This document shows, piece by piece, positions 1 through 64,000 of a DNA stretch of 64,000 bases; within the stretch, counting starts at the first letter, position 1, and each line of letters starts with the position of its first letter. Source of the DNA: Lytechinus pictus (Eukaryota). The notes beneath the pieces are model-generated. The model had not been told where the DNA came from and ran no database searches. It saw only the letters and a program-made list of their open reading frames with translations. A program made the position numbers and the translations under genes. Where the stretch lies: assembly GCF_037042905.1 (NCBI RefSeq), contig NC_087251.1, positions 28,584,001 through 28,648,000 on the forward strand, in the 5' to 3' direction.

Positions 1-930
1 AGACAGATTTAGTCTGAAGGGGATATGGGTCATTTGTCATGAGTGAGACATCAAGGAAAGAACTTGACTGATTCGTGGGAGCCAATATCCAGGCATCTAC
101 CATCTTATTTCAAGGAGTGATTAAACTTTGGTTCAGTGAATTAATGATGATGACAGGCGTGATCATACCAAATATTGCTGGTCATTAAATTGACCACATG
201 GTATTCGAGTAGACAGGCATACACATACTCCAAGCTTCAATTGATGTGGTAGATGAGTTTCAGTATTGGCCTTGTATGGAGAACATTTTGCTCCAGCTGT
301 ACTCTGTACTGAAAAAGGGATATATTTGATTTTCGTTCAGAACTTTTCCTTTGCATTCAGTGAAGCCTTTTACTTTCCTGCTTTATCAATTGCTGTTCTC
401 AAGGTACTCTTTCCGAAATCTCTCCGAAATCTACAAAGGCTGCATGCCAAGTTTTGTTGTTTGTTTGACCTCAGTTCAATCACACTTACTGCCTTCTCAG
501 AAGTGTGTTGGTTTGGGGGTAATTGTGAAGTGGGCACCATTATTAGAATGTTGATTTTCAACACAGGTTTTCTCCAAGTTGTGGATATTGTTCATCCAGA
601 TGGAATACATGACGGAGCCTTACAGCATTGATGAGGATTATATATGGACTGTTTGCAGCGTCGTATAGGACTCTTCTGTACATGACTCAATAGGAGACCG
701 AATATACCATTGGGCCTTCATATTGCACTGAGGGAACATAAGGCTGTGAGAAGACTTGATATTATTATACTCAGTTTGTGATGTCTGAGGATTAAGTAAT
801 GGAAGTTTGATTTCAAGCTAGAGAACATACAGAGAGAAGGATCCAGGATCATCAGCCAAGGGTTTTACCCATAAACTTTCAAATCCTTGATTGTGCCAAC
901 ATTGATATGTGATTGATCCTTCACTGTTAT

Positions 931-1097
931 ATGGAAATGGAGCATTTAAAGACTCCGGTAAAGGAGTTCAGGGCTTCTTCCCTCTCCTCTCCTGCTACTT
1001 CCCCCGTAACCCCAAGGTACAAAATAAACATGGGCTCTGTTGAAGAAGAAGAAGAAGAGGACCAAGAATTCAATATTTTCAGCTTACTTAAACCTAG
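931..1097 (+). CDS. Candidate alternative first coding exon of a short nesprin isoform (MEMEHLKTP...FSLLKPR)
   Basis: ATG at 931 after an in-frame TGA at 910-912; donor AG|GTAGGT at 1097/1098 is phase 2, matching the phase-2 acceptor at 1471 (AG+A=Arg, then VKKLK). Confidence 0.6.
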
Positions 1098-4000
1098 GTA
1101 GGTCACTAAAAGAGTGCTGAAATAGAGGGTGTTAATTTTTTTGTAAAATGGTACTTGATGGGGTTTTTCTGTAAAGTGGAGAATGTTTGATGTTGATTTA
1201 TGCTTCTAGATTCAATCTTCGTGCTCTGAAATTGATTCTGCACAAAATGTGTGAACGTGTGAGGCTTAATTCTCTATTTCTGATCTCCCGTGTCAATCCT
1301 TAATTTTCATCATCAGAAGCAATCACTGTTTGCTTGTGTCAAGAACATGCAGCTAAACATTCTTATTTAATTTTCAAATGAATGACAATGAACAATAATT
1401 TTAAACTGAGTATTGCTTTGATGATATTGATGCAAGTCGGAAATTTCATCAAATTTCATTATACTTTCAGAGTGAAGAAGTTGAAAGACACCTTGACTGC
1501 CGTCCAGCAGCTGGAGCAGGACATGAGTAAACTACGAGAATGGTTAAGCAGAGTAGAAAGAGAACTCAACACTCCGCTCACATACGAAACGTGTCATATG
1601 CTGGAGATAGAAACCAAACAGAAATTTCATGAGGTAAGTTTGACGAGTGGAAATTAGTTTTCTTATGTAGAGATGATTCAGAGGGACCCACTTGGTTTGG
1701 GAAGTGTAGTATATTGCTTTGATGCATGTAGCTCACATTGATCTAGAAAAATGTATTCATGGTTTTGCATTGGCAAGGCATACATTTAAATGCATGCGGT
1801 CAAGAATCCATCTGGTTTGTCTTCATTTTACATACCAGTCTACATTATATCTTATTTTATTGACTGCATGCATGTGAATGATTCAGAATATTTTGTTAAA
1901 GATTATAAATTGATGATTTCCCCCTTTAAAAATAACTTTTCATGATTCGCATCCATAGGACCAGTTTTGACAGTTCTATCATTTCCCAACCATGATACAT
2001 GTACATATATACTGAATCAAAACCACCACAATACTTGGCTTTCTGATGAAAAAAAGTACTCTTTTGAAAATCCCTCCATTTGTCAAGGGATACAGAGCTC
2101 ACAGGACAGGTATTCTCAATCCAAAGGGTTTTCAAATTCCTTCCCTTTTGAAAGCCATCCTCTAAACTATGTGGGAACAAAAGGACTGGAAAAACAATCT
2201 CTGAGCTCAGAAAGAGGGTCTCCATGCAGTAGAACCATTGATGCCTGACAGATTGACTCATTGTGCAGTCTTTACATCTCATAAAACTTTGAGGCCATCC
2301 AGAGGTTGGAATAACACAAAAAGAAACAGTGAATTTTGGGTCTTGTGTCACTGGAATGAATGGGACACAATGAACCTGCCCGTTAGAATCAGAGGAAATA
2401 AAACTTGAATGAAGAAATGGGAATCAGTATTGTATATTCATCACTTGAGAACATATTTCAGATAGTTTTGGTGGGATAACTTATGATCAACCATTTGGTA
2501 TATTTGGAGGGTGTTTTTAAACTTGTATACAAATGAAATAAAGTTACAATAACTCAATGAATTAGATTATAATTTTTATCGACATGATCATGAAAACCAT
2601 ATTGACCTATATTCAGATTAGGTGAAACACACCCAATTTAATAATAGACATTTCCTCTGAATGTAAATAATTTGAAGTGCTTTGATTTTTTAGCTTGTCA
2701 TCTAAATAATTTTTATGTTCTATTGCATAGAGATAGTTTCTAAGTTTAACAGTTTGTGTAATCTTTATATGCATTTTTTAACTAGAGCCTTGAATCGCTG
2801 TAATTGTGTTTCATGTTCTTGTCTATCATTTCATTATTTCTCTCAGATCCAACTTTAAAATGTCCTATTTTTCCCCTAGAAGTTAATAAAAGAATATTTA
2901 CTAAACTTTTAAAGATCAACCTTGAGATCATAATATAGATACCTGTTTAATGGAGGCAGATGGCACATCATTCAGAATATCCATTCAAACATCAATATTT
3001 GTAAATATTTTTTTGTATTTGCTCCACCATACTTGGTGTCCACATGTCCACTCCATGTAAACACCCATCTCGTTTTATTCCTTCATCAGGAACTTCATAA
3101 AGACATTACCCGACATAGCAGTGGGGTTGCATCAGTACTAAACCTTTGTGAAGTGCTTCTTCATGATCAAGATGCTTGTTCAACCGATGCAGACTGTGAG
3201 GCTATCCGAACTGCCACTCAGACGTTGGACCAAAGATGGCATAACATCTGTACTCTGTCTGCAGAAAGGAAAATGAGGTTTGTCACATTCTTTCTTGACT
3301 CTAATGTAAGAAAAAGAAATGTTATTCATGATCTTCCATCACTGGTCTTTCAAGGTGTATGTGTCAATCATGGTCAGAAATTGGTAGAATATACTATTTT
3401 CTTCAAAAATGAACCATCAAATATTGGCTTTCCATAAATATTTTCTTATTTTTTATTGTGCTGAGAGTGTAGTAATGGAGCTAGAGTTAGCTCCATACTT
3501 GGAAAGTGGGATTAGATTAGAATACATAGATTCCAAAGCCCAAGGCCCATTTTCACAAAAGTTTACTAAGTTTTAATCTGTGAGAAGCAAATTGTAGTGC
3601 AAATCTAAATTCGCAGATGATGATTATTATGACTAGTTGATTAATCAGGATTGACTGCATTATATGCTTTGAGAAGAATTGAAGATGAATTGTCATATTA
3701 GATAAGTAAAGCTGGTAGTGGTTTGTGTACTGTTTTGTCAAATTGTAGATTGGATACTCAGTGACCCATGGTAACACTGTGGTGGTTATACTTTGAAATG
3801 ATAGTGATATGTATACCTAATGTTAATTATGTTTTGGTATTCTTTTTGTGCAGGATCGAGGAGACGTGGCGCCTTTGGCAGAAGTTCAAAGAGGATTATG
3901 AGAGATTTGCTAACTGGTTAGAAAAGAGTGAGCAAGCCATCGCAGCTCCCAATTCATCCTGTACACCATATATTATCGTCAAAGAAGAAATTAAAAAATA

Positions 4001-7000
4001 TGAAGTGAGTCTTATATGATATTGACAAGTGAATACTCTTTCTCTTTTGCCTATTAAATGTGTTACAGGGTTTTGAGTAGGTCCTTTGGGACAGGCCTCT
4101 CTACTATCATGTCTTGAATAATGTAAATACATTTCTTTACCCATCTTTTCCTACATGTTTCCAACTTCAACCTTAATGTACCATACGTAGTAGAAGGATA
4201 ATGATCTGATCAAATGCCACAAAGGTCATTTTATACCTGAAAATAGCTTGGTAACCAAATAATAGTTTGGAGGATTCCACTTCAAACTTGGTATGCATGG
4301 GAGTGCAGGGGGTGTTTCACAAAGATTTAAGTATGACTTAGAGTCTCACTTAAATGTTGACACATACATTATATGCAACATGCAATCTTATTGATCCATA
4401 CGCAGTAGTGCGCATCCTCTTGGCGTGATCTGACCAGTGCAGTGATGTCTTTTACATGCAACTAGGCATTTAAGTGCAACTCTAAGTCATACTGAAATCT
4501 TTGTGAAACACCCCCTAATGATCTGACAAATTCGGGGGTCATAATATCAAAGGTCACAGAGGTCAATATTTGAAAAAATTAAGAAGTTGATGTGTATATT
4601 CTTGATCTGGAAGTCGCAGAGGCATTTTGAATGCTTGCATTTGATAATTCATGTAGTTAATGTTGAATCTTTCATTATTATCTGTCAGAGAAACACAACT
4701 ATTTTTCAAATCTTCCTTTCCAAATTCATTTTAAAAAATGATCCGATAAACCAGTTGCAGATAAAGAAAAGAGGCAAATTTTTTTACATGTTGCATGATG
4801 AATTTTGTTTCAGGCATTCCAACGTAAGGTTCATGAAAACCTCACCCAACTAGAGATGCTGAATAAGCAATACCGTCGTCTAGCAAGAGAGGGCAGAACA
4901 GATGGTGCTAATCAACTCAAGGGTCTTGTCCACACTGCCAATGATAGGTAAGAACATGCTCATTAATTCATAGTGTAAAAGAAACGTTGACTTCTTGAGG
5001 CACAATTTCTTATCCCACCGCTGCCACCGTATATTGAAAGGAATCCCTAACTTCTGGAAGCATGTTAAAATCTGAACTGACTGACAAAGAAGTTATCAGT
5101 TTATGAACTACAGTTTTGAAAAAAATGAAGCATTTAAGATGCAATCCTTAAATGCTTTAAAAAGAAAACAACAATGCTTCATTAGAAGTAATCAGAAATG
5201 ACAGTCTTTTTCTCCCCCACAATCTTGTTCTCTTTATTTAGACAAAATCAGAACCAACTGCAGATTAGCTAGCCAAACAGAGTAAAGCATGAGATGATAT
5301 CAAATTAGTGAAGGGTCTACTTAGATTTGTAATTTTCATGCTGGACATAAATGTTATAAATGTTTGTTTTTCAGATGGGATGCTTTAGCAAGAAGGTGCT
5401 GCAGCGTTTTAAGACGTCTTCGTTCACAGCAAAGTTTGAGAGACGAGTTCGAAGGGACGAGAGAGAGTATGGTAGTATGGCTGACAGAGATGGACCTCCA
5501 GCTGACCAACATAGAACACTTCTCACAGTCGGATATCTCTACCAAAACAAAACAAATGAAAGTAAGTCATAAGACTTCCACATTTTTGAGAATCACAAAG
5601 CTTTGGTGATCAGTTTGATGTCTTTTCAGTTGCTTACTTGTTCACGGGTTATTAACCCCAATTAGGCACTCCACAATCATTATTGTGACTGTAGCAGAGC
5701 TGCTGCTAGTGCCTCAGCATTTCAAGGAAGGTTATTCCAGTTGAGTACACATTAAAGGACAAGTCCACCCCAACAAAAAATTGATTTGAATAAAAAGAGA
5801 AAAATCCAACAAGCATAACACGGAAAATTTCATCAAAATCAGATGTAAAATAAGAAAGTTGTGACATTTTTAAGTTTCGCTTAATCAAAACAGTTATATG
5901 CACATCCTGGTTGGTATGCAAATGAGAAGACTGATGACGTCATCCACTCACTATTTCTTTTGTATTTTATTATATGAGATATGAAATATTCTAATTATCT
6001 CCTCATTGTCAAGTGAAACTGATTAATTTCTCCCTGAACATGTGGAATTAGCATTGTTTAATACTATATGGTTCAGTCAAGTCAGTCCCAATGGTCAAAT
6101 CTATAAAAAAATGAAATATTGTATAATTCAAACAATAAAAAACAAACGAAATAGTGAGTGATTGACATCGACTGAGTCATTTGCATGTCACTGAGTTGTG
6201 CATATCACTGGTTTGTGATAAATAAGCGAAACTTTAAAATGCTATAACTTTCTTATTTTACATCCAATTTTGATGAAATTTTCAGTGTTATGCTAGTTTG
6301 ATTTTTCTCTACTTATTCAAATCAACATTTTGCTGGGGTGGACTTGACCTTTAACCAAACCAAGGTTGAGTGTGGTAAATGTAGATATATAATCATGTTG
6401 CTTGTTCCATTCTATTAGGCATTCCAACATGAGATTGAACTGAACCAGTCTAGACTGGATGAGATCGATGGGTATGCCCATAACCTGATGCAGCGATGTG
6501 ATGCCAACGATGCTGTTCAGATACAGGAAGAGATGGATGATCTTAGAGGCTATGCCGATGAGGTCTTTGCCAGAGTCAGCAAATTCCAGAGGAAGCTGGA
6601 GAGGATTACAGCCACTGAGGTAATTATCACACTTTTGAAGTGAAAAATATCATGTTATCAGCACAATGTATTTGACATCCTGGAGTAGGTAAACTGCCTA
6701 GTTGTCTTTTGTCAACTCATCCACTCATCACATGGTCTACCTTCATTTAGTCTAATTCCATCCATCAACATTACATCTAATAACCTTTTGGTCCAATAAT
6801 CACTTCGTCTAATCACCAGTTCGTCTATGACCATTTCATCTAATAACCAGTTGGTCTAATAACCATTTTCTTCTCATTTATTTCGCCCAATTAACACTTA
6901 TCCAATTATACCAAATGATTTATGGACTAAATGGATGGTGGACCAACTGGTTATTAGACAAAATGTTGAGTGGACGAAATGGCAATTAGACCATGTGGAT

Positions 7001-10000
7001 AGTGGATGAATTGGCATTAGACCAATTGGAAATAAACCATGGAGTAGACCACTTAACCACTAGAGGAAATTGTTTGGAGGGCTTCTTTTGTAGGTACCTC
7101 AAGGACAAGGTATCCAAGTAATAATCTCTGACAAGACTGCAGGTCATCAGAGATCACTTTGGATATGTTGCCTTGAATTAGTGAACTAGCTTAATAATGT
7201 TGTATGATTACTGATAGTTTGTATTTCAGTACAGGATGATACTGAATTTTTATGATCTATTAAAAAATGAAACGAAAAGTATCTCTAAAGCATTGTGTAT
7301 CTATGGCATTGTGTGTCTTAACTAGGAATGGTTTCTCACCTTTCCATTGTATGAATTTTAAGAAGCAAATGTATGACTTAGCCAGAAATGTTATCATCAC
7401 ATACTTTCCTGTCACTCTTTGCATAGTCTACACATATGATGCAACATGCATACTAATTCTGTATAGATGACTCCTAACTAATGATTCTTAAGGTAGACTA
7501 GGAGCATTTTAACTTTAATTCCTTTGTAGATTTTGTGTGCAGTGAATGCTCTAATCTTCCTTTCTCCCCCATAGAGTTTCTTGCATAGAAACCAAAATTG
7601 TGTTGTAATCTTGACATGAACCTCCTGTTTTTTTATTGCTCATTTGAACATAAATTTGACAATTAACACAAGGTGGCTTGGGTTTTAAAAAAAATACTAT
7701 TTGGAAAACCTGTAATACATATATTTTTTACTGAAACAAGTCATGACTCACATTATAAATGGCCAAAATAAATTAAATTTGTGAGCCATCAAATGCCAAT
7801 ATAAAGCAAGTGCTCATGGGATTCTTGTGCAATTAAAAAAGGTTTCATTGAACATTGAATATAATTATAAGATGAGATTAAAACTTTCATTAAGTACCTG
7901 TTGTGAATTCTGTGAGGGAGACTACACAGAGCAGATTCTTTATGAGCAAAACTTCCTTCAACCCCCCCTTATTTATATGAGAATGGGGATGAACTAGATG
8001 CACTCTTTAACTAATCATCTCTGCTTTAAACTGCTTTATTGTTTATTTCAATCCATTGCTGTCTAATCTAAAGGGTGAATCTTCTAGCATACCTTTTGAT
8101 TATTTCATGGTTGGCAATACTAAGGTATGAATGTTGACTTTGTCATATCAGTGTTTCATCTTAAGTCTAGTTCATAAGTTTCGTATCGACCTGCTTCATT
8201 ATGATTTCTAGTAGCACTGAGAAAACAGCAAAAAGTTATAACCGAAGAAAATTTTATGTTGATTTGTTTTTATTATCTGTGATGACGTCTGAGAAAATTT
8301 AGTTTCCAGATACAAGATTATGTTCTTTGAAATATCTGATACTCTCAGACTCTCTTGAAAAAAGAAATATGTAGTATCTTCGATAGGAAATCAACTCTTA
8401 TATTCCCCATCTAAACAGGTTCTCATGAATTTACCAATATTGTTGTGGTGGAGTTGATCTAAAAGATTCCACAGAAAATACAAGATTTGTCATTCCATGC
8501 TTTTAACCACTTCAATCTCTTCAAAATCCCTTTTTCACTTTTTGTTGTGTGTGATTATCATATTTTTTGTTGCTTCTATTTTCGTTGCTTCTATTTTCGT
8601 ACTTGTTTTCTTTAATTTCAATGCTCTATTTTGTATTTATAATATTTGACTCTTATGTCATTTCAGTTTTTGCTGTGGCTTTATATGTGAAAAGCTTGTA
8701 ATTTCACTTCTTAAATTTTAAGTTATGTTGGTTATCTGTTAAATTTCAAACGTATTTAGTATGTTTAGAGTTGTAATCTGTCATCTGTTTTTGTCATTCT
8801 GTGTATTGATGAAAATTTGGCTTTGAGCAAATGCCATCTTAAACCATCTTTTTTTTTACCCCATTCCGTGTTACTCTATTTCTTTAGTCAGCCAATTTCA
8901 AATTTTTTCTTTTGATATGATGTATCTTAATCCAATTGAGTATTTGATGTAGTGCCTTTTCCTTGCAGTTGCAATGCTTTACAATTTGATCCAGTTCATG
9001 TACTGTTAATCTATGTTGTACTTTTTAGTACTGTAATAAAAAAGATCAATAATTTGGTAGTACTAGCGTTCAAATGATCTGGTCCACCTTGCTCAAATTT
9101 GTGCAGATGAGCTAGGATACAGTACTTATGTATGATACTTGGCTACCATTCTTAAAGGTTTGATAAAGTGTGGTCTACAAACGTTTTGGTATAACTATGG
9201 GTAGAAAAATGGGTAACACAAAAATATGGTTGTATATGCTCAATGTATCTGCATGTTTGGCACTTGAATCATTAATGCATGCTAGTTTTCTTCACTAAAT
9301 GTGAAAAAAGCAAAATAAACATAGGAAACATGCAATGGAAACAGTAATTTGACTTCCCATAATTTCTAACTGACCTAGACCACGGCTGAAGTTTAAACAA
9401 AGTCCAGATTGCAGGCAATTTTATGCCAAGTATTTCCACAGGAAATGTTCCTAAGGATACAAAATATGATAGGCTGTACTAAAGGACATAAACAAAGCCT
9501 TTATGTCATATACTTTAATGTTATATTTGAACATCTAGTTCTCAAGTACGGATACGTCGGATGAGGAAGACGAGGATGGTGAGGCGATGAGTGAGAGCGA
9601 CAACGATGAAATCCTTCCTACCCATCTATCACCGAGCAGAGTCCATCGCAGACCCTACGATGCAAGGGCCAGGTCTCGGGACAGTTCAGCAACCCGGTCA
9701 GCATCTCCAGGACCAAGTGAATACGTCTCTGGCAGGATAACTCCGGCCAGTGGGGTATCATCTCTAGACTGGGACATGTACATGACAACCAATGCAGATG
9801 GAGATCCAGATGTCAGGTACAGGAAAGCATTTCATAATTGTTACAAGCTACTGAAAGTCCTTGCATTTGATTGGCTGAGAGCCAATTTGTCAGTGAAAAT
9901 TACTAACCCAAAGCTTCATGAAGCATTCATCAGATCTTTTTTTTTCTTTAAATCCTGTAATAAGCTTTTGTTTTTAAGATGATTTATTTTTCAATATTTA

Positions 10001-13000
10001 AATTTATTGTCAAAAATAAAATGAAGATGCATTCTATTTGTAGGAAAATAAAGTCAATGACCAACAACTTATTAAAACATCGATATCAATCACATTGTCA
10101 TTCTATTTTCTTAGGTGGGGTAAGAACAAGCAGCGAGGTGGAGAACCTGTTGATGTCCTGTATGCCCAGCAGCTCATTGACAGCTGTACATCTCAACTAG
10201 AAGAAGCAGAGAACATGGTCACCTGCAAAACACCCATTGGTCCGGATGTAGAAGAATTCAAAACAGCCTTTGTAAGTTTTAGTCCTACCCTTAGCTTCAT
10301 AGACTGAATTTAAAAAACTCCATGAACTTATTGGATATCTTTTCATTGGATTTGAACCTAATATTGTAAATGCAGCATGTATATATCAAATACATCACTT
10401 GTCCAACACAATGGACCTGAATATGATACCAAGCTGCATTCAGACAAATCTAACTCTGAAATCCAGGCAACATGAATGGCAGTTTTAGTTTTAGTATTCT
10501 AGTATAGCAGTGACCTTAATGTTTATTTTTTTTTTGTCTTCATTATTTTCTAGGATACCGTAGCTGAGAATTGTAAGAGCTGTGTAACAGCAGTGAAAAG
10601 ATTGGCGCCTCAACTCAGTGACCATCCTTCATTAGCCCGTCAAGTATCAGGTAAATACAGGTTAGGCATAACATTAGGGAAATGGTTCGGCAAGGGTGGT
10701 TAACAATGAAACTTTATACTTCAGTTTATTGCTAGCTGTAGTTCTTTGGATTCCATATATATTCACAGTTCGTTAGCGCATGAAGACATCACTTTCTGTT
10801 CATTTTAAAATTGTCCTTGTCATAGTCTTTGATATGCTTCATGAATATGATTTGTATGCAATCTTAAGAAAGCTTCCATCTTTATACCCTTGAAATTACC
10901 TCCAGGAAACCACTGAGTAAATTAATGCGATGAGGAAATTTGATATTAAGAGGTAAGATACTGCTTATCATCCTGCATTTCACGTGTTGTGGTGAACAAG
11001 TGATTTGAGCATCCTCCCTACATCTTAAGGTGGCAGATTCAAACCTTTCCTGTGTTTAAAATGGTTCCAATTGCCCTTTCTGCAGCCAGTACTAACTTGT
11101 GTACGTATTTGTGTTACCAAGGCAAGGGCTACCGAAGCATATAGAGATCGTCTATGTGTCTGAAGTACAGAAAGGCTTACAGTTTTTGATCTACCACCTA
11201 AACATCATGATATTGATTCATTTGATGTTTCAGATCTTGTGGGTCGATGGGAGGTATTACAAGGAGAACTCATGGAGAAAGGAGCCATGTTAAGACATAA
11301 TTACCAGACGTGGCAACAGTATGATAACGATCTGAATAATTTGACTGCCTGGTTAGACCAAGCAGAAGCAACACTCGCATCACAAGCTAATGGCGGTGAT
11401 ATCGCAGACCTGGAAGACATGATCAGAATGTTCAGGGTATGATTTAATAATTTTCTTTTGCTCTATCTTCCTAAATTCTGTTTAGATATTTGTCTCTCTT
11501 TCTCTATGTCTCTTTGTCAAATTTGTTCCTTCTTCAAAGTTTATTGTGTATTTTATTTTTTGTAGTTTATTACTTTTGGCAATTGCGGCTATCAAACTTT
11601 TTACATGCTTTCATACAATGTTGTTTCGTATCCCATCATTAGTTTTTTTTTTGTAAATGAGGTAGAGTCATGTTCACAAGATGCAAGGTGGTTTATTTAG
11701 TCTCTGTAAAAATAGTTACACAGAAATTTGGTTTTCACTCACAAGTTTGAATGTGTTCATTAGCACATGAATAAGACAGGGTATAATAAAAAATATATAA
11801 CTGAAAAATTAAACAAAATTAGCAATAAGAAAAAGTGGTAACTGCAATCCAGTTGTAACTTCGATATTGTATCATTCAAAATTTTGAAATTATGCTGGCA
11901 AAGTACACTCCCCTCTTATGAAAAATGAATGCAAGATTTATATTTTCTCCATGACCAGGACTTCATGTTAGGTCTGAATGCAAGACGAACCATAGCGTAC
12001 TCCATCAATCTGTGTAGCCAGCAGTTTGTGGATCCTGATACCCCTCAAGGTCAGGAGCTAAGCTACAGACTTCAGGTCATGAACAGACGCTGGGAAGGGG
12101 TATGTGCCAAAGCTGCAGACTGGCAGAAGAAACTCCAGGTAACATTCCTCTTTAGCTACTTGTTGGTTGTGGTTATCCTTTTGTTCAGAATAAAAGCTTG
12201 GGGTTTTGACAAGAAAATATTCATTTTCATAATTGACTTGTAAGAGACCAAAGAACAGCGGCAGCAGCAACAACAACATAGTGATAACAATGATAATGAT
12301 AATAATAATAATAATGATTATACTAGCTTATATAGCACTTATCTTATTTTATCAGAAGTCTCATTTTAAACATTCTTTCTAAAAGGAATCAAAATTATGT
12401 TGCAAAAAAGTATAAAAATACTTCTCTTCATGACTGTATGTGAATATAATAATGATGTTTATTTTATCTGTAGATGGCTATCGTGCAATGTGAAGAATTT
12501 CATCAGACAACCAAAGACCTTGAAACAAGACTGAATGAAATCGATGAAATAATGACAGAGACTGAACCTATAGATCTCAATGCTGATCCAGAGATACTCA
12601 ACAATCAATACAGAATATTTGCCGTAAGTCAATTGTTTTTTTGCATTTCAAATACATTGAATCTCTTTTTTTTGGGGGGGGGGTTAAAATATACCCTCCA
12701 CAGAGCATTTTAGAGTAGCACATGAATTATGTTTCCCTTATGATTCAAAACACATTTTTTAGCATAGACTAGTGTATGAATTTTTCACTTCAAATTTGTC
12801 TTTGCCTAGAATTTAGTGTAATGATTGTTGTCTCAGTGTTTTGTCAAACTTTCATCTAAATAGAGTATCCTTACACTGCCACCTTTAATGTACTTTCAAC
12901 TAAATTCCACAAAGTAGATTCTTTAAAGAATGGCTGATGCTCAGTTCTATTTGATTGACTCAGCAACCTGGGCAAAATGGGAAAAAGTGAGCAAAACATG

Positions 13001-15029
13001 TACATTATCACTTATCATATTATTAAATAAGTGCTAACAATTTCACTACATTTTGCATATTGTTTCCATCTGTTGAAATTTTCTTTCTATGGCTCATTAA
13101 AGAAGAGACAAATTGATTGCATTATTTATGTTACAGGGCTCGGAAATCATGACCTAACATGGATTATTCCTTTGTCATTATTATCATTGTAAGACACTAA
13201 GAACATTGCCTTTCTGTTTTTATTTCAGTCATTCAAACGTGAGCTTGAGGAGATGATACCTCGCGTGAGCTCCCTGAAAGACACAGCAGACCAGCTCCTG
13301 ATTGATGTGGACTCACCGGACTGTCGGGCGACCAGGGAAACACTACACCTCATTGCCAAGAAGAGCTCTTCTCTCCTTCAGAGATGCAATGATAACCTAG
13401 AACTCCTGGAGACTAAGGTGGATCCCAGTCAGTTCCAACTGGACAGGGTAGGTCTGTCTTCTTAGTTTCTGGAGGCGTATCTATACCTTGAGGCCATTAT
13501 AAACCACTTTTTCACTGTGGTCAATCACCATCATTGGTGCTGTCTCCCTTCTGTCAACTTTAGTTGACACTATTCAAGAAAATACACAAGTACTTGCTCA
13601 ATAGTCTTCAGGATTTTTTTCTGTATTCAGACCCTAACAACTTCCCCTTAGAGGCCTTTGTAGGTTTTATATGGCTGTGATATGTTCTGGCTTCTTTTGA
13701 GGTCCAGTGAATAAAACTGACCAGCATTCCTGAGTAGTAATGACAACAAAAGAAATCATATAACATGTGGTGATTAAGGACATTACAGGTTTGAAAATTG
13801 TAGGATTTTATGAAAAATAGTTCATACGGCCAGCCTGAAGTTTTATCAATCAAGGTTAGTCATAAACATTGTCTTACTTGGATTTAAAGTCAAACTTACC
13901 TTCTTTCTCATATCCAGCCTGTTTTTGAGAGTCCTATTCAACCAAGATCTGTGATGCTGCTTGGAGCAATGGGCGAGGTATCAAGTGACTTCTCGAGCCC
14001 CATAGCCGGACGAACCAGTACACCTATCTATTCTATCAGACATTATGCTGATGCCACCACCTGTACGCTGGCTGGAAGACAGAGTGCAGCTGGAGCAGCT
14101 GCGGCAGCAGCAGCAAGATCGCCTGCAGACACTGCTGGGTGAGTAAAAAACAAGTTTTACATGGGCTATTTCATACTCTGACCCCCTATATGTGGGACAT
14201 TCCTCTGATGATTTGTATCTGTTTTCTCGTACATTTTTAAATTTGTGATTCCCTGAAATTACCAGGGCTTCAACAGCTTGTTGAGTGAAAAAAATCCGAG
14301 AAAAATGGGAGTCAGACATACAAACACGTCGATTATTTTATGGTATTGCTCACATATAGATGTACAAAATATCTACTGACTATTGCTCAGGAAATGACCC
14401 AGCTTAAACACAGCAATTGATCTAAACTTATCTCTGTGATATATGCTAAATGAGCTGTGACAAATATTTTGATGACTGATCAACTGATTGTAGTTGGTCC
14501 TATGAAAAATCTCTGACATTGGTTATGTAAGAGCAACTGGAGTCTTAATGTGCTCCTTAATGTAACTATTATGGGAGATATTGTCTGAAAGGACACATGA
14601 TATTGGTAATAATGACCATCATTTGATATATGAATTGTCAGTTTGAATACTGAGTGAGGTTTAAGTTGTAAGAGGTCTTTTGTTTTTGTATTTCTATAAA
14701 TCTATCATTTGAAGAGAATCTAATAATAAAATGTAGCATATTCTCAAAGGATATTTTGACCACTGACATGTTTACATGAATCCCATAATTCATTTCAGTG
14801 TTCTGTTCTCATTTACAGCGCTCCAGTTTTGGCAGGCAGAGGGGGACGACCATTCTTATCAAGAGCAGTGCGAGCAGCCCTTCCACTCCACCTCCTAATG
14901 CTTCTACTGCTAGGTGTGGCATGCCTTATACCGATGACTGAAGAAGATTATAGCTGCACCTTCACAAATAACTTTGCTCGCTCATTACATCCCATGCTAC
15001 GCTACACCAATGGACCTCCACCCATCTAG
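931..15029 (+). CDS. SYNE1: Nesprin (SYNE1/SYNE2-like) C-terminal region: spectrin repeats + LEWD-type motif + KASH; 15 shared exons plus a candidate alternative first exon; upstream giant-isoform exons presumably lie outside the window
   Basis: GT-AG exons join in frame: (931-1097),1471-1633,3090-3277,3854-4004,4814-4947,5375-5561,6419-6619,9539-9816,10115-10271,10554-10650,11234-11436,11959-12138,12474-12623,13229-13447,13918-14138,14819-15029 = 2907 nt. Peptides such as [42 protein letters not shown] and [19 protein letters not shown] match vertebrate nesprin-1 as I recall it. Confidence 0.95.
1471..1633 (+). CDS. SYNE1: Nesprin exon (spectrin repeat; [14 protein letters not shown]...KFHE)
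   Basis: tttcag| acceptor, |gtaagt donor, phase 2->0. Confidence 0.93.
3090..3277 (+). CDS. SYNE1: Nesprin exon ([26 protein letters not shown]...ERKM)
   Basis: catcag| acceptor, |gtttgt donor, phase 0->2. Confidence 0.93.
3854..4004 (+). CDS. SYNE1: Nesprin exon ([11 protein letters not shown]...IKKYE)
   Basis: gtgcag| acceptor, |gtgagt donor, phase 2->0. Confidence 0.93.
4307..4516. mobile_element. Short palindromic MITE
   Basis: Inverted ends agggggtgtttcacaaagattt...aaatctttgtgaaacaccccct, arms extend ~45 bp. Confidence 0.7.
4814..4947 (+). CDS. SYNE1: Nesprin exon ([26 protein letters not shown]...)
   Basis: tttcag| acceptor, |gtaaga donor, phase 0->2; translated by hand (not in ORF track). 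Confidence 0.92.
5375..5561 (+). CDS. SYNE1: Nesprin exon (WDALARR...[17 protein letters not shown]...QMK)
   Basis: tttcag| acceptor, |gtaagt donor, phase 2->0. Confidence 0.93.
5752..6354. mobile_element. Kolobok/T2-like MITE (family A)
   Basis: TTAA on both sides, termini AGGACAAGTCCACCCC...GGGGTGGACTTGACCT; similar copies at 29631-30225 and 47189-47828. Confidence 0.85.
6419..6619 (+). CDS. SYNE1: Nesprin exon ([16 protein letters not shown]...KLERITATE)
   Basis: tattag| acceptor, |gtaatt donor, 201 nt, phase 0->0. Confidence 0.92.
6700..7050. repeat. Degenerate palindromic repeat built from (T)GGTCTA/TAGACCA units
   Basis: Repeated gtctaat/ggtcta units in the left half, attagac/tagacca units in the right half. 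Confidence 0.5.
9539..9816 (+). CDS. SYNE1: Nesprin exon: acidic/Ser-rich adaptive domain with SGRITP...LDWD
   Basis: atctag| acceptor, |gtacag donor, phase 0->2. Confidence 0.88.
10115..10271 (+). CDS. SYNE1: Nesprin exon (WGKNKQ...[15 protein letters not shown])
   Basis: tcttag| acceptor, |gtaagt donor, phase 2->0. Confidence 0.9.
10554..10650 (+). CDS. SYNE1: Nesprin exon ([21 protein letters not shown]...)
   Basis: ttctag| acceptor, |gtaaat donor, phase 0->1; needed to bridge flanking phases. Confidence 0.88.
11234..11436 (+). CDS. SYNE1: Nesprin exon ([12 protein letters not shown]...MIRMFR)
   Basis: tttcag| acceptor, |gtatga donor, phase 1->0. Confidence 0.92.
11959..12138 (+). CDS. 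SYNE1: Nesprin exon ([20 protein letters not shown]...WQKKLQ)
   Basis: gaccag| acceptor, |gtaaca donor, 180 nt. Confidence 0.92.
12474..12623 (+). CDS. SYNE1: Nesprin exon ([11 protein letters not shown]...YRIFA)
   Basis: ctgtag| acceptor, |gtaagt donor, 150 nt. Confidence 0.92.
13229..13447 (+). CDS. SYNE1: Nesprin exon, last spectrin repeat ([16 protein letters not shown]...QLDR)
   Basis: tttcag| acceptor, |gtaggt donor, 219 nt. Confidence 0.92.
13918..14138 (+). CDS. SYNE1: Nesprin exon, Ser/Ala-rich linker (GRTSTP, poly-Ala)
   Basis: atccag| acceptor, |gtgagt donor, phase 0->2. Confidence 0.87.
14819..15029 (+). CDS. SYNE1: Nesprin terminal exon: KASH domain (TM helix, conserved Cys, ...RYTNGPPPI*)
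   Basis: ttacag| acceptor, phase 2; [29 protein letters not shown]...PPPI then TAG. Confidence 0.97.
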
Positions 15030-17670
15030 TGTCCTAAGGGAAGTTCTAGCTGCCCCTGGCTGTCCTTGGTCCAGGGATGTGGTCTTTGGGTGTGGCCTCC
15101 TGCCCACCACACCCATCTAGTCAACTTCTTTCAGTCTGCCTTGACCAGATATCAACACTGCCAAGTTATAACTCATTGATTTTCTATGCTGAAATGCTAT
15201 CTATTGTGACAGAAATGAAATCAACTAAGGACATTGCCAAGACAATTGCAGCATGCAATTTAGCCTCCCCCATTCAAATGACATTGCTGCCTCATATCCT
15301 TATGTTGCAATCAAGCAATCATCGGCCTCTGGCTTGACTGGTTTTGGGAGATCGTGTAATGTATCATTGAATGCCATTGTACACAGTGTATTATACTGCA
15401 AGAGTCACAGAATTTATTTAATGCTCACATTGTGTGCTGAAAGCAAGGTGGTTAACCATCAAGTATCCAGCAGTGAAACTTTACCATGCATTAATACTGT
15501 ATAGACTGATCTTCATTGCTTGCTGAAGAAACATCACGTGCCTCGCTAATTCGGACCTGAAATCACTGCATGGTATATGCCAGAGCCTTAGGGAGCTTTC
15601 CTAAGGAGAGCAGGAAGAATCCACATTGTACCATTGTATAAAGTTTTTATTTGTGAAATAATTGAATTCATCCGTCATGTGAACAAATACCCTAATTGCC
15701 ATTGCTATTACAGGGTAATTAGCTGCCTTGTTCACATGGTGAGATGATCCATTAATGAATGTATATATGATGCTTTAGTGTGAGCATACGGAATGGTGAA
15801 GTAAAGAAATGTGAATGCAGCTGATTAATGTGAAGGGGTCTCTCCCTATGGATCTGATTGTACCAAGATTAATGAATTATATAGGACGATCAGGATGAAT
15901 TGTGCATTTACGTTCAAGGTATTAAACAAGTGGAACTATGATTTTATTCTACATGGGTATGTCTGAGAAGTCTTCTTTACTTTTTGGGGGGTTTGATCTT
16001 TGTGACATGAATCGATTCCTTATCATTTTGTGCTTTCTTCCATTGTGCCATCTAGAATGTATTCAAGATAATGTGTTCACAAACTTCTATGTACAATCTG
16101 TATTCAAAAGAATATGAATGATCATGTGTTCTGTCACAGATAGATTATTGATTTGAAACAAACACCACATTTAGGTAAAGAATAATGTCAGAGAGGTAAT
16201 GACATTGATAAGAAAGTAAACTAAATCATGTTATTACTCAATACATAATTTGTCATATGGTTGCAATTTATAGGGAACACTTATGTCAGACTGAAAAAAA
16301 AAACACTTGATAATTTTATTGCATCTCTTGATTCTTCTTTTTTAACCTAAAAATGACATGCATGGTTCGCAAGTATCTCAAATGTATATTTTCTCAAATC
16401 CCATAAATTATTGATTCTTTGAAATACTTAAAAAGAAGTGCCCCTTAGAATTAACTGCTTTTTAGATGTATTTTATAAATAGTTTCACATGTTTTGCTGT
16501 GTACAGAAATATAGAAAATAGGTAATGTGTATTTTTGTGTACTATTTCTGCAATATAGGATAATATATTTTCATTATTCTGTAGATATTAATGTAATATG
16601 AATTTGTAAATGTGCATCATGTAGACTTATTTAATGAATGCAGTGTTCAGAAATACTGATGTGAAAAAAATTGTTGATTCATATTCATTCTTTCATCTCG
16701 TGGATCATTGTTATTGATTATTTTGATTACTTAAAGAGTTTTGAATGACTGAAATAGTATGTTATTTATTAATGCCTTTATTAGATACTTGTAGAAATAT
16801 TTATCATTCTCTTATATTTTAAACTTTGAAATAGAAATATTCAGCTTTACTTTTTATTTGTAAACACAAAATCTGATTCAATATTAGCAAGCTGTTTTAG
16901 GTATATTTGTATTCAATTAATTCTGGTATATTTATATTAATATTTTTTTGCAAAATGTTTTAAGTTATTTCAAATTATGAGGTAATTTTTATAGAATCAA
17001 TGAAAATGTAATTTTTTGGTTCAGTAAGTAGGGATAGTTGATCATGTCAGCCAATCTTGACATTTAGATGTGTTTTTATATCAATGAATGCATCAGTAAA
17101 TTCATATCATGAATCATATGTTTTATCCATTCCATTTATATGTGATGACATTGTGCTGTGACACTTGTACGTTCTGTTTTGTGAAACTGAATAAGATGTT
17201 TCAAATCTTTATCAGGGAGTTTCAGTGGAGGAGTTAATGATATTTAGCCGTAGAATGCTGCATGATTCATGATTTTCAAGCATTATTGGAAGTCAGTACA
17301 TTTTGCATCATTCTTTTGACATTGATTTTCAAGCTTCAAAAAAAGGAGGAGTTTGGCGATGCCGTCCCTGTCATTATGCTCCCAGTGAATTAAACATGGG
17401 ATGTTACGCGTAATTCACAATTAAATGATCGTACTTGCCTTTAAAAACAGCTTATGTGTATAGGTTTGATATATTCTTAAAGACTTTTTATGTGTGTGAT
17501 GTATGTGTCATAAGTGTGAGAATTTGTGTGTGGGTGTGTGTGTGTGTGGGTATGTGTGTGTGTTTGTTTGCATCTATCTATGTATTTGTTAATTCTGTCT
17601 GTTCAACATTATAAAGGAATGGTGAGCCATTTTCCAAAATGGTGTATGTGTGGATGTACCGGGTATCTAT

Positions 17671-18082
17671 GGCCCGAATTCACAAAGGTGGTTTTGAAAA
17701 CCCACGGTTGAATCCATGGTTTATGCAGATTTCCTGTATAAATTACGCTTAATTTAGAGTGTATCGGGCGCGCGTATAAAAAATGTCCAATGCTGATGCG
17801 TGCTTTTGTCACAGTGCGCCAAATTGATGCCTGTTACCATGGTTAGATACGCTATTTTATTCATGAGTCCACTTTTTGAAGAGTGAACTCATGAATAAAA
17901 TAGCGTGGATAACCATGGCAACAGGCGTCAATTTGGCGCACTGACAAAAGCGCGCATCAGCATTGGACATTTTTTATACACGCGCCTGATACGCTCTAAA
18001 TTAAGCGTAATTTATACAGGAAATCTGCATAAACCATGGATTCAACAGTGGGTTTTCAAAACCACCTTTGTGAATTCGGGCC
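17671..18082. mobile_element. Near-perfect 412-bp palindromic MITE (foldback)
   Basis: ggcccgaattcacaaaggtgg...ccacctttgtgaattcgggcc with ~200-bp arms; TAT on both flanks; mirror ORFs 17609-17812(-) and 17905-18111(+) in the track. Confidence 0.9.
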
Positions 18083-21000
18083 TATATGTTCATGTTTATA
18101 TTTATGATTGAGTACAAAGAAATCTCAGTCAGGGGAATTGCCCTCAGAGTGCACAAAGAACAGACCAGGGATTTCACTGACAAATGTTATAAGCTACTGC
18201 AAATCATTGTATCTGATTGGCTCAGAGAAAAGTAATCAGTGAAAATCACTGAAAACAACAATTTTCATGAAATGACCCCCCCCCCCCCCCCGATTCTATT
18301 AGTACAGAGTGTCCTCATATTACTGACAATAAATGGTCTGACAAAAAAAATTTGCATCAAACTGTGATAAATGAATGCTCCCATGGTCTGATGCACAGTT
18401 TTCATAGTGTTCACTGGGTTTAAAAACAATAGAAAATTGACACTGTCATATATATAGACTTGGAAGTGTCAATATTTTAGGCCTAGAATGCTGTGTGAAT
18501 TCTGATGAATCTCAAATTCAGAGAATCACTGTCATCAAAGTTTGAATAAAATCAGACCAATTTAAAGATATTCATAAATGTCTGATATGTAAATAAGTGA
18601 AAACCATTAAGTATCAAATTGCCAATTTGGCTAGTCGATTGTGTAATCCCGAGGCAATTCTCTATCTACAGTATCATGTCTAAAAATATTGAGTTACACT
18701 TTTTATGATTCTATGACTCTATCATTCTTAGGATAGTACTTACCATTGTCAGCTATCCTGGGGGGCATGTCCCCCCCCCCCTTGATTTTCGAATTTTGTA
18801 CAAGAGCCTATGGGAGAGGGTTATCTCCCCCCCCCCCCCCACCCCAATGGATCAAACATCTCACAAAATCGCCACCCATGACTACTCAAATACATCATGA
18901 ATAATAAATAGCATATCACTTAATCTCATTTACAAATATTAGATCATTCTAATTCTTACATTATTTATGAAGAAAAATTACATTTTTAATCAATTTGTAT
19001 ATTGAAACATAATAGGCAAACTACTTTCCACCTAATGAAAAGTGGCATTACCGATTCATGCAATTGAATATGCAAATAGTTTAAGTGATCACAAGTTAAA
19101 TGTAAGATTTCCATATTTCCTTTGTAGCTCATTCGAACCTAAAGTGTGTGTTGTGTGTATTTATGAGGGTGTGGGTGTGTATATGACGTGTTGTTTTGAT
19201 AGGTATGCTAATCCTGCATTATGAGTGAGTGTGTGGTGTAAATTAATTTGAAAATAATTCTTTATATGTGGGCAGGTGCCTACAATTGTTGTTTTAGTCA
19301 GTTTGTGAATGTTGTTACTATATTGATGTGGGTGTATGTTTTGTTAGGTTTGATAATAACAATTTGTGAATGTGGTTGGGTATGCAGAATATGACAAACA
19401 CCATTCATGTTCTGAGTTTGGTTTTTGTTTATGTCTGCTAATCGTGTGTACATGCATTGTTTGGTAGATGATTGGTCAAAAGCACTTAGACACACACACA
19501 CGTGCATCCCCAAGATATGCACCCCTCCCCCATACCACTTCAGTTCCACCCCCAGGATGTGCACCTCCCTATGCTCAAACTAGCATACGCCCTTGTAAAG
19601 TAGTATTAGAATGTGATATCCGGTTTTAAAGTTGCACAGTTAAAATTGCAATTATTAAAGTATAGTAATCCATTATCTGAATGATGATATCGTCCGACCG
19701 ACGTCCATTTTATTGAATATAAGCTTGATGTTTGCCACAAAAGTTAATGTAGGATTCGAACTCATGGCCATTCCGCTGGACCAAAAACGAAGAACAGATT
19801 GGGGAAAATTAGATATGGAATGTAATATACTTCATTTCTTCAGTATCTTTGCTCATCAATATTATATCACAATACTTAACTGAAGACTCAATAATAAATC
19901 ACAATATTGAAGACTCAGTAATAATTGACTTGGCTGTAGGTAAGTACAGACTTTTATTATGAGAATCTTTATAAGCCAGACACTTCTTACAAAACTTTCA
20001 GTAGTGCCGATCGCTTATTATTTTGTCTGAGCATTGATTTAAATCAGGGATATATATTTTCTTTACTGTGAATTGATTTTTCTAATATTCAGTCCAACGT
20101 ACTTTGAAACACCTGCACAAAGTTCCCTACAAAACTATTATTAATATTTTTTTAATTGTAGGCTCTGAAGATCATGTGATGCATACAAATACATAATTCA
20201 TGATACTGAATATATTATTGCAGTAAGTTTGTCACCATTTGGGAAAATCAAGTTGTTCATTTTTAATATTTAAAATTTCCTCACTTTGGGGCTAATACGT
20301 AGTTTTTATATTTTGTTTACAATTACAACAAAACTTATTCCATTTTGACCTTTCATGACTTATTCAAATCAGATATAGGACTACTGTATGCAGGTTGTCA
20401 TTGACTTTCAATCTTGTGGTTAAAGCATATATTTCTGATTATTTTCAATTGACGTATATCAACCATGATACAATAAAAGTGGGTCAAAGGGAAAGTGTAA
20501 AAGGTTCACTTTCTTTTTATAGCATACATTCAATGTCGCGGAAGGTTCATCGTGGGCAATTTCTAAAGTAAATACGATATTTCGAAAGTCATTTATTGTG
20601 GTTGATTTGTGAGAAAATGATTTTACCTGCAGTTCTAGAAAGTGACGTATATAATTCTAGGAACAAAAAATGGCCAGATTGTACCACTGAAATATTATTT
20701 CCTCAAGATTTCCAGGGTATCTCCCTAGGTTTGATATACCAGGACCAAGATTCAAAACAGGAAAACAGTAATTTTATCTCTAATCTTGTGAACCTCTTTA
20801 AATATGGGTGATTAAGTAAATAAACTAAATAATCTATAATCTTGCCGTTGGACACAACTTGACATAGAAATGATGGCTCTTACAGATTGAACTTGATATA
20901 TTCAACTAAAATGATAAATTCTAGTAAATTGATTAACTATAGGTAGGTCTAAAAACAATAACAGCTCTCAATATAGATAAGTTATCAAAGGATCCCTAGG

Positions 21001-21565
21001 GGTAAGCGGGGGCTCCTCTCCTCCCCCCCCCCAAAAAAAAAATTAAGCCTAGGCCTATATGCCCTATTTCTAGGCCTACACCTTATTTTATTTTTCAACA
21101 CTATTAATTTCATCGATTTTTCTCGATTTCCTTCCATATCTGGCTGATATAAACATATTAATTCTATTCCAAGGTTTTATGGTTGATTTATATATACATA
21201 TATTGTATTCTTTCTCCCATACGTGTACTGTATCAAAGCAAGAGCTCTGATCCAGCTGAGGCATGGCGGCTTGTCATTAGTCTGCAGGCACAGACCCTGA
21301 TTGGAACTTTGATCAATAAGTGTGCCTCTACGCAAAGACTAGCACATACAAAACTTGCTGTTCCAATACGAGCCTTCAGTACACAAGGCATGAGTAGGCT
21401 GCACATTCAGACCCTTAACTCGAGTGAAGGGTTTGCCCAGCAGACTAGCTTGTCATTGTTCAAAACCCACCTACACCCGACAAAGGGAATTATAATTGGT
21501 ATATGGCGTCGAAAATCTGTCTATCTGACGGTCAATCGGATCGGGGTCGCCCTAGCCACTAACCC

Positions 21566-21637
21566 GTCTCTGTGGTCTAGTGGTTAAGGCACCGGCGTTC
21601 CAAGGTGGGGGCCCGGGTTCGATTCCCGGCAGAGACA
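21566..21637 (+). tRNA. tRNA-like gene or pseudogene, anticodon TCC (Gly), non-canonical body
   Basis: Cloverleaf: acceptor GTCTCTG/CAGAGAC, D arm GTCT/AGGC, anticodon loop GTTCCAA, T arm CCGGG-TTCGATT-CCCGG, A73, then TTTTT; one G:G mismatch in the anticodon stem. Confidence 0.6.
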
Positions 21638-21767
21638 TTTTTCGGCATCACCAATTTTTCCAAACCTTGATTTAAGCTACGCCTACCAATGTTCGCTTCA
21701 TCCATTTCTTTCAAAAAATATTTAAACAAAAGAGTTGCCAAAGCTGTTGTACATGTACAATTCTCAC

Positions 21768-21768
<1 letters not shown>

Positions 21769-21808
<40 letters not shown>
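21769..21808. repeat. (TA)n microsatellite
   Basis: ~20 TA units. Confidence 0.95.
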
Positions 21809-21809
<1 letters not shown>

Positions 21810-22521
21810 CAGCCGGGTAAATAAGGAAATACAATGGAAATAAGATCATCATTCGGTAGGCTTATATATTTCCTTGAATTTCCTGAAATTGTTTAATTTT
21901 TCCCGAAGCTCGATTTCCTGGAAAATGATTGACCCAAATTTCCTGAATTCTGGGAAAACTTGAACACTGAATGCGGCAATAGACAGCACATTGGACATCA
22001 TTCGAGAAAATGACAAGAATTTTAGTAACTTGGAAGAACATCTATAGCGTAAAATTCTGCATTTATTGCCTGGTCCCAATTACCAACTTTACTATTATAA
22101 GATCGATATCTTGTCAATTTGGAAGTAAGATGTACTATAACGTATATGATTCAATATATTATCATTTTTTTTAAGGGAACTGGATATGAAATATTTACAA
22201 TTTTCTGTTGGCGTAGCTATTTTTTTTTTTTTTTTTTTTTTTTGGGGGGGGGGGGGCAGACTCCCCTGAAGCCACTCCGAACTTTGCGCAAAGCGCACAT
22301 TCTGAGCGCCCATCGCAAAGGCCCTTGCAACCGAGGTCAGTGGCCCGCTTATAAGGGTATCAACTATAGAAATGAAATTATTCATAAGAGTTCTATGTGG
22401 TTTTCATAAAATATAGATTAAGTGGGGGCCCATAGGTCCATGGATTCATTTAGGGCTAGGCCTTGCTCAGAAATGTGTCACCAGTATACCCAGTGACTGA
22501 AGAAATATGTATAGCATACTT

Positions 22522-23683
22522 CAGTGGCGTAACTACGTCGGGGCATGGGGGGCACGTGCCCCCCCCCCCCATCTGCTGGCAAAAAAAACAGGGGAAAGGA
22601 GAAAAAGAGGAAGAAAGGAAGAGAAACGTAAAGGGAAATAAGAAATTATTTTTCTTTATAATGTTATATTATATAATAATTATGTTATGTTATATAACAT
22701 AAGAAATATATGTTTCGTAACTTTATGAAACATAATTTGCTCATTGCCTATGTCTTCATTGTTCCTGGTACTCACATTGTCTGTTTTAAAACGAGATATA
22801 TAATCCTGTTGTACTAAAAACTCTAGTTTTCAAGTCAATATACACCAAATATATTTCCTCGCACTTCGAGTTATTATTGTTTTATATAGTGACATATGCT
22901 TCTTTTTCATGACTACTTAAAGTGATTGCCCCATTTTAAGGTCATAATATAAAACATTTCCTGTCCATGTTTACGTTCGTATTAGTGGATTGGTGAGATA
23001 TGTCTGCTCTTCATGAATTTCTAAAATCAGTCCTTAAAATGTCATTTTTTCTGATCTGAATATAAAAAAATTTCAGCTCGCACCATTTGATTGGGGAAAT
23101 ACGTATGGTCTTCGTGAATTCCTATACAAACAAGCCTTATAATGCCCCTCTTTAGGTCTGAATTTCCTAAATATTCAGCTCGCGCTTCGCGCTCGCAATA
23201 TTTGATTAGTGAGATGCGTTTGTTCAGATCACGATTACAATTGCTTCATGTGTTTAGATGTAATTCTAACAAAATCAGCAAGCACATGGCACTCGCAATA
23301 GATGACTATGGTGAGATATGTATACTCTTAATGGATTCCTAAAATATAGTCCTTAATATGTCCCTTTTTGGGGTCAATATATACAAAAATTTCAGCTCGC
23401 GCTTTGCGCTCGCATTGTTTGTTTAGCGAGACAGGTACGTATCATGATTACAAAAAAAATGCTTATAATGTACCTTCTTGTGTCTGAATATCAAACATTT
23501 TCAGCTCGCGCTTCGCTCTCGCATTATTTCATTAGTGAGATACATATTCGTTTACTGGCTCTGTCCTCAAAATGTCTCTATATTAGGTCAGTATACCTGG
23601 CAACAGCGCGCTTCGCGCGCTCACTTAGTGACTCAAAATTGTTGCTGGTGCCCCCCAATGCCGTGACCCACGGTACGCCACTG
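22522..23683. mobile_element. Non-autonomous hAT-like element
   Basis: TIR CAGTGGCGTA...TACGCCACTG; exact 8-bp TSD GCATACTT at 22514-22521 and 23684-23691; internal gctcgcgcttcgcgctcgca subrepeats. Confidence 0.9.
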
Positions 23684-23947
23684 GCATACTTCAGGGGGGG
23701 GGGCGCTAATAACTAAGACTGCAAAAATACGTTTTTAATGTTTCATTTCGACTCACCTTAACGCTCGACCCGCCAGACCTATTATAATGTTGGGCTTGTG
23801 TCATCATATCGGCCATTAGAAAAGGGCCCCAATAAATTCGGGTCCAGTTCCCCAGACCATTCGAGAATTATACCATCAGCTGATTCTATTTTTTAGCATG
23901 GTCCCCCCCCCCCCCCCCATGTTGAAATGATGTGGAAAAGTGTCTTT

Positions 23948-23949
<2 letters not shown>

Positions 23950-23981
<32 letters not shown>

Positions 23982-24007
23982 CCTAATTAAGATAGGATAA
24001 GATAAGA
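23950..24007. repeat. (GATAA)n degenerate microsatellite
   Basis: agataagataagattagata...gataggataagataag. Confidence 0.75.
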
Positions 24008-24435
24008 ATTTATTTTTCGACCCCCTGTAAGAGTATGAGGGATGTGAGAGAACCGTGATATTTACAATGAATAGGCCTAGTAGCATCGAATGTACAAAGC
24101 ATAGATAAAATGAACGTGGAATAATAATTGAGATAAACAAGATTCATGAATTAATGCCATTAAAAAGTCAAACGTGCAGAATTTTTAACAACTCTGCCAC
24201 TAAGGGTAATAACAGTCGAAGTGCTTTTTTTCCATAAATCACAATTTGCTTGGGTTTGTGTACAAAGTGAAGCATAATCATTTTTACAAATTGCACAATT
24301 ATTTTCAGATGGCAATTTTTTTTTTTACAGTAAATATTTTATTGAACTGAATTGAACATGGCCTTTGAATCAGTTATATTCCCGCTTTGTTATGTGCACT
24401 GAGATCATCCTACAAATCCCGCCCATCTGCCCCCC

Positions 24436-25492
24436 TGTTACACCCACAAATGTAATAATCGCCCACAAATGTAATAACACTTTACCCACAAATGTAATAA
24501 TTTCATCCACAAATGTTATAATGCACTTTATCCACAAATGTAATAATTTTTGATCGCCCACAACTGTAATAATGACTTTACCCACAAATGTAATAAATTT
24601 GAAGGGATTTTTGGCGAATCCGTTCTAAACTAAAATCCTATAGTAATACGTTCATAAAGCACAAAAGTGCAAAGTCTTTTTTCCAGACCCGGTTGTTTCA
24701 AAAATTATAATATAAGTCCAAAGTCTTTTTTCCAGACACGGTTGTTAAAAAATTATAACATAAGTCCAGTCTTTTTTCCAGAGCCGGTTATTAAAAAAAT
24801 TATAATATAAGTCCAAACTAAGATACGATAATTTTTAAGATCTATAGCAAAAAATCAAGCACATGGACCCATGTTAATTTTTGCATATTTGGAATATTCA
24901 GGTGCTAAAGTATATATATGCAAAGTATGGTGAAAATGACGTATAAGTTAAAACTACAACAAAAACATTTATTCCACCAGTTTTAATTAACTGGGTCTGG
25001 AGAAAAGACTAAGCTCGATTTTCATTTTTATTCCACTGGAATATCATTATCGTATCTTAGTTTAGACTTATATCATAATTTTTATAATAACCGTTTCTGG
25101 AAAAAAAACTTTGGACTTATATTATGATTTTTTTTAATAACCGGGTCTGGAAAAAAAGACTTTGGACTTGTATTATAATTTTTGAAACAACCGGGTCTGG
25201 AAAAAGACTTTGGACTTATATTATAATTTTTGAATTAACCGGGTCTGGAAAAAAGACTGCACTTTTGTGCTATATGAACGCATTACTATAGGATTTTAGT
25301 TTAGAACGGATTCGCCGAAAATCCCTTCAAATTTATTACATTTGAGGGTAAAGTCATTATTACATTTGTGGGCGATCAAAAATTATTACATTTGTGGGTA
25401 AAGTGCATTATTACATTTGTGGGTGAAATTATTACATTTGTGGGTAAAGTGTTATTACATTTGTGGGCGTTATTAAATTTGTGGGTGTAACA
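24436..25492. mobile_element. Foldback DNA element with TGT...ACA termini and tandem-repeat arms
   Basis: TGTTACACCCACAAAT...ATTTGTGGGTGTAACA; ~7 CCCACAAATGTAATAA units per arm plus 3-5 TTTTTCCAGACCCGGTT units; C-runs on both flanks. Confidence 0.88.
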
Positions 25493-25740
25493 CCCCCCCC
25501 CCCCCCCCCATTTACCATCTCAAAGTCGCAAATATTGTATACATATAGGCCTTTATGTATTCTCTACAGGCCTATTATAATTCAGTCATGGGAATCAATG
25601 CAAATTACAAGCTTTGATTCTCAGCATTCCCCCCGCATTCCCCTTCATTTTAAAATTTTTTGGGGGCCTATTACTTTGTATGAAAGTTATGTAAGGCCTA
25701 TATGATAATTTGTGTTCACATATAGGCCTTTGTTGAACAT

Positions 25741-25930
25741 GGAAACAAAGTGAAGCGAATGGGCCTACATGAAATTAAATGGGATGGAAAATGCGAAATG
25801 AAATTAAAGAGGGCCTAGCTATATGAAATGAAATAAAGTGAAACCCCGGGAGTGAAACGGAATGAAATGAAATGGATGAAATCTGAAATGGACTCCCGAA
25901 TGGACTATATGAAATGAAAAGAAATGAATT
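25741..25930. repeat. Degenerate (GAAAT)n low-complexity tract
   Basis: Repeated gaaat/tgaaa units. Confidence 0.6.
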
Positions 25931-26216
25931 AGGATGGTGCCAGAATACTGAGCCGTGTGTGGGAAATAGGGCCTACGGCATTAAACAAAATTTTATATAA
26001 ATATCATAGTGTTACACAATCAGGCTCAGATGTCTCCTTTCTATACCCCTTCTCCCTCCCCATTTCTTTGTTGCTATTTGCCCAAACTCGAGAACGCTTA
26101 TTTCGCAATCCACGATCTCGTCAAAACGCACATGGACTTTGTGTTGTTTATGTGCATACATTAAACGAGTCACCACCCCTTCTGTACAAATGTGGATCGC
26201 TCACATGCCCAAAGAA

Positions 26217-26274
26217 GGAAACCAAGTCCCATATTTGGAGGACATGTCGGCCATATTTGGTAGCTTCACTTCCT
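26217..26274 (+). promoter_or_regulatory. SRF proximal promoter: two identical CArG boxes flanked by ETS cores
   Basis: CCATATTTGG at 26229-26238 and 26251-26260; GGAA at 26217-26220; CACTTCCT (=AGGAAGTG) at 26267-26274; ~370 bp upstream of ATG 26629. Confidence 0.8.
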
Positions 26275-26628
26275 TTCTGGTGCGATCAGACTGTTAACAA
26301 TAATTACCGTAAAATATCAATGCGCTTCAAATTTTTTCTTCAAATATAGATGCTAAAATGCATTAATATGAAATAAAAAAGGTAATTTAATGATTTGATA
26401 GTATTTCAGATTGATTCGATTCATATTCTAATCCTATTCGTTTTTTATATGAGTAAGTATATTAATACTGCACATGTATATTTAACAGAGATACAGTTCG
26501 CCGACTTCCTTAATTTATTTGCGATTTCGCAGTCTCCAATTAGACAGAGGAGCTACGGTGGAAAGGATCGTGTTTTAAGTGATTTCGTCGGAGATTTGTG
26601 TAAGAATTATCGCCTCGTGAGTAAGTTC

Positions 26629-26943
26629 ATGATGGAAATGAGTTTTACGAATCTGCACAAGCTGAAAAATGGACTTAGTGACCATGGATCATGTTTACCG
26701 GACAGTGACAGTAGCTCTGTTGGTACGGGCTCCGAGTTAGCGGACCGGGACCATGACATGGATGACCCCGGGCTTGGCCCGGGCTTTACCCAACTCACTC
26801 CCGATGATATGGCAAACCTGGAAAAAGCTGCCAATCGTGGCAAGAAAACAAAAGGAAGGGTAAAGATAAAGATGGAATTCATCGAAAACAAGCTGAGACG
26901 TTACACAACTTTCAGTAAAAGAAAAACTGGAATTATGAAAAAG
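26629..26943 (+). CDS. SRF: SRF exon 1 (N-terminus + first half of MADS box)
   Basis: ...KTGIMKK|gtgaga donor, phase 0. Confidence 0.93.
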
Positions 26944-29900
26944 GTGAGAAAAAAAAAGGATTTTGTAAAGATCTATTCTTAATTTTAACTTAAAGGAGAA
27001 TGAAACCCTTGAAACCAGCTGAATCCATATCAAAGAGAAAAATCAAAGAAACATATTGTTGAAAGTTTGAGGAAGATTGATTGAATAATAAGAAAGTTAT
27101 GAGCATTCGAATATTGAGATCACTAGTGCCATGTAGATCCTCCCAACGACAATGCGACCAAGATCTGTGATATCACACACGTACAACTCCCTCATTACTT
27201 TAGTACTTATTTCACTTATATTCTCACTTTTATAGAGTCTATCACAAGGTGAGGTGTTCTCTTTATGAGATGACAAGTACAGAGGTTCGTACAACATTAT
27301 ATCATTGATGAATCGTTTGTCATATGATTAGAATGAGCAAAAAGAGATGTTTTGGGGTATATTTTCAGTGTCCAAATGGGAGAGTTGTACGTGTGTGACA
27401 TCACAGATCTTGGTCGCATTGCCAATGGGAGGATCTCCATAGCATTAGTGATCTCGACATTCAAATGCTCATAACTCTTTTATTGCTAGTCCTATTTTAC
27501 TCAAAGTTTTGTTGATCTTATTCTTTGATTTTTCTGCTTTCACAAAAGCTAACTTGCTCCAAGAGTTTCATTCTCCTTTAAGTCAGCGTCAGACAAATTA
27601 CAAAATCGCATGAATGAGGAGGGGGGGGGGGGATTAATGAGTTTTTGCATTTTGTTCCAGCCTCACCCAGGCCAAGCGAGTGATATTGTTTGTTAGATCC
27701 ATACTAAATTAGTATAGTTAATAACATTGGTACTTCTTGGTAGACTAAATTATATAACTCACTGTGCGATATGAAAATAGCACTTTTAATAAATTTTATT
27801 TTATGGCTATGCACATAAAAGTCATAAAGAAAAGAAGATGAAAAAGAGTTGCAAATGGACTAATGTCATAATTTTGGCCTGGTAGGTGTTTCATAAAGCT
27901 GTACGTATTAAGTTAAGAGCAACTTTAAGAATGACTGGTGATCCTTTCTTTCGCACTAAAATAATCACCAATGAACATCATTTACCACAAGAAAGGACCA
28001 CCACTGGCACCAGTCGTTGTTAAAGGGCCTGGCAACTGACAAATCATGGAGAAATTGAATCAATACGAAATTTGCAAAAGGCCAATTGACTTGCATAATT
28101 TAATCCGTCCGTCATGAGCGTCCGTCGGACTAATGCGATAAAATTCGGACAGCACACGATGGTTATTTACTTCGGGTCGTCGCAGTTCTAGCTTCCAACA
28201 ATCCCAATTCCTAGACTCATAGCAGGTCTCTTGATTGCTAAAGCAAAATAAATAACCTCTGTGGAGTTACATGTTTCAAAGTGAAAACATGCAGTTTACT
28301 TCTGGTTGGTTAGTCTACTAACTATTGCTCTCCTAAGATTTAGACCTCCCAGACACGCTGGCGTCTATTACGTAACACCCCAGGCATGCAGTCGAGTGAA
28401 AAACTTGAATCCCTTCTCTGTTTTTTTTAGATTAGCCTTGATTTCCCCATGATTTGTCAATGTAAAGTCGCTTTAAAGTCACTCTTAAATTATGAACAAC
28501 TTTATGAAATAGCACCCTGGTGCACATTTATTACAACAGCAAAATCAAATCAATATTTTGCATTTTGTCTAGATCTGTTGATTTGACATGTGTGGAGATG
28601 GGTTAGATAGATCCCATCTTAATATTAATTAGTGTTATTATCATTAGTATTAAATATATTGTTGGCCCAGCTCTACATTTTTGTCTATTTCCTTTTGTGA
28701 AGCATCCAAATGCCGCTTAATTTAGAATTTTTCAGAATCATCGTAATGCTAATGAAGACTAATTTCATGTATTAATGGACACAATCATATTTCAATTCAA
28801 ATCACTATTTTGTATTTTCTGATTATCAATTCAGGCTTATGAATTGTCAACATTGACTGGAACGCAGGTGATGTTGCTGGTTGCCAGTGAGACGGGGCAT
28901 GTCTACACATTTGCCACGCGCAAACTCCAACCTATGATCACGAGTGAAAGTGGAAAAGCCCTTATTCAAACCTGCCTCAATTCCCCTGACATCCCTTCAG
29001 ACAGTCATCACCACAGCCATAACCCAGATCAGCGTATGTGTGCCACTGGCTTTGAAGAGACTGATCTATCATATCAAGTTAGTGACGAGGAAGCTCTCAG
29101 TGGAAAGGTAAACAAACTTTTCTCTTATTTTTATAATCATCTTAAAGTGTAAAAACAACTTTTGTGTGGGGGTTTACATCTATGTGTTACTGCTTTCTGA
29201 TATTTTATCCTATTTTAAAGGCCAATCCCACTCCAAGTTGATATCAAGACAGAGAGAGATGGGGAGTTGGGTTGGGAAAACTCTAAACAAGCATACACAT
29301 GAAGCACTGACATTTTCTACAATTTGACTGTAAAATTAATTAACACTTCATTTTTTTCTAGTTTCTTATTGTAATAACAAAAATGCTCGACTGTTCCTGT
29401 AAAGGGGTACTTAATGCTGAAGAAACTTTTTTGAACAGATAAAAAAAAGAAATCAGACAAACAAAACACTGACAATTTGATCAAAATCAGATGAGGGGTA
29501 ACAAATTTATGACATTTTAAAAGATTTGCATTAGTTTGGTGAAACAGTTAGATTATGCATGGCTTCATGAATATTTAATGAGCCAACTGAAGATATCATA
29601 TCCCCATTTGTTCTTTTGTAGTTTATTGTGTTAAAGGACAAGTCCACCCCAACAAAAAGTTCATTTGAATAAAAAGAGCAAAAATCAAACATGAATAACA
29701 TTGAAAATTTCATCAAAATCGCATGTAAAATAAGAAAGTTATGGCATTTTAAAGTTTCGCTTTATTTCACAAAATAGTTATATGAACATTCCGGTCAGTA
29801 TGCAAATGAGGGGACTGATGACATCACTCACTCACTATTTCTTTTGTATTCTATTATATGAAATACAAAATATTCTAATTTTCTCCTCATTGTCATGTGA

Positions 29901-32900
29901 AACAAAGTTTCATTTCTCCCTGAACAAGTGGAATTACCATTGTTTAACATTTTATGGTTCAGTTAAGTTGGTCCTTATTGTCAAATCTGTAAAAAATGAA
30001 ATATTGTATAATTCAAACAATAAAAAACAAAAGAAATAGTGAGGGACATGACATCAATTCTCTCATTTGTGCATATAACTATTTGGTGAAAAATAAGCAA
30101 AACTTTAGAATGTTGTATTTTTCTTATTTTACATCCAATTTTGATGAAATTTTCAGTATTATGCTCGTCTGATTTTTTTCTATTTATTAAATTCAACATT
30201 TTACTGGGGTGGACTTGACCTTTAAATTGGTGTATTTTTTCAAATTTTGTCCCCAAGATTAAAAAAAAATTGAGTAACAATTTATTTGATGCATTAGATA
30301 TTCATTGAGCACTGCAACTTTAATTTTGTAAGGTTGACATAATTATACACTAATGTATGAAAATAGGAAATAACTATGATTTCCTGTAATAGAATAAGAA
30401 AAAGGAAAGTGGGAATGTGACATCATCAGCCCACCTATTTATGCATATAACTGTTTTCACAAAATATTGCTAAATTTTGAAATTCAATACATGTAACTTC
30501 ATTATTTCTTACCAGATTTTGGTGAAATTTTCAGCTTTTTGCTCTGTGAGATTACTCTATTTATTAAGCTTTAAATTATTTTCAGCCCAGAGTACCCCCT
30601 TAAACATGGGGATACATTACTTCAGGGTCCATGATATTTGTGATATTATAAAAAGCCTTTTTAAATCGAATAATTTGATATTCTAATAAATGAATAAATG
30701 TTAGTTAGTGTATCACCTTTGGCTAGTATACAAATAGCGAATATAGGCATGAGTGCGATGGTGCAAGAGTTTGCATAAGGTGAAAGAAAGATGCTCTATT
30801 CAACGAGGCATTAGCCGAGTCAAATAGAGTGTCTCCTTTTTTCACCAAATGTGAAATGTCACACCGTTGCACAAGTAAGAATATTTGCTATTTGTGTTGT
30901 ACAACGCCTCAGAAGTTAGCGAAAAGTTGAACAACAATTTTTTTTCCTTAGTAAATCTATGAAAATAAGAAAGAAAATTTTGACAGCAAAAGGAAAATCC
31001 TTTCAAACGCGCACTGATCTGCAGCAACAATTGATGTGCATTTCAGCCAGTAAAACGGCCCTGCGTTTATTGCATTTACGTACTAAGCGCATGCAATTGT
31101 TGAATCATATTTTCATAGCGACGTCACCTTTTCCTGACCCGTGCAAGGGTACATGTACATTATGGATGGTAAATTTTGGACGGTACAAATGTTTGACATT
31201 CAGCCTCTCATTTTCTAAGAAGGCATTGTACAATACATGCTCTCATCTTTTTGTTCCTTTTTTCACGTCTTGTCTTTATCTTTATCCCTCCCCTTTCTTT
31301 GTTTCTATTCCTCTTGGTTTTTATAATACTTTCTCTTTATAAGTATGTTTTTGTACTATTGTAGGACTCTGCATACTACATGTATAGACTTGTGCAGATT
31401 TAAAATGATCTGTTTGATGAATTTTGTTTGCAGACTTCTTGTGAGTCAGCTTTAGTCAAGGATAAAAAATCTGTTTAACTTATTGATATGCATTGCAGAC
31501 AAGTTAAATTCACATGAGTGAAATCAAAATTTTAAGGTTGTACTTTAAATGAAAAATTAACAAGAGAAGTAAAAAGTCTTTTTGATTTAGCATGCATTTT
31601 ATTATTATTTTCTCATTCTTTCAAATAGCTTTGCTGCCATGGTGAACTACAGTAATATATCTAAGTATATATAAAAATGTTAATTACCATTATTTTTTAA
31701 TAACATTTGCATTTTTCTTAATTAATAAATATTTAGACCTTGCTTAGTATAAAATCCTTCCAAACGTGTGACTGTCACTATTCCAAGATTAATGACCCCC
31801 CCCCAAAAAAAAAAAATCACAATTAAGATTACATGTACAAAAAAGGAAAAAATTTGATCCTTACATGTACATCATAAATTCACATATTTGCATACATGTA
31901 AATGTACTGTACAACTTATTTACTGTCCTTGCCAGAATGATGCAAATGAGACAAAATGCACTTGAGCACATTCATTTATCAAATTTATATAAGAAATAAA
32001 GTAATCAAATTCAACACAAACAATGATGGTTCTATTTGAATTCCTCCATATTATATCACATATTGAATGAAATAGCATATAAGATAAGGATATTCTTTTT
32101 ATAATTGTTCTGTTAGTTAAACATCAATTTTGAGACATATTAAGCTTGAGCAGTGCCACTGCCCCTTTTTTGAAGGGGGGTCCTTTCCTTATATTGCCAG
32201 TTGTATGAATTCAGAATCTCTGAGGATTCTTTAAATAAACCAATCAAGGTGGCCTTCTTTATGTCAGGGAGACCGCGGAGATATGGGGAACTTTTTTTAT
32301 CGGAAAGAATCTTTGTAACTTTTTTAATATTATATCAAGCTAGCTCATGATCATAATATGTGCTATCGAATCAATATCATGTAGTATTTAGTGATACCAT
32401 GACATTTTGCTATTTCGTGTAATTATGATTTTTGAAAAAGTTCAATTTGGGATAACTTGGGAAACACGGGGTAAAATGGGACATTAAGAAATCATTAAAT
32501 TTTGCACAAGGAGAACTTACACGTGCTGGGGAGAAATGGGACAGCATGGGAGTATTGTTTCCCATTTCTCCCCCTTGGTAACAAAAAAAAATGAAAATGG
32601 CGGCCCCTTTGTCGAACCTGTCTAATATCAAGCAATTTTGTTTTCAGAAGATTGCACACATACAGTACTGAGTTACCAGCTACATGTAGCATAATCAAGG
32701 ATATACCAGATGTAGTAGAAAAAAAAAATGTATCAAAAAAGGGTTTGAAAAATTATTTTGATCATTTTAACTTAATACCTGTTCTGTGTAATGGCTGATA
32801 TCTGTTGTTATCTGTTCCTAGGCACACCTTTTTACTGAAGTGATGTAACTGGTTTGCTGATTGGCTGAGTATTTTTCAAGTTATAAGAGTGTCCAATTTC

Positions 32901-35900
32901 TCTCCGTGTCCCAGTTCTCCCCTATCTCCGCTACTTTTTTGTCGCTGTTTTCAAGAACTATCCCAAGATGAGTTAAGTTGCAAGAGAACATTTTGAGATA
33001 AATGTGTTTAAACTTAAAAAAAAAAGACAACGTACATCTTAGGATTAAAAGATACAAAATAATTTGAGTACATGTACAATTTGGGAAGAATCAAGTGAGA
33101 CTTAATTTGTGACATTAGCATTAAAATATCAAAATAAATATTTTTTTTTTATCATGGAGATTTGCCTCTTCGGGCACTTCATCCTCTGATGTACACATAG
33201 GTTTCTCCTTTTCACATGTATAGATTTCTTTTGTCATGAGACCCCTAATTATTTCATTGAAAACTACCAGTTTCATAACACTGAAACTGTGTAGTATCGG
33301 TGAAACAATTGACATCAGCATCTCAGGGCATGCATAGGCACCATAGACAAAAAAGTATTTTTCATGCCAGATAAGGTTGACTATCATCCATTGACATGTG
33401 TATTGGGTTGGCATGTGCCTTACATGGAGCATGACCCTTTGACCTCCCATCTCCTTGTTTGGATTGTGCCATACCTTATAGGTCCTCTCTTCCCAATTAT
33501 GGCAGGCATGGCATGCGCCTGGCACCAGGTCATGTCCATCAACTGCTTTAGGCACAAGCCACATCTACCATATATGGCATAATGGCATGCAGAGATATTG
33601 TCCCTAATATTGAACAGATGACTTTGTAGCTTGGAGATAACTTTGTAAAAAGTTCTATCAATATCCGAAGAGAAAGTGGAATCTATAACCTACTAATAAA
33701 TGGTCCTTTGTACGTACATGTACATGTAGTGCGTTACTCTAAAAATTACAATTACTGTATGCTATATTATATGCCCTATTATTTTTAGGCTCTAGTCTAA
33801 ATGGCATATTTCAAATTTGCTAATTTTTTTTAATTCCCTTTATTTCATTTACTGGTATGCATTTGGAAGTTCAATATGAGTGGTACAGTAGTCCTGCACT
33901 TTATGTGTGTTTATTATAGCCTCCATGTACACATAATGATATACATGTATGGTAGTTTATTACATAAATAATAATTTTATTACCCCCCCCCATGAACAAT
34001 TTTTCAAAGAAAGTTCTATTGTTGCAGACAAGAATGTGTGAGTCTGACCGTGGTGTTCTTTTTCTTATAAAAGAACAACAATTTCCTACAGACATTTCCT
34101 GTTTAAAATGATCAATTTAAGATACAAAATGAAACAGCAAAATTAGCTGACATGTAAGCACTGAACATTGATCTGTGAAATGACAAATGGAGTTGCAGTT
34201 TGGCATACAGGGGTGGTATTCTGGAACATTGTCATAAATTTTGTCATTTCTATCCGAGAAGTGACACTGCTATTCTGAATGTCACAAATCGGTATTCTGA
34301 ATTCCTTAATAGTTATACAAAGAGACAGAAAGTTGATAAGGATTTTTTTAGGAGAGAGAAAAAAAAGAGGAATCAGTATGTATGGTCTAACTACTTGTAG
34401 CATGAAAAAATGCTTTTGGAAATAGTCATTGATGATGAGTGGATCGTAGTGAAAGGAAACCAAAACCCAAGATGAGAAGCAAACTTATTGGAAAGAGTAA
34501 AATGAGAGGAACAATGTAAAACAAGTTTCATAAAAATCGGTTATAGAATAAGCGAGTTATGGAAGTTTGAAAAGTTTTGTTGTACTTTGAAGCATGTTTG
34601 CCAATTTGAGGATTCCCTTTGTGGACAACCCTCCATTTGTTTTGTACACATATTTTCAGATTTTCCTCTTTATTTTACATATTTCACAACATCTCCTCCT
34701 GACCTTGACATGTGTGGTGTGAATTATATTTTCCCATGTCATATGTTATGCTCAGAATGAGGCAATATGCAATTTTAAAGATAATACCTAATAGGGAAAA
34801 TCTGAAAAATTATGTACAAAACAAATGGAGAGTTGTCCACAAAATTATAAGGCATGTTTTCCAATTTGAAGATCCCCATAGAAAGAACAACAAGACTTTT
34901 TAAGCATTCAAAACTTGCTATTTCACAACCGATTTTGATGAAACTTTTTTTAGATTGTTCCTCTCATTTTACTCTTTCCAATAAGATTGCTTCTCATCTT
35001 GGGTTTTAGTTCCTTTAAACGACAATCTATTCTAAACAATATCATTACATGTACATGTATGTCCTTGACATACTTTGGCATGTTATCGGGATAATACGGT
35101 TCTGAAAGAAATGACAAAATTTATGACTGCTATGTAATTTAAAAATGTAATAACGAGAAATGGTATAGAAATTCCAGGGATTGGCGATGTATGATGGATG
35201 TGGTTTGGTGACTGTGACTTCATTCAGTATTTCCTTGTTTTGTTAGACAGGTAACTGTTTTCTTTCATGGTATTTTGTGTTTTTATTGAACTTTTCCCTT
35301 CTATTTGTTGAAATTCCATTATCAGAGATCAGAAAATTTCCCCAGTGCTATGAAAAACTTTATAGGTTCTTGTGTTATTGTTTTTACCCATGGGACTTTG
35401 AAGATTACAAAATTTAAAGTTATGTGGAATGACCAGTATACACCCTAATAAAACCTCTGTCAGACCTCATAAGAGCACAACACTAAGTTTAAATCCCCAT
35501 TGTTTTGTCAAAACACATGCTTTCATCAAATTTTCCAATTTAGTTCATAAAAAGTACAAAAGTCTGTGGAGGTTATGTATTTATATTGGGGCCCATGTAC
35601 TTAAAAAAAAAACTAGCAATCCCTTTATATTGGAAAAATTATGGTGTGCAAATAATTCAAATTTCAAAACATATCCCATAATTTTGAAATGTGAAAAAAC
35701 CATATTAAGGGTGGGGGAATACATTTGTGGGAAATGGACACAGGATTAATGAATTTATGAATTACAGTCATGCAGGTAAGGTAACAATCTACAGCTTGGA
35801 TTGGTGAAGTACATGAATGGCTAATGGAGACAGGATGGAAAACACCTACATGTATTGTGTAAGCAAGACAAAAGTCTTGGAATCATTATTTCCGTATTGG

Positions 35901-38900
35901 ACAGTTTGGACAATCTACAATTTTTTTTGGAAATTTTGAGATTGGATCACCAAAGTCAACTGTCAAAGGAGAACTTGACCCCAATTTGATTTAAAATAAA
36001 TGCAACACTGTCTTGTACAAAGAAAGGAAATTAAATCAGTAATGATTTCTTACATTAGATCCTCTTTCATCCACATTCTTCTTCATTCGTCACTCCCTTT
36101 CCTACATGTATCCCCTCCATTTCGGGAACAAAAAAGTAAGTTTTCACTCCCTTACCTATTGAATTTCAAGAAATCTGAAAATTGATAGGGGAAATTTGTG
36201 GAATAGGCGGACCATTCCTGTAAAACTACATGTATGTACAGGAGTGATCTTTCCACATATGTTCCTGTATTTGCCCCCCCCCCAAATAAGAAAACATCTT
36301 GAAAGAACAAAATGCATTTTGTAATATTTTGTCTTTATTTTTTACATCTACATATAAACATTATTCAGAGATGTACACATTGTATAATGTTCCTTTAGGT
36401 GTATCTAGGAAAGACATACATGTAGGAATATTTTTTTGTCCTTCTCTTGTCTTTTTTCCCCCATAAATGATGATGATTGATGTTATTTTTTCAAGCTGGG
36501 AAAGGGAGAGTATTGTTCACAGGAGTAGTCCTTTTACCATATGATTTTCTTTACAGACAACTTTGTTGGGATTTAAAGGGAGAGAAACTACCCTTGTAAT
36601 AAATTCAATGGAAGAATATCACTAAAAGATCTACAAAAAAAAAAAAAAAAACTATCCATGTACATGTTTATGATGTGTACAGTGTATGCACTGGAATATT
36701 GTAATATTTGTTTTCAATTATTCACTTATGCAGGTATTAGCTTTTTTAAAATTGGTTTAGTATTGTTTTTGTTTTTTCCCCATTCAAATTTGTCAACAAT
36801 CTGAAAGGTCTTTTGGATACGGTTTTTCCTTTAAGTTTTCCAAATGTCAAAGAAAGGAAAGGTAGTAAGAACAGGAAACAACAGGAAGGAAAGAGAGTAT
36901 AGCGGTCCTGATGGAGATATCCCTTGTGACTCATCTCCCATTCACAACATTTCACTATTTGTGAAATTAATTTGGTCTAATCCAACTTTTAGTAAAAAAC
37001 TTTTATTTGGTCAATCAAGGTGAATTACGTTTTGGTCTATTAATTACTCAATGGCCCGACATGTGGTCTAATCTTACTTTGCCCATAGATTTCCTCTTCT
37101 AGCCCTCTTCTGGCAAGGATCTAGAGTCAGACTTTAACAGGGTGTAAGTGTTCCTGAAAATTTGGAGCTAAAGGCAAAGAAAAAATTGATATATTCTACA
37201 TGCTGCACATCCCATTATTCAAATTTTACAGGGTGCGCTCGCACCTTCTGCCCACCCCCCCCCCTACCTCCCTCCAATCTGCATCTTCTCTTGGTACACA
37301 TGTACGTAATCTCCTATAATTACATCTTAATCATGGTGATTTGCCACTTGATGGTCTACATGATATCCCACTTTGCCTTTTAACTTCACCTCATCATCTA
37401 CATGTAACACCTCTGTGCGTGCTTCCAAGGGATTCTGGATATTGTTATTGTAGACCAATTGAATATTGGAAAAATGGCTTTGACTACAATCCAAACTTTG
37501 TGACTGGTTAGTGCAGTAATATTGTTTTCCCCATTTTCGGACGAGATCTCCTACTTTGAGGCATCGTTGGAACAAAAAAAAACCTTCTGCTCTCTAGTTC
37601 CTCCCTTCTTGTACATGATGTATCCCATTATGTTCTCAATATTTGCATGATTATTCATATCTAAATGATCAATATTGAATTAAATTGAAAAGAGGATTTT
37701 GTTATTTTCAGTTTCATATTGACAGCTCCCTTTCTGCATATACCGTACATCCACTTATTTTAATTGATTAAGTCTAAAGGACACTGAGAATAAATGGCAG
37801 CATTTATGTATGTCACATTGATCGTAGATACTCTATCAGAAACTTCAAAAAGTGATAGAAATTATTATAATCACAACTTACATTACGTGTATGTGACAAA
37901 ATGAATGGCACTTGAAGTTTACTTCACCATTTTAATGCACGATTGTAAGTTTACTTCACCATTTTAATGCACGATTGTAAGATACATACATGTACATCAA
38001 GCTCAAAGTCTTTTTATCACACTTGCATAATTCAAAAAGCTTCTTCGCAATTTAGAATGTGTTAAACTTGTTGCTGTCAAAGTACATGTATATGAATACT
38101 TGGGAGTGGGGACATAAATAGTTGATACATAGCATTCTTATAAAAGCATTCTGCATACGCGTCATTCCAACATGTAGACCCGAGAAACCTGTCTGACATG
38201 AGGGAGGTATGCACGTAGACTCCTCTTTAGCAGAAGCATAGCGAACAACAACAAGTCTTTGTTTATAAACACAGGACTGCTTCCCCTACTCATGACTGAA
38301 TGAGATGATGTATTCCTCTGGAAATAGTAACTGTCTAGGTCTGAGGTTACCACATCACCCTTGAGCTTGGTGATACGATGACTTCACGCATCATGAAATA
38401 CCAAGCGCTCTCTAGTGTTGAGGTTGTGGAATGGTTGTTATGACGTCATCAATCGGGGGCGGGGTCTGGATGTCCCTTGATGCCAACATGGTTCGGATTG
38501 CTTGGATTGTGAGGGATGTAACTTTTAGAGAGAGGGTTGGCTTAACCACCCATCGATCATATCCTACCACATGAATTCACTTCATCGAATAGTAATTAAT
38601 GAAGTCAATGTCCTGGCAAATGTCTCTCCATAGGAAGTAGTCTCTTCCCTTTTCATGTATTAGATGTTCATGTACCCGATAATGTTGCCATTAAAAATTG
38701 AAGAAAAAAAATAGTTTGAAGACTTTGATGAATATACTCAAAGGTGAATCGGAATTTGAAGATAAAGACAAGATGTTTCACCTTTTATTTCTTCTTCGTT
38801 GAGAACCTGTCAGAATTTTTTTGTAGAAAAATTCAACATAGGGAAGTTTACTTTGAAATACCAAGCTTTAAAATCTGATAGATTTAGGGCAAGGCCACTT

Positions 38901-40010
38901 TTCTATTCTCACATTTTTCTTTTACAGCTCAAATGGAGGGGGTGAGATAAGAAGGGCACAATGAATCTGTAAGGCTAATTCTTTGATTGCCTTTGATTAA
39001 TTTGGTCCTTGAAATATATTGAAAGAGATACTCAGATCATTCGTTGTACATGTAAGTCCATGCTCAGATCATTATCACTCTCTTTTGTGCAGTCAATTAG
39101 CATAATGCATATTCATAGTACCAAAATAGCAATTGCCTTGTGACATACATGTAGTCTTTGTTTGCTGCCCTCTTTCTTCATGATGAAGATAACTGAACAG
39201 CCAATAAGAGCCACCCACACTGATTAATGAGAGTGCCATGTTTGAGAATGCATATTCCATATATGGATAGGAGACCCTGTGTGTCCTACATCTTCTTTTG
39301 GAAGAAGGCCAGGGGTGTGTTCCATGACGATGCTTGTTGAATATTGATGAATGAATACCAATTGAGCCAAACTTCACTGTCACTGTCAAAATGAATACCC
39401 CCTCCACACCCACCAAACCTCCCAAGCGTGTCCGATGTCAGATGGGCTTCTCAAGTACATGTAAAACATGAGAGACGCAGTGAAATGGAATCATCACTGA
39501 GATATCAACATCCGCATCTAATGTGAACTAACACAGAAATCATTTTCCTCTTTGAACACGCATCCCTCCAATCTATTACATATGGTTTTGAGTTCTCTGA
39601 TACTCTTTGTTAGTGTCTTATCTTATCCTATCTTTTCCTGGACCTGTGACCTAGGTATAATCTAACACACCCTTTTTGATAATGAGAAACTTTTGTTATC
39701 AGGCAAATTGATCTGCAGGTCATCATCAAGTGTATACAAATAATCTGGGAGGAGAAAGTTTGTCAAGAAAGATTAAGAAAAATAGAAGTAATAGGAGTGG
39801 AAGAGAATGCAATTGCCATTTGGTATGTCTTGTGAGTTGCCAAATATACTTGCTTGCTTCTATTGCAATAAATTTACTTGTGTTGGAACTTCTTATTTTC
39901 CCTACTCTATAAAGAGGATTTAGCATAATAATAGGTAGGGTAACTTACAAAAAACAGGAAGTGTAGGGAGATTGGAAGAAATTAAGATGGGTGGCAGAGT
40001 CATTCTGACG

Positions 40011-40044
<34 letters not shown>

Positions 40045-43000
40045 ATTGAAAGTTGTCATATGTTTTATTCTTAAAATAGTCATAGTAAAACATGTTAGTT
40101 AATTGTCATTGACAAAAAGGAGAGCATTGACAAAAAGGAGAGCATTGACAAGTACTGCAATAATTCATCCTTAAGTGCTTTGTAAGAGGTATGATTCTGC
40201 AAGTACATGTAGGCCTACATTTAATTAGATTATGAAGTACATGTACATGTATGAATTAGTGAAAGTGAATAAAAAACATTTTTTTCATTATCAAAGACAA
40301 AGTAATGACAACAAGTTTGTTTGCTCTAATGAGTCATACAATAATGTAATTATGACAATGCTCATTCTGTATTGAAGGTTATGAAAAATCTCATATGGTA
40401 TTCCATTATTTTAATCATATTATCTGGAAATGATGAATTTACATGTATGTTTTTGCATACTTCGTTTGAATTGCATATGGCATCCCATCTATGGTATGAC
40501 AATATCTAAATGGGGAAGCCATTGATGGGAGTGTACATATCGCCTGACCAATGGCAGGTCATAGCTGGCAGCAGCGGCTCTGGCATATATGGCATTCCAG
40601 CATATAAGGGCCAAAATACACGAGTCACATTGTTGGAAGTTTAGAGTTTATTCTTAGCTGTGATGCAGACATGGAATTCTCTACCGGAGTCATCCATTGA
40701 TATACAGGAAGAAAGTGTGGAAGAGGAGGCACACATTTTTCACATTTGTCACTAATTATCATTCCAACTCCAGGAGAGGCATACATACAAGAGATTTTAT
40801 TTTTCACCTTTGATATCCAACACATTAGCTCCTTTCACTTTCGTACATGGGATCTTTCTAAGTACATTTTATGTTTCATACACATCATTCTATATAAAAT
40901 TATTTACATTGTACACTTATTTCTAATCATCTCCTTTTTTACAGATTATTTGATCTCGTTATACTAGTTAATGAATGTTCACAAAGGATCATTATTCATT
41001 ATTGCTTGTTTCCTTTAGTTTGGTTAGAAGGAAGTTCATCTAAGTTTTTCAATTAATTAATACTTTAAAGTAAAAAATGAGATGTGGATCAGTGATAGTT
41101 GGAAAATATCTTTGGTAATCAACATAAAGAAGACAAGAATTTTTTTTAAGTTTCAAACTTTGATTGTTACATGTACATGTAGTTCTGACATTGAAAACAA
41201 GGTGTAATTTTCCTTTAGAAACAGAGTCGGGTCAATTAATATACCCTTGTATCATCTTGAAGATGATACTTCAAAATTAAAACATAATAATTGAATCAAA
41301 TTTAACTTATCTAGCATTAAAGTGTCATTGTGGGTTATAATAATAATAATGCTAATGGTATATTTACCCAGCGGGCCCTGCTATTATTATTACCCGGCTA
41401 AGCTAGGCTACCTATTCAGGTGCACACAGCTTTTTGAGGAATTACTTCCTGCTGGTACCCCTTTTCCTCACCTGGGTCAAGTACAGCACACTGGATGAAT
41501 TCCTAGCTGAAGGAAATTGCGCCATGGCTGGGATTTGAACCCACGACCCTCTGTTTTTAAAGTCCGGAGACTAATCCACTGGGCCACGACGCTCCACTAA
41601 TTTAATTTTGGGTTTCATTTTGTTTTCAGTCCCAATTCTCCAGGTATTTGCTGTGCATTTTTATATGACTGCACAAAAAGTCCATCATGTATCAGGTTTT
41701 GATATTAATTATTATATAGAGTCTAGGGCACTTAATTAAAATCCTTTCCCCCTTTAAAAAAAAGGAACTACTTAACTTATTCCCAGGCTTTTATTTTGTT
41801 TTATTTTTTTCTTTTAGGAAGGAAGAACTATGTTTCAAGTCACTCAAGTACCAGGAGCAGGGGCTGATGCAAATGCAAGTACTTCAAATGGTAAAAATCC
41901 AATAACTCAATTTCTTTCATTTAGGCCTACTGATTTCAAGGCAAATAACTTATTATAAATCAGAAGCAATGGAAATATGCAATAAGCACCAGTTGCATTT
42001 AATATTCTTGAAGACGTTACTTGATTTGATAACACTTCGTAAAGGAAGTTCTTAATATTATTGCATATGTGCATTGCATAAATATGAGAGATTGTTACAC
42101 TATGTACATGTGAAAGGTGAAGTCCACCCCAACGAAAAGTCGATTTGAATAAAAATAGGAACTATTTGTTAAATCTTTGCTTATTTGCGCAACATAGTGG
42201 TACACCAGATGTGACAAATGAGAGAGTCGTTCATGTCACAATCTCAATATTTCTTTCATTCATGTATTTTATTAATCCTCCGACAGTGTAGATCTTGGTT
42301 TGATAAATGGGAATGCAAAGACCATCATTATTCAAGTTTTTATTGTGATTTGGTAGAGCTCCCCTTCATAATGAAATTTGTGAAAATTAGTTTCAAAGGT
42401 TATGATATGCTTCATGCTGATGGGGCTTTCTTTTGCCCCTGATGGACATGTATGTAGTCATTTGATGCGTGAAAAATGAATTGAATGCTTTATCAAATGT
42501 TGTATGACTCTTGATATGTGTAGGTCTATTATCGGGTGCTGGGCATACATTTCCAATGACTACATATCTCCCTACTTCGTCAACTGTCCCAGTAACATCT
42601 GGAACAAAAGTGAGCTCCACAACAGCAACTAGTCTACCCCCAATATCTGTTCCACCCGGGGCTACCATCACAACACTCATCTCTCCAACAGGTATTGGTA
42701 ACTTCTTTCTCGGAATATCCATGTGTATTTGAAATTAATAGTTGGTCAATTGGTGCTTACATGATAAACGGTAATTTTATTTGGAAAAAAACAATCTCTG
42801 CCAGAGCTCCTAGTATTTCAATATATTTCAAAATATTCAGAGCTAAAACTCAAAATCTTGCAATCCGTCAGACATGCCGAACAGCTTATTTTCTCTTCAG
42901 GCAACACTTGTGATGTGACAAGGCAGGTACACAAATCAAATTCAGCTGAGCGCAGCGGCTTAACAAATTTGGTTCAGATTTGGGATGCTGATCAACTACA

Positions 43001-46000
43001 ACTGGATTATTAAAAATTTTGTTTTTCCTTTACCTCACCCTCCCCCCTTCTCTCTCTCTCTCTCCCTGGGACTCTCATTGGTCTTGCAATTGATATCATG
43101 CATTCATGCAAGACACATTTTGCAAATGGGTTGGTTACTGTGTTGTCATGGTAACAATGTAATTGACAATAAGTCTGAAAAATCTTGCAGCGTGAACTAC
43201 TTCCTCAGTATTTGCATTCCTCAGTATTTGATTCACTACATACATATTTGTCTTTGATTAAGACCTGCGAGACATTTTTTTGCTTTGGATGCGGCATGAA
43301 GATTTATTATGGCAATAAATCAGGAATAAATGCTACTTCGATAGGATAGGGTATACATGTACATGTACCTTCAGTGATATTTCAATTTCAATACAACTTG
43401 AGTCTGTAATTCAGCTCATGCTGGCAATCTGGGGCTCGTTTCATAAAGAGTTACAACTGGTGTAACTTTGTCATTATGGAAGTTACCATGATTACTTTGA
43501 TTTTAATTGGCTGCTGAGCCTTGTTGCCATGGTAGTTGCCATAATGGCAAGTCACATCAGTTGTAAATCCTTTATGAAATGGGCCCTAGGTGTTATTTTT
43601 TTTTTAAGTGCAATAAAATGCAAACTTCTGTTTTCAATCAACAGGACAAGCCCTAGCAGCAGGCCAAGCACTTCAAGCACTCCAGGTACAGTCGAATCCT
43701 CAGTTGCAGCTTCAACCTAACATACAAGGCCAGACACCGGCAGCAACGCCCACAGTCTACAGGTAAATCTCTTTGATCCAAACCCTTTAAAGGAGTCAGG
43801 AAGGGGGGGGGCACAGTAAAGAACAAGGAGTTAATGATAGTGATGACATGACTTGTGTTTTAATTGTCTGGATCATGATTGACTGGTGTTTGTGGAAAGG
43901 ATACTAATTAGGTGGTATGAAGCAACACAATGTACTGATCATATGCACCGATCTGTCACAAACAATATGCAGTCAATTGTGGTCTGGATGACTTGCACCT
44001 TTTTTTTGAGAGAGAGAGAGACACACAGGCACAGGCAAGGAAAAGTTAAGGTAAAATGGACTCCAAATACAAAGAATTGTTCTATTTATTTGTACATCCA
44101 TGTTATCTATAGAAATAAACATGTGACAGCATAATTATATATCATATTTTTTATTAGATTACCACAAGGAGCAAGTCTCGCTGGTACTGCTTCTAATCCA
44201 GTGGTCACTGCCTTTGTCCCGACGCCTGCTGCTGCTGCTGCTGCTTCTGCTGCCACAACCACCACCCAACCCGCTCAGAGTGCCAACACTGTGACCATGC
44301 TCACTGCACCACAATCATCCATGAGTCGTGAGTATAATAATAAATCACATCTGGGTCCCGTAACACAAAGGTTATTTGATTGATTGTACGCTTAATTTTC
44401 ACGATTTATTGTACATTATAGTCAATACAATCAATTATACAAAATTGTTCTACGATCATTGCTAAGTTTTGTGTTATGGGCCTCTGGTAAGCATTCCATG
44501 AAACAAAAAGTTGTGATTTTCTTTCACTATTGTTATAAGCTACTGAAATCCTTGCATCTGATTGGCTCAGAGCAAATTTTTCATTGATGATCACTATTTG
44601 TTTCATGAAATGCTCCACTAAGTGCTGTTCTACAGTTTGTAAAGCTGTATGAATGAATGACTGGAACATATTATGCAAAGTGAAATACCATAATGTACGT
44701 GAGACAATTTTCAATAATCCTAGTCTAATTTTTAGAGATATTAAACTGAGCATTTAGATTGCAATATATTAGTAATTGATATCCCAGTTGTTATTTGTGC
44801 AAGTATTTGTAAAAGTGTAATTAATAATGGACTTAACAAATCTCTCATGAATAATCTTGAAACCAAGGAGGTAATTTTGCTAGCTTTCATTCCGAATACA
44901 TGAGTCATGGTTAGATGCTTCTGCTGGCTTCTCTTAACAAAGCCAGTAATAGGGGGTCATAAGCCTAACCCATTTCCATCCTTTAGAAGGGGTATCCCTA
45001 AGAATCTGGAGCAAGCATACATGTATGGTTGAACATTTATAAATGGGGGATCATTGTTTATACAGCATTTAAATTTGTGATGGATATGGCCTTCAATGCC
45101 CTAATGATTGGCCTTGATGCCACTTTAATTGGCCTCAAAGATCCGTTTGCCCTTTTTTATTTTTCCAATTCATGATGATGTGCTCTATGGAAAAGTGCCT
45201 TGCCCTAATGATATTAGAATTTAAGGCCTTTTGCACGGATAAGAATTTGGAAAGGGTCACATTTACCAACATTAAACCATTGGTGGCGCTTCTACAGTAA
45301 CAGTTTGCAAATCCATTTAGTAATTCTGTTAAATTTGAGCCAAGAAGGGCAGTGACTGCAGGAGGGCTATAAGTGAGCTGACAGTCCCCTGTTCTATTTG
45401 CTTTGTGGTGATTAATCTAATTAAGTTGAATACCCAGTTGGTATAGGCATATCTCTATTGACCCAATTCTTGTGACATTCAATTATGACCCCCACAGGAG
45501 TAAGAACCCAGCCAGACTCGGACACGATGATAGATCTTAATCTGACCCAATTACCAGCTGATATCATATGTACCAATGATAACATTCTCTCTTCATCCCT
45601 ACATGTATATGATACCAGGGGCTGTTTCATACGTCCCTTTTGTGAGCTTATATTCCAAAGAAAGTGTTCATAGTTTGTTAATATTGTAATGAAAATTTTG
45701 CGGTTCATATATTGGCACTCCATTTTCAAGCTGTTCGTAACTCAACACACAGCTTTAGCTGTAAAGTCCTTAAAAATATTGTTCTGATGTTTGAAAGTAT
45801 TTCTTGAGTTTTGTTAATCCCCCCATGTTTATTTCTACATTGCATGAATAATGTACAATGCTCCTCGGGGAGTGGTGTATGCTGCATCACCTGCTGGCAG
45901 TTATTGCTTCCCTGAAAGGATTGTTTTATTGCTATATATATTTTGTTCATCCAGCTGCAGGTAACACCAATGAGTTAGCCATTCCTCTTAATTACAGTAC

Positions 46001-49000
46001 CATGTTCCTCAGGGAGTGATGTATGTTGCATAATTTGCTAGCATAATCATTTTGTCTTAATTTTGTTTTAATGCATTTACTATAAAAAAAATTTCATCCA
46101 GCTGCAGGTAACAGCAATGCATTAGCCACGCCTCTAATGTACCATGCTCCACAGGGAGTGGTGTATGCTGCATCACCAGCAGGCACTGTCAATACCCTAC
46201 CAGATGGATTCTTCTTTAACTATCAAACGGCTGCACACCTACATCCTACATCCCATGGTAAGTACACAATTAACATCTATATTTATAAACCATTCATTAG
46301 CATGTTGAAATAGTCTAGTAAAGACACAATAAAGCCTAGTGATCAGCTACTAACTTGAATATCTGCTTAAAATTAACCAATCTTGTCTAAGGCTTATTAT
46401 ATCTATCTAGGTATCTTAAATATTGACATTTATATGACACCTAGATTGATCCTTGTCATTTGATTGGTTGTTTGATATCGATCATATAGCCCATTTTACA
46501 ATGACGTCATCAACCGTGCAATTTTGGATCCATACGATTTTGTCCATTGCATGCGCACACTGAGACTGCAGTCACTACAAGTAAAACCACTTGTGTTTGC
46601 AGCGCGCATGCTGTATTTACGCGACAATCAAAAGACCAAGCTCGCATATTTTGCATCAAAATTCATAAAATTCATATGAAAAAGAATCTCTTTTGGTGTT
46701 ATATAAACCAAATAATGAATGTTATTTCCAATCGTGCAATGGACAGAATACTTCCATTCATTGCTCATGAAGTATTCTGTCCATTTCACTCATAAACATT
46801 CATTATTTGTATACTATTCAGTACCATGATCACATCATGTGGAAGTCACAAACCACAAAATCATTGACAAAGTTGATGTGTGATGGTTTTTAAATGATTC
46901 CATATTCTTAAGAGTAGATAATTTTTCTGAATTTCTGTTAACTGATAAACCAAATAGCAATGCAAAAAACAAACAAACATACAAACTGCAGTTGTTAACG
47001 TTTCGTTTTTATATGTGATAAACAATATCAAGTCATTTTGACTATATAGTATAACACATTGAATGTGATTTCAGTCTCTGGATATGTGGTAGGTTTTTTA
47101 CAGTGGGAATTGATAATTACAAGCTTGGTAATTCTTCATGCACTTTTTGAAGGAAAAAACAGAAACCTAAAAGAAAAGACACCTAGATTTAAAGGAAAAG
47201 TCCACCTCAACAAAAAGTTGATTTGAAAAAAAGAGAAAAATCCATCAAGCAAAACACTGAAATTTAAAATGTCATAACTTTCTTATTTTACATCCGATTT
47301 CATCAAAATCGGATGTAAAATAAGAAAGTTATGACATTTAAAAGTTTCGCTTAATTTCACAAAACAGTTATATGCACATCCTGGTCGGTATGCAAATGAG
47401 GAGACTGATGACATCACCCACTCACTAATTCTTTTGTATTTTATTATATGAAATACGAAATATTCTAATTTTCTCCTCCTTGTCAAGTGAAACAAAGTTT
47501 TATTTCTCCCTGAACATGTGGAATTACCATTATTTTAACAGTTTATGGCAAAGTTAAGTTGGTCCTTATTGTCAAATTTGTAAAAATTGAAATATTGTAT
47601 TATTCAAACAATAAAAAACAAAAGAAATAGTGAGTGATGGACATCATCGACTCTCTCATTTGCATATCGCTGAGTTGTGCATTTAACTGTTTTGTAAAAA
47701 ATAAACTTTAAAATGTCATAACTTTCTTATTTTTCATCCGATTTCGAATAAATTTGCAGCATTACGTTTGTTTGATTTTTCTCTATCGATTCAAATCAAC
47801 AATTTTCTGAGGTGGACTTTACTTTTAAACCTGAAGATATAGCATTGACTTTGATCTCTTGAAGAGAAGAATATCTCATGTATTGTGACATGTGTAGACA
47901 GGCATAAATATGTCAAGCTTTGAAAACGTCTACCAGTATTTAATGAATCCAAAGGAATATATTAAGTCTGATATATTAAGTCTAATAAATACAGACTCCA
48001 TTCTGATATAATTTGCAAGTTGAACTTACTTGACTAATCTCAAACTGGTGTCTTTGTGTTCAGAAACGTTGCATTTCTTGGATGAAATGCATCAGATCCA
48101 ATCTTCAAAAGATCTATTACATGTAAGTTTCTGGTTTATAAATACTCTAATAGAACAGACTTTAGGGATCTGATTACTGACTTTCATTCATCCTTTTCAG
48201 TCCCAAATTGCATTATGAACATAGAAGCCTGAATTCATAAATGAGGTTTAAACCACTTGTGTCAAACCCAAGAGTAGATTTATTAACCATGCACACATTG
48301 ACTCTGATAACATATATTTTCTTGAGATGCTCTGTGCATATATCAATTTTCTTGGACAATATAAAAGGATTTAAAATCCCTTCTGTGGTTTGAGTTTCAA
48401 CCTCATTTTGAATTTGGGCCAAAGTGAATGTAACTCAATTAACATACATGCATGTTTATGTGATCCCCTTGTTAGCAAACGTAGAAGGAAAGAACACGAC
48501 GACAGCCACAAGAAATGTACCAATGCCGCCTATTCAGCTGCATGTCGCATGCCAACAGGTGGGACATTACCACTTTAATCACAACTATATCCTTTCTTCT
48601 ATTATTGTCTATACTCTAACCCAAGATCTCTCACTGTCCTTGTTCACTTTCTTGTTGGTAAGGACTGCAATACTAACAACCTGTACTGACCGCACAGAAA
48701 TATTGTTAGCACTAACAATTGCGCTAACAGAGGCCCTGTTACAATTGGTTATGTGGCAGCAATGCCTAATGTTACAACAATGCATTACTGACACATTGAA
48801 ATAAATGTTTTGACTTCACAGTCCGAAAGATGTGACTGGGTTTACTGTTAGTGTTCTGTTAGGCTAACAACGTTTCTGTGCGGCCAGCATTGATTTTACA
48901 AATTAGTAAAAAGTGCACAAGAATAGAGTAATGTTCATAACATTGGTTGTCATCGATGATGGGTTGCCATTCACTGACAATGTCAATGAAAGCCTAAATT

Positions 49001-50315
49001 TTTATGGGCTTAGAAGCATTGTAACTATGGTAACTCATCAAATGACAACTTCTCAGTGATGACAACATTGATGGAAATGTGCTGATGTACATATCGTTAG
49101 ACATATGATCAGGATGGCTTTGTGCAGGTAGATAAATTTCCTCTTATTAAGAAGCATCTGAATGCAGTGTTTCTATTTTTATTTTTTTTATTTATTTATT
49201 TTTTAAATCTAGGTTAAACTAGGAAATTCAATCCCACTAATCAAAATACCAGAGACACATTGCATCAAAGTTGCCATTATGGTAACTTTGCCATGCAATG
49301 GTTACTTGCATGGAATTCTTGATTTTGATTGACTGTTGACCATTGTTATCATGGTAGTTACCATTGGATGAAAAGTTGCCATAATAGTAACTTTATGCAA
49401 CAGGGCCCTAGAGAACTTTACTATAGATTTATGAAAAACTCACTTGGACCAGTTGCCAAAATCCATCTGGTGGCCGATTTATTGCCCATGTAGTAATGAT
49501 CGTTAAAATTTCATTTCATTCAACACCTTTTTTTTTGCTGTATATTTGCTGTGATTACATTTTCTTTCTTTGATTATTTTTTATGATCATATTTTCTGTT
49601 GGTCGATTTGATTAATCCCTGTATTCTTGAGTGTGTCTTACTCCTGGCTGAAGTACATATTAATATCATGTTATATTGTTTGGTTGCTTTGGAAAGAGCT
49701 AGGGGATCCAGTTCTTGCAAATGTGGCACATCTTTTTCTTTGTGAGGATTTGAACCTTGTATCCACTTGACCACAACTCCTTGAAAGAGCGTTCATTTAG
49801 CATGGGTTGCAAGGTTTTGAATTGCAGCAAAATTAACTAACCTCATCACCACACTGTTATTGCAATTTCATCAAACCATATGGGCAATCTGGGAACATTA
49901 TGATGTGTGTATATTAAAGGGAGTTGTCTCATGATTCCATATTTTATTTTTGTCCATTTTTATTCTTATAAAATCACTTTTATCCCTTTTTCATTTGGAG
50001 AAATTTGTGCCTCATAAATAAGAATCTCTTTGGTATCTCTTGACAAAGTCATATGTTTCTAAAGCAATTTACTTATAAACTGCTGAATTTGTTTGTATGT
50101 ACAATGTGGTCTTTGTTTTTGCTAATGTCAGTATTTTATACATGTAATTCATCTTCTTCTCTATTCTTTGTTAAAAATTTTGATTCCCCTAGGTGACCAG
50201 CACACCAAGTGATAGACCTCTATCCATTCAGACATCAGCAAAAAGACCTGGGGATGATCTGTCAACTTCAGCAACTTCAGTTAAGATACCATCGTTAGAG
50301 GCCAAGCCATTATGA
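26629..50315 (+). CDS. SRF: Serum response factor (MADS-box transcription factor), ~492 aa, 9 coding exons
   Basis: Exons 26629-26943,28835-29107,41818-41890,42524-42691,43645-43762,44158-44327,46102-46257,48476-48558,50193-50315 = 1479 nt in frame; MADS+SAM GRVKIKMEFIENKLRRYTTFSKRKTGIMKK|AYELSTLTGTQVMLLVASETGHVYTFATRKLQPMITSESGKALIQTCLN is SRF-type; start codon uncertain (26449/26629/26632/26638). Confidence 0.96.
26990..27581. mobile_element. Kolobok/T2-like MITE in SRF intron 1
   Basis: TTAA-AGGAGAATGAAAC...GTTTCATTCTCCT-TTAA with internal inverted arms; 46 nt downstream of the exon 1 donor. Confidence 0.85.
27880..28520. mobile_element. MITE (gtgtttcataaag...ctttatgaaatagcac) with a probable nested insertion (~28022-28465)
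   Basis: Outer inverted ends; inner inverted pair tgacaaatcatggagaaat / atttccccatgatttgtca. Confidence 0.5.
28835..29107 (+). CDS. SRF: SRF exon 2 (rest of MADS box, SAM domain, DQRMCATGFEETDLSY)
   Basis: attcag| acceptor, |gtaaac donor, 273 nt. Confidence 0.96.
29399..30603. mobile_element. Older Kolobok/T2-like MITE interrupted by a family A copy (29631-30225)
   Basis: Outer ends taaaggggtac...gtacccccttaa; inner element with its own TTAA TSD and TIRs. Confidence 0.75.
32272..32934. mobile_element. Probable non-autonomous DNA transposon
   Basis: Imperfect TIR gcggagatatggggaact / agttctcccctatctccgc. Confidence 0.5.
33367..33577. promoter_or_regulatory. Intronic CArG cluster (candidate SRF enhancer)
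   Basis: CCAATTATGG 33493-33502 and CCATATATGG 33568-33577 (canonical); CCAGATAAGG 33367-33376 and CCTTACATGG 33418-33427 (1 mismatch). Confidence 0.65.
34450..35018. mobile_element. Kolobok/T2-like MITE (family C)
   Basis: aaggaaaccaaaacccaagatgagaagcaa...ttgcttctcatcttgggttttagttcct-ttaa; related partial copy at 62847-63273. Confidence 0.8.
38427..38464. promoter_or_regulatory. MCAT + CRE + GC-box module
   Basis: TGGAATG 38427-38433, ATGACGTCAT 38440-38449, GGGGCGGGG 38456-38464. Confidence 0.45.
39257..39266. promoter_or_regulatory. Canonical CArG box
   Basis: CCATATATGG within the palindrome TCCATATATGGA. Confidence 0.5.
40485..40609. promoter_or_regulatory. Cluster of four one-mismatch CArG boxes around an MCAT site
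   Basis: CCATCTATGG 40485, CCATTGATGG 40519, GCATATATGG 40583, CATTCC 40593, GCATATAAGG 40600. Confidence 0.5.
41337..41597 (-). mobile_element. tRNA-derived SINE
   Basis: Minus strand reads GTGGAGCGTCGTGGCCCAGTGG (A box)...GGTTCAAATCCC (B box) and ends in an (ATT)n tail; related 3' fragment at ~54477-54558. Confidence 0.8.
41818..41890 (+). CDS. SRF: SRF exon 3 (EGRTMFQVTQVPGAG...)
   Basis: Long polypyrimidine tract + tttag|, |gtaaaa donor, phase 0->1. Confidence 0.82.
42524..42691 (+). CDS. SRF: SRF exon 4 (GHTFPMTTYLP..., Ser/Thr-rich)
   Basis: gtgtag| acceptor, phase 1; donor after 42691 or 42697; resembles vertebrate FPITNYL motif. Confidence 0.85.
43431..43588. mobile_element. Short MITE (ggggc..tttcataaag / ctttatgaaa..ggccc type); relatives at ~49250-49410 and ~52900-53053
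   Basis: Inverted ends and shared ttaccatg/gattgg core. Confidence 0.55.
43645..43762 (+). CDS. SRF: SRF exon 5 (Gln-rich)
   Basis: caacag| acceptor, |gtaaat donor, phase 1->2. Confidence 0.82.
44158..44327 (+). CDS. SRF: SRF exon 6 (LPQG..., poly-Ala/Thr)
   Basis: tattag| acceptor, |gtgagt donor, phase 2->1. Confidence 0.85.
45849..46185 (+). repeat. ~145-bp tandem triplication of the SRF intron 6/exon 7 boundary
   Basis: gggagtg.tgtatg.tgcat recurs at ~45868, ~46012, ~46154; ttcatccagctgcaggtaaca recurs with AG at 45954 and 46101. Confidence 0.85.
46102..46257 (+). CDS. SRF: SRF exon 7 (PLMYHAPQGVVYAASP...DGFFFN)
   Basis: atccag| acceptor (alternative ctgcag| 6 nt later), |gtaagt donor, phase 1->1; resembles vertebrate MMYPSPHAVMYA. 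Confidence 0.85.
46420..46815. repeat. Probable non-autonomous repeat with terminal hairpin
   Basis: tttatatgacacc / ggtgttatataaa inverted pair plus hairpin caaataatgaatgtt...ggacagaatacttc...gaagtattctgtcc...aacattcattatttg. Confidence 0.5.
47189..47828. mobile_element. Kolobok/T2-like MITE (family A) with an internal inverted duplication
   Basis: TTAA flanks, TIR aaagtccacctc / gaggtggacttt, body matches 5752-6354. Confidence 0.85.
48476..48558 (+). CDS. SRF: SRF exon 8 (ANVEGK...VPMPPIQLHVACQQ)
   Basis: tgttag| acceptor, CAG|gtggga donor, phase 1->0 bridges exon 7 to the long frame of the last exon. Confidence 0.7.
50193..50315 (+). CDS. SRF: SRF terminal coding exon (VTSTPSDRP...EAKPL*)
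   Basis: ccctag| acceptor, 41 codons to TGA 50313-50315. Confidence 0.72.
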   Translation: MTSTPSDRPLSIQTSAKRPGDDLSTSATSVKIPSLEAKPL

Positions 50316-51060
50316 TACAAAGCTGCCCTTCCCTGAGAAATGACTTTCTATTAAAATCCTTCTTTACTATAAACTCAACTGAGACCTGAAATCAATTTCT
50401 TGCATGTGGACATGTCTATTTTATAATGAAGAGATGTTATATTGAATGATGAGAGTTCGCACTGTAGCTTTAAGGTAGTATGGTAGTAAATTTGATATCA
50501 ATTGAATATTTATGCCTATGCACAACGTAGGTGGTTGTTAGATGCAATAATGCTTTTTGGGTCGTCCCTCTGCCCTACTGTACCATTTTTGTTTTGCTGA
50601 TAACTCAAGGACTGTTAGACAGATCAATTTCAAACTTGGTATAATTATGCATAGGAGTGGCAATGATCTGATCAGTTTTTTGTGATATAAAAATTAAGGA
50701 GTCATTATTTACATTGATATATCTTGTTCTCAACATTGTTAGAGGGATCAAATTCAAATTTTGCTCATATATGCATGTTGGAGGGAAAACGATCTGATTA
50801 GATAACAAGGCCAAAGGTCACAGAGGTCATTATTTGCATATCTCAGAAGTGCTTCTGAACTGGCTACGGCAGAGTCTTCAATTTGACTGCAGTTTAGAAT
50901 CTATCTACCTGTAGTTTATTAACATTTTTTTCACCCATTGAAATATCTTTACGCTCCACCTAATTAGTAAATAGTTTTACGCTCCACCTTTAGATACATG
51001 TGCAATTGTTAACAACTGTTATACTCTCAATTTGAAATAAGTTAATATCCACTGCTTACA

Positions 51061-51228
51061 ACTGGGCGTTGTGGCGTGCGCCTGTAATCCAAGCTGTGGG
51101 AAGTTACAAATTGATGCAGAGTTTTGAGCCCTGGTCACGTCTTTCGGATGGTGACGTTAAAGGTCGGTCCCAGACGTAAATAATCATATCTGATTGATAC
51201 ACGTCTGACAAAACTCAAATACACACAC
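51061..51228 (+). mobile_element. SINE-like element with a 7SL RNA (Alu-domain)-like head
   Basis: ACTGGGCGTTGTGGCGTGCGCCTGTAATCCAAGCT resembles the 7SL 5' end; TTGAGCCC at the 7SL-equivalent offset; then GTCTTTCGGATGGTGACGTTAAA and an (AC)4 tail. Confidence 0.65.
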
Positions 51229-54200
51229 TTTTCAGGGACATGTATTTGGTAAATAAGTAATTTAATCTCAATTTAGTCATCTGTGAAGAAATTGTTACTG
51301 ATCAATTTGAGTGGAGCAGTTGCTATGAAGTTTTAGTTTTTCTGTCCTGATTCCTACGGGCAGTGATTAGATACATTTAAGTACAGATTCGATTCAATGA
51401 ATTCAGTTATTTCATGTGGATCCCATGACACAAAGGACTGCAATCAATCTCAAAATGTCAATGACCAATCAAAGGTCAATGTTGCTTGCCCATTTTGTTG
51501 ATATGATTGATCAGTAACCAAATATATTTTTTTCAAATCGACTTTTGATCACAACCATTTGTGTAATGGGTCCATGTAGTTTATACTACAGACAAATTCT
51601 ATCAAAACGTTGCAGTCATTTGATTCACCTAAGGCAGCACAACTACTACCTTTGCATTTTCTTAAATTAAAATTCACAAAATGTTTCTTGTATTCTGATT
51701 GGAAAAAAAAACTTTTTCCCCTGATACATCATGAAATTGTTTGTTTATCATGTTATTTTTTTTTTACTGAAAACATATATTGTGCATGCCAAGAATACTC
51801 ATATTTTTTAGATTGAAAAACTCTTTTGATTGATTGATTGATAAACTGTTATTGTGCAAGTAGCAAAAGTACTTGGGTCATTAGAAAAGAATGAGTTATT
51901 TTCTATATTATCATTCCAGTTGTAGTGCATGGTAAACAGTACTTATTAAATATACAGAAAAGACCAGCTTGGCATCCATGGTATTCTAGAGTTTGCTGAT
52001 ACAGATTACAGAGAGGACCATTCTTTCAAATATCTAACTGTCTGTCAGTGATAAGGTTAAAGCAACTATTCTATTTTTCTTTGAAAATTAGCTGGTGACA
52101 TTTGATTGGCCAGCGGCAAATATGTGATAGAAATTAAGCATTTGTTAATTAATGAAGAGCACTGTAAAACGGCACTCAGGGACGCGGTCATGCAGTTATG
52201 CAGTTGGACACTGCATATTCAAAGAGGCTCTTTGAATGGAGTATGAATTGAAATAGTAAGTCAGTGTCAAATATTATCAGCCATTCACAGAATTTAAAAG
52301 AACCTTAGAAAGTCATCCAAAAATGATTATATCCCTCTCAATTATACGGGATACCGGGGTAAATTAAAAAATTAACGAAAGTTTCTTGGCAATTGGTCTT
52401 TATTGATTGACATGTCCATTTAATGAGTATGTACTCCAATTGGAAATTGGAAATATTGGCTTTATAGGGTTTGGACATAATGCTGTCTGATGATTTTTAT
52501 TGACAAACAAATGTGTACGTTTTGAAATATTTCTTCAACTTAAATATAGATTTACATCTAGACAATGACAGAGGGCGTTAGCTGCTTTAAAGTTGGATGT
52601 GTTCAAATTAATTTTCCGACCATGTTTGATGTTTAATGGTAGTAGATGGTATCCATAGACAGTGCCTTAAAGATTGATGGTCAAATACCTATTGACTGTA
52701 CTGAAATAAGCTGACAGAATTCTTCTAGAATATGGTGGATGTTATATATCCTGGGCACATTGCAGAAAGAGTTGTGTTTAAAAAAAAAATTGAAGCGTAT
52801 ATATATATATCTCTCATACGCGCATTTCATTGGTTGAAAATCAAGTTGCGCTAGATTTTTGGACTTGATTTTGATTGCAAATCTTTCTGCAACAATTTTC
52901 TGGGCCGCATTGCATAAAAGTTACTATTATGGTAACTTTACCATCCTGTGGTAACTTGCATGGTATCCTTGAGTTTGATTGGTTGTCCAGCATCAATGCG
53001 ATGGTGGTTGCCATTGGATGACAATAATTGTAACTTTTATGGGATAGGGCCCTGGACTGTCAAATTTATTGTTGGGAATTTTATGAGGAGAGTTAGATTT
53101 ATTATGCTCCTAATTTTTGATGCTTTACATCACAATGGTGCTATATGTTAGAAAGAACAAATATTCATACATGTGTATGTAGACAAGTTTTATCACTATT
53201 TTTCTTACATCTGTAATTGTAATTTGAACTCGATGCTCATATTTTTGTTTATATTACTTTGCCACATGAATCAATAGACTTAGCATTTTCAAGAATTGCA
53301 AGATATATTTTCGTAATCTTATTTTGTGCAAAAATTTCCAGAAAAATTGTTTAAAATATTCAGAAGCAGAAAAGTTTAATTTCATTTGGATGTAATGGAG
53401 TTGGTAGCGTGTAACCTATGAAAATTATGGTGTTTTATGTGCATGTTTGTGCATAAATTATGTTGCTATTTGAAGTTACTTGTGGGGTACATTAGGCCTT
53501 ATTGTCTGAAATCGCTTTGAGATTACACTGGCTGATTTAAATGATAGTGGTGACTGCCACGAGATAGATAAAGATATGCCCCAACATTTGTGGACCCTAT
53601 CTATTCCATATCCTGAATTAGATTTTATCATATCAATTTGACTTGCAATATTACTATAATATTACTATACTAATATTACTATTAATATTTTTGTTTGGGG
53701 TTTTACGCCTCAGGAAATATAGTAATTCCCTGTTCAACCTGGGATAAGTAATTCCCCACTATACTTTCTCCAAGCCTGGTATATTTGCATACTGTGTAGT
53801 TCAGCAGTCCTTGCTTGCCCTCAGTTTTGACCAACAAATCAGAGACTTTGATAAAGGCCTGTTGGGTAATGTACAGTATACTCCTTAAAATAAATCCTAT
53901 GGATCAGCGGTTTCTTTAATGTGCAAATATACATGACTGTACATACATCAATGAGTAACTTCCGTGAATTGAAATGTACAGTATCTTTGTAAATATAGGA
54001 TTTATTTGTAAACTTTACTGCCATTAACTTATTTATGAAGATTTGTAACATTGATGCTTTAATATTGAAGTTGTTCCATGCCTTGTATTACGAATTAAGA
54101 CGTGTCTTACTTTTTCGATTTGTACAAATATACAATTTGAACTCTGTAATTTCTTGGCACAAAAAGTAAGATTAAGGACAGAGAAGTCTTTTTCGGCACT

Positions 54201-55405
54201 GTTCTATTGATTACTTTTGTTGCTTTAATTTGACTCTTTGTTTCAAAGGAGACAGATTATTCAAAGTCACACTTGAAGTGCCTAATACTGTGTGTTGGAT
54301 ATGTCACATTATGTCTACTGTTTAAAAAAAAAAAAAATCTTTTCAATTTTGGTAATTTATGAAGAGCCTTCCTTAAAATAATGATTTTCTGGCAACCTTG
54401 ACTTCATGTTTCAGATTGTGTATTTTAACACAAAATCTTACATGATATTTTAAAATAATTTTTCTTTTTCACATACTAATAATGATAATAATAATATCAT
54501 ATTTTACCCAGGGTAGCCACTTCAGTTCTGAAAACTGTTCTCCCAGCAGGCCCTGCTTAACATTATAATGTTAACTGATTTGTACTTTGTCTTTACATCT
54601 TATTTTATGCAATCAATCAAGTGTTTTGTGAAGAAACACTTCATTTGAAATAATAGTTCAAAATATGTGCCACTGTCGCACTGAACTTTTGATAACACTC
54701 CCAGGAATGGGAAGCTATTGCTGCTGAAATTATGTTGTTTAAATTGGTCTATAAAACAATTTATTAAGATTTAGATGTTTTTATTTTATTATTATTATTA
54801 TTATTAATAGGTTTTTATAGAATACAACTCGTATTGGGCATTGCAAGAAACTGGCAGATAATTATAATCTATTTGAGGTTCCCAAACCAACCAATCATTA
54901 AAAAAAATCATGTCTTGCATCAATTTCAAATTGATTGCTAATCTACATGCAACAACAAGTGTGTAAAACTATTTACTACAGCTAAAGTTAGTCTATCAAT
55001 TGTACAAATTGCTAAAGAATTTTGCAATTCATTGAAAGTGTTTTCTGGCAACACCCTCTCAAACATTGGGCTTTGATTATGGTAGAGATGATAATCATTA
55101 AAATATGCATGTAGAGTTTAAAAGAACATGCAATGCATGCCCACAATTTTAAGGTGCTAAAGTGATCCTTATTATCCTTGGACAGTTTTGTTTTTACTTT
55201 TAAGGGTATGTTGCAGAAAATTGCAATCAAAAGCAACCCAGTAGTTCCTAATTTTTTTTCCACATAATGTGACAGTTCTCTATTCTCTGTTCATACTCCA
55301 ATCGGAGAATATTCAAAGAGTACGACTTATTTCTTTGCCTTAATGTTCCATTGATAAGTTGCATGAATTAAGCAAGTGAGTAATTTATTCTTTATATTTC
55401 TATTG

Positions 55406-55411
55406 AATAAA
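55406..55411 (+). terminator. Candidate distal SRF polyadenylation signal
   Basis: AATAAA followed by a U/GU-rich tract ~30-60 nt downstream; alternatives at 53889 (AATAAA) and 50350 (ATTAAA). Confidence 0.3.
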
Positions 55412-56578
55412 GAAAATATATTTTTAATGCGATATCCACTGTCTCCTTGTGTATATTCTTTGTTTTGACCATATTGGTATACAGGAAAGAACTAAAGTAG
55501 CATGGAGGAAAACATACTGGGGTTTGATTTCAGTGATTCAAATTGATTTCATAGTTAAACATTCCACAAAATATACATATTCATTTAGAGGATATTGTTT
55601 TAAATATTTTTATAAAGAATGTAATAATTGCAAAAAAAAAGCATTTAGAGTTTGACAAAGAAATGACACTAATATAAATATGCAGAATTTGTTAAAAGGC
55701 AAAGCTTTTACAGGAGAAATACTTAAACTCATAACGCAATGAAGATAGTTGACTCAAATGAAGAAAAATAAATGCATTATAAAGATGTCAAGTTTATTTC
55801 TGTTTATAACTTTTTGACCACTCCAAGAATTTCATAATGAAAAGAGTTTGTATAAAGGCATTTCATGGAACGTTGATCATTTTAAAAGACTATGAGAAGG
55901 CCAGAAAAATACCAGCAAGACGAGATTTTCTTTCAATTCCCTTAATAACATTGGATCACTGAATCCCACGATTGCATGCGCTGTTGAATACTTTTCACGA
56001 AAGCCAAATGGTGATATAATAGTATTATTGCAAAATGTGATAAATGTTACAATAATATATTGGAGGGGGAGGGGCTATAGAATTTTAGAGAAAATAGTCA
56101 ACAGAAGTAGCACAAAGAGCCAAAAGCTTTGAGGGGCCAGGTATGGCATATGGGGCGAAATTTCTTTTTAAAAACTGAGTGAGCGAAGTGAGAAAGCCAA
56201 ACTTTTGGCCTTTCTAATACAAAATCTCATTTTGTGATAGATTCTGACATAATATTCAGAAAATAATATATTTCACACGTTTCCCTTTCTTTCTTTTTCT
56301 CCTTTTTTCTTGTTCATAATTTTTTGGGGGTGGGGGATGGTCCATGGCCCCCAAGCCCACCCCTCCTCATCTGTATGACTCGACATAGATATAGGACGAA
56401 TGACTGACAAAGGGAGACGACCAGGACGTCCCCCTTCCAGATGGAGGGACCAAGTCAGACGAGATGTGGGCCTCCCTCTACTAGGTCTTCAGACCTAGCC
56501 CAGGGTTGAACTGAACGGAAAAGGATAACCCGTAGGAGAGCGAAGGGACCCACCGTCCTATGCACATAAGTCAGTAAG

Positions 56579-58756
56579 CACTAGCGTACCTATGGGGGGC
56601 AGGGGGGCAGACTGCCCCCCTGACGAGTCACAAGCAAAAAAAAAAAAAGCGAAAAAGGGAAAGAAAAGAGGGAAAAGGAAAGAGAGAAAAAAGGGGGAAG
56701 GGGAAAAAGAAGAAAGGGGAAAACAAAAACTGGACTGCAGACTGTCAGAAAAAATGATAAACTGTCGAGCACACGGGGCTGTTCCAACTGATTTGTTTTT
56801 TAGTTCCACCATCTTTGTCGGTAAATGTCAATTTAACTGTACACTTTTATCGGTAAATTGTGATTTTTACGCAATGCGACTTTTAGAGCTCTCTGATCAT
56901 GGACTGGGCTAACCAGAGACAGGAAAAGGTAGCGAACAACTTTTAGGTAATATAATTATAACAATGATAATTTCGCTCGCGCTTCGCGCTCGCATCAATT
57001 AATTATTCAGTTAAAAACCAATTTGTTCATGGTTACTAAAAGTGCTTAGAATATCCAGTTCTTAAGTCGGAATATCAAAAGTTTTAGCTCGCGCTTTGCG
57101 CCCGCATGACTGTTCAGATACCCATCTTGTAAAACTGATTAGAATGTCTAGTGTCCAGTTAGGAATATCAAAATTTTTAGCTCGCGCTTCGCGCTCGCAT
57201 AATTTATTCAGGAAGATACCCATCCTATTCATAGTTAAGTGCACAAAATGTATCGTTTTAGGTCTAATTTTTTAGAAAATTTCAGCTCGCGCTTTGCGCT
57301 CGCATCAATTAATTATTCAGTTAAAAACAAATTTGTTCATGGTTAGTAAAAGTGCTTAGGATATCCAGTTCTTAAGTCGGAATATCAAAAGTTTTAGCTC
57401 GCGCTTTGCGCCCGCATGACTGTTTAGATACCCATCTTGTAAAACTGATTAGAATGTCTAGTGTCCAGTTAGGAATATCAAAATTTTTAGCTCGCGCTTC
57501 GCGCTCGCATAATTTATTAAGGAAGATACCCATCCTATTCATAGTTAAGTGCATAAAAATGTATCGTTTTAGGTCTAAATTTTTAGAAAATTTCAGCTCG
57601 CGCTTTGCGCTCGCAATTATTATTTTTTATATAATTTTAGTGTAAATTGTTAGGCAAGTGTAATTAAAAGTGAAGACTTTTTGGAGGTGGGGCTTGTCAA
57701 ATTTTTGTAAACAAAATGTCCCCCTTGAAAATCCTGGATCTGCCCCTGGGTTGGATATAGATGAGTACTGTTCGTCGGACGTCAGTAATCGGTACTGATA
57801 TCTGTCGGGTAAAGGCCTAGCTATACCCCTGCTTACACATTCCTCTGGTTATTACTGTCCCCCTATCTATCCTATGTACCTGATCCCTTCGTCCGCCTAT
57901 CTATCTTTTCCAATTTCAATTCCCTCAACCTTCTGACATTCCTGCCAGTGAGTGAGTGATTTTCCCCATATCTAGTGATATATCATGTTACTGTCGCATA
58001 TATTTTCACGTTCATATTTATTTTTTCATGAGTGGATGGATGCGTTTATTTTTGTTTTAATTGTGTATATGGAAATAAAACAAATGCAAATCAATACATG
58101 AATACAACTGATTTCAATGTCAAATACCTCTTTTATAACGTCTCCAAATGAGCAGAATTGGGAACATAATGTAAACACCTTCAAAGAGTAATAAAGGAAG
58201 TATTTTGATATAAACATTGCAATTACCACTTGATTAGAAATATATCGATCACGATCCAATACATTTCATTTCTGGAATGATATACAGAAATAATAATAAT
58301 TTCGACAATAAAGTGCAATCGCCCGATAGCAAATATCAGTAGTAGCAAGATCCCAACTGTTTTATTGGGCATCCCCTGGGTAACCTTTCCCACATTCAGT
58401 GCCACTTCCAGACCTACACATCCAAACGTGTATGGAGGGGGGGGGGGGTTGCAAAATGCAGGGCAACCGAGGACTACGAGGTGCCCAAAAATCCTCGTGT
58501 ATTGGTAATTTGATGACCGAATTTATAATTTCTGCAAGTTCCATATCATGTACAAAGGCTAAATAATAATTGGGAAAAAATGTTCGCTCGCTTCGCTCGC
58601 TCGAAAATTAAAAACTGTGAATTTGATATTTGGGCAATGATTATCAGCCCCCCTTGAAAACTGTGCCTATACGTCCATGCCTACTACCCCCCGCCTTGCT
58701 TATTTTTGTCGCTTGTCCCCCCCCCCCCCTGACGAAATATGCCAGGTACGCCACTG
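56579..58756. mobile_element. Composite non-autonomous hAT-like element, 2.2 kb
   Basis: Ends CACTAGCGTACC / GGTACGCCACTG; exact 8-bp TSD TCAGTAAG at 56571-56578 and 58757-58764. Confidence 0.8.
56975..57615. repeat. Near-identical 310-bp tandem duplication
   Basis: Unit starts at 56975 and 57285; duplicated ORFs 57062-57244 and 57372-57554 in the track. Confidence 0.92.
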
Positions 58757-60427
58757 TCAGTAAGTCATAGGACGATAGTTCTCCAAATCGTCATCTGAAC
58801 ATATTTTATTGACAGGTATACTATTAACAACCATCATACTATCAGGGACAATGATACACTGAAGAGATAAATTTTATTTATATGCGTCAAGGGATCCATA
58901 ATTTCACGAATACGACAAGATCACAGTGACATAATGAGAGGGGGGATATGGGTACGACATGTGTGTGAAAAATATTTCTTATAAGTCCTGAGTGAGAAAG
59001 TAGAGCAACTGAAGCAGAAAAATTACCTTTTTGGAATGAAAATCTAATTTTGTAATAGATTTTTACATAATATTCAGAAAACAACATCGTATCTTACCCC
59101 TTTTCCTTTCCTTTTTTTTTCTTGGTGGTGGAACTTTTGGGAGCCATGACCCAAGCCCCCCCCCCCCCCCCCCCATATCTGCGTCAGTAGAATTTCATGA
59201 CCCAGGTCCCCCTTTCACAGTTTCAGTAACACGTGTTTATCGTTTTGTTTTGGGGTTTTTTACAATTGGCACACCTGAAGTAAAAAAGATTCACAAAAAC
59301 TTTACATTGGTAATATATTCTGTTTTCCCCAGCATTAGGAAAATGCCCTGAACAGAGTATGATAAACCTATTACATGTCTACATAGGAAGTAAATAAAAG
59401 AGCATACCGAGAGACCCTATGTATGGGATTTTTCAACATAATCATAATGTGCAAAATAATACAAGAGTACTCATATTTTCGTTAGAATAACAATCATTCA
59501 AAATTCATATAGGCCTATATATTTGGAAAGCGATTTTCAAAACAAATCATCAAATAAATCTGAGCCGCCCTTTTGAAATATCAACATTATAATTAAAACA
59601 TGATTAATTACTGTAAAATGACAGATGAACAAAACTTTGGACGAGAAAACCAAAACATTTTTTTTTCTTCAGTGATCTTGTATTGTGGTGTGAAAGAACT
59701 GTCCAGTGGTATAGTATATGAGTTACACTGGAGTTGGGGTTTTCCAAAGGTAACTTTATTTTCGTATCAAAAGGAAAAATAAAGGGGTATAAGCTATCCC
59801 TTAACATTGCTTGCCCCATTCAATCTTTTCATATGCGATTCAGCACCGTACTTATGGGATTAAATATTTTCTTTATCACTCCTCTTAATTTGTTGTTTCA
59901 CCTTTCTTTTTTTTGGTCACATCGAAAATAACAGAAACTCTTGAACACCATTCTAGTGGGCATACTAGCAGTCCCTTTCACCTTTTTTTTGGCGGGGGGG
60001 TGCAGTGGGGGGGCTAATGTTAAAAGAAAAATGAATAAAAAATAGAATTGCGATATGATTGTTTATTGGTGTGGATGCAAAAAAATATTTGGTACATGAT
60101 TCATATGGATAACATTTGAAGGTACAACTTCAAAATATAAAGGTGAATGAGAGAGGGAGGGAGAGAGAGAGAGAGGGAGAGGGAGAGAGAGAAAGAGAGT
60201 GGGAGAATGAATCGGGGGAAAGGGGTCAGAAAGAGAAAACCAAGAAGGAGAAATTTGGGTGTCATTGATTTCGTATGAGCCAAATCCCGACTGCTCGATC
60301 TCCAAGAGGAAAAAAAACAAGAAAATAATGATCTGCTTAATACATCGGAACGGCATGTCTAAGCGCTTTACAGATATATTATTACCCCGGTCATCGGATT
60401 TAATCAGTCATTCCCGCACACAATGTG

Positions 60428-61655
60428 TGTATATATTGACCCCAAACAGGGACATTTTAAGGACTATAATTTAGGAATCCATTAAGAGTATATATATGTA
60501 TCTCACCATCATCTAATGCGAGTGCCAAGCGCTTGCTGATTTTGTTAGAATAATATACATCTTAACACATGAAGCACTTGTAGTCATTGTCATGATTAAC
60601 ATACGCATCTTACTAATCAAATATTGCGAGCGCGAGCTGAAAATTTGGGAAATTCAGACCTGAAGAGAGGCATTTTAAGGCTTGTTTGTAGGAATTCACG
60701 AGGAAATACGTACGTATTTCACTAACCAAATGATGCAAGCGCGAAGCGCGAGCTGAAAATATATTGACCCCAAACAGGGATATAATTATATTAAGGACTA
60801 TTTTTTTAAAGGAATCCATTAAGAGTACACATATCTCACCATAGTCATCTAATTCAAGTGCCAAGCGCATGCTGATTTTGTTAGAATTACATCTAAACAC
60901 ATGAAGCACTTTTTATAGTCATTGTAATCATGATTATCATACGCATCTCACTAATCAAATATTGCGAGCGCGATGCGCGAGCTGAAAATTAAGGAAATTC
61001 AGATCTGAAAAGGGGCATTCTAAGGCCTGCTTGTAGGAATTCACGGAGACCATGCGTATTTCACTAACCAAATGATGCGAGCGCGAAACGCAGGCTGAAA
61101 ATTTTTGATATTCAGATCAGAAAAAAGGACATTTTAAGGACTGATTTTAGGAATTCATGAAAAACAGACATATCTCACCAATCCACGAATGCTAACGTAA
61201 GCACGGACAGGAAATGGTTTAGATTAAGACCTTAAAATGGGGGCAATCACTTTAAGTAGCCATGAAAAAGAAGCATAATATGTCACTACTTAAAACAAGA
61301 ATTCGACGTGCGAGGAAATATATTTGTTGTATATTGATTTGAAAACGGGAGGTTTTAGTACAACAGGATTATATATCTTGTTCAACAGACAATGCGAGCA
61401 CCAAGAACAATGAAGACATAGGCCCTGCGCAAATTATGTTTCATAAAGTTATGATTTTTTAAATGTAATATAATATAACATAATTATAATATAATATAAC
61501 TTTATAATTAACAATAATTCCTTCTTTCCCCACTACTTTTCTCTCCCTTTCTCCCTCTTTTTCTCCTTTCCCCGTTTTTTTTTTGGCCAGCCGATTGTGG
61601 GGGGGGGGGGGGGGTACGTGCCCCCCATGCCCCCCCCCCCGTAGTTACGCCACTG
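60428..61655 (-). mobile_element. Truncated inverted copy of the 22522-23683 hAT-like element
   Basis: Ends gtagttacgccactg (reverse complement of the 22522 end); body matches; internal ~328-bp duplication (60433/60761). Confidence 0.85.
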
Positions 61656-61736
61656 GTGGCAACTGGCAAGTATGAATTAACGCCTATTTTTTTTTTTTTT
61701 TTTTTTTTAATATGTACCGGTATATGTGATCGGAAT

Positions 61737-61928
61737 ATATATATATTTTTTTAAACAAGTGCACACCTAGTTACCAATAATGCATATAGCATTTCCATTT
61801 TTATTTGAAAGCAGGATAAAAGAGCATTGTAGATTAAATGCCTTGCTCACGGGCATAGGCGCCGCGGCCGGGGATCGAACCCCGGACTTTCCATGTATAG
61901 CCTGGCGCCTAGACCACTCGGCCACGGC
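61737..61928 (-). mobile_element. tRNA-derived SINE (second family)
   Basis: Minus strand GCCGTGGCCGAGTGG (A box)...GGTTCGATCCCC (B box)...GCCCGTGAGCAAGGCATTTAATC, with an A/TA-rich tail. Confidence 0.75.
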
Positions 61929-62846
61929 TGTTGTGATCGGAAATTGGCACGTCTCCCTCTAGCGTTAGAAGACATGCATTAAAAGCCTATGGCGTAGCGA
62001 GCTTTCTGAGGAGATTCGACGACAGCCGATAGTTTGCCCAGAGATTTCTGCATTGTATCCAAGACTTTCGTCAAATTTACTATGGTGTCACTTGCTGAGT
62101 GAGTAGATTATTTACAAAATTTATTTCATGATTGGGTTATTGGTATTTTTTACAGTAAAATCAATTGCTAGACGGACGTGAGACTAAGTAAGAGTGGCGA
62201 GTGTGAACGGTGATTGTGAATACACAGGGGGCCGGTGCCGTTACTGGCGTGTGTAATTTCTTATGCACACATTTCCAGTGGCGATATCACAATTCTGTGA
62301 CACAGTAATGCTCATTGCACAAGAGTTACATGTAAAACCCAGGGTAGAGCTCAATATTTGTGTGAGACTTAGTGAGTGGAATCTAACAGTGACTGAGTGT
62401 GGTGATGGCAATGTGTGTGATAGCAGACAGGGATTCGTCTGCCGGAATACACTTTTTGATTGTGGACTTGTGTCTTGTGTGGGCATTAACTAGTCTATCC
62501 ACTTGCACGCTGCAACCATCCTGCCTGTGCCTGTGGGAAATCTACAGGTAGGAGTCGGACCAGTGTTTCCTAAGCTCCAAAATAAAATTCCCGAAACTGA
62601 ATCCCAAATTTCCTGAAATTCATAGATATTTCCTAGAATTTTCAAATTTGATTTTAAACAAAATCGGGCAATACAGCGAGCCTAATAATTGGTCCGGGTG
62701 GCCAAAATCAAGGAATTTAGCATTTTTTGTTAACGCCCTCTTTAAAAATAGGAATAAAATTACCAAATGCGAGTGCAGAGCGCAAGCAGAAAATTTTGAG
62801 CTATGTATGGAGGTAAAAAATTCTGGCCTGAATATTAATAGTTGCT

Positions 62847-63273
62847 AGGTAACCAAAACCCAAGAAGAGAAGCAATCTTATTGGAAATTTAGGTAAAATG
62901 AGATGAACAATTACAAAAAAAAGTTTCATCAAAATCGGTTATGAAATAAGCAAGTTATGGACATTTAAAAAGTCTTGTACTTTCTATAGGGATCCTCAAA
63001 TTGGCAAATGTGCTTCAAAATGTCTGAATTTGTGGACAACTCTCCATTTGTTTTGTACACAAATTTTCAGATTTTCCCCTTTATTTTACATTTTTCACAT
63101 CTCCTGACCTTGACATATGTGGTGTGAATTTTATTTTCCCAAGACATATGTCGTGCTCAGAAGGAAGCAAGCTGCAATTTGAAAGATAATGAGGAAAATC
63201 TGAAAATTTGTGTACAAACAAATGGAGAGTTGTTCACAAATTCAGCCATTTTGAAGCATGTTTGCCAATTTCA
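62847..63273. mobile_element. Partial family C MITE
   Basis: Matches the left end and central palindrome of 34450-35018. Confidence 0.75.
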
Positions 63274-63646
63274 TAGTAGTTTTTAGAGTCAGCACTGCTG
63301 CTATATTGAATTGCGTAATGCAGGTGAGACTGCCAGAGGCGCTCCACTTGTTGACCATTTTTCATCATCTCTATATTCAAGTTCCCTTTGGAAGAATGTT
63401 GCAAAGTTTGAGCGTACAAAATCATTTTCTCACGCGTATGATGCGCGTTGGGTAAAACAAGGCCGGTCGGTAATACAATCACTCACTATACCATGTGATG
63501 TGACAATTGTTAGGGTTGCGTTGACAAGTCAGACACATTTCTGGGATTTTAACAAATGTTGCTGCAAGCTTCTCCTGCTTCATCTTTCCTTGTTCTTTTC
63601 TATCAAATACTAGCAATTGACTAAAAAAATTATACTTTTTCCACAG

Positions 63647-63707
63647 CATCCTACCTAAACCCAAGCAATGGGGGCAAGAAGATGAGGTAGACCTGAGAGC
63701 CAAAGAG
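63647..63707 (+). other. Candidate exon of a downstream unidentified gene
   Basis: ctttttccacag| acceptor, GAG|gtaagc donor; one open frame ILPKPKQWGQEDEVDLRAKE. Confidence 0.4.
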
Positions 63708-64000
63708 GTAAGCAAATGAACATTCCTACACGTATTTCATTTTAAATAATTACAATAGTACTAATAAGGCCTGTTCATAAACATTTTGTGACAAAGCTCA
63801 GCAACCCTTTGTACGATGTCAATGGGGTAGGAGTTAAAAAAAGAATGTTGCAATAACATAGTGACCTGTTTTTGAATGTGTTGCTTGCAACCGCTAAGAG
63901 ACAGACAAATAGTGAAAATTGAAAAAAGTTAAGATATGATGATTTACGCTGTTTGACAGACTTACTCATGATATCATTAAATATAATGCTGGAATGTGAC

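Follow-up and report, generated by a model that had tools for sequence, protein, structure and literature searches.

The sea urchin Lytechinus pictus carries a dispersed SINE family that, judged by its sequence, is a young and abundant non-autonomous non-LTR retrotransposon. A member copy downstream of the SRF stop codon, recognized as such by genome comparison, is almost certainly a SINE with a true 7SL head. The copy lies within the 64,000-nt stretch of DNA that was analyzed (the window), and its parts and surroundings are as follows.

50193..50315, +, last coding exon of SRF, coding for the C-terminal end seen in the closest SRF homologs
51058..51060, +, 3-nt flank with the same letters as the tail repeat, either microhomology or a minimal TSD
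51061..51228, +, 7SL-headed SINE copy, from ends common to genome-wide copies, tail count, and SRF context
51061..51104, +, head corresponding to the 5′ Alu domain of host 7SL (nt 1–45), from Rfam and alignment to the host 7SL gene L037
51061..51104, +, parts of the head: closing helix, helix 3, U-turn, and helix 4, stopping at the domain-closing strand
51066..51075, +, putative Pol III A box (7SL nt 6–15), placed by position after PMC7245038
51105..51120, +, spacer from head to B box
51121..51131, +, tRNA-type B box, decayed in this copy by two substitutions and intact in 65 of 81 copies
51138..51171, +, start of the Deu 5′ part (Inv/Nin part), ~34 nt, 26/34 to AmnSINE1 and to the tRNA-headed SINE L056
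51171..51207, +, 3′ stem-loop (stems of 7 bp and 6 bp on either side of a 3/4 internal loop, 4-nt terminal loop) like those ending host EN-RT-RNase H LINEs
51208..51228, +, A/C-rich spacer and (AC)4 tail, the tail length differing among copies

The closest SRF homologs (six hits) are those of Lytechinus variegatus (96%), Strongylocentrotus purpuratus (84%), and Diadema antillarum (79%), all labeled as sea urchins, which marks the host as an echinoid. Since the SRF stop codon lies in the exon at 50193–50315, the element begins 745 nt downstream in sense orientation, in agreement with the ~750 nt given in the preliminary description. A 14-nt direct repeat (50948–50961 and 50976–50989) was seen by eye ~70 nt upstream of the element, with no visible tie to its insertion. 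Elsewhere in the window lie long inverted-repeat, MITE-like elements of recurring families (5752–6354, 17671–18082, 24460–25469, 27036–27535, 29631–30225, 34437–35032, and 47189–47828).

Copy Number and Age

The preliminary description had suggested that the element might represent an independent SINE family joining a 7SL head to a Deu core. This is supported by high copy number, shared ends, a head taken from host 7SL, and a core from the Deu 5′ part. The search for copies covered 812 Mb in 368 contigs and gave 1,373 candidates; the 40 that were scored produced 48 matches, the best 40 of which are 96–100% identical and have nearly the same ends. Far from being single-copy, the element shares a 24-nt tail motif (at most two mismatches) with 1,543 genome positions (772 + 771), and the reversed control gave 0. 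Because older copies of ~70–90% identity are also present, this number is a floor for copy number. Members occur on both strands and on many contigs, some of them in tandem. The first 80 loci yielded 81 distinct copies of full length, and the alignment of these top hits, which are biased toward young copies, has a median identity of 98.8% to the majority sequence and a minimum of 91%. Subfamilies in this set are defined by shared indels, one junction is uniform throughout, and element length is 168–180 nt. Folding of the whole element is not unusual (z −0.51). In a word screen, 14 rows of one organism contain all 13 family words; six metagenome RNA rows had fewer than five words and were not used as evidence.

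SINEBase defines a SINE as interspersed, shorter than 1 kb, and present in at least 100 copies (PMC3531059), and with 168–180 nt and 1,543 tail matches the family falls within these limits. The same source further requires that a stretch of 60 nt or more be at least 60% identical to tRNA, 5S, or 7SL, with exceptions permitted on Pol III evidence; the family agrees with 7SL in 42 of 46 columns, but across only 44–45 nt.

Head-to-tail arrays of the SINE include one of six units, one of four units with the same short spacer between them, and several dimers (L007:810-1824, L029:961-1667, L039, L041–L044). A separate tandem array (G000:C18:3148587-3170684) has a ~1.7-kb period and 13 listed units, each containing part of the SINE tail, truncated at the 5′ end. 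An older subfamily is represented by copies (L031:877-1047, L031:1290-1460, L035:1294-1464, and L036:1315-1464) that lie ~35–40 bp upstream of three C10-clustered 7SL genes in the same orientation, and probably descend from one insertion that was copied along with the genes.

Origin of the Head

A scan of 50500–51800 against Rfam gave Metazoa_SRP as the best of nine matches at E ≤ 10, with 32.7 bits (E 1.9e-6), a score below the gathering score of 70. On another family copy, model positions 1–44 were matched. No tRNA is among the nine, and the better alignment to tRNA that had been named at the outset as the outcome contrary to a 7SL head did not occur. The 5′–3′ pairing that Rfam draws in the window copy was set aside, as it depends on private B-box changes of that copy.

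The host genome holds at least seven full 7SL genes (25 of 6,077 rough candidates scored). Aligned to one of them, L037, the 44-nt head has 42 identities, 1 mismatch, and 3 gaps, and with each of the six others found it has 39 identities. L037 is set apart from these six by a compensated change in the helix closing the 5′ domain, and the family carries both sides of it: 79 of 81 copies have the change at nt 3, and 73 have the partner hexamer. The 7SL similarity ends at the strand closing the 5′ domain. Past nt 45 the family is no nearer to 7SL than shuffles are (P 0.23–0.34), and element nt 111–168 reach a best local score of 14 against L037; the S domain, reported missing in the preliminary description, is indeed absent, and so is the 7SL 3′ part. 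The 7SL head proposed there is thus borne out by both Rfam and the host gene, and on these alignments the family head is nt 1–45 of the host's own 7SL RNA, nearest to L037.

The fold of the 5′ domain is largely preserved among the 81 copies, with helix 3 intact in 79, the U-turn motif in 77, the closing helix in 72, helix 4 in 77, and both tested loop–loop pairs in 75. These pairs are numbered after the human 7SL structure, and a third loop–loop pair of that structure is a G-U in most young family copies. Such intactness may reflect recent origin alone.

In six of the seven host 7SL genes (L031–L036), a canonical B-box-like motif closely follows the terminator, 17–41 nt past nt 299. In three of them the motif sits within a perfect T-arm-like hairpin, and ARAGORN calls no tRNA at any of the six. 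The motif is possibly an extragenic B box for 7SL transcription; the 100 nt downstream of L037 contain no such motif.

Relatives Without the 7SL Head

One scan of metagenome contigs with the core motif returned three loci (L123–L125) that are identical to the family at 74, 80, and 83 of 85 nt over core and tail. All three have a B-box-like motif at the same distance from the core as in the family, and two have an A-box-like motif upstream. None has the 7SL head, as their 7SL scores are at chance (P 0.73, 0.82, and 0.30), and no tRNA was called in them by Rfam. Since core and tail are shared by loci lacking the 7SL head, the family probably arose through a head swap, and there is good reason to believe that a 7SL head was placed on an older tRNA SINE. 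Comparable events have been proposed for hagfish SINE1, described as a chimera of a 7SL head on a tRNA SINE (PMC7245038), and for the heads of 5S-headed Deu-SINEs (PMC4758252). A tRNA-headed parent was sought in the host genome with two patterns, the first giving 0 matches and the second one unrelated-looking match, and none was present in the 318 kb examined. The near-identical core and tail of the three metagenome loci may point to horizontal spread of the parent.

Proposed Mobilization and Possible Role of the Head

In the proposed account, the 5′ 45 nt of host 7SL RNA would have replaced the front of an older tRNA-headed SINE. Transcription of a source copy by Pol III would be driven by the A box of 7SL together with the inherited B box and would end in a flanking T run. 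Folded as the 5′ Alu domain, the head of the transcript would bind SRP9/14 and carry the RNA to ribosomes, where the ORF2 protein of an I-group (Nimb-like) LINE would recognize the 3′ stem-loop. Insertion by target-primed reverse transcription would follow, with CA as a frequent site, TSDs short or missing, and some of the copies truncated at the 5′ end. Taken whole, this chain of head swap, Pol III transcription, SRP9/14 binding, and I-group LINE is probably the best explanation of the family.

The step from head to ribosome has a parallel in engineered Alu elements, in which a 46-nt 5′ domain binds SRP9/14, keeps ~86% of Alu activity, and suffices for Alu retrotransposition (PMC11760393). 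According to that study, the fragment has no B box of its own and cannot propagate further, and by analogy the family looks like a natural solution to this limit. That SRP9/14 use would matter for mobility is slightly favored. The main competing view, for which the chances are appreciable though below even, holds that the 7SL piece donated the A box only, with no role for SRP9/14 and with the LINE recognizing the tail unaided. It gains from the relatives that have the same core and tail and lack the 7SL head, and from the small indels of the family, which fall in the second loop. The tail is, moreover, a specific stem-loop, so that competition at the ribosome of the poly(A) type would not be needed. 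However, an A box ends near nt 15, yet the domain has been kept whole up to its closing strand, with its pairs intact in 72–79 of 81 copies, and hagfish SINE1 likewise retains the domain in combination with an RTE-type tail (PMC7245038).

The Internal Region

By sequence, an internal promoter is made up of the A box, placed by its 7SL position, and a canonical tRNA-type B box that is intact in 65 of 81 copies, where it starts at nt 61–73. The octamer at offset 64–71 of the window copy had been read both as a remnant of 7SL and as a decayed B box. The latter reading stands, the window copy having the canonical box with two substitutions, while the former does not, given the 65 copies with an intact box. 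The two substitutions gave the octamer its 7SL-like look and also create a T4 run at 51122–51125; internal T4 runs occur in six of the 81 copies, this one included, and the other 75 have none. With a spoiled B box and an internal T4, the window copy is probably silent for Pol III and not a source element.

The B box was probably inherited from a tRNA-headed parent rather than from 7SL, because the continuation of 7SL past the head is not significant. It is unlikely that the front half (nt 1 to ~85) comes entirely from 7SL, either with nt 46–90 diverged into a B box as in Alu or with nt 45 joined by deletion to a downstream motif. The B-box-like motifs downstream of six of the seven host 7SL genes would suit such an origin, as would the match of the spacer to one 7SL downstream flank. 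This match (P 0.013) was the best of seven candidate sources tested for the 23-nt spacer, ahead of the metagenome relative L125 (P 0.033), and it does not survive correction for seven tests. In addition, the collinear 7SL continuation is at chance (P 0.23–0.34; P 0.89), the nearest gene is the one without a downstream motif in 100 nt, and the spacing from B box to core equals that in the three metagenome loci. A spacer form longer by 7 nt is present in 33 of the 81 copies and in the majority of the older ones seen. A host tRNA-Arg gene was rejected as spacer donor: it scored 36 against a shuffle maximum of 35, but its B box had been the ground for choosing it, and P was 0.42 for the spacer by itself. 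A ~400-bp repeat in which a T run follows a tRNA-Arg-like head (L117–L119, L121, L122) is unrelated to the SINE core and tail; it makes up most of the first 100 of 408 pattern matches and often forms arrays with a ~1.6-kb period.

The preliminary description had noted a core resembling Deu/Nin. Such a core is present, but the match covers just ~34 nt of the Deu 5′ start. By eye, 26 of 34 nt agree with AmnSINE1, including a 13-nt exact run (PMC7245038, supplement Fig. S4), and 26 of 34 agree with a SINE of the same genome (L056:590-1050), a Deu-SINE of ordinary type that has a tRNA head and a (CAT)n tail and is probably akin to SINE2-3_SP. Deu parts reported in the literature measure 70 bp or more (PMC4824008), the length that also delimits the DeuSINE superfamily by its Deu/Nin domain, and what the family holds is an Inv-like remnant of the 5′ start only.

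Deu-like sequence also occurs in a host LINE family with intact 1233-aa frames (L092:130-500 and L103:130-500; G000:C15:1598273 and C2:41944699). Immediately past its stop codon lie a B-box-like motif, a stretch resembling CORE, and ~120 nt of Deu-like sequence, all ahead of its own 3′ hairpin. With a SINE core in its 3′ UTR, this LINE may have donated the Deu domain or captured it.

Candidate Partner LINEs

The (AC)4 tail described earlier is present and stands behind the A/C-rich spacer and the stem-loop. RNase H matches are common in the host genome (150 scored of 257 candidates), many of them in frames of 1,230–1,380 aa, and the downstream regions of 20 of the 150 loci were examined for LINE 3′ ends. 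The 3′ ends of several host LINE families follow the plan of the SINE, with two hairpin stems around a 3/4 internal loop and then an A/C-rich spacer and a microsatellite, and one hairpin-ended LINE (L116) has a 1269-aa ORF with endonuclease, RT, and RNase H. A covariance model (R1) was built, with the SINE excluded, from six host EN-RT-RNase H LINE 3′ ends that were chosen after the likeness had been seen. R1 ranked 51166–51228 of the window first, at 37.4 bits (rough E 3.5e-6), with the next of 16 listed matches at 15 bits. It also matches the three metagenome loci. Within the six LINE ends, 6 of 12 hairpin pairs change on both sides, as high a count being reached by 0 of 500 shuffles, and the best pairwise score between the SINE tail and a LINE end (L086, 36) just equals the maximum of 100 shuffles.

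A LINE with the same tail sequence was not found in tail-pattern searches of the genome, in one of which 100 of 328 matches were inspected. Matches considered as partner candidates were truncated, rearranged, or old copies of the SINE; 12 divergent hits were all copies or fragments of it, and a pair on C19 was an old copy split by a small inverted-repeat element. The partner is nonetheless likely to be a LINE of the I group (Nimb-like), a label that is inferred from domain order and by-eye likeness to bivalve Nimb tails.

A CR1/L2 LINE is an improbable partner. The short TSDs and the microsatellite tail of the family would suit such a partner. SINEs of S. purpuratus are also paired with CR1/L2 in a published table (PMC3747384). 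The tail, however, fits the covarying stem-loop of RNase H-bearing LINEs, the group whose 3′ ends were compared, and the tRNA-headed Deu-SINE of the same genome has a different tail, which R1 does not match.

Traces of Insertion

The window copy had been described as lacking a clear TSD, which holds apart from the 3-nt overlap of its flank with the tail. TSDs were studied in 56 non-tandem copies, 25 copies from 11 loci having been dropped as tandem or adjacent to 7SL genes; the tail was mis-located in 3 of the 56. TSDs of at least 5 bp occur in 10 of 56, against 2.4 expected from shuffled flank pairs, and most copies have 2–4 bp. The left flank ends in CA in 22 of the 56. By eye, 20 of 28 listed tail matches without the core at its fixed spacing are 5′-truncated at varied points. 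Short TSDs, 5′ truncation, and a variable tail are marks consistent with target-primed reverse transcription. Two host repeats have also received independent insertions whose positions within the repeat differ slightly (L050, L054, L083, L109, L112, and L113 in one; L009, L047, and L078 in the other), which may reflect target preference or the abundance of these repeats.

That there is no self-propagating family at all, only repeated chimeric 7SL retrocopies, chance likeness, or human Alu contamination, could draw on the Rfam score under the gathering cut-off and on a weak score of the 52-nt mir-1268 model, but it is refuted by the single uniform junction and shared subfamily indels of 81 copies on many contigs, a head nearest to a host paralog, insertions inside other host repeats (e.g., L017 and L079), and the older copies.

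Comparison With Known SINEs

A 5′ part from 7SL RNA defines SINE1, and the family has one. The closest counterpart is hagfish SINE1-1_EBu, which likewise has a 7SL head on an older tRNA SINE through chimera formation, uses a non-L1 LINE through a shared tail, ends in a microsatellite, is young, and has thousands of copies (PMC7245038). It differs in its build: ~96 nt of the 7SL 5′ part are joined by the 7SL 3′ end, the B box is that of 7SL, the tail is bipartite and of RTE type, and TSDs measure ~17 bp (PMC7245038). The sea urchin family has 45 nt of 7SL without the 3′ part; its B box is of tRNA type, its Deu sequence is a remnant, its tail is of I-group type, and its TSDs are mostly 0–6 bp. 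Alu, FLAM, and B1 of Euarchontoglires and Urop of the shrew mole also start at 7SL nt 1 and include the 5′ Alu domain with the A box, but they join 7SL 5′ and 3′ parts after a ~183-nt central deletion, end in poly(A), and use L1 (PMC13023118). The build shared by Alu, B1, Urop, and Ebu1-1 (7SL 5′ and 3′ parts joined, with the 7SL B box) is not that of the family, which has no 7SL 3′ part and no 7SL-like region past nt 45. Its (AC)n tail behind a stem-loop likewise differs from the poly(A)/L1 type of Alu, B1, and Urop. A tree-shrew unit of possibly dual 7SL/tRNA origin (PMC13023118) may serve by analogy as a partial precedent for a hybrid head.

In extent of 7SL sequence, the family resembles the minimal Alu domains SA46 and AY46 (46 nt, against 44–47 nt in the family). 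These are engineered, have an external promoter, use L1, carry poly(A), and lack a B box (PMC11760393), while the family has a B box from elsewhere. In AmnSINE1, SINE3, the Saccostrea LP SINE, and SINE2-3_SP, as in the family, Deu/Inv starts after a tRNA-type B box and the head has been replaced on an existing body and tail. Their heads, however, come from 5S rRNA, a LINE 5′ UTR, or tRNA, and their Deu parts measure 70–330 bp against ~34 nt (PMC4758252; PMC3747384; PMC4824008). Bivalve Nimb-tailed SINEs share with the family, by eye, the stem-loop, A/C-rich spacer, and microsatellite, and also form tandem arrays, but they have tRNA heads with V or Meta cores (PMC11481361).

In a 2026 account, 7SL-derived SINEs are recorded from no animals other than supraprimates, hagfish, and shrew moles, and each of them has both 7SL ends (PMC13023118); a 2024 account lists them from mammals and hagfish only (PMC10886601). 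The preliminary description had named Euarchontoglires and hagfish, both correctly, and had omitted Urop of the shrew mole (PMC13023118). No 7SL SINE of an invertebrate was met in the literature searched, the scope of which excluded subscription journals, Repbase, Dfam, and the SINEBase supplement. In its 5′ domain only, borrowed B box, Deu remnant, and I-group-type tail, the build of the family is different from those of the known SINE1 lineages.

Implications

It is a tentative proposal, one with somewhat less than an even chance of being right, that the family is the first 7SL-headed SINE outside vertebrates and a natural counterpart of the minimal 46-nt Alu domain, in which a tRNA SINE would have gained only an SRP9/14-binding module, kept its B box, and, once targeted to ribosomes, captured the RT of a stringent I-group LINE. 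If so, the strategy of Alu would be a module that can move between elements and needs neither L1 nor poly(A) nor the 7SL 3′ strand, and relatives from other marine genomes whose core and tail are almost the same would provide a matched control with a tRNA head. The family adds an invertebrate origin of 7SL SINEs with a different build, and it makes a standing question testable, namely whether a 7SL head is kept for its promoter or for SRP9/14-mediated access to the ribosome. Because head, B box, and tail are of separate origin and headless relatives exist, each part is swappable on its own. The ~1,500 young insertions can also serve as echinoid markers.
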